This document shows positions 1 through 64,000 of a stretch of DNA of 64,000 bases, piece after piece. Source of the DNA: Eledone cirrhosa (lineage: Eukaryota); the NCBI GenBank assembly GCA_964016885.1, contig OZ024750.1, positions 10,974,001 to 11,038,000 of the forward strand, given 5' to 3'. Both the position numbers and the translations under genes were made by a program. The first letter of the stretch is position 1, and each line of letters opens with the position of its first letter. Under the pieces are notes generated by a model, which worked only from the letters and a program-made list of their open reading frames with translations, was not told where the DNA came from and did not search any database.

Positions 1-4
1 ATTT

Positions 5-7
<3 letters not shown>

Positions 8-62
<55 letters not shown>

Positions 63-153
63 ATGTGTGTGTGTGTATGTGTGTGCGTGCGTGTGTGTGT
101 GTGTGTGTGTGCGTGTGTGTGTGTTTGTGTGTATGTGTGTGTGTGTGTGTGTG
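8..153. repeat. compound (TA)n-(TG)n microsatellite
   Basis: Visible dinucleotide runs. Confidence 0.95.
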
Positions 154-2137
154 TAAGTATATATATGTACACACACACGCACATATTTATATCTCGCCAG
201 TTACATCGATTGAATTTTAATGATATGAAAGTTTAAATGTCGGCCATATCGCTACACTTCAAAGAAATTGAATGTTGTCTCTTCAAAGATAGAAATTTTG
301 CAGTCGGCATGCAGAAAGATGAAAGGAAATATTTCTTTAGATGGACCATTATAGGACAACTGAAATCGTGACTAGAAAGTAGTATCAATGAAGATGAGAC
401 AAAAATAAGGGAGACTGGTAGACCTTTAACATCTAGGCTGAGGCTGGATGTGTGATAACATGTTCTCGTGTGTAAATCTTAAAGAATAAATTTTTGACGT
501 ACTTGGAGGAATTGTTATTAATTTTGAGTTCGATTGAAATTAAATTTCAAGTATTGAACATTGCGTTTTAAGTTAAAAACTATAACTTATTTATTTTAAT
601 TTAAAAACTATATTTTATTCCTTTTAAGTTAAAAATTTAATTTATATGTTTTATGTTAACAAACTATATTTCATTCCTGTTAAGTTAAAAACTATATTTT
701 ATTCGTTTTCAAAGTCGAATATTACAACATATCGCACTTCTTCAAAGGAATCTGAAATCTGTGATACATATATCTTTTCATATGTATTTGTATTTTCATG
801 GTGTGTGATAAATTTCTGTTTCCAACTGTTTCACGGTATATTTTTTGACGTACTTAGAAATAATGTTATGAAATTTGAATAAATTTGAAATTAAACCTTG
901 GTCTTTCAACATTAGATGAAACAACATCGAATCTTATAAAGAAAAATCTACCTTTAAAGAAATACGGTAACAAAAATCGGATATTCAATATATTTCTAAA
1001 AGAGAAGATGTTTCCCATGTATATATATAAAAAATCACGTCTAAATGATTATTGAAAATGTTTCTAGAATTCTCTATTTTCATCGTCAGTGGAAGCGATG
1101 TTGGCGTATGTTACTCACCCTTTGTCTTACACATTAGCCGTATGATTGGTATAGACGCTAACGAAATAAGTTTTATGACTGTTAGATGAGTCAGATGTGT
1201 ATAACCATTTTTGATTAGTATATGTTGACGAGGTTTATTTTGGCATTGAGCTGTGCAGCGAATATTGCTTGCCCCATTAATCATTTCTTTTTCCGAGAAT
1301 ATAGATGATTCTCTCGATTTCCATGTTTATATTGGTCATTCATATACACCTTTCTTCCGTCGACTCACATGCCTATCCAACAGCGAGGAATCGCAATGTA
1401 CTTCAATACAAAGCAGAAAACATAACTAAATAAGAACACCTTCGTGGACAAATTTGTATCCTCTATAGAATTCTCCAGAATATAGATGATTAATGATGAA
1501 AACATTACTTGTAAGAAAACACATTGCTAAATATATGAGTTAGTGAATAAACATCTCGATGATACGAATTAAGATGAGCAGCGTGTCGTTCATATCTGAG
1601 TCGTTATAACATAAATCACACCTAGATATGTTATGTTGTCTAAGTTAATATGTCTTCGAATATTTTCCCTACAGCAGTAAGACATGTGTTTTATGTGGCG
1701 TTACACGGGATTACTTCATTACCTTAACACATTTTATCTTCATCCAATTATAGTCTATAGGCAAAACCTAGTCAAGCAGATATATTACAGTAACCTTAAA
1801 GTAAGTTTCCCTTGAACAATATTATCCAGCATGACATCTCTCGCTTTTAACACGTTATTTTAGGAGGCTGAGAGATTATCGCACTGGTTCGTTCGATCTT
1901 AAGATGATACGTCGCTAATTAATGGAACTCAGATTCATCATACTTCAATGTTGCAGGAAATATCTCTTGAAAATCTGATGAATAGAACAGGACAACCCTC
2001 TAGTACTGTCCAAGTTATTGACTTAGTTTGACTAAGATAGATCGATATTTTAGTGATGGTCAAACCAATAGCCAGCACGACATTATCTAAATAAAATGAT
2101 AAAGTATAAACTATTTGAAATGTAAGGAACTGTTGCC

Positions 2138-2358
<221 letters not shown>

Positions 2359-2392
2359 AAACAACAACAAAACAATAGAGACAAAAAAATTA

Positions 2393-2431
2393 CTAGGAGG
2401 GACATACTACTGAGTAGTATGTCCCTCCTAG
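2393..2431. repeat. perfect 39-bp palindrome (19-bp arms, 1-nt centre)
   Basis: CTAGGAGGGACATACTACT-G-AGTAGTATGTCCCTCCTAG. Confidence 0.9.
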
Positions 2432-2625
2432 CACTTACGACGATATATTTTATGAAGTTCAGAATGATGAAAGACCATGTTGATATTGCTGTTGTTTGAA
2501 CATAGAAGTTAAGGAAGTTAACATAATACCTTAAATCAAAACGCCAGACGCCATATTGATTCTACTGACAAACACTTCATTAAAATGTCTGATGATGAAT
2601 AGAAAGTAGAATCTTGTTTCCTTAA

Positions 2626-2787
<162 letters not shown>

Positions 2788-3368
2788 GGCTCTTTAACCG
2801 GAAATAAATATCCGTTTGAAGGAAATATGAAAAAAATATTAGTAATGAGAAATATCCGGATTATTTCTATTGCGACCTTTCTTTATATCATATCAATTTC
2901 TAAAAGATAATTTCGCTTGCAGTTTGCCCTTCATATATATATTCTAAGGAAGCCAAGTGAAGATTGGTGTCCACTCATCATCACCAAATAATTTACAAGA
3001 TCACAAGATAGCATACAGTGATAAGGACGATTAATTATTGCCTATACAACATAACCCTCTACGAAAGACGTCTATTTGAATGATAACACTATTGATACGT
3101 TGGATTAAGTTTGTTGGGTCACACTGGACATGGGAATTTCAAATTACTACACAGTTCACAAGAAGAATCTGGAGAAAGATTTATCGACGTTGTGCGTCAA
3201 CCCAGCCAAATCTTTTTAGAAAGATACTCAAAGACTCCATATGTTTTATAAGAATAATTCATGTGTGTGTGTGTGTAAACATGCTTACAAACAAGCATGA
3301 GTGTGAATATGTCTTACTAAAATGAAATATTGCTGTTACATCAACATCTAATTTATACTAGAAGAATA

Positions 3369-3404
3369 TATGATATGATATGATATGATATGATATGATA
3401 TGAT
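3369..3404. repeat. (TATGA)n pentanucleotide repeat
   Basis: About 7 tandem TATGA units. Confidence 0.9.
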
Positions 3405-3772
3405 TATGAAATATACCCTTGAGGAACTTTCTTTTCATGAAGATCACTAAGTTGAAACGAATGAAACAAAGAATGAATCAATTAATCTATCTTTATTATC
3501 TCACTCCAGTATCTTATAATACACAGAGTGTGTTATTTGATAAATCATAGGTATAGATAGATATTCGTCAATGAGGAAATATGTCGCTTTCGGGCTTTTA
3601 ACTAACTGAATTAACAAAATGAAAAGAAATATAGAAATATTCACAGACAAGAATGGAAATATATGAAAATCAAACAAGATTCTGTTATCGGTTTTAGCCT
3701 CAGGTAAAGTATGTTTCAGCAAACAAATGATGGAACGCGTTACATCATTGAGGACCTTTACATTTATATACA

Positions 3773-3848
<76 letters not shown>

Positions 3849-3962
3849 ACTCAACTTGAAATTGCGTATTTAAGAGACATAAGACGTACGAAATCTTGTG
3901 GGTCGTTTTTAGTAAGTTATGCGACCACGAAGCATTTATTGGCATTTAATTTCTGCAGCAAC

Positions 3963-3979
3963 AGTAGTAGTAGTAGTAA

Positions 3980-4023
<44 letters not shown>

Positions 4024-4062
4024 ATAGTGGTGGTGGTAGTGGTAATATCAGTAGTAGTAGTA
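3963..4062. repeat. (AGT)n trinucleotide repeat
   Basis: Tandem AGT with GGT variants; source of the poly-S/poly-V ORFs. Confidence 0.95.
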
Positions 4063-5237
4063 GTTGTTGTTGTCCCAGATAGGCCGCTATATACATATTC
4101 CAGAAAGTGGACGTGAAATGAAAAATTGTGGAAACAACAATAATTAATTTATTGAAATATGAAACTCTGTTGCTCTATGCGGCACACGTCTCGCGGGAGC
4201 CAATGTTTCCTTAAACAGTACTCAATTGTAATTACCACTCATCCTAGAAGCTAGGCTATGTTAAGCCTAATTTAAGCTTAACACATTAACATAAGTAGCT
4301 ATCATAAAACCAACCAATTCTCCTATCATTTAGATTATTGATTTAACAAACCCTTCAATCTTATTTTTTTTATTCGCTCTGTATCGTCTATGAAATAAAG
4401 AAGTTAAGCTCAATAAAAACGATACATTGAAATAGACACTAAAAAGTTTCTTGCATAAAGATCCACAATTTATCTTCACTAAATAAAATTGATATCCTTC
4501 ACAAATTTTAATACAATTGGTATTTGATAGTTCAAAATGTTCTTGATTTATAACAAAGAAATCTACTTAACGTAATTTTTCAATCACGATAAATGCTTTC
4601 ATAAAACATTTCATTTAGTATATCTCGTCTATTGAGTAATTTTGCGTAGTAATTTTTGTTATCTGAAACTTTGCTGGAGGTAAAACGAAGTTACTATATA
4701 TTAATAATCTAGATAGCATTCTTTATTTATTTATCTCAGAACTTCGAGTCAGAAAAGGATTCTTAATTCATTGATAGTTCGAATATGAAGTTCAATATTG
4801 TGATTTAATTATCAATTACCCTTATAGATCTCTACAGGTCACAAATAATCCTGAGACTTTTCTCTTATTTTAGAGAAAAATATTGGTTAGAAGTGGCATA
4901 TTTATATTTGTAAATAATCCCACGAAGAATTTATTAAAAAAATACATTCATTGGGTGGTAGAGTGCATTTCAGTTAATATTTAGTTGCAACGTTTTGCAA
5001 TTTAGAATTCATAACTTTTGGCATTAGAAACCCAAATATATTCATTCAGTTTAATTTTTATTCTCAAGCATGTATCTCACAGCTATATGATAACTAGGTA
5101 AATGAAATTGTTATGCAACATTTAATAATACAAATATAATTCCCCTGTATCAACAATTGGGCGAGTTGAAAAGTTTGCAAAAATACGTAAAGCAAACCCA
5201 GGGAACTTTCCCGTGAATTATAAAGTATATATATATA

Positions 5238-5321
<84 letters not shown>

Positions 5322-5324
<3 letters not shown>

Positions 5325-5470
5325 AAAAATCAAGCAGAAATAACAAAGCAAGCGACACAGTTCAATGAAGAAATATATTAGTTTTACGCTTGATATGGTA
5401 AGAAAAGTATCTTAACGTTTCGGGTGCTAGTCTCTCATCAGAAAATAGAATGAGAAATTAAAGAAGAAAT
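5322..5470 (-). mobile_element. PLE-like pLTR remnant, family D, with minimal hammerhead motif
   Basis: Minus strand 5445-5410 reads TTTT-CTGATGA-GAGACTAGCACCC-GAAA-CG-TT-AAGA; the 3' end abuts (TG)n; related to 21697-21820 and 50793-50912. Confidence 0.6.
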
Positions 5471-5559
5471 AGATAAAGGAATGTGGGCAGCGGCAGAAAT
5501 GAAATGAAATTTCTTTGAGGAAAAAACAAAACAAACAAAAACAGGTTTATTCAAGTCAA

Positions 5560-5660
5560 TCTGCTTATCAGACTGGTGATTCAAGATTCTGGAGTCGGGT
5601 CCCTAGATGCCATAAGTGACCCTGAACCAATTACCTGCGAAACGCGCGTAACAGGACGAT
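5560..5660 (+). mobile_element. repeat family H with HHR 3' half (GAAAC-GCGC-GTA)
   Basis: GCGAAACGCGCGTA at 5637-5650, ends in (TA)n, aligns by eye with 58955-59022. Confidence 0.45.
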
Positions 5661-5690
5661 ATATATATATATACACTGAGGATGAAAAAC

Positions 5691-5975
5691 TAAGAGCTGT
5701 ATGGCCGCCTCCCAAAAGTCAGCTCAAAAGTGACACAGAGGAGACTGAGATTAGCTGGACATGCTCACCGACATCCAGAGTTGACATTGCACTCAGTGCT
5801 CCTGTGGGAGCCCTAACATGGACACACTGGAAGAGGAAGACCAAGGTTAACGTATGTTGGTGCCCTAAGGACAGACACTGGTCTGTTGGAGACGCAGGAC
5901 ATGGCAGCGATAATGAAGGACAGAGACCGCTGAAGAGAACTCATCCATGGATCTCGGGAATTTTACCCGCCCTAG
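5691..5975 (+). mobile_element. RTE-type LINE 3' fragment (decayed ORF2 C-terminus)
   Basis: Frame from 5697: LYGRLPKVSSKVTQRRLRLAGHAHRHPELTLHSVLLWEP*HGHTGRGRPRLTYVGALRTDTGL...MKDRDR*R. It has the RRLRLAGH, RGRP and DR..WR motifs of RTE-clade C-termini, with in-frame stops. Confidence 0.8.
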
Positions 5976-6082
5976 AATATATATATATATATAGAAACAT
6001 TGAATTCCAAACACAGTCGCTACAATAGAATTAGCGTTAGAAAATAAGGTAAAATAACCTTAAGGACAGAAAGCGAACGAGA

Positions 6083-6107
6083 GTGATAGATGGATAGATA
6101 GAGAGAA

Positions 6108-6138
<31 letters not shown>

Positions 6139-6174
6139 TAGAGATAGAGAGAGAGAAAGAGAGAGAGAGAGAGG

Positions 6175-6243
<69 letters not shown>
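6083..6243. repeat. (TA)n-(GA)n microsatellite
   Basis: Visible runs. Confidence 0.95.
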
Positions 6244-6247
<4 letters not shown>

Positions 6248-7545
6248 CAATTCTCTATAACACATGAAGATAAATAATCTAACGAGAATTACTTGAAACA
6301 CATTATTCTATAGAGAGTGGCGGAGAGTGAGGCAGAGTGAGGGATAATGAGGAAGAGTGAAGGAGAGTGAAGGAAAGGGAGATAACTGGCGAATCAGAGA
6401 GTGCATGAGAGAGACAGGAAGATATATATGGATGTGAATGTATGTGCACTCACAAATGCATGAGTTGTTCTAAGATATTATCGAATACGCTATGTCATTT
6501 TTTTTCTATGAAAATTAATAATTGTATTTCATTTTGGCGTCAGATGTTTTCTTGAGAAATAATTTCCTTTCATATATCTTACACCATATATATACACATC
6601 ACACAACAGCATCAATAATTTAATGCTGATTAAGTTTCATTTAGATAACCATCGGCTGTTTTTCGTGGTTATCACATTTATGTATGATATTTACTTATAA
6701 TATTTACGATAGTGCAACATATACTTACCTGTACACATTTTATACTTTTTCTGACTCACACGTTTCGTGCAATTAAAGGGTTATGAACAAATATGAATTT
6801 GGATAAAAGCGCCATAATAATTTAATATGAAATATGAACGCAGCAGATACATATTTCTGTCATTTTTATGTCGTTCGTAAACCGGCGTCCACTGTCCATA
6901 TTGTATAGAAATAATATTTATTTTTCTTTATATCGATTATTTATGCCATCAGTTTACTTATATAGATTTTGTAAGATAGAGAATATGAAACAGAAGTCAG
7001 AACAAAACAATCTGTAGAGATTTGAAAACTAAATATTTTATATATTTAACTCGTTTCTTTAAAACATCCAGCCTGGCTTTCTATCAGGTGGCTTATCTTG
7101 AAACAGCGTTGCATATGGCAGGAATTCAAAAGAAAAAAAGGAAAAATAAGACCACTGGAATAAATATAGTTTCGATCTGTATTGTTCGATCCAGCCATTC
7201 TTAATTTATTTTCACCTTGCAAGTTTACAGATTAACTACCGTTTTCGTTCCTCAATAGACTTAAATAGGCTATATATAATCGAAGGTATTCAATAACCAT
7301 ATAGAATATTTACATAATAGAATATATTCAATAAAATCGACTCGGTTTATTTTCATACAAAACATGGTCTTAAATTCAAATGTATCTTAACATGAAATTT
7401 GATTTATGTATTTTCCGAATTCTAGGTGATAGAATAGCCTCAAGATAACAGTAATAATACAAAAAGACAGCTATATGGAAGTGCGACTGACTGACATACA
7501 CACAAGCACACACAACCAAACACATATACACATAAACATACGGCG

Positions 7546-7653
7546 TATATAATATATATATATATATTATATAATATATATATATAATATATATATATAA
7601 TATATATAAATAATATATATATAATATATATATATATAATATATATAATATAT

Positions 7654-7713
<60 letters not shown>

Positions 7714-8093
7714 TATATATAATATATATATATAATATATATATATACATATAATATATATATATAATATATACATATATAATATATACATATACATATA
7801 ATATATATATATAATATATATATAATATATATATATAATATATATATATATAATATATACATATACATATAATATATATATATATAATATATATATATAA
7901 TATATATATAATATATATATATAATATATATATACATATAATATATATATATATATATATAATATATATATATATAATATATATATATAATATATATATA
8001 TATAATATATATATATATAATATATATATATAATATATAATATATATATATATATATAATATATATATAATATTATATATATATATATATCAT

Positions 8094-8127
<34 letters not shown>

Positions 8128-8386
8128 ATATATATATAATATATATATATATATAATATATATATAATATATAATATATATATATATATATAATATATAT
8201 ATATATATAATATATATATAATATATAATATATATATAATATATATATAAATATATATATAAATATATAATATATATATAATATATAATATATATATATA
8301 TATAATATATATATATATATTATATATATTATATATATATATATATATATTATATTTATATATTATATATATTATATATATATATA
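7546..8386. repeat. very long interrupted (TA)n array
   Basis: About 840 bp of TA with periodic AA interruptions; TT interruptions from about 8320. Confidence 0.95.
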
Positions 8387-8469
8387 CGTTATTCCGGGTT
8401 GAATCGGAGGTAACCACAGTAAGTAAGGTACTCAATACATAGCAGAGTATGAAAGTTTTAATATAGATG

Positions 8470-8520
8470 AGATTCTACAGGACTAGAACTGTTTCATTCT
8501 TTAGAAATCATCAGGAATCT
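8470..8520 (-). ncRNA. type I hammerhead ribozyme motif (mirror copy)
   Basis: Exact reverse complement of 8774-8824. Confidence 0.8.
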
Positions 8521-8743
8521 GGGTATCAAAAAATAAATATGGTATTTATAGGTCTCGCCAGGTGGTAGGAGAGGGTGGGGAGTGGGATGGGTAGAGGTCA
8601 TTTGTTGATAGAAAAGGGAAATCATTAAAAGCTAAATATAAACTATAGCCTTAAAGAATTAGCTTTTAATGATTTCCCTTTTCTATCAATCAATGACCTA
8701 CACCCATCCCACTCCCCACCCTCTCCTACCACCTGAAGAGACC

Positions 8744-8751
8744 TATAAATA
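8744..8751 (+). promoter_or_regulatory. putative TATA box of the family A cassette
   Basis: TATAAATA 30 nt upstream of the A of a CA dinucleotide at 8774, which is the first base of HHR stem I; mirrored in the left arm. Confidence 0.45.
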
Positions 8752-8773
8752 CCATATTTATTTTTTGATACCC

Positions 8774-8824
8774 AGATTCCTGATGATTTCTAAAGAATGA
8801 AACAGTTCTAGTCCTGTAGAATCT
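8774..8824 (+). ncRNA. type I hammerhead ribozyme motif
   Basis: Stem I AGATTC(8774-79)/GAATCT(8819-24); core CTGATGA 8780-86; stem II T-TTC-TAAA-GAA-T; GAAA 8799-8802; stem III ACAG/CTGT with loop TTCTAGTC; GUA triplet, predicted cut after 8818. Confidence 0.8.
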
Positions 8825-8909
8825 CATCTATATTAAAACTTTTATACTCTGCTATGTATTGAGTACATTACTTACTGTGGTTACCTCCGACTCAACCCGG
8901 AATAACGCA

Positions 8910-8989
8910 TATATATATAATATATATATATATATAATGTATATATATAATATATATATATATATAATATATATATATATATATAATAT

Positions 8990-9044
<55 letters not shown>

Positions 9045-9058
9045 TATATATATAATAT

Positions 9059-9110
<52 letters not shown>
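8910..9110. repeat. interrupted (TA)n array
   Basis: TA with AA interruptions. Confidence 0.95.
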
Positions 9111-9164
9111 GGAAGAGAGTCAGGACTCCGACGGATGAGTTCCGGCCGTTTCGACAGCTAGATC
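9108..9164 (-). mobile_element. family B fragment with HHR 3' half
   Basis: Minus strand GATCTAGCTGTC-GAAA-CGG-ccggaactcat-CCG-TC-GGAGTC; homologous to 14430-14554 and 25056-25132; flanked by TA. Confidence 0.6.
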
Positions 9165-9244
9165 TTATATATATATATATTTATATGTCCGTATGTGGTT
9201 GTCGACTGAGTGAAAGGACTGTTCAATATTCTAGTAGAATTTTA

Positions 9245-9365
9245 ATATTCATTTATGTTAAGGCTAAAAAGTGAGTCTCTGAACTTTCGCCTGTTTATCA
9301 TAGGATGAACCTGCGATAAACAGGTGAAACAAGACTCACTTTTTAGCCTTAATATAAATGAATAT
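9245..9365 (+). mobile_element. family C fold-back element with 5'-truncated HHR
   Basis: Arms 9245-9299 and 9315-9365; centre reads GGATGA-ACCTG-CGATAAA-CAGGT-GAAA with a perfect 5-bp stem II. Confidence 0.6.
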
Positions 9366-9442
9366 ATATATATGTATATGTATGTATGTATGTGTGTGTG
9401 TATGTGTGTGTGTACATCTATTTATAAATTAGAGAACAGAGA

Positions 9443-9482
<40 letters not shown>

Positions 9483-9536
9483 CGAGAAACAAAGAATGTA
9501 ACGCGCGCGTATGCGATTCTGTTGATTTACAATAAT

Positions 9537-9724
9537 TGTTTCTACTTTTTGGCACAAGGCCAGCAAATTACCCAGTGCATTACTGGTACTCTATTTTATC
9601 GACCCCGTAAGGATGAAAGGCAAAGTTAACCTCGGCGAGATTTGAACTCAGATCATAAAGGGACGTAACTCTATGCTTCAAAGCATGGTGTCCGACTCTC
9701 TACTGATACTGCCAATCCACCGCC
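9537..9724 (-). mobile_element. SINE family 1 (~190 bp) with 18-bp TSD
   Basis: Reverse complement of the GGCGGTGGATTGGCAGTATC...GAGTTCAAATC...GCCTTTCATCCTTACGGGGTCGATAAAAT...GTAGAAACAATT consensus; TSD CTGTTGATTTACAATAAT at 9519-9536 and 9725-9742. Confidence 0.9.
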
Positions 9725-11083
9725 CTGTTGATTTACAATAATATCTGACGGAATGATAAACAGTAACAGTCAATGTAAAATCATTTCAGATGTACACTTT
9801 ACTCTATTAGCTAGAAAAGTTTCCAAGAGGCATCAATTAATTGAAAACTTTATGTACTGTAATTCTCTCTACGGAGATTACCCTGTGAGCATAACCTAGA
9901 TTAATTTATATTCTATAAATCAAATAGATTCCCTGGTGTGTTTTCTATCGATCCAGTTTTGACACCCTCCCACACATATATCGTCCTGTCACATTGGTAA
10001 TTTGCCAAGTGTAAACCTTCTGGTCTATATGTTAAGCAAATTATATACTAAATTTTATATGCCGTACAATTATATCGGAATTCCAAAATTTCTGCTTTGT
10101 TAGTCATAAATAAACGTTGTAACATTTGTACGCTAATATTTATATACACTACACGCTCTTTTCAAAATAATAAAAATTTAAACTGATAATCATATCTAAT
10201 TATATAAGATTTAATGTTTTTCTGATGACAACATCTATTTCCCTGTAGAACTTAAACATATAATTGTGTTGATGCAACGTTCAGTTTTATGTTTTTCTTG
10301 CTTTATCCTGTAACTCCTGATGGAGTCGTAGCGGCACCATAATAGTATACAGCATTTCTTGGGCATTTTTGAAACCTGGAGAAGCCCACTCCTCTCCAGG
10401 CCTAATAGAAAATTAAACCAATCAGATTATAAAAATCTTTATAGCAACTAATCACAACATAAAAATAAAAATCCAGGTAAACATGTATTTCAATCTAATC
10501 CTCCCGTTATAAAATTTTTTGTTACTGCTCACCCATATTGAAGTTTCACCGGTCTCCCAGAAAATTATAGCAACACGAATAGTTCTTTAGCGTTTTAATA
10601 ACAGGGACCCCGACCTTCCAATGTTACTCTTTTCCGAGTGACATTAAGCAGGGTTGCGAATCGGAACACGCAAAGTCTAATTTGGTTCCGCCAATTAATC
10701 TCCTAGAATTAGTATTTTATTTATTCACTGGGAAGAGATAAAAACGAATTTTCATTCATGTGGAATGAGAAATGAACGGTTATAAATTCAATCCCAATCC
10801 AGTACACGTTTGATGACAACTACGTTTCTGTATAGAAATAGTACAAGTTTAAACCGAAGCTGTGTAAATACGTAAGTATGTGATATATGTAAATATATCT
10901 TGTTTTACGGATTCCTTCACAGAGGAAAAAAAACATTGAACTATCTGACTCGTATTTCGATACTAATTAGGCACATATAATCAAAGACCTTACTCGTCCA
11001 GCAATCAACAATTATCTATACAAAAAAAATGGCGTATATGAATCATCTATCGTTCGCAAATTGTAATAATCAGTCCGTCCCGC

Positions 11084-11225
11084 CTTCTCCATTCTGTCCG
11101 CCGGGGCTGTGGGGAGGCAGCAGGTGGGATCCCATTTGCTCACCATACGGAGAGATGGGGAGGGCTAGAGAGATGGAGGCGATGACAGTGGGCTCTTCCA
11201 CGTCCTTGTGGTTGTGCTTATTATC
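11084..11225 (+). mobile_element. CRE-like retrotransposon 3' end fragment
   Basis: High similarity to 32551-32700 (CTTCTCCATTCTGTCCGCCGG...GATGGAGGCGATGACAGTGGG...CTCTTCCACGT). Confidence 0.75.
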
Positions 11226-11500
11226 TATAGAGCATTCTATTATTCAGTTGTCATATCTGTTGGGTTTATAAATCAATTATTGTTATTTCTTTCTTCTGGA
11301 ATGTTTGAGGTGAACATGTTCTCTAAGAGTCATAACATTCACAGAGCCAAAGTTCAAGTCACAACTTTCACTCGTTTTCATTAATTTTTTTTATCTCTAA
11401 AAATGAAGTCAATATTCGTAAAAATTAAAACCACACCTATAATAGATAATACTACGCTGAAGCTGAGAGAAGAAGCGCGACCTTCGAATCTGTCCATCAT

Positions 11501-11681
11501 GCGGTGGATTGTCAGTATCGGTAGAGGGTTGGACGCCATGCTTTCTAGCATAGTTACGTCCCTTTACGGTTTGAGTTCAAATCCCGCCGAGGTTAACTTT
11601 GCTTTACGGGGTCGATAAAATAAAGTACCAGTAATATACTGGGTAATTGCTGGCCTTGTGCCTAAAGTAGAAACAATTATT
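11501..11681 (+). mobile_element. SINE family 1
   Basis: Matches the window consensus with a small internal deletion. Confidence 0.9.
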
Positions 11682-13396
11682 GAAGATGTACAGATGATGA
11701 TGATGCCACCATAGGAATGTGACTAAACGAAATAACACGTAGTTTATATTTGATATTATATAACCCACACACATAGATATATAAACTATATGTACGTGAT
11801 TATGAATGTTTAATATACTACCCATAAGTTATCGATCACTATAAGCCTGTAAATGAGATAAGATGGGGTAATATTTAGCAATTTTGGTTCTTCAATTATG
11901 AATAATTCCTTGAGGGCATTTTGGGATATTAAAACTGTCAGCCATATTGTTATTATCGATATGTTGATAGGGTTTCTTCCGCTTCATTTGTCCTGTCCAA
12001 ATATTAACACGTCAATTTCAGCGCAACTCTCTTAATATCAGGCATTTAATCAACATAGTTTATGCTTTAATTTTATATTTATGGGAATCCTCTAGGTATA
12101 GGCATTCTCTTATTTTAGTAAATGTTCAAATGGAACTAAATTGCTATAGTTTAGAAAAAGTTATCTTAGATATAAAGGTTTTAAACAATAAAGGCTGAAA
12201 TTTATCCGTTTCAATAAATATTTATATAATATTTATATAAAATTACAGAAGAAAAGGACATTCTCTTCCTTACGTCTCAAAATGTAGTTCTATTTAAAGT
12301 AAAACAATTGCCCTTTGGCGCCACGGGGTACGTATTTGTACCACAAATCCTATGTGATGATAATTTTCCCTTTTCGTCCTACAAGTATCTGTGATTATGA
12401 ACAAGGGCCACAGGTGTTACCTGTCCTTCAAAGCTAAAGAGGAGAAATAGAAGAAACGAAATGCTTTATCATGTATCGTGTGAGGTATTAAAATCTCAGA
12501 CAGACTTGCTACTTTTTTATATTTTCTGAAATAATATAATTTCTCACAACTTTTAAATTGGGACATATGATTTCAATTATTAGGGCAAATAATTATGTCT
12601 ATTGTTTATATGTTTAGTATCCGATATCTAATTAAATTAATGAATTAGAGATATATTTGTTCATTGTCTGGATAATAACATATGACAAATTTATTCATGA
12701 TTTCTATTTGCTTTTATTTACATTATCAAATTTAAAACATATTAATTAATATTTGATAATTAATGTTGAATGTCTATTGTTTGAGAGAATAAATCTTAAA
12801 ATATACAAATAATTTATCTAGTAATGTTATAGGTTTTGCAAGAATAATATTACACGTAAAATAATATATATATGTACACAATATTGTCTATGACTTGAAT
12901 CAATTTCAGTTATTAGACAGCAGTCAAGTTGTGGCACAGACCTCAAGAAATTTAATTAAACTTTCTACATCAAGAGATACTTGAAAAAGAATCAATAAAC
13001 AAAATATAATTAACAACTCTGGAAGGTTACACTTCAAACAATGTCGGTTTTTTTTTTATTATTTCATTGTTTTATCTAACGATATTATTGTTTTTAATTT
13101 CGACATGGTACGATTGGTGTATTGTGTTAATATAAGGGTTTCTTTTAGATGTCCTCTATCAAGTTCGCAATCAATAACTAATCACTAAAAGGTGGAAACA
13201 GAAGTAACAAAACTAGACCCTTTTTAAAACACAGAAAAGGAGGAATCCATAAGAAATAATAACACCCTTCCCACCAAATAACAATCAACAATATCAATCA
13301 AAATAAGTTTTTTCTTAAATAATAAGAATAACACAAAAATACTAACAACATTCGGTTGACAACATGATTTGTTTGCGGCATAGAGTTACGGCCCAA

Positions 13397-13614
13397 AGGC
13401 GGTGGATTGGCAGTATCGATAGAAAGTCGGACAAGATGCTTTGTAGGATATAGTTGTATTCTGAGTTCAGCTCTCGTCGAAGTTAACTTGGCCGTTCATC
13501 CTTACGAGGTCGATAAAATATAGTACCAGTAATGCACTGGGGTCGAGTTAATCGACTTTCCCCTCCACCTAAATTGCTGGCCTTGTGCATATAATAGAAA
13601 TCATTATTATTATT
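13397..13614 (+). mobile_element. SINE family 1, long subtype
   Basis: Consensus plus the GGTCGAGTTAATCGACTTTCCCCTCCACCTAA segment; (ATT)n tail. Confidence 0.9.
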
Positions 13615-13619
13615 ACTCA

Positions 13620-13808
13620 GGCGGTGGATTGGCAGTATCAGTGGAGGGTCTGACGCCCTGCTTAGAGTTACGGGCCTTTATGATCCGAGTTCAAATCCAA
13701 CCAAGGTCAACTTTGCCTTTCATCCTTACGAGGTCGATAAAATGAAGTACCAGTAATGCACTGGGATAATTGCTGGCCTTGTGCCAAAAGTAGAAACAAT
13801 TGTTATTA
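13620..13808 (+). mobile_element. SINE family 1, short subtype (tandem with previous copy)
   Basis: Matches consensus. Confidence 0.9.
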
Positions 13809-14351
13809 CTCTAATCGCGTATCTTTAGACTCGCTTGTCTCATGGACGAGAAAGAAATCTAATAATTCCTTTTAGGATATACTTTAGCCGCATTTATTCA
13901 TTTTAGTATAGGAGCAATTTTCATTTTTCTATTTCCCAGAGCATGTAGACGGTATAGTTAATATTAACCTATCTGAACTTATTGGATTTATTTAATAATG
14001 CATATTTATCCACTTCAGAATTATTTATTTTCATTTAGATGAGAAGAATCACATCGAAGCAGTGGAATCATGATTCGGTGTATAAATTTGCATAATCCTC
14101 ACTTTGAATTGATAATAAAACCTTCAGAGACAGTTAATCTTTTCCTTGCGACCTATATGATATATTAAATTATATGCCTCCGCAGAGAAACCTATTAATT
14201 ATGAAACGACTATACACATATATATATATATATATATATAAGCAAAACAAGAACGAAAAATGACATGAGCTTTCTGTTTTAACTATAATATATAATATAT
14301 TATATATATATGTAATATATAAATATATACATATGTATATATATATATATA

Positions 14352-14549
14352 TAACAAAGAAAGTGTGGTAAGGAACTAGGTGGAGCATAACGTACCAGAG
14401 TACTTGATACTTAGGGTAGTAGAGTGGTAATAGGAAAAGAGTCAGGACCCCGACGGCTGAGCTCTGGCCGTGTCGACAGCTAGATCCGAACAGTTCGGAT
14501 CTAGCTGTCGGAACGACCGGAGCTCAGCCGTCGGGGTCCTGACTCTTTT

Positions 14550-14554
<5 letters not shown>
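14352..14554 (-). mobile_element. family B PLE-like element: 125-bp palindrome plus ~78-bp tail
   Basis: 14430-14554 is a near-perfect palindrome centred on 14492; tail 14352-14429 is shared with 24977-25055; both ends in (TA)n. Confidence 0.75.
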
Positions 14555-14616
<62 letters not shown>

Positions 14617-14628
14617 TGAGAGACAGAC

Positions 14629-14669
<41 letters not shown>

Positions 14670-14673
<4 letters not shown>

Positions 14674-14840
14674 ATATAGAATTGGCTTCTACAGGACTAG
14701 AACTGTTTCCTTCGGAGGGTTATCCTGATGATTTCCTCCGAATGAAAGAGTTCTAGTCCTGTAGAAGCTATTTCTATATTAAATATGTATACTCTGCTAC
14801 CTTATTTACTGTGGTTACCCCCGATTGAACCCGGGAAAAA

Positions 14841-14841
<1 letters not shown>
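14670..14841 (+). mobile_element. family A element with short inverted arm and HHR core
   Basis: CTGATGA 14725-31, TTTC-CTCC-GAAT, GAAA...CTGTA; 14670-14717 is inverted relative to 14735-14783; ends CCGATTGAACCCGGG like the 8907 end. Confidence 0.75.
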
Positions 14842-14929
<88 letters not shown>

Positions 14930-14932
<3 letters not shown>

Positions 14933-15047
14933 GCTTCTACAGGATTAGAACTCTTTCATTCGGGAGAAATCGAGATGACCACACTTAAAATAGATGATTT
15001 CTTCTTATGAATGAAACAGTTCTAGTCTGGTAGAACTCATTTATATA
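14930..15047. mobile_element. family A decayed fold-back copy
   Basis: CTTCTACAGGATTAGAACTCTTTCATTC (minus) and GATGATTTC...GAATGAAACAGTTCTAGTC (plus). Confidence 0.65.
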
Positions 15048-15150
15048 ATAATAATAATTATTATTATTATTATTATACACACACACACGCACACCCAAGA
15101 GAGAGTAGTTGTTTGTATAAATTTCATATGACAATAGAAGGACCAATATT

Positions 15151-15279
15151 ATGATCCTGATGATTTCTCCTGAATGAAACATTATAGTCCTGTAGAAGCC
15201 TTTTCTGTATTAAATATTTATACCCTGCTTTGTATTGAGTACCTTACTTACTGTGGTTACCTCCGATTGAACCCGGGAT

Positions 15280-15282
<3 letters not shown>
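15151..15282 (+). mobile_element. family A element with HHR core
   Basis: CTGATGA(15157-63)-TTTC-TCCT-GAAT-GAAA-CA...TGTA; tail matches 8830-8907; ends at (CA)n. Confidence 0.75.
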
Positions 15283-15337
<55 letters not shown>

Positions 15338-16488
15338 TATGTTGTATGAATTATTCTTTTAAAATAATATGAATTGTGAATAGCAGAATCAGTTTAGTTC
15401 CGGACAAAATAGGTTACGCTATTTAGATTTGCACCAGTATATTAGATTAAAGTTGTTTAGAATCAGTGATATTCTAATACAAATTATATATACATTCAAC
15501 ATCAATGACAGGCTGATGTTAGATATGACAACTTGATGATTTCTTAATAAAAGCCTAACAAAAAATAAAGCGTTTGACATGAACGAAAATCACAACCCAA
15601 TAATAAAATTCCCCAAATTTGACAACATTGCTAACACATATAATAATTAAACTGAACACCACATCCAATTACAAGAGACATCAATGTTAAAACTTCCTAT
15701 AAATATTGCAGACAAGGTTTCTTCAGAAAATGAAATCGAAATAGATTACTCTTCTTTGTTGATTTTTCAAAGAAATTATCGTAAATCTGATTTCACTGAC
15801 TGCTAGTCAGATATGTGTCAACATACCATAAAAAAAAATCAATTAAAAATTCGATTACGGAACACACGGTATAGGCGCTTTTATCATTTTAGTCGACCTT
15901 TCAAGATATTTATCTATTTCAATTTCTTTCATGTGAACTAAGATTCTGCATTAATTGCAAGATAATTGCCGTACAACAAATTGGCTGACACCAATAGCAA
16001 GTACTTCCCCAAGTTACATTTGTTGTTATCATTACATACAAATTTTAATTAAAAAATATATGCCGAAACGTTTAAAAGAAAATAGAAATAAGTTGTAATT
16101 GTAACACAAAATGGAATGAATATCATCAAGGAATAATTTGAAAAGATATTCGAGAATTATCATTTGAGATATAGAAATGTTCATCTTCGGTGAATGGATA
16201 TGTAGAGAATTCGATACATAGTGAAGCCTGTAATTATATTATAAAGCCTTTCAGCCAAGCTATTTTATGATAATAAGAAAATAAAGTAATTCCACCAGAA
16301 CACATTTCAGCGCGGGGAATGGTAAAATATTTATAGCGATTGACAAAATACCTGTCGATGTTTTGTTATGTTTTCTGTTTACGTTTTTTTCTTTATAAAA
16401 TCACCTTTGCATTCATCTCCACATTCTGGGGCCAATAAAATAATCTTCATATATATCTTTCCTAACCTTCTGCTTATGTGTATTTTAA

Positions 16489-16631
16489 GGCCCCACTCAG
16501 TCACGAATGACCATGGTTTTGCAACAAAGTGTCTTGCTCAAGGACACAACGAATCACCCGGTCCGAGAATATAACTTACAACCTCTCAATTGCAAGCCCA
16601 ATGCTCTAACCACTAAGCCATGCACCTTCAC
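16489..16631 (-). mobile_element. tRNA-derived CORE-like SINE (family 2), internally deleted
   Basis: Minus strand TGAAGGTGCATGGCTTAGTGGTTAGAGC...GTGTCCTTGAGCAAGACACTTT joined to a tail matching 46438-46470. Confidence 0.75.
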
Positions 16632-16659
16632 ATAAATTATGTGTAAATTATTATCAAAT

Positions 16660-17178
<519 letters not shown>

Positions 17179-18384
17179 AGATAGAGAAATATAGAGGGGG
17201 ATCTCGAAATGATTGAAAATATAAAATACTCATGTGTACTCTGTTGTGCTTCTACCAATACTACTTTATATTGGTTGCCTTACTCGTAAAACTGTTTATT
17301 TACATAATGTTATTTACGTTATTTAATATTGTTTCCCGGTAAGTTTTTGCAACTGATGAAGCGTTAGTACATGTCTGAATGTATTTACAGTAACAACATT
17401 AAAAGCACGATTTGCATCAAACTCAATATTCTTTTCACAGCATGTCAGTTCGTACGAGAAAAGATTTAGAAAGATTCTTCTGTTTTTTGTTTTCCTTCAG
17501 TTATTGTATAATCATCAAAAGTTACACAAACGTTTTGCAGATGTGCGAGAAAATGATGTTTTCCGTTTATCCACATTCGAAATGGAACACACTAAAATAA
17601 TGCACTGAAACAAGAAAATATTTAAAACAAATGTTCGTTTGTTTCTTTTTTTAAAAAAAGTTATCGAATTGAAGCTAATATAAAATCTGCTTACGTTCAC
17701 AACTGTACGGAAACTACTCCATTAACCACTTACACAATTTCATAAAATTGTGCATTTTCTTTACATGGAATGCATTGCTTAATGAACGATTATTCAAATG
17801 TCATGTTTTCTATAAACATGTAAAACTTTTCTGCATATACATCATCATATTCAGCACATTCACCGAGCTAAATGTGTATATATACACAACGGAATTTGCC
17901 AATAAATCTCTGTTCAGAATATTAAATGAGTTTGACTTTTATTAATGCTTTATTTTTTTAAAAATATACTTATATATTTTTCTACTTTATCAAATCTCCG
18001 AACAATTACAAGATATTGCAAAACCATAAAAGGAATTATTACGATATTATAATTTTATGTTCCCTTTTTGAAAACATTGAAATCTTTCAGTATTAGTTTA
18101 TCCATAGCAGATGCAACATCAACATATGTGCTGCACATACAAATCATTTATATAAGATAACAAGCATAGTAAAATGATAAGATGGTTCAAATTTAACTCA
18201 TGCCATTCACTTAAATATAACCACGCTAAACCTTTCGTAGAGGAAACGTTTAAGTAGTTAAGTAGAATGTTTCCAACTAAATGAATTAAGTTGTAAACTA
18301 TTTATAATATTGCAATAACTCATAATTGGTCATATACTTTGCTGTGTGATGTAGAAAGAGAACTGATATTAGATCCGTGTGTTA

Positions 18385-18588
18385 GGGCGGTGGATTGACA
18401 GTCATCTGTAAAGCGTCAGACAACATGCTTTATGGTATAGGGTTACGTCCATTTACGACCTGTGTTCAAATCCCGCAGAGGTTAACTTTGCCTTTCATCC
18501 TTACGGAGTCGATAAAATATAGTACCAGTAATGTACTGGAGTCGATTTAATCGACTTTCCCCTCCACCTAAATCAGAAACCAATATTA
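18385..18588 (+). mobile_element. SINE family 1, long subtype
   Basis: Matches consensus including the GTCGATTTAATCGAC segment. Confidence 0.85.
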
Positions 18589-20364
18589 CATTTGTGTCAA
18601 ATCACCCACACAAGGGAGATAATCCTTCCATGATTGAAGCACGGCTGTATATTATATCTGCTGGTAGTATCACAATTGATGCTGATAGTGATTTTAATAA
18701 TCGTAATGTCGATTATAATAATAATTGAAAATGAATTGGAATTCTTTTGTCAACTAGAACATATCGCTGTAAGTAATCAAAATTGAGCTATTGTAACAGA
18801 GTTAAGTTTTATAAGATGACTGTTACGGTAGAATTGTATTTTGAATTTAACCAGAGGATAAAATTGGGTTGTTTCTGCTCTAATGTAATATATACTAAGA
18901 GTTTATCATTCAAAGCATGACTGATCTTCAGATTCTAACTTATTCAAATATATATATGCACCGATTGTCTTCTAATGCTTGGCTTATTTCAATCATGAGG
19001 AAAACACAAAAGAAAATTATACTGATAAATTCTCCTTGCGAAGATAAATATTTAAGTGTCATTTCCAAACGATGCCTTCAATTCGTTTCTAAATGGCACT
19101 TATGATCAGAATAATATATAATTACTTTTCCTTGTATTATATCTTATTTCTGAAGAGATAAAGGACACTATGTATAGTTTATATGTAAAATCTATTCATC
19201 TGATGTCTCCTAGATAATTCTAACCTCTTTATCTTTTAGTCGTATGATGTTCAAAATTCTCATTGATTGTCTACATGAATATATTCACTGTGTATATAAC
19301 TGTTTCATTTCCAATTCTTCTTGAAATCGTTTAGAACAACAACTCTATTTAAATGGTTCACTCCTGCCTGCAAATTTGATAGAAATAGAAGTAGAGGTTC
19401 CCTTTTCTTACTTAGTCTCCATAATATTCAGAATATAAAACATAATTCTTACATATTCTTTCATGATGTAATGTTTTCACGAAACTAATAGACAATTATG
19501 TCAAAGGAACCATTTTAGAGAATAAAAAAGCAACAGTTTTTCGAACACGTCCAAAAGTAATATTCGATATTCATTTAGATGACCTGTCTACTGTCACTAG
19601 ATCAATATCTGCTCTGATATTCCAAAGTTCAGAAATATCTATTTATCAGTTAACGGCTAAATCAATTTATAGGGGAAACTAAATGTTATAGAACATTGTT
19701 TTTCTTTTACAGAAGATTTGCCGCAGTGAAGTTAAATGTATCACTAGATAAAAATTAAGGAATTGCGTGACATCGCTTACTATAAATCATTCTATCTTGT
19801 TGAGTCTAGAGTTTACTAATTGCTTGCTAGATTAAGCAGCTTAGACAGATCTATTGCAATAAGAGCCAACAATCATATGTAAAAGTTTTATTTTTCTTAC
19901 AATATTGTCTTTTGCATATTTCAAAATATATAATGTATTATGTGCAGAATATAATTTCCTATAAAAAAAAATTCATATTTCGGAAGCTCTGATATTGTGA
20001 TGGAAAGTAAATCAAGATTAAACCACAAGTTATCCCAGAATATATGTAGATTTACGGTCATTCCAGGTTATTTTCTCTAATAGGAATAGTTTCCGTTCTG
20101 TAGGTTACACCTTAATAACCCACCCGCAGCACATTATTATAACTTAATCTAACGATTTGGGTTATTATTTCATTGTTTAGTCAGGCAGAAGGTTCGTGCG
20201 CATGACGTCTTATTTTTCAGGAGGTCTGCAGCATGTGGGAGCTATCATCCAACCAGAAACCTGACTTTAATACTTGTAATGAAGTTGGCTTCACTAAAGC
20301 ACCTCTATAACGCGTCGTAACAATTTGATATATATCTCCACACGTTCTATCTACCAACCAAATA

Positions 20365-20455
20365 GTAACACGACGAGATTTGAATCCAGGATGTAACGGC
20401 AATAAACAGAATACCGCAAAGCATCCTGTCCGACGCTTTAACGCTTCCGCTTGTA
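20365..20455 (-). mobile_element. old SINE family 1-related head
   Basis: GAGATTTGAATCCAG...AAAGCATCCTGTCCGACGCT is the reverse complement of the SINE head. Confidence 0.55.
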
Positions 20456-21458
20456 CGTCATCATCCCGGAAGCATGATAGATAGTTGTCATCAGCGGGAG
20501 CTGAATTCAAAACGCAAAATACTGGAAGAAATTCGCTGTATGGATGAAATATACGATATATCAGCTTTAAAAAATATAAAGAACACCTTTCTCCTTTTCA
20601 GAAATGTCCGCTCACCGACACCAATAGTTGATCTATTATAAGTTTCCTTTAAGATACTTTCCCGTAAAAATGAATAAAATATAATCTCTTTTCAAGACAA
20701 TTTTGAAAATCAACACAACTACTTTCCTACTAAATTCTTTTTTAGATCACAATATTCTATTGCTGATTTCATGTTGTTTTTTTAATGTCTCGTATTCATT
20801 CTTTATTTCAATTTCTTTTCTTCTCCTGGTTCTTTTACAGAGAATGTAAATTAAGCATTTATCTTTGCAGTATTTTAACTGTCGCCAACAAGACTGTTGC
20901 ATAAGCTTTTATTAACATTAACGTTGCAGTCATTTCTCTAAATACTATTTTCACTCTGCCATATTCACACAATTCTATAACTTTAAATTTTATGTTACGT
21001 ATTTCCTATTTTTTTCTATTCACATACAATCATTGTTCAATAGTGAAAGTTGTTTTATAGCCGTTTGAATGTGCTGGCAGTCTACCCTACATTTAGAATA
21101 TAATAAAGGGGGATTAGTGAAAATTTAATATATGAATACAGGAAAAATTATTAAATATATGCGTTTTATTTAATATTTCAAGTCTTATTTCATATTCAAG
21201 CCCATGGTTTTGATGTTACATACAAATGAAGCAACAAAGCTGAAGCGAAATATTTGGATAGTCCTTCTTATGCCAAACATAGTGTATCTGGAAACAATTA
21301 ATGAATTATTGTTTCGGTCCTGCACGCACTGACATCAATATAAAAACTGGAATTACATTCACACACATATACAGGTACACACAAACAAACACATGGCCGC
21401 TTATATGGTATATTAGTGTACACGTACACATGTTTATATATATATATATATATATATA

Positions 21459-21595
21459 TTCTCGAGGGGGATCGAGAGGTGACGGCAGTAAAAAAAGGTA
21501 CTCAGTACGTTGGTAGAGTATAAGCATCATTATTTTATATAGAAATGACTTCTACGAGGGCGAGGGGGGCTAGCACGGTTTCATTCTAATGAAAT

Positions 21596-21597
<2 letters not shown>
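21459..21597 (-). mobile_element. family A-related element (A') with truncated HHR
   Basis: Minus strand TGA-TTTC-ATTA-GAAT-GAAAC...CGTA-GAAGTC, with tail TATACTCT...TGAGTACCTT...TTACTG..GT.ACCTC as in family A; TA on both sides. Confidence 0.65.
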
Positions 21598-21691
<94 letters not shown>

Positions 21692-21696
21692 TATAT

Positions 21697-21816
21697 TTAA
21701 ATGGTAAACAGAAATAGCAAGACAATCGGTACAGTATATGGAAGGAATATTAGGTTAACGGTTAAAAAAGTTGGAAGAGGGTCTTAACATTTCGGACACT
21801 AGTCCTTCATCAGAAG

Positions 21817-21820
<4 letters not shown>
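21697..21820 (-). mobile_element. family D element with minimal HHR
   Basis: Minus strand 21817-21782: TCTT-CTGATGA-A-GGAC-TAGT-GTCC-GAAA-TG-TT-AAGA, with perfect 4-bp stems I and II; embedded in (TA)n. Confidence 0.7.
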
Positions 21821-21849
<29 letters not shown>

Positions 21850-22429
21850 GCATATGAGACAACACAATGTTAAAAATAAAGCGAGAGAAGTTATTACAAA
21901 TGTGTGCTTACGTATATAACCAAGGACTTTAACTTGATCTTGTTGTTTTTGCCAATAAACATTGATGTATAACATCATTAAAAGAAAGACTACTGAATTT
22001 CTCAACTAATTAATTTTTAATTGAACAATTCATATTAGCTTGTAATATGATATCTGGAAAACGATACTATACACCAATATATTACCTTAACGTTAACGAG
22101 TATTTTATTATGTGAATGGAAAAGTTTAATTATCAGGAAAAATACTTTGTTAGTTATGATAGCGTTTATGTTCATGCTAAATAGTGGTTTGATAAAGATT
22201 ATTGTCCTTATATAGTAGTTTCTCTTTAAGGTCACTTGTTAGTGTATTGTTACTTATACACGTTTGTGATTTGAGCTCAGGATTTAGGTTTAGGATATTA
22301 TATGACGAAATTGTACGAAGATATTGCTTTCTAGAAAGGACTTAAAGCTTGATTAAATTGACGTTTTATTCATTGTGTAGACAACACATCTATACAGATG
22401 TATTGTGAAATCATATTATATTACATTAA

Positions 22430-22620
22430 GGGTGGTGGATTGGCAGTATCGGTAGGGGGTCGGACGCCATGCTTTGCAGCAAAGAGTTACGGCTATTTAT
22501 GGTCTGAGTTCAAATCCCGCTGAGGTTAACTTCATCTTTCATCCTTACGGGGTCGATAAAACAAATTACCAGTAATACACTGGGGTAATTGCTGGCCTTG
22601 TGCCAAAAGTAGAAACAATT
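22430..22620 (+). mobile_element. SINE family 1 with TSD
   Basis: Consensus match; TTATATTACATTAAG on both flanks. Confidence 0.9.
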
Positions 22621-24394
22621 ATATTACATTAAGATGTCTACAGAGATGTCGAATGTATGTTAGCGTGATGTGCACATTTATATTAATATAAATAAACGTT
22701 ATTACCTCGAACATTATCGAGACAAAGCGTGGGTGTATTTGAGAATTTGGACGCAAGGAAGAGCTGTTAAAGCAGCCGAATGCCGCCAATGACAACATCA
22801 TGTAAATCGGGTAAAATACATCTAAGGACAGATAACAGTGGCCACTAATCACTAAAGCGAAAAATAACGATGTGAGGTGGTGACAGATAGATGAAAAGTA
22901 GAGGAGTGTGTTGGTACACAGGAATGATAAGTAAAGAAGAAAGAAAGGAAGAAGAATGAAGATTAAGGTTACAATAAGAGTCGAGATGAAAAATTATAAA
23001 CCTTACAAGAGGATTCCAAAATCACAGATAAAATTGACCTCGACAGCTCCCAGGCTGTTTTAGAGTTTCGCAGGTATTAAATTGAGAGGCCTACAATTTT
23101 CTATGCCATCTCGTGCAACAGAAAAATAAACATTTATAAATAAACATTTCTGCTGGTATGATGACGTGGGGCGACAACAAAACAGACGAACCAGTGTGTG
23201 AAAGAAAGTGTGCTACCCCAACAACGTGCTACTGTGCAGCAAGCGGATATGACTACAAGCAACTGATTCTTGTCCGAAAGGGTATTTTCATCCGAATTAC
23301 ATACTGTTATTTTGATGATATTTGACTGTTTTAATAGCTATTCTTGGCGTTCGAGATTTCAAATTATTCCTATGAATTTACATCAATATATTATGAATAC
23401 ATATCCAAAATATTCTATTCTTGGTATTTGTGTATTATTTATATTTATTTAATATGAATGATATATTCTGTGATTATTTTCCATTACAAATCTGAAGTAA
23501 TTTCATGTCGATATTTATATATTGCTTATTTTCTTTTAAATATGAATAAAATATAGAGTGATGATTTCTTATTATTTCCCATAACATTTTTTGGTCGTTT
23601 ATTTCGATATATTTGCTCAAATTAAAAGCCAATGCTTAAAATGCGATGCTTGTATGTATATGGAATATGTAAAAAATAATAAATGAGTAGGTAGGTGAAC
23701 GATCGGAAGTTAGGGAAAAATACATTCGAAAAATTGGATAGAGATACTCCGAGATTCAGACATGACCGACAGGAGATGAGCCTTTGTGACATTAAAAGGA
23801 ATTTGAGATACGAATATTGAATATAGAATATAGCTAAAAGTTCAATGAAGAATAAGAGATGTAGTTTATATATTACCAATATCACGAATAATTCTTGAAA
23901 TAAAAAAAAAAAAAACTCTTGCTCTTCTTCAGGAGTAAATTTATATAAACTCACAACGCAGCCGATCCATTGTAACTCTCCGAAAACGAATTAAGCCAAG
24001 AGGCAAGCCGAGAAGGAAACGTTATTCAATTTATTTCAGATGAAATCAATACAATAGGAAGATGCTTAACAAGTTTAAAAGTTGTTAATATTTAATTTAT
24101 GAAATGTTATAGAAGAACTAAAGCAAAATTTCCCCAATCGTTGAATCGATATTACAACATTACAATTGTATAGAATACGAGTCTCTCTCATATTTCATAA
24201 AATCTTTTATAACTACAATTATCTAATCTAATATTTCAGTTAATTATATGATACATTTGATGCTTTAGCAAAAATATTTTTTCTGTAATCTTATATAAAA
24301 ATATTAAACAAATATTCTCTTGACACAAAGTACGAAAATATAATTTTAATTTTATTATATATGCGAGGTACAAACATATGTCCCCATCCCCACC

Positions 24395-24473
<79 letters not shown>

Positions 24474-24481
<8 letters not shown>

Positions 24482-24545
24482 TAACAGATTAAAGTTTAAG
24501 CAAAGAATCGCTGCTTTCACTCTTAACAGGATCTTCTGAAACTGA
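24474..24545 (-). mobile_element. family G fragment
   Basis: Same sequence as the arm of the 38736-38837 palindrome; minus strand CAGAAGA-TCCTGTTAAGAGT-GAAA is a degenerate HHR-like motif. Confidence 0.55.
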
Positions 24546-24620
24546 CAATTCAATCTGTAAACGCAGAAGTGAATATTTCAAAAAATGTTGCAACCGGAGG
24601 AACACAGGAAGACGATACTT

Positions 24621-24892
24621 TGGTTCGTGGAAACGTTCCCTGGGAAAGAACGGGAAAAAAACGAATATAATACGTCATTATTTGGAGCGGTGAAAAACAA
24701 TTACACGCAAAGACAGAACCACGTTTACGGTATAAAAGAAGTCGTAGACTAATGTTCTCTTAGGTGGTTCATAGAGACGTTCTCTGGCAATGAACGGAGA
24801 AAACGAAGATAATACGTCATATGTGGAACGTGGAGAACAATTGCACGCAAAGACAAAACCACGTAATTGGTATAACTGAAGTCGTAGACTAA
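24621..24892 (+). repeat. diverged tandem duplication (period ~140 bp)
   Basis: TGGTTC...AATACGTCAT...ACGCAAAGAC...GAAGTCGTAGACTAA occurs at 24621-24752 and 24765-24892. Confidence 0.8.
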
Positions 24893-24976
24893 AATTCTAA
24901 CTAGGAAACCGAATGATTCTCCGCTCCGGAGTTAAGAATAAAGTAAATAAAATACATAGGTAATTGAATATATATA

Positions 24977-25132
24977 TAACAAAGAAGGTGTGGTAAGATA
25001 CCAGGTGAAACATACCGCACCAGATTACTCGATACTTAGGGCAGTAGAGTAGGTAATAGGAAAAGAGTCAAGACCCCGACGACAATCGAAACGGTTGGAG
25101 CTCAGCCGTCGGGTTCCTGAATCTTTACCTAT
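24977..25132 (-). mobile_element. family B element with a different fold-back point
   Basis: Same tail as 14352-14429; inverted repeat 25056-25132 containing GAAACGG-ttggagctcag-CCGTC-GGGT. Confidence 0.7.
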
Positions 25133-25235
25133 ATATCTATATGCAATGCCCTTTGGGTGAAATGATTCTGTATGAAAGAGAAAACGTAAAGGAAGGGAAA
25201 TAGATTCGGACAAACCATGTCAACCTTCTTTCCTG

Positions 25236-25371
<136 letters not shown>

Positions 25372-25808
25372 TAAGACAGGGAGGAAGAAAAAATGGCTTC
25401 ACTTGTGCTTTCAACAAATTTATTTTCTTCACAAAATCCCAAAAGAATTTTTCTTAAAAAAAATTATTTTATAAATTAAGTTGTTGGTTGTTGGTTAGGT
25501 CTTAGGAGTTCTTGGTTAACGTAGGAGGTATTGTTTCGTTTTTAGAAAGACCTTTCACGCTGAGGTGCGCTTGTCAAACTGATGTGTATGTGGTGTGTTG
25601 TTCTATATATAGGGATTTAACATGTCTGTGGTGTGGTGGGGTTTCTTTTCTCCCCCTTTAATAAGTGCATGGGTGTAGGTGTGTTGAAAAAGTGTTCATA
25701 GCAGTAATGAGTTGAGACGGTGAGTAGGGTTGGGTGGGGAGAAATTTAGCAAGTGCGGCCTGCCCCGGTCATTCTCGAAAAATTCCTTTATTCAGGGGAA
25801 AAAGCTTT
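25372..25808 (-). mobile_element. TA-embedded cassette with TATA/Inr promoter and degenerate HHR-like motifs
   Basis: Bounded by (TA)n; minus-strand TATATATA begins at 25611 and the A of a TCAGTT initiator is at 25580 (31 nt); CCC-CTGAATA...GAGAA..GACC-GGGG near 25765-25798. Confidence 0.5.
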
Positions 25809-25867
25809 TTATATATATATATAATATATATATATATATAATATATATATAATATATATATATATAT

Positions 25868-25898
<31 letters not shown>

Positions 25899-25926
25899 AT
25901 ATATACATAATATATATATATATATA

Positions 25927-25958
<32 letters not shown>

Positions 25959-26889
25959 GAAGAGAGGAGTGATTGTATGTGTGTAAGTGATAAAATGCAT
26001 GTCACATGCAGAAAGTTTGTTTTATCTTCTGATCTGCCGCTGGCCTTTCACTCCCCACCAACACACACATTCTAATATTTTATTCATTATTTTCACATCA
26101 CATATTATAATAAATGTCTGTGCCACGTGTCTCTGGAATTAAATTCAAAACATTTTATATAGATTATTTTGGAACAGATGTCAAACAATTTGTCAACATT
26201 TGTGATAATTCGTGAAGATAGATATGGCAACGTTATTTCAAGACAACCAGGCAAACTTTGAGTCTCATCGTATAAATACAAAGCAAACCCAATTTGATAT
26301 AACCTTTATCACACATTATACAGATCTCATATGATATGCGTTACAACAAATTAAAAGATCTACGATAAGATAAACAAATGACAATAAAAGCTGTTAACGT
26401 ATGTCATGACTGGAAAATCTGACGCCCTCGTTTGTATCACTAGTATTATAGTAAAACTAATAAATATAAACGAGATAAAACATCCCAGTTTCAAAACTGC
26501 AGTTGCATATTAGTTCTACTAGACAATTCTCATCAATAATTGATGCTTTCCACCAGAGACAGGAATCAACAAGTCTAACACCTGTTGTTCTGTAGGCTTA
26601 TATAATATAATTATTATAAAGTATTCACAAAACCCAATATCAAATAGAGTCATGATAATTCCATATGCAAATAGAAATCCAGAACTTCAATACTTTTACA
26701 CTGCAGCACTTTGTTATCAATTATTCAGGATATTACCAACAATATATAATCTGAGTTTTTATGAATAAATAAATAATTTTATTTCGTGTAAGTGTTATAA
26801 AGTTAGGCTCAGTGAAAAGAATGCTGAAAGAAAATACTTGATGTTCACGTGAAATTAATGCAAGTTATTCACTAAATAAGATGGAATTG

Positions 26890-27400
26890 TGAAGTTAACT
26901 ATGGTGTGGGGGACTATAAGAAGGCCTACGACCTAGTCGCCCATAGTTGGATATTAGTGTCTCTGAAATTTACTTAAGTGCCCGACACTGTAACTAGGTT
27001 TATAGAAAGATCGATAGCCCGCTGAAGAGTTAATTTCTTGTGAGGAACAGTTAGGCTCTGTTAAGATAGAAGGGATATATTTCAGGGAGACAGTTTATTT
27101 CTCATCTGCATGATAACCCTGACCCAAGTCATTAGAAAAGTGAAAACCAGATAGGTGCTAGATGATAATAAGATCAACTATTTGTTATTCATGTCTGATT
27201 TAAGGTTATTTACAAAAATAAAAAAAGACGAAATTGACAGCTTAACATCTACAGAAAACCTGATTAATCAGAATATTGGGATCAAACAATGTGGTGCTGT
27301 AACCTTCAGACGTCGAAAACTAACAAGAAGTAGAGGGGAAAGAGTTTTCAAATGGCCAGACTATTAACAAAGTGGGAGAAGAAGGATGCAAGTATCTGGA
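26890..27400 (+). mobile_element. R4/Dong-like non-LTR reverse transcriptase remnant
   Basis: Motifs across frameshifts and stops: DYKKAYDLVAHSWI, RDIFQGDSL, INYLLFMSDLRLF (YxDD-box equivalent), GEEGCKYL. Confidence 0.8.
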
Positions 27401-28127
27401 AGACTACACCCTAAGCTACAACGTTTCTTTAAAATGATAATGTACTATACAGATACAAATTTTATTTCTCGTATTTGTAATCAAGGGGATATGTGTCGAG
27501 TCATCAACTTGCTATATTTTATTAAACCATTTTCTTTTTTTTTTCCCTAGTACATTTAACATTTAACATATTTGTAGAGAGAAGAAATTAAGTTAATGAC
27601 TAAATAACATGTACACAATGGTATAAATACTAATTTCCTCTAATGAGTCATGGCAACAACACTAATTACTTCCAAATATTTGATGTTCAATACTATTTCA
27701 CATTGAATGCTTTAATCAATCTTTTTGAAAACTCTGCTAAATCAAATACTCAAAGTTTAACTTTGAATATAATCGATGTTCGATGTCATGCAACTCGGAA
27801 GAGGGTGGTTTAATTTCAATCAAATTAATATTAGCATTGTTTAAAAACAATGGTTTCTGAATTAAGCACAAGGCCAGAAATTTTGAGGGAGGGAAAGTCA
27901 ATTAAATCGACCCCTGTACGTTTATTGTTTCCCTTTTAAAATTATTTTTTTTATTACTTGTCTCACTAGCTTTCTTTTTATTACCAACTGTAAGGAGTAC
28001 TTGATACTCCCCCTAGCCTGTCATTGCTTACAACCTATATATAGACGTTTAAATTGAATAAATAAATGTATAGAGATTTTTTAGTGAAAAAAACAGTGGA
28101 GAAAATGAAAGAGGGGAGAATATATAG

Positions 28128-28208
<81 letters not shown>

Positions 28209-28928
28209 CACTTAACTAGCAGAATTTGCAAATCTATATTGGCACATCATTTACAGTTGCTGATATCGTTTCTAGAATCCTTAACAAATCAAGTGAAGAA
28301 TTTCTAAATAATAAGATTAATTGGCAGAAATCGTACAGACAGCTGAAATTAATAACTTGCTAAACATTATGATCAATAACTTTTAAGTTATTCCTTGAAA
28401 ACTAGTAAAACTTTTCAGCATATAAACATATCTATTTCTGGATAAATCCCATTAAATTAACAATTGTATTCGAATTCTTATGTCTGCTATGCTAATTAAT
28501 TAAGTCTATGTAATGCCAATCGTAATTTCCCAAGAGCCCTTTGAAATGTAATGTAATACTAGTGAATCTACGTGCAGTCAACTAACTAAGACACAGTTAA
28601 CCCTCTCACCTTTTCCGTCCCTGTCTTATCTTTCTCTCCCTTTCCTTATATGTGTGGATAGTAGTACCTGTGCGTCTTACAAGTTAAACAAAATACTCAT
28701 TTGTCTAATATTCTCTAAAATTATCAGCTTTATTGATAAAGGTAATTATCAAGGCGAGGCAATGAAACCTAATACGTGTAGTGGATATATTAAATGAAAT
28801 ATGTTGATACCAAACTCTTCTCCTTTTTACATTGAAGCTTCTTCGTAAAACACTGAACGAAGTAGTATTCTTTGTTAGCTCCTTCACCCATTATTCTATT
28901 GGACAACAATTTCTATCACGAATATCAA

Positions 28929-29030
28929 TAATTGTTTCTACTTTTGGCACAAGGCCAGCAATTAACCCAGTGTATTACTGGTACTTTATTTTATCGACCC
29001 CGTAAGGATGAAAGGCAAAGTTAACCTCGG
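28929..29030 (-). mobile_element. SINE family 1, 5'-truncated
   Basis: 3' half of consensus. Confidence 0.85.
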
Positions 29031-29642
29031 CCAATCGCTCTTCTCCCGCGTCTTTAATTACAAAACTTCACGCTATTAATAACTATTTTATTTTGTCTTC
29101 TAATTCTAAACATTCACTTCTATACTTATATCAAATATATTTACATTCACTTATTAAAGTATAGATAGCCGTTAGCAATACAACTTGAGAACCAGTCGTT
29201 CTGTATTAATTAAATAAATACTAACACACAGATCATTAAAATGAATTGATTATAAATAATATAACATTAAAATCTACATTTTCGCAGGAATTACTTCTTC
29301 GAAATATTTGATATTTGTAGTGTTTGAGATCTAAATGGTTATTACATATTGTTAGAATAATAATTGCATTACAAAATCGCACCTAACGTCAACTTCGATA
29401 ATACGATGTAAATTTTGGTTTTCTATTCAAGCAAACACTTGCAAACGAATGAAAAGAGGAAGAACGGATACGGAAATCCTATATTTATCTCTAATAAGGA
29501 TAACTATTAATATAATAATTTATAGCCAAACGTTCGGTAATTATGAAAGTTCTGGTCGAGGATTTGAACATCTTCCAATTCTTCGGTCTTTTAGAACACT
29601 TGCGATATACTGCCAATTAAACATTGGTAGAAGTGCATAGCG

Positions 29643-29822
29643 AGGGCGGCATATTGGCAAAGTGCGGCATATTGGCAGAGTCGTGAAGATGTCGGATATA
29701 ATGTATTACAGTATTCATGCCGGGTCTCTGCTCTGAGTTTAAATCCCGCCAAAGTCAATATTGCCTTTCATCCGTTCGAGATCGATACAAAAAGAAAATA
29801 CCAGTCTAGTACTGGGATCGAT
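29643..29822 (+). mobile_element. older SINE family 1-related copy
   Basis: GGCGG..ATTGGCAG...TGAGTTTAAATCCCGCC...TTGCCTTTCATCCGTTCGAGATCGATA. Confidence 0.7.
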
Positions 29823-29972
29823 TCTTTCTATATATCTCTTTTTCACTTCATTTCTTTCAATCTCTCTAGCCTCTCCTGGAAGAAATCTGGTGCATTCAGA
29901 CCCGGAAAAGAGATGGGCGCCGCCAGGTTTAAAAATAGCCTAGAAACAGCGTATGGCAACATATACATATAC

Positions 29973-30033
<61 letters not shown>

Positions 30034-30056
30034 TATATATATATATATATATATAT

Positions 30057-30401
30057 ATGAATGTATGTATAGTATATTTGGCAATATACCGTATATTTAA
30101 TTAGAAACATTTAGAAGATCATTCGCTATCAGTTTTAAATTAGTGACTATGTCACTTACTTATATTTGGAGAATGGCTGACAGCTGGAGTGCGTGGCTTT
30201 AATAAACGCCAAGCAGCGAGAAACAGCTGTCAACCATTCTCCCAGCCTTTGCCGAGTATAATAAGTGACATAGTCACTACTTTAAAACCGATAGCGAATG
30301 TTCTTCTAAATGTTTTTTAATTAAACATACGGTATATAGCCAAATATACTATACATATATTCATGTATACATCGCTATTTCAGAGCACCAATACTAATAC
30401 C
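30057..30401 (+). mobile_element. family F fold-back element (130/140-bp arms plus 37-bp tail) with HHR 3' half
   Basis: 30057-30186 is inverted relative to 30224-30364; GAAAC-AGCT-GTC at 30220-30231; (TA)n on both sides. Confidence 0.7.
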
Positions 30402-31044
30402 TATATATATATATGATATATAGTGAACCCACACTGACCAATGTAGATTGTTCATTTCAAATATCTATATAAATTATGCTACACACACAAGAACACGTAT
30501 ACTATATATACTAGTTGTATAAAATAACTATTTATTTTTAGTTTTGATAAAAAAAATAAAATTTCGTTCAATAATATAATTGTCGAAAGCAACTGATGCG
30601 TATACTCGTATATTCGGCGTATAGAGCAATAAATGGTAAATCTTTGCTTCTGTGAACAGAGACACTTTTAAAAGAAATCAATTTGATAGGACGGAGATTC
30701 TATAATTTTCATATATTTCGGGCAATAACCTATATTTTACAAAGTTATATATTGTAAAACGTGTAACATCATATACTATTTTTATTGAATGTAAGTTTTC
30801 TTCTAATATAAATTATAACAACAACAAAAGCACAGAAAATATTTACGTCATGAGAATCTCATATATCCTCTTTTTATTGCAGAAATATAGAAATATATAT
30901 TTTATAGATGCATTGAATATTGCTCCACAAAATCTCACACATACACACGCTCGCTCTCGCTTTCTCTCTCACCCCCTCATACATACAAACACACACACAC
31001 ACACACACAATATATATATATATATAAATATATATGGAAGCTTA

Positions 31045-31078
31045 AAAATTTAGTATGTACTGCAACTTTTGGGCCACC

Positions 31079-31083
<5 letters not shown>
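31045..31083 (+). mobile_element. Tc1/mariner-type terminal inverted repeat end
   Basis: ACTTTTGGGCCACCCTG followed by TA. Confidence 0.5.
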
Positions 31084-31128
<45 letters not shown>

Positions 31129-31134
<6 letters not shown>

Positions 31135-32352
31135 CCTCCTTTGCAAACGGTGGGTGAAACCATTGACTTATGTTGAATATTGTATTTTGTAAATTTCCTT
31201 CGCCGTGTCAGTATCTTCTTCAAAGTGGATGGCGTCAGTGAAAGTTATATATCATGAACTTCTGTATCAATAAAGCAGTGTTCAATCTCATCCTCATCCT
31301 AGAAATGCAATGACATCCGCAACATTAGCTGCCTTGTCACATTTCCAACCAAACATAAATTTAGATATTTAGATATTCTCTTGTTGATAAATTTAAAATA
31401 ATACATTTAAGTGATAATGGTCTGACAGAGAATATAATTCAGCAAATTCTTTAGAGTATACATATGTCTATATATATATATATATATATATGTAGGGAGA
31501 GATGACCCCTTAGCCTTTGTCAAGGCAGAATTCTAGGAGAAGGAAAACTCTGATATAACACCTGCAACCCTGATGGTATCCAATGATGTTGACTTGTTCT
31601 TCTTTTTGGTAAATATCATCTTGGTTAAGAGAGTGGGACTGGCTTTGTGCAGTGCCTTTCCTCACTATAAAAGCTTCACAGCACAGGCATTGCTTTATAT
31701 CTGGAGATCTCTCTGCACTTGTCGTCACATGGTACCATGGGCCTAGCACTATGTGTCAATAATTGTCACAAGTGTAGTCTTTGTACCAGAGTTTTCAAGT
31801 CGCTGGCTGGACTAAAAAGTCACACTTGTTTAGCGCATCGGTAGGGGTTCTCCTACATGGATATAAAGTAGTGGCCGTACTCGAAAACGAGTTGGCAGCC
31901 ACCATATGTAGTCTATATATATATATACGCGTGGAGAGAATGGAAAAGATAGCAGTGAATTCACGACTATCAAACTCGCTGTTCATTATTTTAGACATAT
32001 GTATACTCTAAAGAATTTGCTGAATTATATTCTCGGTGACGAGTTATACAGACCATTATCACTTAAATGTATTATTTTAAATTTATCAACAAGAGAATAT
32101 CTTTGAGAAACAAGAGAAAATTTATGTTTGGTTGGAAATGTGACAAGGCAGCTAATGTTGCGGATGTCATTGCATTTCTAGGATGAGGATGAGATTGAAC
32201 ACTGCTTTATTGATACAGAAGTTCATGATATATAACTTTCACTGACGCCATCCACTTTGAAGACAGATACTGACACGGCGAAGGAAATTTATAAAATACA
32301 ATGTTCAACATAAGTCAATGGTTTCACCCACCGTTTGCAAAGGAGGTTTCAT
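31129..32352. repeat. large inverted repeat (arms 31129-31470 and 31992-32352)
   Basis: Arms are near-identical reverse complements with two indel regions. Confidence 0.9.
31491..31857 (+). mobile_element. probable LTR (TG...CA)
   Basis: Starts TGTAGGGAGA...ACCCCT and ends AGGGGTTCTCCTACA (imperfect terminal inverted repeat); internal TATAAAA 31666-72; followed by TGG; no clear TSD. Confidence 0.5.
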
Positions 32353-32720
32353 TTACCTCTCCAAGTACCGGTCGCTCTCCGACAGGTTCGCGGTGGTGCC
32401 CATGACAGTGGAGTCTTCTGTTGTCCTTGGCCCTAGGGCTACCTCCCTACTCACCACCATAGGCGCTGAGCTGTCCAGCCGCAAACGTGAGCCTCGCGAG
32501 TTGGAAAGGCTCTTCCAGCGCATCTCACTTACCATCCTCCGGAGAAACGACTTCTCCATTCTGTCCGCCGGAGCTGTGGGGACGCCAGCACGTGGGACCC
32601 CATTCGCCCACCATACAGAGAGATGGGGGGATGGCGAGAAAGATGGAGGCGATGACAGTGGGAGATCGGCTCTTCCACGTTCGGACCATATCCTTGTGAT
32701 TGTATTCATTAAGCAATTAA
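32353..32720 (+). mobile_element. CRE-clade non-LTR retrotransposon 3' end (restriction-like endonuclease C-terminus and 3' UTR)
   Basis: KYRSLSDRFAVVPMTVESSVVLGPRATSLLTTIGAELSSRKREPRELERLFQRISLTILRRNDFSIL matches the CRE pattern KY..L...F.P.AVET.G..G..A...PRE...LFQRIS...QRGNA.SI. Confidence 0.8.
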
Positions 32721-34534
32721 TGAGTCACTGCCACCATAATCACCCCCAACCTATTTATTTATCTAACTTTACATTACTTTACCTCAACTGTTGTAGTATT
32801 TGACGGCACGTATATACTACTATAGTATTTTACGAAAAAATATTTGCAATAAACAAACATTTGAAAAATAGAAGGAAACCAATTTCAGGAAAGTGAATGC
32901 CAATAAATCTATATTTTTCAGACAATGCTGATATTCTATTACTCTCTTTAATAACAACTTCAGAGGTAATGAGGAAGATTACTTTATTTGGTTATGCCGC
33001 AACAACAATAGTTTGCTTTGAATGTTGCACATTTTATAGGTGTTGCTGATGTTTCTCCCATAAAACATTTTAAGAGACAACAGAAGAAATTATAACAATT
33101 TTTAACAATAACTAAAACTTTCCATCATTAATAATAATTTCTCATTTCAATGCCATTCAACTTATATATTGTTGAACATATAGTCGAGATAAAATTTCAT
33201 TCATGCCGTGTTGTAATTGGGTAAACTAGCATTGTAGTATATTTTAATTGATATATACATAGCAGATTCAAAACATATGGTTCATATATGTGTTAAGATG
33301 CCTGACAAATTCTATTATTGTTATGCAGTTTAAGAGTAAATATACGGCGAAAAAAAAATTATTTATGACTACAGAAATGCAATAAAACAGAAAAATATAC
33401 ATAAATAAAATTATAGACATAAAAAAAAATACTTTAGAAATTTAAGATTTATCTTAACGTTATAGTTACTCAAACCCAAAGTTCACTAAACCCTTTCACC
33501 TGCCGTCCAGAATATATACTAAACAATTGTTAGCCTTGTTAAACTGGCTGCCTCGAATTTTAGTTGGAAGCTTCCCCTCTTTTCTCAACACACCTTATTT
33601 TTGTGAGTCTTAGAGTTAATTTTTCCGTACACATTTCTCTAGAAGTTCATAGGTATATGTTGCATTTACAGCTATCCCCATATCTTCACTCTATGTTGTG
33701 TTGCATAATCTCAGTAATAGTAATAAGCTGTGTTGAGACTTGGAGAAATTGAAACGGTTATTAGTTCTGTGATGCAAACGAAAAATGCTCCGAAGCTGGC
33801 GAGTAATCTAAACAGGTGAATGCATCACAGACTTATCTATAGTCTGTACATGGAAAGGAAGCGTAGCATTCAAATGAAACACTCTGCGAAGTTATAAATA
33901 TATTTAATGTGAGCTCCCAGTACTGAATTCAGATATGATGATATACTTAAGACAAAACAAAAAACGAGAACCAATGGACATTATTTGGGGTGTATTGCCA
34001 TATGGATACCTCAACTGATTATCTTCGAAGGAAACTTCTTAAATATGCATAACACCAATTTTATACAAGTGTATTGAAGGTGATGAATTTCTCCACAGAG
34101 AGGAGTTTTGAAAGAAGTCAAAACCGTGAACATTTTAATACTGAATCAAATATGTGAAAACAAAATAAAGAGAGGTTTGGGTTAGGCTCTCTAACATCCA
34201 ATCAACTTTCACAGTCCTACTGTAGACGAGAGTGTCAATTGAATCAAATGTGTCAAATAAAATTTGCTATAATTCAAATAAATTATGTTATACATTTCTC
34301 ACCTTTATATTTCTGTTATGGAACACTGAGATAATTGTTTCAGCCAAGAAAATGGTATTTCCTGAAGACGTGTGGGTTTTTATCAAATTATGCATAAGCA
34401 ATATTAAATGAAATGCAAATTAACAAAATTTTAAACCTGAAGGTGGTATATCAGGTTTACAAAATATTGATTATGTTTATAGACACAAAGGAAACATTCT
34501 TTCTACTATATATATATATTATATATATATAATA

Positions 34535-34627
<93 letters not shown>

Positions 34628-34821
34628 ATATATATATATATATTGCAAACTTGACTGTCACCACACATTATGAACCTGAAGATTGCGAAAGCATGAAAGT
34701 ACTTGTTCAATTAACACTTAGAAGTTAATATTCTATCATACTATTTCATTATAATACCATCATAAATTTTAAAGGATTGTAAATAAAACGAGTAGATCAG
34801 ACAAAGTTGGAATTCCTCTTA

Positions 34822-34876
<55 letters not shown>

Positions 34877-34879
<3 letters not shown>

Positions 34880-35061
34880 TTATAAGAATCAAAGAACTGT
34901 TCAAAACATTTTTATGCTTACAACTGTTTCCTCCAAACCGAGGTTTGGTTTCTTCGGAGCAATTTATTATTGAATGATCACTTATATGACCTCCTTTTCA
35001 CCCAAGAGACATACAGATACATATGCAAATATTGCATAACCATAAATAGTATACTTAATAC
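34877..35061 (-). mobile_element. family E cassette in (TA)n
   Basis: Unique island bounded by TA runs and carrying the HHR listed next. Confidence 0.6.
34915..34961 (-). ncRNA. hammerhead ribozyme variant (core CCGAAGA)
   Basis: Minus strand TGCT-CCGAAGA-AA-CCAAAC-CTCG-GTTTGG-AG-GAAA-C-AGTT-G-TA-AGCA: stems I, II and a minimal stem III, with a GUA triplet. Confidence 0.65.
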
Positions 35062-35635
35062 TATATATATATATATATATAATAGGAAGCGTCGTGTTTG
35101 TGATTAATGTGTAATTTTAAATCTAGATATATTACCGCGTGTGTTTTATGTGTAATATGTAAAATTGTAAAACTTTACTGAAGATATACTCGGTACAGAC
35201 GATAGAATTTCTGTTTAAAAGAAAGACTAACACTTTTCGCATGTGGTTGGCTTTCCAGAGAGTTTGGCAGGACCTGTCATATAGGTGGCGTAAATCACAA
35301 ATATTTCTATGTCACCTTTTTCATAATTTCTGTTGATGCGATGCGGTTCTTTTTATTTTCGTATAATGTCTATTTTAAAATTTCGATTATATTTACAATT
35401 GTATAAATAACATTACAAAAAGCAGATATGGGAAAGTAGAGGGAAGGACTATAAGAGAATGAAAGGCGAAGCTCGCGTAGGTGAGATTTGAACAGAGAAT
35501 GTGAAGGGGGGGGGGTTACGTAACTATATGCCGCACAGCATGTCTGACGCTCTACCGTTGAACTTAATGATGATAATAATAATACTACTGATAAAAACAA
35601 CAATGGCAAAAAAGAATATTATAAGTTTCTGTGAA

Positions 35636-35677
<42 letters not shown>

Positions 35678-36552
35678 GTTGTTGTTGTAGGTAAATGTTG
35701 CAAATTCGTGTTATATAAAAAAAAAGTAAAATAAGGATACAATAAAACGTAAATTAAACAAGGCAAACAAAGGTAAAAAACACAGAGAAAGATATAAACA
35801 ATATTGACAATGAAAATACTTCAGAAAGGAATATGAAATGATCTGTCGTTTCAGATTAGACAATTTATCTAAGAACTGTATCAGAAGAAAAGGAAAAAGA
35901 ATGAAATAAGAAATTAAATGTTATAATGATATGGAGTTCAAAAGTAAATATGGCCTTCTGCGAAATACGTATTAGACCATTAGAGCGGAAGTGAAACAGC
36001 AAGCTAAGCTCTGGTAACAATAGGTAGCAAGAAGGATACAGGGAAGTCAGAAGAAAAAGATATCTATCTAAAATATTATGTATATATTTGCATTATATAA
36101 ATAATATATTGTTTTATGTGTGCTAAAACATACTTGCTCCAATTTTCCTCTATGTGTAAATATATTTGTATATGTCCAACCTCCTGTAAACCTATTTTGT
36201 AAAACCTTCTGTGAGAACATCTGTGTCAAATCAATAATGAAATTATTATCAATATGACGGTGATCTTTGGATTTTATAGTTTATGTACAAAATTCAGGAA
36301 ATCCTAATGGAACGCGGATTATGGAAAATTTGTTTTGTATAAAACTTTATTTCCATTAAGATTCTATTGTTTTTACACTTATTTCACAAACTGAGTTCTG
36401 GTGTTTCTTTAACAATACCGCAACTAAATTGTTGCCGGCGCCTTTGAAAATAATAAGTTGTCGATTGTATAGAATTGCATTTAACGTGTGAGTATTAGAC
36501 ATAAAACTATACCTAACGATGTGTTAATCAAGACATTATCTCTGCCATTATT

Positions 36553-37097
<545 letters not shown>

Positions 37098-37386
37098 TGA
37101 CGCTGAAAACACTTCATTTGTATAGTGACAGCTATCGGGGTATAAAATTATATAACCAAGGGATATTATAAAACAAAGGAAATAACGATAAAATTGCAAC
37201 ATTACAAAATGCAATTATATTGGACCACACTGTTGTCTTGTCTTCTTTATACCACTATTATATATTTGTTATTTTCCTTATATTAACTCTATCAGTGTCG
37301 AAATCGATTAGCTGGAACGAATTTCTTTCATCTTTTACTTACAGCGCCGTCATTTGGAATACATTTTTTGATCTTGTTTTTCATTG

Positions 37387-37492
<106 letters not shown>

Positions 37493-37791
37493 TACAAGTT
37501 GAAACTTGCTCATTACGGAATCTTCGTATTTCTTACAACTCTTTCATGTTCATTGTAGAAAGTATTGATATTAGTTATGCAATATGTGTATGTATGTGTG
37601 TCTATGTGTGGGAGAAGGAGAGAAAGATAGAAAAAAAAAAGAGATAAAGAGAAGATAAAGTGATATTAGAGTATACATCACTGTAGAGAATAAGAAGCAT
37701 CTACTATAAGAGGGGCGAAAAAACTGTAAATAGAAACCTACGATTCTTAAATATTAATTTATCAGGATTTATTTTAAACTAGAACATCTAA

Positions 37792-37852
<61 letters not shown>

Positions 37853-37856
<4 letters not shown>

Positions 37857-38033
37857 GTTTCTACTTTAGGCACAAGGCCAGCAATTACCCAGTGCATTAC
37901 TGGTACTTTATTTTATCGACCCCGTAAGGATGAAAGGCAAAGTTAACCTCGGCGGGATTTGAACTCAGAATGGAAAGGACCATAACTCTATGCTGCAAAG
38001 CATGGCGTCAGACCCTCTACCGATACTGCCAAT
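37853..38033 (-). mobile_element. SINE family 1
   Basis: Consensus match; tail in (TA)n. Confidence 0.9.
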
Positions 38034-38043
38034 TCAATATATA

Positions 38044-38232
38044 TAATTGTTTCTACTTTAGGCACAAGGCCAGCAATTACCCAGTGCATTACTGGTACTT
38101 TATTTTATCGACCCCGTAAGGATGAAAGGCAAAGTCAACCTCGGCGGGAGTTGAACTCAGATCGTAAAGGGACGTAACTATGCTGGAAAGCATGGCGTCC
38201 GACCCTCTACCCATACTGCCAATCCACCGCCC
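38044..38232 (-). mobile_element. SINE family 1 with TSD
   Basis: Consensus match; TTCAATATATATAAT on both flanks. Confidence 0.9.
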
Positions 38233-38407
38233 TTCAATATATATAATGAAAGAGGATATGCTCCGAAATCAATAGACGTGTCCAAGGAACCTGCATGCCT
38301 AGAGTCAGGTCAAGCCACACACAGATCGCACCTCGAGCTGTTCGCCGGGGAAACAATTGTAACACGCAATAAATTGAGTTCCGATGCATCACTGATTTTT
38401 CGTTTTC

Positions 38408-38477
<70 letters not shown>

Positions 38478-38598
38478 GTGAAGGCGTGTGGCTGAGTGGT
38501 TAGAGTATTGGATTCACAATCGTGAGGTTGTGAGTTCGATTCCTGAACCAGGCGATGCGTTATGTCCTTGAGCAAGACACTTTATTTCACGTTGCTCC
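38478..38598 (+). mobile_element. tRNA-derived CORE-like SINE (family 2)
   Basis: A box TGGCTGAGTGG, B box GTTCGATTCC, then TGTCCTTGAGCAAGACACTTTATTTCACGTTGCTCC. Confidence 0.8.
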
Positions 38599-38660
38599 TT
38601 CTACCTGGAGTTGCGACCGATAGATAGTATTAGCAATTGGAAAGACCAACGGAAACATAG

Positions 38661-38700
38661 TTTCCTCGGTCCGATTTGACGAAAGTCGATCGACTAGAAA
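38661..38700 (+). ncRNA. decayed hammerhead motif with palindromic stem III
   Basis: TTTC-CTCG(core with deletions)-GTC-CGATTT-GAC-GAAA-GTCGATCGAC-TA-GAAA, followed by (TA)n. Confidence 0.5.
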
Positions 38701-38707
38701 ATAAAAT

Positions 38708-38735
<28 letters not shown>

Positions 38736-38743
<8 letters not shown>

Positions 38744-38856
38744 TAACAGATTAAAGTTTAAGCAAAGAATCGCTGCTTTCATCCTTAACGGGGAAAGCAG
38801 CGATTCTTTGCTTAAACTTTAATCTGTTATTCTAATAAATATTTGCTTATGGTTTT
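38736..38856 (+). mobile_element. family G fold-back element (45-bp arms)
   Basis: 38736-38780 is inverted relative to 38793-38837 with a 12-nt spacer and a short tail, in TA context. Confidence 0.7.
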
Positions 38857-38907
38857 ATATATATTTTTTATAAATATTATCCTCATCGAGCCCTCTTCGG
38901 ATTTTAG

Positions 38908-39008
38908 TCTTATGCCCGAAACATCGTCCCCCACCCCCACTCTCAAGTGTGAACCTAATATTAACACTTTGTACTGCACTCTTCGTTATTGTTTTGATTT
39001 AAACGTTT
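38908..39008 (+). mobile_element. family D 3' fragment
   Basis: CTTATGCCCGAAAC...CCCCACTCTCAA..GTGAACCTAATA matches the reverse complement of 50840-50900. Confidence 0.6.
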
Positions 39009-41869
39009 ATATATATATATATTGTTGACTACTTTTAAACTGAACTCAAAATGATTTCGTTGACCTCAAATATGGTAGATGACACTTGGATCAAACCAGA
39101 AAATAGTTTGTTGAACACAACACGCTTTAACCAAGTAACCATACCTGCGATTTGTGCGGTATTTGTGGGTATATTAAGGTAGATAAAGTTGAATATATGC
39201 TTATTTAATTCTACCGTGAGGCAGACAGAAGCATTAAATAATATGAAGGCAGAAGAGGTTGAAATCCATTAATAGCAGTTAATAGAACTTGGCTGCTATT
39301 TAATCTAAACTGCCTCTAGATAGCTGAAATGTAAATAGATGTTCAGGTGTAATTGCTTGTTACAATAATAAACCCTTGGAACTTATGTTAAGGCTACAAT
39401 TTTGCTCTTATATTGATAAGACATAATTGATAATCCCAAGTGGACTTAGAGGCTAAGAATAGTCAAGTAATACCTCAATTACCGCTCCTAACAATGAAGC
39501 TCTGTGAGAAGCTGCGCTATATCACGTTTTCCTAATATAGTGTACAGAGCTATTTTAGCTTGATGTGCGTTATTAGTCATCGTGTTTCAGAATACTAAAT
39601 ATTTACTTGAAGATTTCTGAATATCAAAAGCTATATAGTGGAGTAAATAGCCGTTTTCTCATCTTAATACAGGCAGTGTTGCTCCTTGCGGTATGACTTT
39701 CGAAAGGAAACTTAAATTACAAATGAAATGTTACGTTTGGATTTTGATCACATGGGTTTGATAATCCTTATGAACCAACTTTATATAACTTAAAGATGAT
39801 TGAATTCATGGAAACGATTAAATGGAGGATAGTGTCTTTCACTGCTTAGATTTATCAATATGGCTCCTTGAATATATTTATCATTAGGTGAATTGATATA
39901 ATGACGATAGAATTTGTTAAAGCACAGTTGTAGTTTTACCAATATTTCATATTAGCATTTGCCCTTATGGAAACCTTCTAATGAAATAGTCATTAACTAT
40001 GTAGTTTTCTTATTCCTTAGAGAGTTTAATTGCTATTAAGTGTAGTATTGATTTATGTCTCCGTTAAATATGGTAGAAAGGATGACAGAATAGATTCTAC
40101 GACGGATAGTCTAGTTCGTAGTTAAACTTTATCTTCATTTAAAAGATCATTAATGTATATTCTGTTTATCTCAATATTCCCTATACAGTCAGTTCTACAT
40201 AGGTTAACTGGATCTATGCGAGAGAGATTGGTAACAGAACGGACATCCGTCCTTAAAAATAGCCCCAAAATAACTCGATGATCAATATGAGTTCTGTAAC
40301 GGGTCAGGAAAGCTAACCTCGGCTTTAATATCGACTTAAAGAGTCTCTAGGCAATATAATTTCTATATTGTCAATGACATTCCTATTAAACAATTGTTGT
40401 TCTGTCAGTTTGAGATACACTCTATATTTTGTTGCATAGTCATGAACGAAAAATCATAGAGCTGTAAAAAAAAAAAAAAACGCATTAAAGAACATGATAT
40501 GCTTTTCAGGAAATTTGAAGGTTATTGCATAATATATTCGCCAACACCTTTTTGTTAATACGCAGCTTTTGTATTGTGATTTGGCTTTTTTGTATTGAAT
40601 GAAGAATAGTTGGCGTGCAATATTAAGTCCTAGGGATGTTTGAATGATGGCATTTAGATAAAGTAGAATATACAGAATTAAGTTTTTGGGAGAGAAAAAA
40701 AATTGAATATGAATATTAATAAGAACATTATTATTTTCCGTTATGTTTTGGATAATCTATTTAGCAGATCACTAATATATATGTGAAATTTCTAGCCCTT
40801 TCACTACGAAAAATGATATAGTTTGAATCACATAAAATGCAATAAAACAAAAACGAAATCTTCCTCCAATATTTTAGGGGTAATATTAACATAATCTATC
40901 TGGTTCATATGACATTGTAAAACAAAAATGGATGCTTGATGTGAAGTGTCAGGAGAGATGTATTAATTTGACATGTTATGTATGAAGTAATGTTCAAAAC
41001 AGATAACATTAATGTGTGGAGTATAAATTATCTAATATATCCTGTTATCACACATTTGGATATACACAGCTCATTATATAGTATGACATGTAATATCAAC
41101 TCTCTTATAAAATAGATTAAGAAGATAATACATTAAAGTAAAATGTTTTTAATTTAAGATACATGGCATATATTATGCTAATTAATCAATGTAATATATT
41201 TTAAAGTGATTAGAACCCTAACATAATGTTTTCCATATGAAATGTTTCTACCTATGTATATTCTCTACTAGAAATGGAAGTTTAATTAAAGTAGTCCAAA
41301 CTATATTGACATTAGTTAATCCTCAATATAATATATTATAGCTACTCAAATGTTTTATTGGTTACGCGATGAATTATTAGAATAAAAGGCAAAATTGGTG
41401 AGCAACTAATCCTAAGATTACTTCACATAAGACGACAGTTACGTGGTAGATTGATTCTGATCATAAAACCGAAAGAGAATGTTATTAAGATTTTCAAAAC
41501 AATAGAATATTATAGTAAATACATTCGTCTCTCAATAGAGAAATTGTGAAACTTCCAATAATGAGTTTCTATTAGAAAATGATTCTCTTGCCAAAAGGCC
41601 CATTATTAATATTAAATCTCTGTACAAGAAAATAAGTAGACGACACCGAATACATTTGATGAGGTTACATGTGTACAACTACTTTCAAAATAGTATAAAC
41701 ATGAAAAGAGCCAAGCAACAATGATTAGAATTGAAGTTCATCAGAAATCCTTTTAGATTAAGCTACAAAATTATTCACACTATCACATTAACGTAGTAAT
41801 TCACATTTTGCAAACTTTCTCTAAATATCTCGGTTTCTCCTCTCCTTTCTTTCTTTCTCTGCAATAAAA

Positions 41870-42012
41870 TAATGGTGCTTAATTTTAGCACAAATCCAGG
41901 AATTTTAGGGATCGGTAAGTCGATTATATCGGTCCCAATACATAACTGGTACTTTATTTCATCGATTCCGGAAGGCCGGAAAGCAAAGTTGATTCCTACA
42001 GAATTTGAACTG
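41870..42012 (-). mobile_element. old SINE family 1-related copy
   Basis: CTGGTACTTTATTTCATCGAT...AAGCAAAGTTGA...GAATTTGAACT. Confidence 0.65.
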
Positions 42013-42713
42013 GATTTTAAGCGAGAAAAACGACAAACCGGTAAAGGAACCAAATAAATATTTTTTAAAAAGACTCCAGTTGCATTTTCGATTTTATCTT
42101 TTTTCCTTATACTTTCACTCGTGTAGGACATCTGGGTTTTTTTCATTTTGTAAATAAACCTCATTTTCTAATATATATGTATGTATATATATATATATAT
42201 ATAAACGGAAAAAATGAAACGAAATTTCATTTCCCACTCTTAGTACGGCTGTTACTTAAATATAAGTATGTACACGTACATACATATATGTATACAGACG
42301 TATACATATATGACGTTTCATTTTTTTCCGTTTTCCGTTTTCCGTTTTTCCGTTTATCGTTTTCGGTGCACCCGGCCGATTAACCCACTCGATATGCAAA
42401 TTGGGCTACTCAGCCGTTAATATGCATAAGGTAAGTATATACGTTCAACAATCTGGCAGGAAGGTATACGTTGCTGACGATAGCTAATAAGCTTGAAACT
42501 AGTACAGCGTTCCTTTGTCAGTGTTGAACAAACGAGCAACGATGGTTGCTGGACACTACGGCTTAATACGGGATGTTTGTTTACAAACACTCCGAGCATT
42601 ATAATAAATATTCGGTGAATCCATACGTACATATATATATGTGTGCATGTATGTATATATATATATACATACTACTGTACGTCTGTATACATATATGTAT
42701 GTACGTGTACATA

Positions 42714-42753
<40 letters not shown>

Positions 42754-43249
42754 GTGAAAGCAACTGGTGCGTGTGTTTCTTATTGGCAACATGACCCTCC
42801 CAAAGTATAACAATATCGGTTTCAACACACGATTTCAGATAAAGAATCTTGCTAAACAAATTCAGAAACGAAATATATATATATATATATATATATATAA
42901 GAGAAGCTGCAAATCCTTTCGCGTGTAAACTTTTTTAACGTCGACTATATAGATATGTAGTCCTGTGTATAAATATTTAAATTAAATTCGCGTGAAGTTG
43001 TGAAGAAGTAGGTGAAGAAGAGGAGGCGGAGGAAAAAGATTTCTTTGGAAGACGACAGAAGGCGGCTCATCAGTGCAGTAAAGCTGAAGAATGCCCTCAT
43101 AATATTTTGTGGGGTACTAAAAACAATACTAGCAACAGTGGATATATAATGTATATGTTATGGAAGTATGTGTAAATAGCTGTAGAAGCAGATAGCAGCC
43201 AATCAGAATATGAAAACCAATATTTGCTACAGCTCTCTCTCTCTCTTCA

Positions 43250-43730
<481 letters not shown>

Positions 43731-44124
43731 GTTGCATACGTGCATTTCTTTATTTGTGTACTGTTGGATGATCAAATAGATTTTGTAATCGTGTAAAATT
43801 CCCAAATTTCCAATATTTCTCCAAGTCTTAAGAAGAATGTCTTTATGCTGGACATGCATCATTCATACATCATTTCACTAACATTTATACAAATAATCTC
43901 TTATTCAATCGTAAACTTTTTTTGCAGGTCAATGCAAATTCTTAATTTGGTATAACACTTCTGACGGTATTGCAGCAAATATTAATATATACATTGAATA
44001 ATTTCAAATGTGAGTGTTGTGTGAAATATATGGTGCATGTTAATTTGGAATATCTAATGCTAGATGTTTGGAATTTAGTCTAAATATTGATACAAGAAGA
44101 ATAGGTAAACTCCGAGCAAGATCG

Positions 44125-44256
44125 TTCGATAACGTCCAGCCGGATCAATTGGAGACGGTTGCTTCTGATAGAACCCGCTGGAAGCAGTGTTTGAGGACTC
44201 TTCCCCCACGACTTCAAGAAGAAGTAGTAGTAAACGAAATTAAGAGAAAATTATGA
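44125..44256 (+). mobile_element. RTE/BovB-like LINE extreme 3' fragment
   Basis: NVQPDQLETVASDRTRWKQCL resembles the I.P..WE..A.DR..WR motif. Confidence 0.55.
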
Positions 44257-44278
44257 TGTCATTATTTAAGCAATACCG

Positions 44279-44460
44279 GGGATTGGTAGTATCTGTAGAG
44301 GGTCGGACGCCATGCTTTCCAGCATAGTTACGTCCCTTTACGATCTGAGTTCAAATCCCGCCGAGGTTGACTTTGCCTTTCATCCTTACGGGGTCGATAA
44401 AATAAAGTAACAGTAATGCACTGGGTAATTGCTGGCCTTGTGCCTAAAGTAGAAACAATT
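44279..44460 (+). mobile_element. SINE family 1 with TSD
   Basis: Consensus match; ATTATTTAAGCAATACCG on both flanks. Confidence 0.9.
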
Positions 44461-44529
44461 ATTTAAGCAATACCGTGGGATAAATGTTAAAATAGCTACA
44501 ATTTAACTATATGAATTAAATTACAATAT

Positions 44530-44640
44530 TTTCTGTCGACCGCGGGGCGGCCAACGCGTGGGCCCCCATTGAGAGATGGGGAGAGCGAGAGAGACGACGG
44601 CATTGAGTGAACATCAGCACCTACTTATTTATTTGTATTT
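44530..44640 (+). mobile_element. diverged CRE-like 3' end fragment
   Basis: TTCTGTCG..CGCGTGGGCCCCCATT.GAGAGATGGGGAGAGCGAGAGAGACG resembles 32560-32660. Confidence 0.55.
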
Positions 44641-44949
44641 CTTGTATATAATTTCAACACTTCGACAAGCTGAGAAATCTAGTTTTTGACAGTTCCTACT
44701 CTGATGAGATTAATACAATTACTATGCCTGAATATTTACCCAATAGTCCCACATCCACACAAACTATACAGAAAATTAACTATAAATATTTAGATCAACA
44801 TTTCACACTATTTTGTCAAGAGAACATTATTTATTTAAATATATTTATGATGTTTCCATTATACTAAATTTAGAGTCATAAAGTTATTTATGACAATTAA
44901 ACTCTTCTTCGATTTTAGCCTTCATTATTTTCTCTTATTTTCTCTTATA

Positions 44950-45140
44950 AGGGCGGTGAATTGGCAGTATCGGTAGAGGGTCGGACGCCATGCTTTGACG
45001 CATAGATATACGGCCCTTGCCATTCTGAGTTCAAATCCCGCCGAGGTTAACTTTGCCTTTCATCCTTACGGGGTCGATAAAATAAAGTACCAGTAATACA
45101 CTGGAAAATTGCTGGCCTTGTGCCAAAAGTAGAAACAATT
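44950..45140 (+). mobile_element. SINE family 1 with TSD
   Basis: Consensus match; TTATTTTCTCTTATA on both flanks. Confidence 0.9.
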
Positions 45141-46128
45141 ATTTTCTCTTATATTAACTGATGATTTTCGTTGTTTTATATTAATGGTTTGTCATCGCTG
45201 TAATATTTCGTTAGATTTTGGAACACAAGAATTGAAAGATCTATAATTCATATTCAGTAAATGCTCAACTTCTTAACCATATTTTATTCAATACAGATTC
45301 CAGATAATTATACATTGAAATACAATAACATTATCTTTCCAATAAATAGTATTCAATGTTAAATTTATAAATGTCTCATGAATGTATATCTGTGGTTAAT
45401 ATCGACGTCGGAAACGAAGTAAATTGCTTTCGCTAGCAAATGAACAAATCACAGAACATTTAGAAAGGAACATGCTCAATTCTTTATTGTATGATACCTA
45501 AAGTTATTGCTTTCAATGCTTAGATTTTGAGACGAACAATATATAATCTTCCATAAATATCTTAATATAAATTTTAATATCCTAGTAGTTTTTGTTATGA
45601 TTCCTGTGTAGTGGAATATTTGACAATAACTCCCTCGCTCCCATTGTATTTGTGTATTAGCTACTTTCGGGTTCGAGGTTACATATTACGTTGACCATAT
45701 GTCATGGAATGATTTTAGTTGCTTTTATTTAAGACGACTTTTAAGAAGATTAGGATGCATGAAAACCGTGAGAAACTTTGAAATTCCCTTCGTAACTAAG
45801 AATATATTTGTATTTATATGTAATATAATGTGCAAATACAGTTAAACATATGTTCTAACAGCCCTAAGAATATGAGAACAAAGGTTTTAATATTTGTATA
45901 CATTGATATACCAATCAAAATAGGCAATTTTTGACAACAATCCATTTAATGTAACAATTATTATAATATTCTTTCTGTCGGATTAAAGAAAAAATCAACT
46001 TTAAATATATCCCTGTGCTTTTCTATCTTTATTAAGGGGATGTTACCACATTGTTGGGGAGGAGTAAAAAAATTGTCTAATTATTTACATTCAGTAAAAT
46101 AGAGACATACCATAAGAGCTGCAGTGAA

Positions 46129-46472
46129 TGAAGGTACATGGCTTAGTGGTTGGACTAACTGAGAGGTTGAGAGTTCGATTCTCGGACCGGGTGATATGTT
46201 GTGTCCTTGAGCAAGACACTTTATTTCACGTTGCTCCGGTTTACTCAGCTGTAGAAATGAGTTGTGACTTCTCTCCTGCCAAGCTGTATCATAAGCCATT
46301 CCCTTTCCCTTGGACAACATTGGAGGTGTGTGTGTGGGGGGTGGGGGTGGGGGTGAAGACTGGTATGCATGGGTGACTGTTGGTATTCACAAACAAACCT
46401 TGCCTGGCTTGTGTCTCAGAGGATACTTTCTATGTGCAAAACCATCGTCATTAGTGACAGGTGGGGGCCTTT
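46129..46472 (+). mobile_element. tRNA-derived CORE-like SINE (family 2), near full length
   Basis: TGAAGGTACATGGCTTAGTGGTT...GTTCGATTCTC...GTGTCCTTGAGCAAGACACTTTATTTCACGTTGCTCC...tail. Confidence 0.8.
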
Positions 46473-47117
46473 AGAGTGAGAACCAATTAATATGACTGCT
46501 AATAGGACACATCAATATATTACGAAGATCCCGAATGCCTATTGAGAGATATTTCAAACACGATGCTTTATATCTAAGTTTACACAGAGACTTTTAATCT
46601 AGCAGAAATATTTCTATGATACTTTACATCATATATGAAAGGCAACAAGTTTCATTTATATGGAATTCTGAGTTAAAATGTATATTTTTTCTCCTGGGCA
46701 AAATATGTTTGTACATGAGAGATATACGGTCGATTTATTTAATACTAAAGCTGCAGTCAGCTTTTCAATGAATTTAATCCAGGTATCGGATTTTTCTTAC
46801 TAGTTCAGTTATTATTTAGAAAGTTCGATACAGCGTAAACAATAAAAACAACGTTAGTTTATATCAAAACCATACTTTTTATATTAATATTCTATTGAAT
46901 TTCTATCGTGACTTTACCAAATAATAATATTTTCAAAATAGAGCACCTGATTAGATTTACTCTACAGCGTTCAATAATGAAATAAATATCTTATCAAAAG
47001 TATGCGCTCTCCATTATTGCATTTTAATGATGAAGTTTTTCTTTCATTTCACAAATGGATTTTACTTGAAACCTTCAGTTATAGATGTGTAAGTGTGTAT
47101 AAAGGTATATATGTGCG

Positions 47118-47700
<583 letters not shown>

Positions 47701-48706
47701 TACTGATAGAGAATGAGTGATTCGAGAGAGATAGAGAACAATATATTTATTTTTACACTTATTAGATGCACCAGTATATTTTGTTTATCTAATTACCAAC
47801 TTTATCATGATATAAAACTATTTTTTCACTTCATGGATGGTTGTTCATGGAAGGCATTATTATGGTTTCTGTTATTTACTTGGTTATTACTCTCAACAAA
47901 ATAATATGTGTAAACAACACATGGAAATGCAATGTCCATTATAAAATATATTAAATATATGTGTGTTTTTGCGTGAATGGAGCGCAGAAATATGGAGCTT
48001 TAATGAAAAAATATGTTTTGGTTTCTTTTATTAATTTTATTTATGTTGCTTTCATAATTTAATATTTAGAATTTATCTTTCTTAAATTTTTGAAGAGCTG
48101 GAATTTCATTTTTAGTTATGTTCAGCACCAACAGTAAAGCATATATGTCTTACGTGCCAGCGCACATACAAACTGAATTTAAATAGAATTAAATTTCGTT
48201 GATCTGTTGCTTATTAATATAGTTATGAGTATACCGAAAGATATGTGACAGTTAGTAACACAATACTGTGACAGAAAGTCACACAATACATTACCAGAAA
48301 GCCTTATAACAGACATGTTTGTGTATATTGCAAGCATCATAAGGATTATTTCAACTTTACATCAATCCGTTTATTGTCAAACCTATGTGAATCCTGTTTA
48401 AATTGTCTCAGTTTGATAAGAGATTTTTATATCTTCCAAGAATTCATATTGGGATGCTGCGTAAGATATATTTCGATCAACATCATGTTACCGCTACTGG
48501 TGCAGCCATTCGTTTGGGTGCCACTCTAGATGTGCCCCAGAGAAAGGGAGGTGGAGAGTAGAGGGGGATTGACCTAGGGTGGGGTGGTGTTATTTCGCTA
48601 GGATTTCAAAATCCACCAGCCTGTGGCAAAAGAAATTGGAACAAGTATTTATATATTTCTAAGAAAATAAGTATGAACAGACTTAGTTATTTTTCATTCT
48701 GAAGAA

Positions 48707-48931
48707 GGGTGATGGATTGGAAGTAGGATCGGTAGAGCGCCGATTAACATACTTTGCGGCAAATAGTTACGGCGCTTTACGTTTAGAGTTCAAATCTCGC
48801 TGAGATAAACTTTGCCTTTCAACATTACAGGGTCGATAAAATAACGCACCAGTAACACACTGGGCTCGATTTAATCGACATTCTCCTCCTGCGAAATTGT
48901 TGACCTTTTGCCTAACTCAGAAACCATTATT
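48707..48931 (+). mobile_element. SINE family 1, older long subtype, with TSD
   Basis: Diverged consensus; TTTCATTCTGAA on both flanks. Confidence 0.8.
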
Positions 48932-49485
48932 TCTTTCATTCTGAAATAACTCAGACGGTTTAGTATCTTACTTCATTGTGGTAAAATACAAATTAAAGTG
49001 ATATAGAAAACAAAAAGATTAATTGTGATTCGCAATATTCAGATAATTCTCTTTTCAAGAACTTTATAGTAGTGTGAAATAAATTTATTCTTTCTCTGCT
49101 AATTATATTTTCTCTCTGAAAAAATTCAATTTATCCACTTTGCAACACACACACACACACAGACATATATATATATGCACTACACACATATTCATACATA
49201 TATACACACACAAATACATACATATATTCACGCGCTACACACACATACATACAAACACAGGTGTGTAAGTGTGTGTGTGTATCTGTCTATATGTTAGCAC
49301 CTGAACTTATCTATATTCATATTACACCTACAAGTAATTATTGCGCTGATTAATTACTAAAATTGTATTATTTTCACAGAATAATGTCGAAATCTCTCGC
49401 AGATAATTAAGAATATCTTAATAAAATAAACAAAGGGCTATATTTGTGTTAAGACGTTGGAGATGGTGTTACGTGGTGCTACAGT

Positions 49486-49637
49486 ATCTGCTTTTAATGA
49501 AGTTAGTTATTACATTTATAAAAAAAGACCGGTCGCCTTTGTCTGTGTTATAAATGCTTCATAATCTGCTTTTAATGAAGTTACTTGATGCATTTATAGA
49601 AAAAGCTGGGCCACCTTTGTCTCTCTCTGTTATATAA
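49486..49637 (+). repeat. tandem duplication (~78-bp unit)
   Basis: ATCTGCTTTTAATGAAGTTA...CATTTATA...CCTTTGTCT occurs twice. Confidence 0.8.
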
Positions 49638-50530
49638 TATATACCTAAAATGACATGATGGAACATCTAACTAGGAGATTATTTACATCCTATTATAAAT
49701 GAAGATATAAATAATTGTATTAGATATGCATCAGTTTATAAAGCTTTATTTCCATTACAAATCCGCTACTTTAAAAAGGTTTTCAGATATTATCTCTATC
49801 AAATACGCTTATTATTTTGATTAATGGCAGATTGAGTCGAGCTTAAGATATAAATGTTTTCTATTTATAATTTTATCTGTCTGGGCTGATAAAGGAAAAC
49901 ACCACTTGAAACAAGGATTGAAACTCCATATGTCTCCACACAGAATCTTCCGCTTATTCAAAGTTATTTAACCATAAGTATAGATATGGAAAACATTTCA
50001 TTAAAAGCTTTAAATTCTTTCTTCACTTTCCCTATCAAGCACCATTTTCTTCCAATTGTATCAGTAAGGCCCTGACACCTTGAGGCACAAATTCACAGTT
50101 TTCTTTTTGTTGTTCTATATTTGTATTTAGATTCAGCATTTCAAGTTTGATATCTGCTGCACTGGAATTATCCTTCGGCATGACCAGAATCGATTTGTAT
50201 AAAAGGCTAAGCTGACCATCTACAAATCATAAATACACTTTTCCAATATTACTTTCAAAGAATTCATTTATCGGCCCTGGGCAATATTCTTAGGAACAAA
50301 AATAAGATTTTAAGCCAAAGTAGTGAAGAATATTTTTCACCTGTTTCAACTGCATTAAAAAAGAAATCTGGTTTTGTCATGCTGTAATTAAGTTTTGTAT
50401 GCCAATACTGCAGCACCACAAATATCTTTTAACCGTGAAATATGAATATGTAAAAACATTTGAATATTTTCACAATTATTGCTTCGATATTGATTGAAAA
50501 TAGATCAAGAGGAGAAGGTTTAAACATATA

Positions 50531-50631
<101 letters not shown>

Positions 50632-50653
50632 TATATATATATATATATATATA

Positions 50654-50725
50654 TGGCTTCTACAGGAGACTAGAACTGTTTTATTCGAAGGAAATCAGCA
50701 GGTAAGCAGATTAAACCCGGGATAC
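50654..50725 (-). mobile_element. family A decayed fragment
   Basis: Minus strand CTGCTGA-TTTC-CTTC-GAAT-AAAA-CAGTTCTAGTC..CTGTAGAAGCC, followed on plus by the family A terminus GATTAAACCCGGGAT. Confidence 0.65.
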
Positions 50726-50761
50726 ACATATCTCTCTCTCTTTCTCTCTCTCTCTCTACAC

Positions 50762-50792
<31 letters not shown>

Positions 50793-50796
<4 letters not shown>

Positions 50797-50912
50797 CAAA
50801 TTTATACGGGAACAAAACAGAGAGGCAGACAAATAAAGGTTTATTAGGTTCACGCTTTTGAGAGTGGGGGGAGGGTGGGGAACGGCGTTTCGGGCATAAG
50901 CCCTTCTTCAGC
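50793..50912 (-). mobile_element. family D element with HHR core
   Basis: Minus strand CTGAAGA-A-GGGC-TTAT-GCCC-GAAAC-GCC-GTT; TA on both sides. Confidence 0.65.
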
Positions 50913-51066
50913 TATATATATATATATATAGCAGAGTAGGAATGAAGTTCCTATGGACGTAAGCTCTGTGTAGAAGCCTGTTGGACGGCTTGTATATGTA
51001 ATTCATGTGTTAAACTAACATATATCATCATTTTACTGTATGTTTCTGCTATGCTGCTTTTTGTTT

Positions 51067-51098
<32 letters not shown>

Positions 51099-51653
51099 GA
51101 TGTGGTTTTATATATTTGACAAAAACATTGAAATTAAATATATGCAAATATATTTTCTTTTGATTTGTTCAATATATATGTTTCCCTTCGTGTATTTTAT
51201 CATCGTTATTTGTATACAGTCTCAATTCCATATACTGGTATTTTACTAAAATGATAACAAAATTATTCAAACATATCAATAGATATTTACTGCGTTTGGG
51301 GAAATATATATATATGCCTATATATATGCATACATATAACATGTAGCATACCAGAGCATAACAAGAGCTTTTTTAACTTCTCATTTATTTTCTCAAGTAA
51401 TACATAATACCAAGCCAGAAGCATGATTCTATCTCCAGAAACTGCCAATAAAACATGTGCAGCTCTCTTAATTCCCAAAGCTACAGAAAGTCTATTGAAA
51501 ATACCTGCAGCAGCATTGTTAAGCGTCTTACTTAGACCCATCAATGCTTACGTCTTTAGGGGAAAACCATTATTATGAAGAACTAGCAAACAAATACATT
51601 AGTATTAACTAAAAAATATAATACAGTAATACTACTAAATATGGAACAAACAA

Positions 51654-51920
51654 AAGAAGGGGGAGGAGAAGAAGAAATAGAAGAAATAGAAGAAGAAGAA
51701 AGAAGAAAAAGAAAAAAGAAGAAAAAGAAGAAAAAGAAGAAAAAGAAGAAAAAGAAGAAAAAGAAGAAAAAGAAGAAAAAGAAGAAAAAGAAAACAAGAA
51801 AAATAAAAAAAGATAAAAATAAAAAATAAAAATAAAAAGAAGAAAAAATAAAAATAAAAAAGAAAAAGAAGAAGAAGAACACGAAAAAAGAAGAACAAGA
51901 AAAAGAAGAAGAAGAAAAAG
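51654..51920. repeat. purine-rich (GAA)n / (GAAAAAGAA)n repeat
   Basis: Tandem 9-mers at about 51710-51790. Confidence 0.95.
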
Positions 51921-52157
51921 ATATGGAACTGTAGTGAAATATTGATTTGAAATATTCTAATTTTTTTAAAGAACTTTTATAGAATTTTAACCGTTTAAAA
52001 AAATATATAATTAAATAAAAAAGAGAAAGATATAATTAAATAAACAAAAAAAAAACTGAAAATAATTGAATTTCTGAAAGTAAAATAGAAACTTTTGCAG
52101 TTATTGAGAGATAATATAGAAATGTAAAGAGAACATGATTTATTATATATAAATAGA

Positions 52158-52346
52158 AGGGCGGTGGATTGGTAGTATCAGTAGACCGTCGGACGCCATG
52201 CTTTGCAGCATAGAGTTATGGTCCTTTATGATCCGAGTTCAAATCCCGCCGAGGTTAACTTTGCCTTTCATACTTATGGGGTCGATAAAATCGACTTTAC
52301 CCTCCCTCCAAAATTACTGGCCTTGTGCCTATATAAGAAACCATTA
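52158..52346 (+). mobile_element. SINE family 1, long subtype with internal deletion
   Basis: Consensus match; deletion between the two TCGA-containing motifs. Confidence 0.85.
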
Positions 52347-53602
52347 TATATGAAATAGGGAGTAATTGATGATGCACATGGCTTAGTGGTTAGGATTTGG
52401 TGGTAGATATCGTAGAATCGTCAGTTGGATTTTCAGACGTTCATTGTATCTCCGAGGAAAAGAAAGGTATTTTGTTTTGATCTGCAACTCTACTCAATTG
52501 GCTTAAATGTGATATAACTGTAATTCAAAACGACAGAATTGTCAGACATTTTCTCCCGTTGAATCTCTGTGATTTTATATATATATATATATATATATAC
52601 ATACACGCACACACACACATTATATATATATATATATATATATATAATCTGTCGTTGGTTTTGACATATATTTACATCACAGAGATAAATGGGAGTTGAA
52701 ACTTGCAATTTTCAGTTATCCGATCAATATGACAAATTGAGATCAGGGAAACGAGCAGTAAACTTGTAGTATATATAGAATAGATTGAATAACACTCACA
52801 CTAACTATACCACAACAAACCTTCATTTTAAATATATCCATAGAAAGAGATCTGTGGAGTTTGAGGTTATCTACTCAACATAGTGAAACAGAACATGTTC
52901 ATTAATTGATACTATATTTGTTCTGAGAAGAAAAACGTTAATAAAATGATTAATTTTGGTGAGTATCGGCAGACGAGAAAATACTAGAATTTAAATGAAT
53001 TAAAATCAATTAAATAGAGAATTTAGTGTTAAGTTAGACTATCTTACAATAATGCCAAATTCAGCCTAACACATATAAGTCTTATTGTAGCATGCTCGGC
53101 CTACTAAATATATATTTAATTGAAGCGAAAGACGTCTGAAATCGTCTTCTGCATTTAATGATAGAATAATAGCTTACATCATTAACAAATAATGATTTTC
53201 TTTAAACATAAATCTACAAATAATTAAATTTTCTTTAACTGTTAGGACTCTAGATATTACGTGTCCAGCATCCTGTATATATTTAATATTATACTAAGAT
53301 AATTTATGCTAATATTTTGGTAAGTTACGGTTAGGCTAGAATCTCTAATGGGTATTGAATGAGAAGGAAAAGCATCGGAGATTGTTAAGGATAAAATTGA
53401 TATTTCCTACATTGTGTAATATTTCAAAATTTACTTGCATGTCTATCTATAATTCAGTTAGCATATACTCTGATCCGAATATTAACTATCAGCCCTATAG
53501 TTAACTTCATATCACTATTGCATTAAGTAGTTTAAAATGTCTGTTATGATAACGAAGTGGACGTGTGCAATAGCTTGACTTAGTTAAATACTTAGAGATA
53601 AT

Positions 53603-53760
53603 AATTGTTTCTACTTTTGGCACAAGGCCAGCAAATACCCAGTACATTACTGGTACTTTATGTTATCGACCCCGTAAGGATGAAAAGCAAAGTTAACCTC
53701 GGCGGGATTTGAACTCAGACCGTAAAGGCGTCCGACCCTCTACCGATACTGCCAATCCAC
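53603..53760 (-). mobile_element. SINE family 1 with TSD
   Basis: Consensus match with an internal deletion; AGAGATAATAAT on both flanks. Confidence 0.88.
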
Positions 53761-54710
53761 CAGAGATAATAATGTTACTAAAAGTTTACTAACAATTACT
53801 CTGCGTAATGAAGTTGACCTGAAATGTTATTTTCACGTATTACAGTACACGTATTACATAATCATTCCAAAATTTGATATATCCAATATATTCCTACTAT
53901 TGATTTCTCTTTTCACTTAATAATAACGTATTTTATATGGATTATGCAATTTGGAGAAAGTCCACCATTTTGCTTTTACATAATTTTATATTAACTTCAA
54001 ATGTTACTTTACGTATATTAATTTTCGAGAATAACCATTAAATGTCATTATATATTACTTAAAGTCTTGCAACAAATTCCTAGCAGCCACTAATGCCACA
54101 ACATTCACTTTGAGACTATTAAATATGTATTTTGTATATCGATAGTATATTTTGTTAAGAATATACAAGATAGTATATCTTCGCTGGTAACTTATATTCC
54201 CATTCCTTTATTTTTCAAGTGACTTGTTACTACATTTCCTAGAGGGTTCCATGTTGGCATTTGAATCGTCATTTTAGAAATACCCACCGTCAAAAATATT
54301 CATTATTTTGTTTATATTTTCTACTATAAGTACGTTTCAATATTTTCCCTATATACTATATCTATTATTCTCGCATTTGTTTCTTTCGTAGTTCCTATTG
54401 CCAGCCAATGTTAGCTAAGGAGTGAATAGTAAACTTTTTTTTCTCCAGCATTATGTGTTTCCATGTCAAATATTTTAAGTAATTCAGATACTTCAAAATA
54501 ACAATCAAATTTTGAACTAGAATTCCATGAACAATATTTTGCTATTTATTTAAGATTGGGGATATAATCAAAATGTGCAAATCAATACCAATTTCTAATG
54601 TCAGATTACATCATTCACCTGAAGGATATATTTTGATTAGATTTCACATTTACAAATGGTGTCATAATATAAGCTGTACAAACCCTACTATTATAATATA
54701 AGCTACTATT

Positions 54711-54895
54711 ATTGGCAGTATCGGTAGAGGGTCGGACGCCATGCTTTGCAGCAAAGAGTTACGGCCCTTCACGTTCTGAGTTCAAATCCCGCCGAGGTAA
54801 ACTTTGTCTTTCATCCTTACGGGGTCAATAAAATAAAGTACGAGTAATGCACTGTGATAATTGCTGGCCTTGTGCCAAAAGAAGAAATAATTATT
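54711..54895 (+). mobile_element. SINE family 1
   Basis: Consensus match, slightly 5'-truncated. Confidence 0.9.
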
Positions 54896-56119
54896 GCTAA
54901 TGACGTATATAGCCTTGACGTTTTTAATTACATTCTGATAAATGCATAATAATTCATATTTTCTGACTAGCGTTCATGAAAAATTACCTTTTTGCTATTG
55001 ATATTTATATATTTACATGTATGAATATTTGAAATGTTTTTAAATAGTTGTAAATTATCTAGACATCCGTCAAATTGTAACGAATTCGGCGAATATTTAA
55101 ATTTCTGTTGAAATATGATTACAATTGTTATTTTTACCCGATTGATAATTGACACACCAATGATTCATTAAAACATTTTACAAAAGTTTTAAAAGTCTTT
55201 TTATTTACACATCGTAGTCCAAGAAGCTTTCACTACGTTGTGATTTCTGGTTAGTCTTCTTCATAATAACAATCTACACGATCCTGAGTTCCGAGTATTT
55301 GCAATTTCGATCTTTAACATGTTATTTAACTTACTCATGATCATATACACAAGTGAATTATTAATAATTCCATATGTTATTTCAGTGTGTGTTTGGTTGG
55401 AAGCCAAATTGTGTAGTTGCTTACTGATCATTAATTCTATCACCACTAAAGTGAAATGTCTGCCAACTCATGTGATTCCTTCTCGCAGAAACAACTTTAT
55501 GCCCTAAGCATAACAACAGAAGAACCATAAATATGAAATATTTCTAGATTCATTGAAATAACCTAAACGCTAATAACTCCCATTGTGAATTGGTGGTTTC
55601 CTGTTTTTATAATGGTTATAATAGATATGTTAATGCCTGTAAGAAAAGATAGGATTGAAACCATACAAAATCGATGCCACACGAAGAATCAAAGCATGCA
55701 TATGGTTGATCTAGTTACTGGGCTGTTGAACCTAACGACCAAACACTACAGACTTGCTAGAATATTATGTTTGCGATGAGGGATATTTGAATCACATGTT
55801 TGTGATAAGGGATATTTGAATTAAAAGGAAAGGAATACTGTTTATTAAACGTATGCTTTGTTATTACGCAATTCTCAGTTTACGCCCTCATTTTATATAA
55901 CATTTTGTAAAGGGCTACACTTTCTTAAGGATGATATGTCCTACTAACATATACATTAAATAGAAGTAGTTAACTAAATTTTACCTGGAATCGAAGTACC
56001 AGGTTTTATTATTATAATTCATAGATATTTATTTCAGCACTTAATTCAGTCTAGGACACGGCCCCGAGATACTTGAATTTTTCCACCTGCTCAGTGGTAC
56101 TTCATTCACATGAATAGGA

Positions 56120-56368
56120 AAGAATACTATCGCGAATAAAAGCAAGCGAAATGAGGTTCCTTCGAAGGGTCTTTGGGGTAACGTTACTCGATAAAGTTTT
56201 TAGCTTGGAAATCAGAGTTACACTAAGTAGATTCGCTACGTCTCCGAATTGAGAAACCACAAATCCGATACTATAGGTATGTGGTTAGCATGTCTCAGGA
56301 AAGAATCGCTTGACAGATTTTACGGGCAACACCAACTGACAGGAGACCAGAGGTAGACCACGAGAAGG
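56120..56368 (+). mobile_element. RTE-clade LINE ORF2 C-terminal remnant
   Basis: LSRIKASEMRFLRRVFGVTLLDKV...EIR, LRIEKPQIRYYRYVVSMSQER and RRP.RGRPR across frameshifts. Confidence 0.8.
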
Positions 56369-57178
56369 ACATCGAACAGAAGAAAGAGAGAGGGTAGAGA
56401 AGAGGAGAGAAGGAGATATCTAATAGGTTTTCTTTATGTTCGAATTTCCTCATATTTTCTGACATAATATATTATAGTTTAATCTCACATCAATTCTTTT
56501 ATTAAACATCTGCAGCTCCATCTAAATAAAATTTCCTTATATGTGGATATTTCATTCAGCTAGAAAGTAATCAACTGTGAAGATGAGTTATTAAGTTATA
56601 CAAAATCTATAGAAACACATGATATAGAGAGTCTTCACTCCGTGTTTATCATCTATCTTTTATCATTAAACTCTGATTACTTTTTCTTTAATATATCTTC
56701 TATATTCAATGTGTATGAGAATACAAAGAAACCAGTTTCGTCTTTTAAATAATGTCAGTTTAAATACGAAATTATTATTTAGCATGAAGCAAATATTGAC
56801 GTTATTAATAAGGCGACAACATTGAATGCCATTTCAATTAAAATCATTTTAGAAAAGAGTATTTTGATTAGATTAAGTTAGTCAAATTAATCACATCCCA
56901 TGATTAGATTATTCTATTGTATGCTGCATTAAGTTTGACAAATTTTCTTTATTGTTAGAAACTTGTCTGCCTATATTAGTAGATAATTGTTCGTCTATAT
57001 TAATTAAATTCAATATTTACAGCCAGATTTGGTGACACTGTTCACCACGCTTTAGTCATCTTCGTTGGAATTAATATATATTATAACCACATGTATTAAG
57101 TGGATGTGTACACATCTACTAAAAAGTGGCCAACACATTGTTGAGATTTAAATTCGGTTTAAAACATGGATACGAGCA

Positions 57179-57349
57179 CCGTATTTCCCGGCGCCGAAGG
57201 CGCTTCGTCCCCGAGGACGCACTCTAATTTTGACAACCAAAAATTCGAAAAAAAAATGATAAACAACGTTCGGCCTACAGGACGCATGGTAGATTTTTGA
57301 AACTTATTTTAGGAAAAAAAGTAGCGTGTTCGACGTCGGGGAAATACGG
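57179..57349. mobile_element. Tc2/pogo-type MITE
   Basis: TIRs CCGTATTTCCCGGCGCCGAA and TTCGACGTCGGGGAAATACGG; TA on the right flank, CA on the left. Confidence 0.75.
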
Positions 57350-57400
57350 TATATATCAACATCCGAGATCTAATGCCACGTAGATGTTATTCTGCTTTAA

Positions 57401-57617
57401 CCCTTTAGCATTTAAACCGGTCATATCCGGCCAGAATTCTCTCACTTCTCTCTGTTTAAACCGGCTGTAACTGGCCATTTATACTGATGTTAAAATATTG
57501 CTCTAAAAAAAAAATCAAAATCTCATAAAATCGATATGATGTGAGACAATTATGTAAGGTAAAGCCTTTACCATAAAAATACAATAATAAATATAGAGTA
57601 ATGTAAATGCTAAAGTG
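57401..57617. mobile_element. piggyBac-type MITE
   Basis: TTAA-CCCTTTAGCATTTA ... TAAATGCTAAAGTG-TTAA: TTAA TSD and 14-bp TIRs with one mismatch. Confidence 0.8.
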
Positions 57618-58877
57618 TTAAAAATGTTTTGTTAGCCAATCAAGTATTAATAACATAAAACTTGACTTTTGATAAACTTCAATTTACATATCATATTTTG
57701 TTGAAAACACATATTCAGAAATTATGTGATATATGTATATCTTTTGACACTATTAATACTGGCAACCATTGCATGTAGCTAATTCAAAATATACGTGTTT
57801 AAATTTACATAAAGTAATTCCTATTATAATAAATATTGAATTCAAATTATTAAATAAACGACTACAAACAATTATTATTCTAATGTATTCATACAATATG
57901 ATCCCCCCAAAAAAGAATCCATTGACAATTTCATAAAGCGTTTCTGATAATATTACATATCGATATTTCAGACATTCAAACATTTTTCTCATACTATTTT
58001 TTCAATCTATTTTTTCATATTTATTTATTTAATCAATCTAAATATCTATATGTAGCTAGTAAGCCACGACGGACCACGGGAGGTATCTAGTAACTCTTAC
58101 AGTTAAGAAAAAATGAAAGATATGAAGAGATAAAAACAGGAAAAGAACAACGGGAGGTAATAGAAGAATAAAATCAGAAGATAAAGAAAAATAGGAAACA
58201 AGGAAAGTTGTAAACCTGCTGAAACCTTCTGTTATTGCATCTTTTCGTAGCCTCCTTCCTGATGATATTTAAATATGGTGGTTTACACAACACACATTTG
58301 TTATACACAAATTACTTGAGTGGTTTATACAAATACTATTTTATTTTAGCGGGGAAAAACAATATATACTCGTATCCATATATTTAACAATAAGAAGAAT
58401 TCAAAGAGCATATATATTGTGATACACAATTGAAAGAGTTGAGTTATATATTTATTGAAACATTGATGTATACATATTAGATTTCGTTGTTATATAAGTC
58501 AGCAATATTTGCATTAAATTTTTCTTTGTTTGCAGTATTTATTTTTAACAGAAATAAAGTATAGCTTGATACCGTTAAGTGAAAAATGGCACAAATATAT
58601 TAAATGTCTCTTATGCTAGTTTCAATAAAATAAATGTAATATTTATATTGACGTGTGATCCAACTGTTCACTGTGAATCCTCTGAGAGGATGATTGTATT
58701 GAAAGACTTATAAACGTAAGAAAACGATGAAACAATAAAATATATGGAGTTCAGTTACATTTCTATAATAGACACGGTTCCACATTATTCTGGTTTTGTA
58801 GAAGTATCACTTCTATTCGTCAATAGACAAAAGCACATTGTGTGTGTGTGTGTTAGTGTGTGTGTATACACATACAA

Positions 58878-59063
58878 GTGTGCATATCTATCTATATAGG
58901 CAGTGTAACGCGGAGTTACTGTAGTTACTACCACAGAGGTTCGACAAGCCATTGATTACAGAGCCGGGCTAGATCTATAGAGATCGAACCTTGAGCTGAT
59001 CAATAGCGAAACGCGCGTCACAACCAATAAACTTAATAAAGGAGTAACCATTCGTCCTTATTT

Positions 59064-59068
<5 letters not shown>
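58878..59068 (+). mobile_element. family H cassette with HHR 3' half
   Basis: TGA-GCT-GATCAAT-AGC-GAAA-CGCGCG-TC at 58992-59019, AATAAA downstream, ends in (TA)n. Confidence 0.5.
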
Positions 59069-59128
<60 letters not shown>

Positions 59129-59966
59129 ATTATGTTTACAAACGAAATGCAACCAAGACCTAATGTAGAAGTTGAGTATTTATATTCCCAATTTTAGCTA
59201 CCTCCATACTACCACCAGTTTCAAGGCGAAAGCATGTCTAAATTACCAGATTCATTCGAGAAAAATAACACAAGATGGAGAATCGATTACCGAGTTAGCT
59301 AACACGGTGTTACTCTGGTGACAGCAAAATGTTGGCGCAGTTCAAAACAGAAGCTGAATTGTAGTATAGTAATGCAGAGAATTAAAGAAAAACGAAAATA
59401 GTAAAAACGATAAAATATAAATTGATAATAGATTTCCAAAGAAATGCGTGACCGACGGCAAGCGGCAAAAAAACCCTACATGGCCAATATGAGACAAATA
59501 CGTTAATCCTAAAAACCGAGACTACTGGATTCCCATACAGTAATGTCATATCTTTGTTCCATAAACAATAACAGTTCTCTCTATATATATATATATCTGT
59601 TTCTCTCTCTCTCTCTCGTTTACTCACTCTCTCTCAATCCCTTTCCCTCTTCATTCTTTGCTTGACAGTCACTTATGTTTGCATAATCAAGAACATATTA
59701 TGCAAAATCTCATATGCATATATTTAATGCACATTTGACAGTTATTTGTAGCATGACATTGGTAATATATAGTTGGGAATCTAATCAAAACTATTTCCCT
59801 GTGTGGTGTTACAAAAGGTCAAATCAAATAAATAATCAAGGGAAACCACTTTGCATTTAATGACAAAAGAACATTATACTTAGTGACACGTACGGATTAT
59901 AATTAATTTAGGAATAGTTTGCGAATGAATTGTACAGATGAAAGGAGAAAACACCACAAAAGCCTG

Positions 59967-60002
<36 letters not shown>

Positions 60003-60094
60003 TATACAACATTCACACACACACACACACATATATAAACAACATTCAGACACATACACACACACATATATATATATATATACAACATTCAGAC

Positions 60095-60127
<33 letters not shown>

Positions 60128-60138
60128 ACATTCAGACA

Positions 60139-60189
<51 letters not shown>

Positions 60190-60193
<4 letters not shown>

Positions 60194-60838
60194 TTATATC
60201 CACACAACATTTAGACACATGCACACACACATATATATATTTATATACACACATTTAGACACATGCACACACACATATATATATTTATATACACACAACA
60301 TTTAGACACACACACACATATATATATTTATATACACACATTTAGACACATGCACACACACATATATATATTTATATACACACATTTAGACACATGCACA
60401 CACACATATATATATTTATATACACACATTTAGACACATGCACACACACATATATATATTTATATACACACATTTAGACACATGCACACACACATATATA
60501 TATTTATATACACACAACATTTAGACACACACACACATATATATATTTATATACACACAACATTTAGATACACACACACACATATATATATTTATATACA
60601 CACAACATTTAGACACGTGCACACACACATATATATATTTATATACACACAACATTTAGACACACACACATATATATATATTTATATACACACAACATTT
60701 AGACACACACACACATATATATATTTATATACACACAACATTTAGATACACACACACACATATATATATTTATATACACACAACATTTAGACACATGCAC
60801 ACACACATATATATATTTATATACACACAACATTTAAA
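60190..60838 (+). repeat. minisatellite of ~39-44-bp units
   Basis: Roughly 15 units of (CAA)CATTTAGA-CA(CATG)CACACACA-TATATATA-TTTATATACACA. Confidence 0.9.
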
Positions 60839-60839
60839 C

Positions 60840-60850
60840 AGAGAGAGAGA

Positions 60851-60906
<56 letters not shown>

Positions 60907-60961
60907 AATACAGAGAGACAGAGAGAGAAAGAGAGAGAGAGAAAGAGAGAGAAAGAGACAG

Positions 60962-60992
<31 letters not shown>

Positions 60993-61025
60993 AAGAGAGA
61001 AAGAGAGAAAGAGAGAAAGAGTGAG
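60840..61025. repeat. (GA)n microsatellite
   Basis: Visible runs. Confidence 0.95.
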
Positions 61026-61665
61026 AGGTAGCGATCTGGTGTTAATAGCTTCAATATGCTGATGATCATTTACCTTGCCTCTTCCAACAGACATAGGAGT
61101 GTTTACTACAATGAAAGAAATTCGTGTAACTTAATAGGAATCAATATAATACATTTAAACACTTTCATCTCACCATTGATACATTTCCATACATCACAGA
61201 TATAAATCCGTGTTAAAATTGAAATCATATTGCAGATATATATCGCGTCTATATAAGTTCCTATTTCATTACCGGAGATGAACAGGTCTCCATACACCTG
61301 ATATGAAAGGTTAGCGCCATGGAAATAATGTCCTGTTAAGCCAATTGTTGCTTTGAATAGTATTGAGGATAGCGAATGCTGAGTTGTGGGCCAATTTGAT
61401 GGTTTGAGATCAGAGCCCTCTCTATTCCACTTTTCTGCTCAGTCACCGATCAGCACCCATCAAGGAGGTAAATATTTGTTTGCAAAGGAACCTCAGCTCT
61501 GATGTTCCCGTCATGTTTAAAAGAGTAGTTTATTTTGTATTACATTTTTCAATGTAGGAATAAAAGGAAAAATACTTTAATGAGTGATTTGATACAAAGT
61601 TTGCTATTTCTAGCAGACAAAAATAACAACTTTGGGAACAACTCGTTGACTAGTATTGCGTGTTC

Positions 61666-61717
<52 letters not shown>

Positions 61718-63070
61718 GTGTGTGTGTGTGTGTGTGTATGCGTGTGTGTGTGTGTGTATGTGTGTATGTGTCTGTGTGTGTGTGTGTGACTGTCTTCGCT
61801 AAAGTTTAGTCTGTAACTAATATTATATAACAGTATTTTAACAGTAAAATTATAATATCTTTTCCATGCCGGTTTAGACAATACCATTAAGTGTTATTAT
61901 ATGATCCATTCCATAGTGAATGTGATGATATCATTTGGATAAACATAACTAGATAGTCTGCCATTCCTGCAATTCAACAAGTATCTACAATTTCTCCCAC
62001 AACAAAAAGATTGATAACAAACATCAATTAGTTTCATACAAGAGTGTATATCAGGAAATAAATATTTAAAATATAATAACGAAAACGCAATTCCTTTCAG
62101 TTAAGCTGTGCAACTGAAATTATTTCCTGTGTGTAATTTAATCTACATCACCCCCGATGACTGGTATTGTATATCTTATTTCAAGGATTATGTATTTGCC
62201 TCCATTAGCTTCAGATGGCGCCACTGTTTTCTACGATAGTGATATTGCTTGGAAGCTGTAATACTTCTTTTCTATCTTTTATACAATTATTTCCTCTCAA
62301 TGAGCATAAACTAGCTACACTTTCTCAACTGTGATCCTATAATATAATGAAAATAAACAATAATATAAATATAAATGCATTATATTTCATTTGTATTTTG
62401 AAATAACTTTGAACTCATAGCCATATGTGTACTGAATTAAAGGTTTTATGAAAAAAAGAAACTATGGTTGAAATTTGTTCTTCATCTCCATCTTATTCAT
62501 TATATTTATTGTTGATACGAAAAATCTCACGTGATTCACTCTCTCTTTTTCACAAAGAAATCCTTGCTTAACTTCATTTATATTCTAAAGTTTTCTTCCA
62601 TAGTTTATCCCCCTTACTTTCCCTTTCTCCCACTCTCTCGATTAATATGTGTACGTCTCTGCCATATTACAATAATTTTCGCTTCTGTACACAATTTTCT
62701 GTTAAACGTTTTAATCTAAGTTTCCCATTTATACCTAAGGATCAGATGATCAGATTTTTTTTATCGCCTGTCCTGTTTTATTTTTTTACTACACGAAATA
62801 TATTAGAGAATATAAAAACACAATATTTATATTAATTCTTTAAGCTAAAAAATACACGTCCCTTAAATTTTCTCTTTCACATTTCAATAATTCGTTATAT
62901 TTTAGAAACATATCAGTAAAAATATTCCTACAGATATGTTGTGCACTAAAACATGGGTGTGTAAACCTCTGATAATGATGAAGTACATTAAACCAATTGT
63001 CAAACCGATGAGAAACATTCATATGCAAAAGATGTTTATATGCATAAAGTATTCATTATTTAGTCCTAAG

Positions 63071-63260
63071 GGCGGTGGATTGGAAGTATCGGTAGAGGGT
63101 CTGACGCCATGCTTTGCAGCAAAGAGTTACGACCCTTTATGACGTGAGTTCAAATCCCGCCGAGGTTAACTTTGCCTTTCATCCTTACGCGGTCGATAAA
63201 ATAAAGCAACAGTAATACACTGGGATCATTGCTGGCCTTGTGCCAAATGTAGAAACAATT
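63071..63260 (+). mobile_element. SINE family 1 with TSD
   Basis: Consensus match; ATTATTTAGTCCTAAG on both flanks. Confidence 0.9.
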
Positions 63261-63584
63261 ATTTAGTCCTAAGAACTATAACATATATTGAAACTGAAAA
63301 TAATGTCTAATTGTAAATCTACTCAAGGTAGAGTTGATGTGCAAGTCCTGATTTTAATTTCATAATATCTAACAAAATATTTGCAGTGAACTCACAAATG
63401 AGAAGAAAGCAACACCTTAATTTCCAATCATTTTAATTATGTCTATTAATGTTCCTAATTCTAATCGTAAAGAAGTCGAATTTATTTTTCTCTTTACTTT
63501 CATTTTGTTACGAAAATTTACAACAAAGGATTTTACCTCCAATCATACCCTTCCACACGAAATAAAAAAAAATGAAAATGTCTA

Positions 63585-63790
63585 ATTTAAGCACAACATC
63601 AATAATTTTGGGGAGAGAAGGTGGATTACATTGATACTATTATTTGATTTTATACATTATTTTGTTGACTCTGAAAAGATGAAAGGCGACTTTAACCTGT
63701 GCTAGATGTCAACACAAAACGTAAAGAGCAGTTATCAAATGCCTCAAAGCATTTTAGGGTTGATGTTCTAATGAGATTGCCAATCCTAAA
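63585..63790 (-). mobile_element. very old SINE family 1-related copy
   Basis: AAGCACAA...TTTTGTTGACTCTGAAAAGATGAAAGGC...AAAGCATTTT...TGCCAATCC. Confidence 0.5.
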
Positions 63791-64000
63791 ACCCTCTATG
63801 AAGACGAAGCTGAGGTCTGAAAATATTCCATCATAGCTATGTTCAATATAACTTAGCTTGAGGCTAAACAACAAAACCATATACTAAGATAACAATGATG
63901 TTGTGTAATTGTATATTATACACCTGTTGGTTAATGTCAAAAGCCGCGAATGACTTTGAATGAAATATTTAAATTGGAAACAATTCTTATCTTCATTGAA

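Follow-up and report, generated by a model that had tools for sequence, protein, structure and literature searches.

A 521-bp hairpin in the genome of Eledone cirrhosa very probably consists of two copies of the 3' end of a Penelope-like element (PLE) of the Hydra clade, both truncated on the 5' side and placed head to head within a (TA)n array; the two cDNAs that formed it were likely primed on both target strands and joined at a microhomology. The hairpin is located in a window of 64,000 nucleotides (the whole stretch of DNA that was analyzed; contig OZ024750.1, positions 10,974,001 to 11,038,000), to which coordinates without a locus name refer. It is most likely a dead insertion, whose promoter and ribozyme motifs are passengers without a downstream open reading frame (ORF).

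The inverted repeat spans 8387-8907. Its arms of 249 nt each are identical at 240 of 249 positions (9 mismatches, 96.4%). A first-pass annotation of the window had reported a 521-bp hairpin with 249-bp arms of about 96% identity and a 23-nt loop, with TATAAATA 30 nt upstream of stem I and an identical, complete type I hammerhead with a GUA site in each arm, and all of these features were recovered (Table 1). The left copy has 96% identity to the pseudo-LTR and tail that precede the ORF in loci L163 and L166, and the right copy has 94-96% identity to autonomous copies in L162, L163, and L166. The loop sequence extends as upstream element sequence in other genomic copies.

Table 1. Features of the hairpin and of the (TA)n arrays that flank it
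Feature	Position	Strand	Remarks
(TA)n target array, left	7546..8386	.	
Left PLE copy	8387..8635	-	5'-truncated: pseudo-LTR, hammerhead, and tail; 3' end outward into (TA)n
Second tail, left arm	8387..8453	-	Rare; most hairpins have one tail
Mirror hammerhead motif, identical	8470..8520	-	Predicted cut after 8476
Mirror TATA box	8543..8550	-	Placed by arm identity
Right PLE copy	8632..8907	+	276 nt, the longer copy, 5'-truncated, loop included; 3' end outward
Junction microhomology CTAA, 4 nt	8632..8635	.	Overlap of the two copies
Loop, 23 nt	8636..8658	+	Element sequence of the longer copy only; not a spacer
Right arm	8659..8907	+	Inverted-repeat partner of left arm 8387-8635
TATA box TATAAATA of the element's likely promoter	8744..8751	+	Starts 30 nt before A8774
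Type I hammerhead motif	8774..8824	+	Predicted cut after A8818; first base is the inferred transcription start
PLE tail, 67 nt	8841..8907	+	In autonomous copies extends into 5' leader, then ORF
(TA)n target array, right	8909..9110	.	

The junction between the two copies occurs once in the genome (<=1 mismatch), and therefore the hairpin is not mobile as a 521-bp unit. The long inverted arms and the TA context might suggest a MITE or a fold-back DNA transposon, mobile as such a unit with long terminal inverted repeats, but its junction would be fixed and repeated, which was not the case. In addition, arm lengths and junctions vary among the other hairpins, and many copies stand alone or continue into an ORF for a reverse transcriptase (RT), so this explanation is hardly credible at all.

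An assembly or amplification fold-back artefact is extremely improbable. No public contig piece from the contigs of four runs covers the whole stretch, but such a gap proves nothing. Against an artefact, the 9 sites at which the arms differ include variants that each occur commonly among family members, the loop is real sequence of the element, and head-to-head joints at the hammerhead start are present in contigs of X1, X4, and X6 (X1 may be the assembled sample).

The arms belong to an abundant family of repeats. A search with the right arm gave 1,876 candidate genome matches, and the 40 that were scored were 96-98% identical to the query, the self match aside. Exact matches to the 46-nt hammerhead core number 6,745 genome-wide, against none for the reversed control. 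The core copies are split between strands as 3,968 forward and 2,777 reverse, whereas neighboring anchors are strand-balanced; there may be a one-strand tandem array of the core on a later contig. A sister family gave 6,142 further matches to its own anchor. Approximately 21 of the 100 listed sister-family matches (L227-L231, L234, L238, and L239) have identical flanks and a damaged core, and thus represent a hammerhead fragment carried within another repeat.

The parent element was sought among six hammerhead pairs spaced 5-10 kb apart, two of which (L077 and L078) contain a long RT-like ORF. In L078, the last 91 nt of the arm lead uninterrupted into this ORF. The tail-to-leader junction occurs 109 times in the genome (<=1 mismatch), and among 30 such loci fetched, many of those listed show the arm upstream of the ORF and some are truncated or rearranged. 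The arm, whole or partial, leads into the ORF in L078, L163, L164, L165, and L166, and an inverted copy is located directly upstream of the ORF in L165 and L166 and ~1.6 kb upstream in L163. Because the same arm leads into the RT ORF in full-length copies, each arm of the window hairpin is assigned as the hammerhead-bearing pseudo-LTR plus the 67-nt tail of such an autonomous PLE. Beside family copies in TA tracts, L008:149-580 and L011:2-1081 contain fragments of another PLE type, GIY-YIG-like and RT-like by eye. These fragments were rejected as the autonomous partner; they showed no meaningful ORF similarity, and the L008 hammerhead differs.

The ORF is unbroken in L163 and L164 and encodes 713 amino acids from Met in L163. 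In both loci it has RWR, DKT, CxCx5C (CNCLNKEAC), YIG, CxxC (CDLC and CPNC), and CxH (CMH) motifs, and a CCHH motif is absent by eye. No Pfam RT match was obtained for the ORF, the Pfam GIY-YIG match was sub-threshold (E 0.13; for L077, E 0.022), and PDB sequence searches gave nothing useful. Among its Atlas neighbors, GIY-YIG is present in 29-50% of members. The structure model based on a 92-sequence alignment has a pLDDT of 92, and the single-sequence model a pLDDT of 32. When the ORF model was compared with the PDB, the five best matches were all telomerase RTs (TERT), with a best E-value of 7.8e-9. The protein is accordingly predicted, from the fold search and the motifs, to be a telomerase-like RT, and the motifs and Atlas neighbors suggest that its C-terminus may be GIY-YIG-like.

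ORF motifs, the hammerhead, and (TA)n targets probably place the element in the Hydra clade of PLEs. Traits of this clade include RWK and DKT motifs, a CxCx5C linker, and CxxC and CxH near the C-terminus (PMC8557442). Penelope-13_HM, Hydra-1_Obim, and Hydra-1_Amil share with our element a single ORF of ~700 amino acids with RW[K/R], DKT, CxCx5C, CxxC, and CxH, as well as (TA)n targets and a hammerhead within the pseudo-LTR (PMC8557442). A preference for insertion into (TA)n was also found in our family, both at the window locus and in the sampled copies. In the same source, several Hydra-clade hammerheads carry CTGATGAT...TGAA and ACAG/CTGT-A, like the window motif, and Penelope-13_HM has a 5'-truncated inverted copy with a hammerhead on both strands. 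Earlier work on PLEs already describes inverted copies at the 5' end, tails on one end, and insertion into (TA)n (PMC8557442). In the family described here, loop III is 8 nt long, the 3' UTR is long and rich in microsatellites, and the unit exceeds 3 kb. The L078 unit, at ~3.7 kb, exceeds the length of 'generally' <3 kb given for the clade (PMC8557442) because its 3' UTR is rich in microsatellites. The window copy further differs from these elements in having no ORF and two tails. The Hydra family of Octopus bimaculoides is listed with a different hammerhead (PMC8557442), and since the hammerhead sequences differ, our family is separate from Hydra-1_Obim. In the part covered, an annotation of octopus repeats names Penelope families but gives no hairpin or hammerhead detail (PMC13282606), and our family may be included in its supplements.

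The hairpin had been read in the first-pass annotation as a divergent pair of promoter-ribozyme cassettes. As a purpose-built pair, this reading is not supported, since the junction is unique genome-wide and the arms are pseudo-LTR and tail of an autonomous PLE, i.e., a by-product of retrotransposition. It could still be that the remnant was co-opted and kept by the host, either as a functional divergent promoter-ribozyme cassette or as a source of double-stranded RNA for ADAR or Dicer. In both arms, the TATA box and the hammerhead are intact and show the same sequence, the source elements show family-level signs of a working promoter, and read-through RNA is predicted to form a duplex of ~250 bp (-431 kcal/mol). 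However, arm-to-arm divergence (3.6%) is about the same as divergence to other copies (2-4%), many such hairpins with varied junctions exist, the active ribozyme fold is predicted to be rare as a monomer, and no host exon was found in the window (none of 116 window ORFs matched Pfam; the entropy/GC filter kept 121, and short exons would escape). Host use is thus very improbable. A marginal SNORD36 match (34.7 bits, E 0.084) was seen at 34074-34150, again with no host exon found.

How the hairpin arose is suggested by the ends of other family copies. We used the first 100 listed core matches on contig C1 and one partner (101 copies). Their 3' ends were at arm positions 166-188 in 57 copies and 246-254 in 43, and one copy continued into the leader. 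The two classes of 3' ends differ by the 67-nt tail, and TA comes next in most copies.

Tails are distributed unequally between hairpin arms. Among 67 head-to-head pairs, whose loci were picked without tail-containing queries, 64 were tailed on a single arm and none on both; the other 3, two of which have partly deleted tails, were counted as tailed on neither arm. The untailed arm reached further 5' in 23 hairpins, the tailed arm in 15, and the reach was equal in 26. Since the arm without a tail is so often the longer of the pair, a single cDNA that simply folded back on itself was discarded as the origin. For 34 long hairpins, agreement between the two arms was found at 258 of 271 diagnostic sites, compared with 67% (maximum 77%) in 2,000 shuffles. 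The arms of a hairpin would therefore usually derive from one source sequence or have been homogenized later; arm-to-arm gene conversion could also produce such concordance.

We propose the following mechanism from these genomic copies. The RT-endonuclease of the element would nick and prime cDNA synthesis on both strands of the self-complementary (TA)n target, and reverse transcription would begin at either of two sites 67 nt apart, the end or the start of the tail. The template would usually be uncleaved RNA. In the case of the window, the two cDNAs would then be joined at the 4-nt microhomology. Most hairpins would combine one RT start site per arm with one source sequence. For the window hairpin, two different RNAs were probably used, or it was later converted by another copy.

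Only 2 of the 34 long hairpins, the window hairpin and L032 (G000:C7:90562479-90563014), have two tails. The flanks of L032 are inverted too, and thus it sits within a larger palindrome. The arms of the window hairpin carry different common alleles at arm positions 42-43, the linked site 233 agrees with this split, and further sites of the right arm fit the other sublineage. An origin from two different RNAs is likely because both arms are tailed and their subfamily alleles are discordant, a reading based on one dinucleotide (42-43) and one linked site (233).

Alternatively, the hairpin of the same PLE could have acquired its form after insertion, when gene conversion or recombination made symmetrical what had been either a hairpin with one tail or a pair of neighboring copies. 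The rarity of two tails (0 of 67 unbiased hairpins and 2 of 34 long ones), the mosaic appearance of the right arm between sublineages, and the location of the other two-tailed case, L032, within a larger inverted duplication are consistent with such an event. On the other hand, mismatches between the arms affect 3 of 67 sites in the tails and 6 of 182 elsewhere, and for this reason the second tail is no recent addition. Outside the TA arrays of the window locus, the flanks are not inverted, and its junction is a simple microhomology as in other hairpins. Symmetrization after insertion is therefore unlikely, though by no means negligible.

The 5' ends of family copies point to the start of the element RNA. 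In the 101-copy sample, 55 ends were at arm positions 110-121, mostly 116-117 (stem I begins at 116); shorter copies are excluded from this sample because the anchor starts at 121. Among 30 copies fetched with an anchor past the cut site, 9 began at 110-118 and 7 across 124-158. The templated C before the start was absent in 1,370 copies, and G was present there in 80 of 100 listed. An extra G was found in 22 of the first 30 loci (a set in which two pairs have identical junctions, and some of those lacking G are longer copies with a point change); it was explained by the partner arm in 9 cases and not in 13, the latter including 4 of 6 solo copies that abut TA. By analogy with L1, an extra G may be a trace of cap copying.

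Each position of the TATA box is conserved in 96-100% of copies (145-151 copies), and sister-family copies keep TATAAATA at -30 although the spacer differs. At the level of the family, the TATA box probably directs Pol II to begin a capped transcript on the first base of stem I, and the ATG lies 181 nt after this inferred start. RT stalling or switching at stem I is a rival cause of the 5'-end pile-up. The earlier suggestion that Pol II transcripts start at the ribozyme is thus supported for the family by the 5'-end pile-up, the extra G, and TATA at -30. In the literature covered, which omits most subscription journals, no paper on twin priming, the TATA box and start site, or an untemplated G in PLEs was found.

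The hammerhead has a 6-bp stem I (AGATTC/GAATCT), CTGATGA, a 3-bp stem II closed by U.U, GAA, a 4-bp stem III (ACAG/CTGT) with an 8-nt loop III, and a GUA site that ends at A8818. No Rfam hammerhead match was obtained at the gathering level across the window or at E<=10 within 8300-9500; Rfam gave just generic hairpin (miRNA) matches below threshold. In an alignment of 9 sequences from the two sister families, stem I has two compensatory pairs and 91% of cells are paired. Since Rfam gives no match, the hammerhead call leans on the core letters, these compensatory changes in stem I, and likeness to published Hydra-clade hammerheads. The motif is far beyond chance, though as a dispersed repeat it is not unique.

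Self-cleavage of this motif is doubtful. Genomic copies extend across the predicted cut site, the active fold as a monomer has a predicted probability of ~0.001 and is 3.4 kcal/mol above the minimum-energy fold, and PLE hammerheads have been reported as weak or protein-dependent (PMC4209133, PMC11167929). None of the 30 copies fetched with an anchor past the cut site started at the cut site. The prompt self-cleavage after ~45 nt that the first-pass annotation had envisaged is therefore not favored, and the ribozyme is probably slow on its own. Full-length copies that begin at the cut site were considered and rejected as a class; one was seen in L078 alone, and most other listed ORF copies have an upstream pseudo-LTR.

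Similar motifs have been described as dual minimal hammerheads, i.e., opposite-strand pairs 100-700 bp apart, with dispersed motifs related to truncated PLEs and low cleavage in vitro (PMC4209133). In contrast to the hammerheads in that report, stem III of our motif is 4 bp long, and the G10.1-C11.1 pair described there as highly conserved is missing. Non-LTR retrozymes (bioRxiv 10.64898/2026.07.22.740005) are likewise non-coding, PLE-derived, and equipped with a type I hammerhead, but they are head-to-tail tandem repeats, whereas the window locus is a head-to-head pair with a unique junction.

The closest biochemical parallel to the proposed mechanism is PAc, a Poseidon PLE from Anolis, which in vitro cuts and extends both target strands, starts reverse transcription at two sites that bound the tail, uses an uncleaved RNA template, and has a ribozyme that needs protein (PMC11167929). 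PAc belongs to another clade, and its ORF begins inside the hammerhead, unlike the downstream ATG found here. The tail of Penelope is given as 30-40 bp (PMC11167929), compared with 67 nt in our family.

Twin priming of LINE-1 also produces inverted structures by priming on both target strands followed by joining at microhomology, as proposed here. In L1, the two cDNAs come from non-overlapping parts of one RNA; by contrast, the two arms of the hairpins in this study mostly cover overlapping stretches of the element, each beginning close to its 3' end.

Other repeats in the window have related features. Copies of the sister hammerhead family, 77-89% identical, are located at 14670-14846, 14935-15046, 15155-15281, and 50647-50702, and one of them is a mini head-to-head hairpin. 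A short inverted repeat at 9247-9363 with TA-rich flanks and a truncated hammerhead-like core is probably a mini-hairpin that belongs to another PLE family. A unit of 54 nt within (TA)n, at 9110-9163, recurs at 14428-14552 as a head-to-head palindrome and represents a third repeat family. Further CTGAnGA...GAAA motifs that differ in sequence occur at 5441(-), 21813(-), 50911(-), 34676(+), and 42474(+), possibly from other PLE families.

These observations have a practical consequence: hairpins with TATA boxes and hammerheads in TA-rich animal genomes should be checked against PLEs first. The window locus is ordinary, and the PLE family is more informative through its very high copy number. Its signatures can be counted, namely the start at the first base of the ribozyme with an extra G, the near-strict one-tail rule, the matched arms, and the absence of a pile-up at the cut site. 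The copies likely record where the element RNA starts and how it is copied. We lean slightly toward a fuller reading, in which the mini-hairpins preserve a trace of the PLE cycle: the TATA box would give rise to a capped RNA whose first base is exactly that of the hammerhead, and this RNA would be copied uncleaved up to the cap from two fixed starts, one per target strand. The origin of tandem and inverted structures and the role of the hammerhead are named as open questions for PLEs (PMC8557442). If the copies do record this cycle, it would explain the inverted pseudo-LTR together with the one-ended tail; the ribozyme would stay off during insertion, and the two-tailed hairpin of the window would be a rare product of two RNAs.
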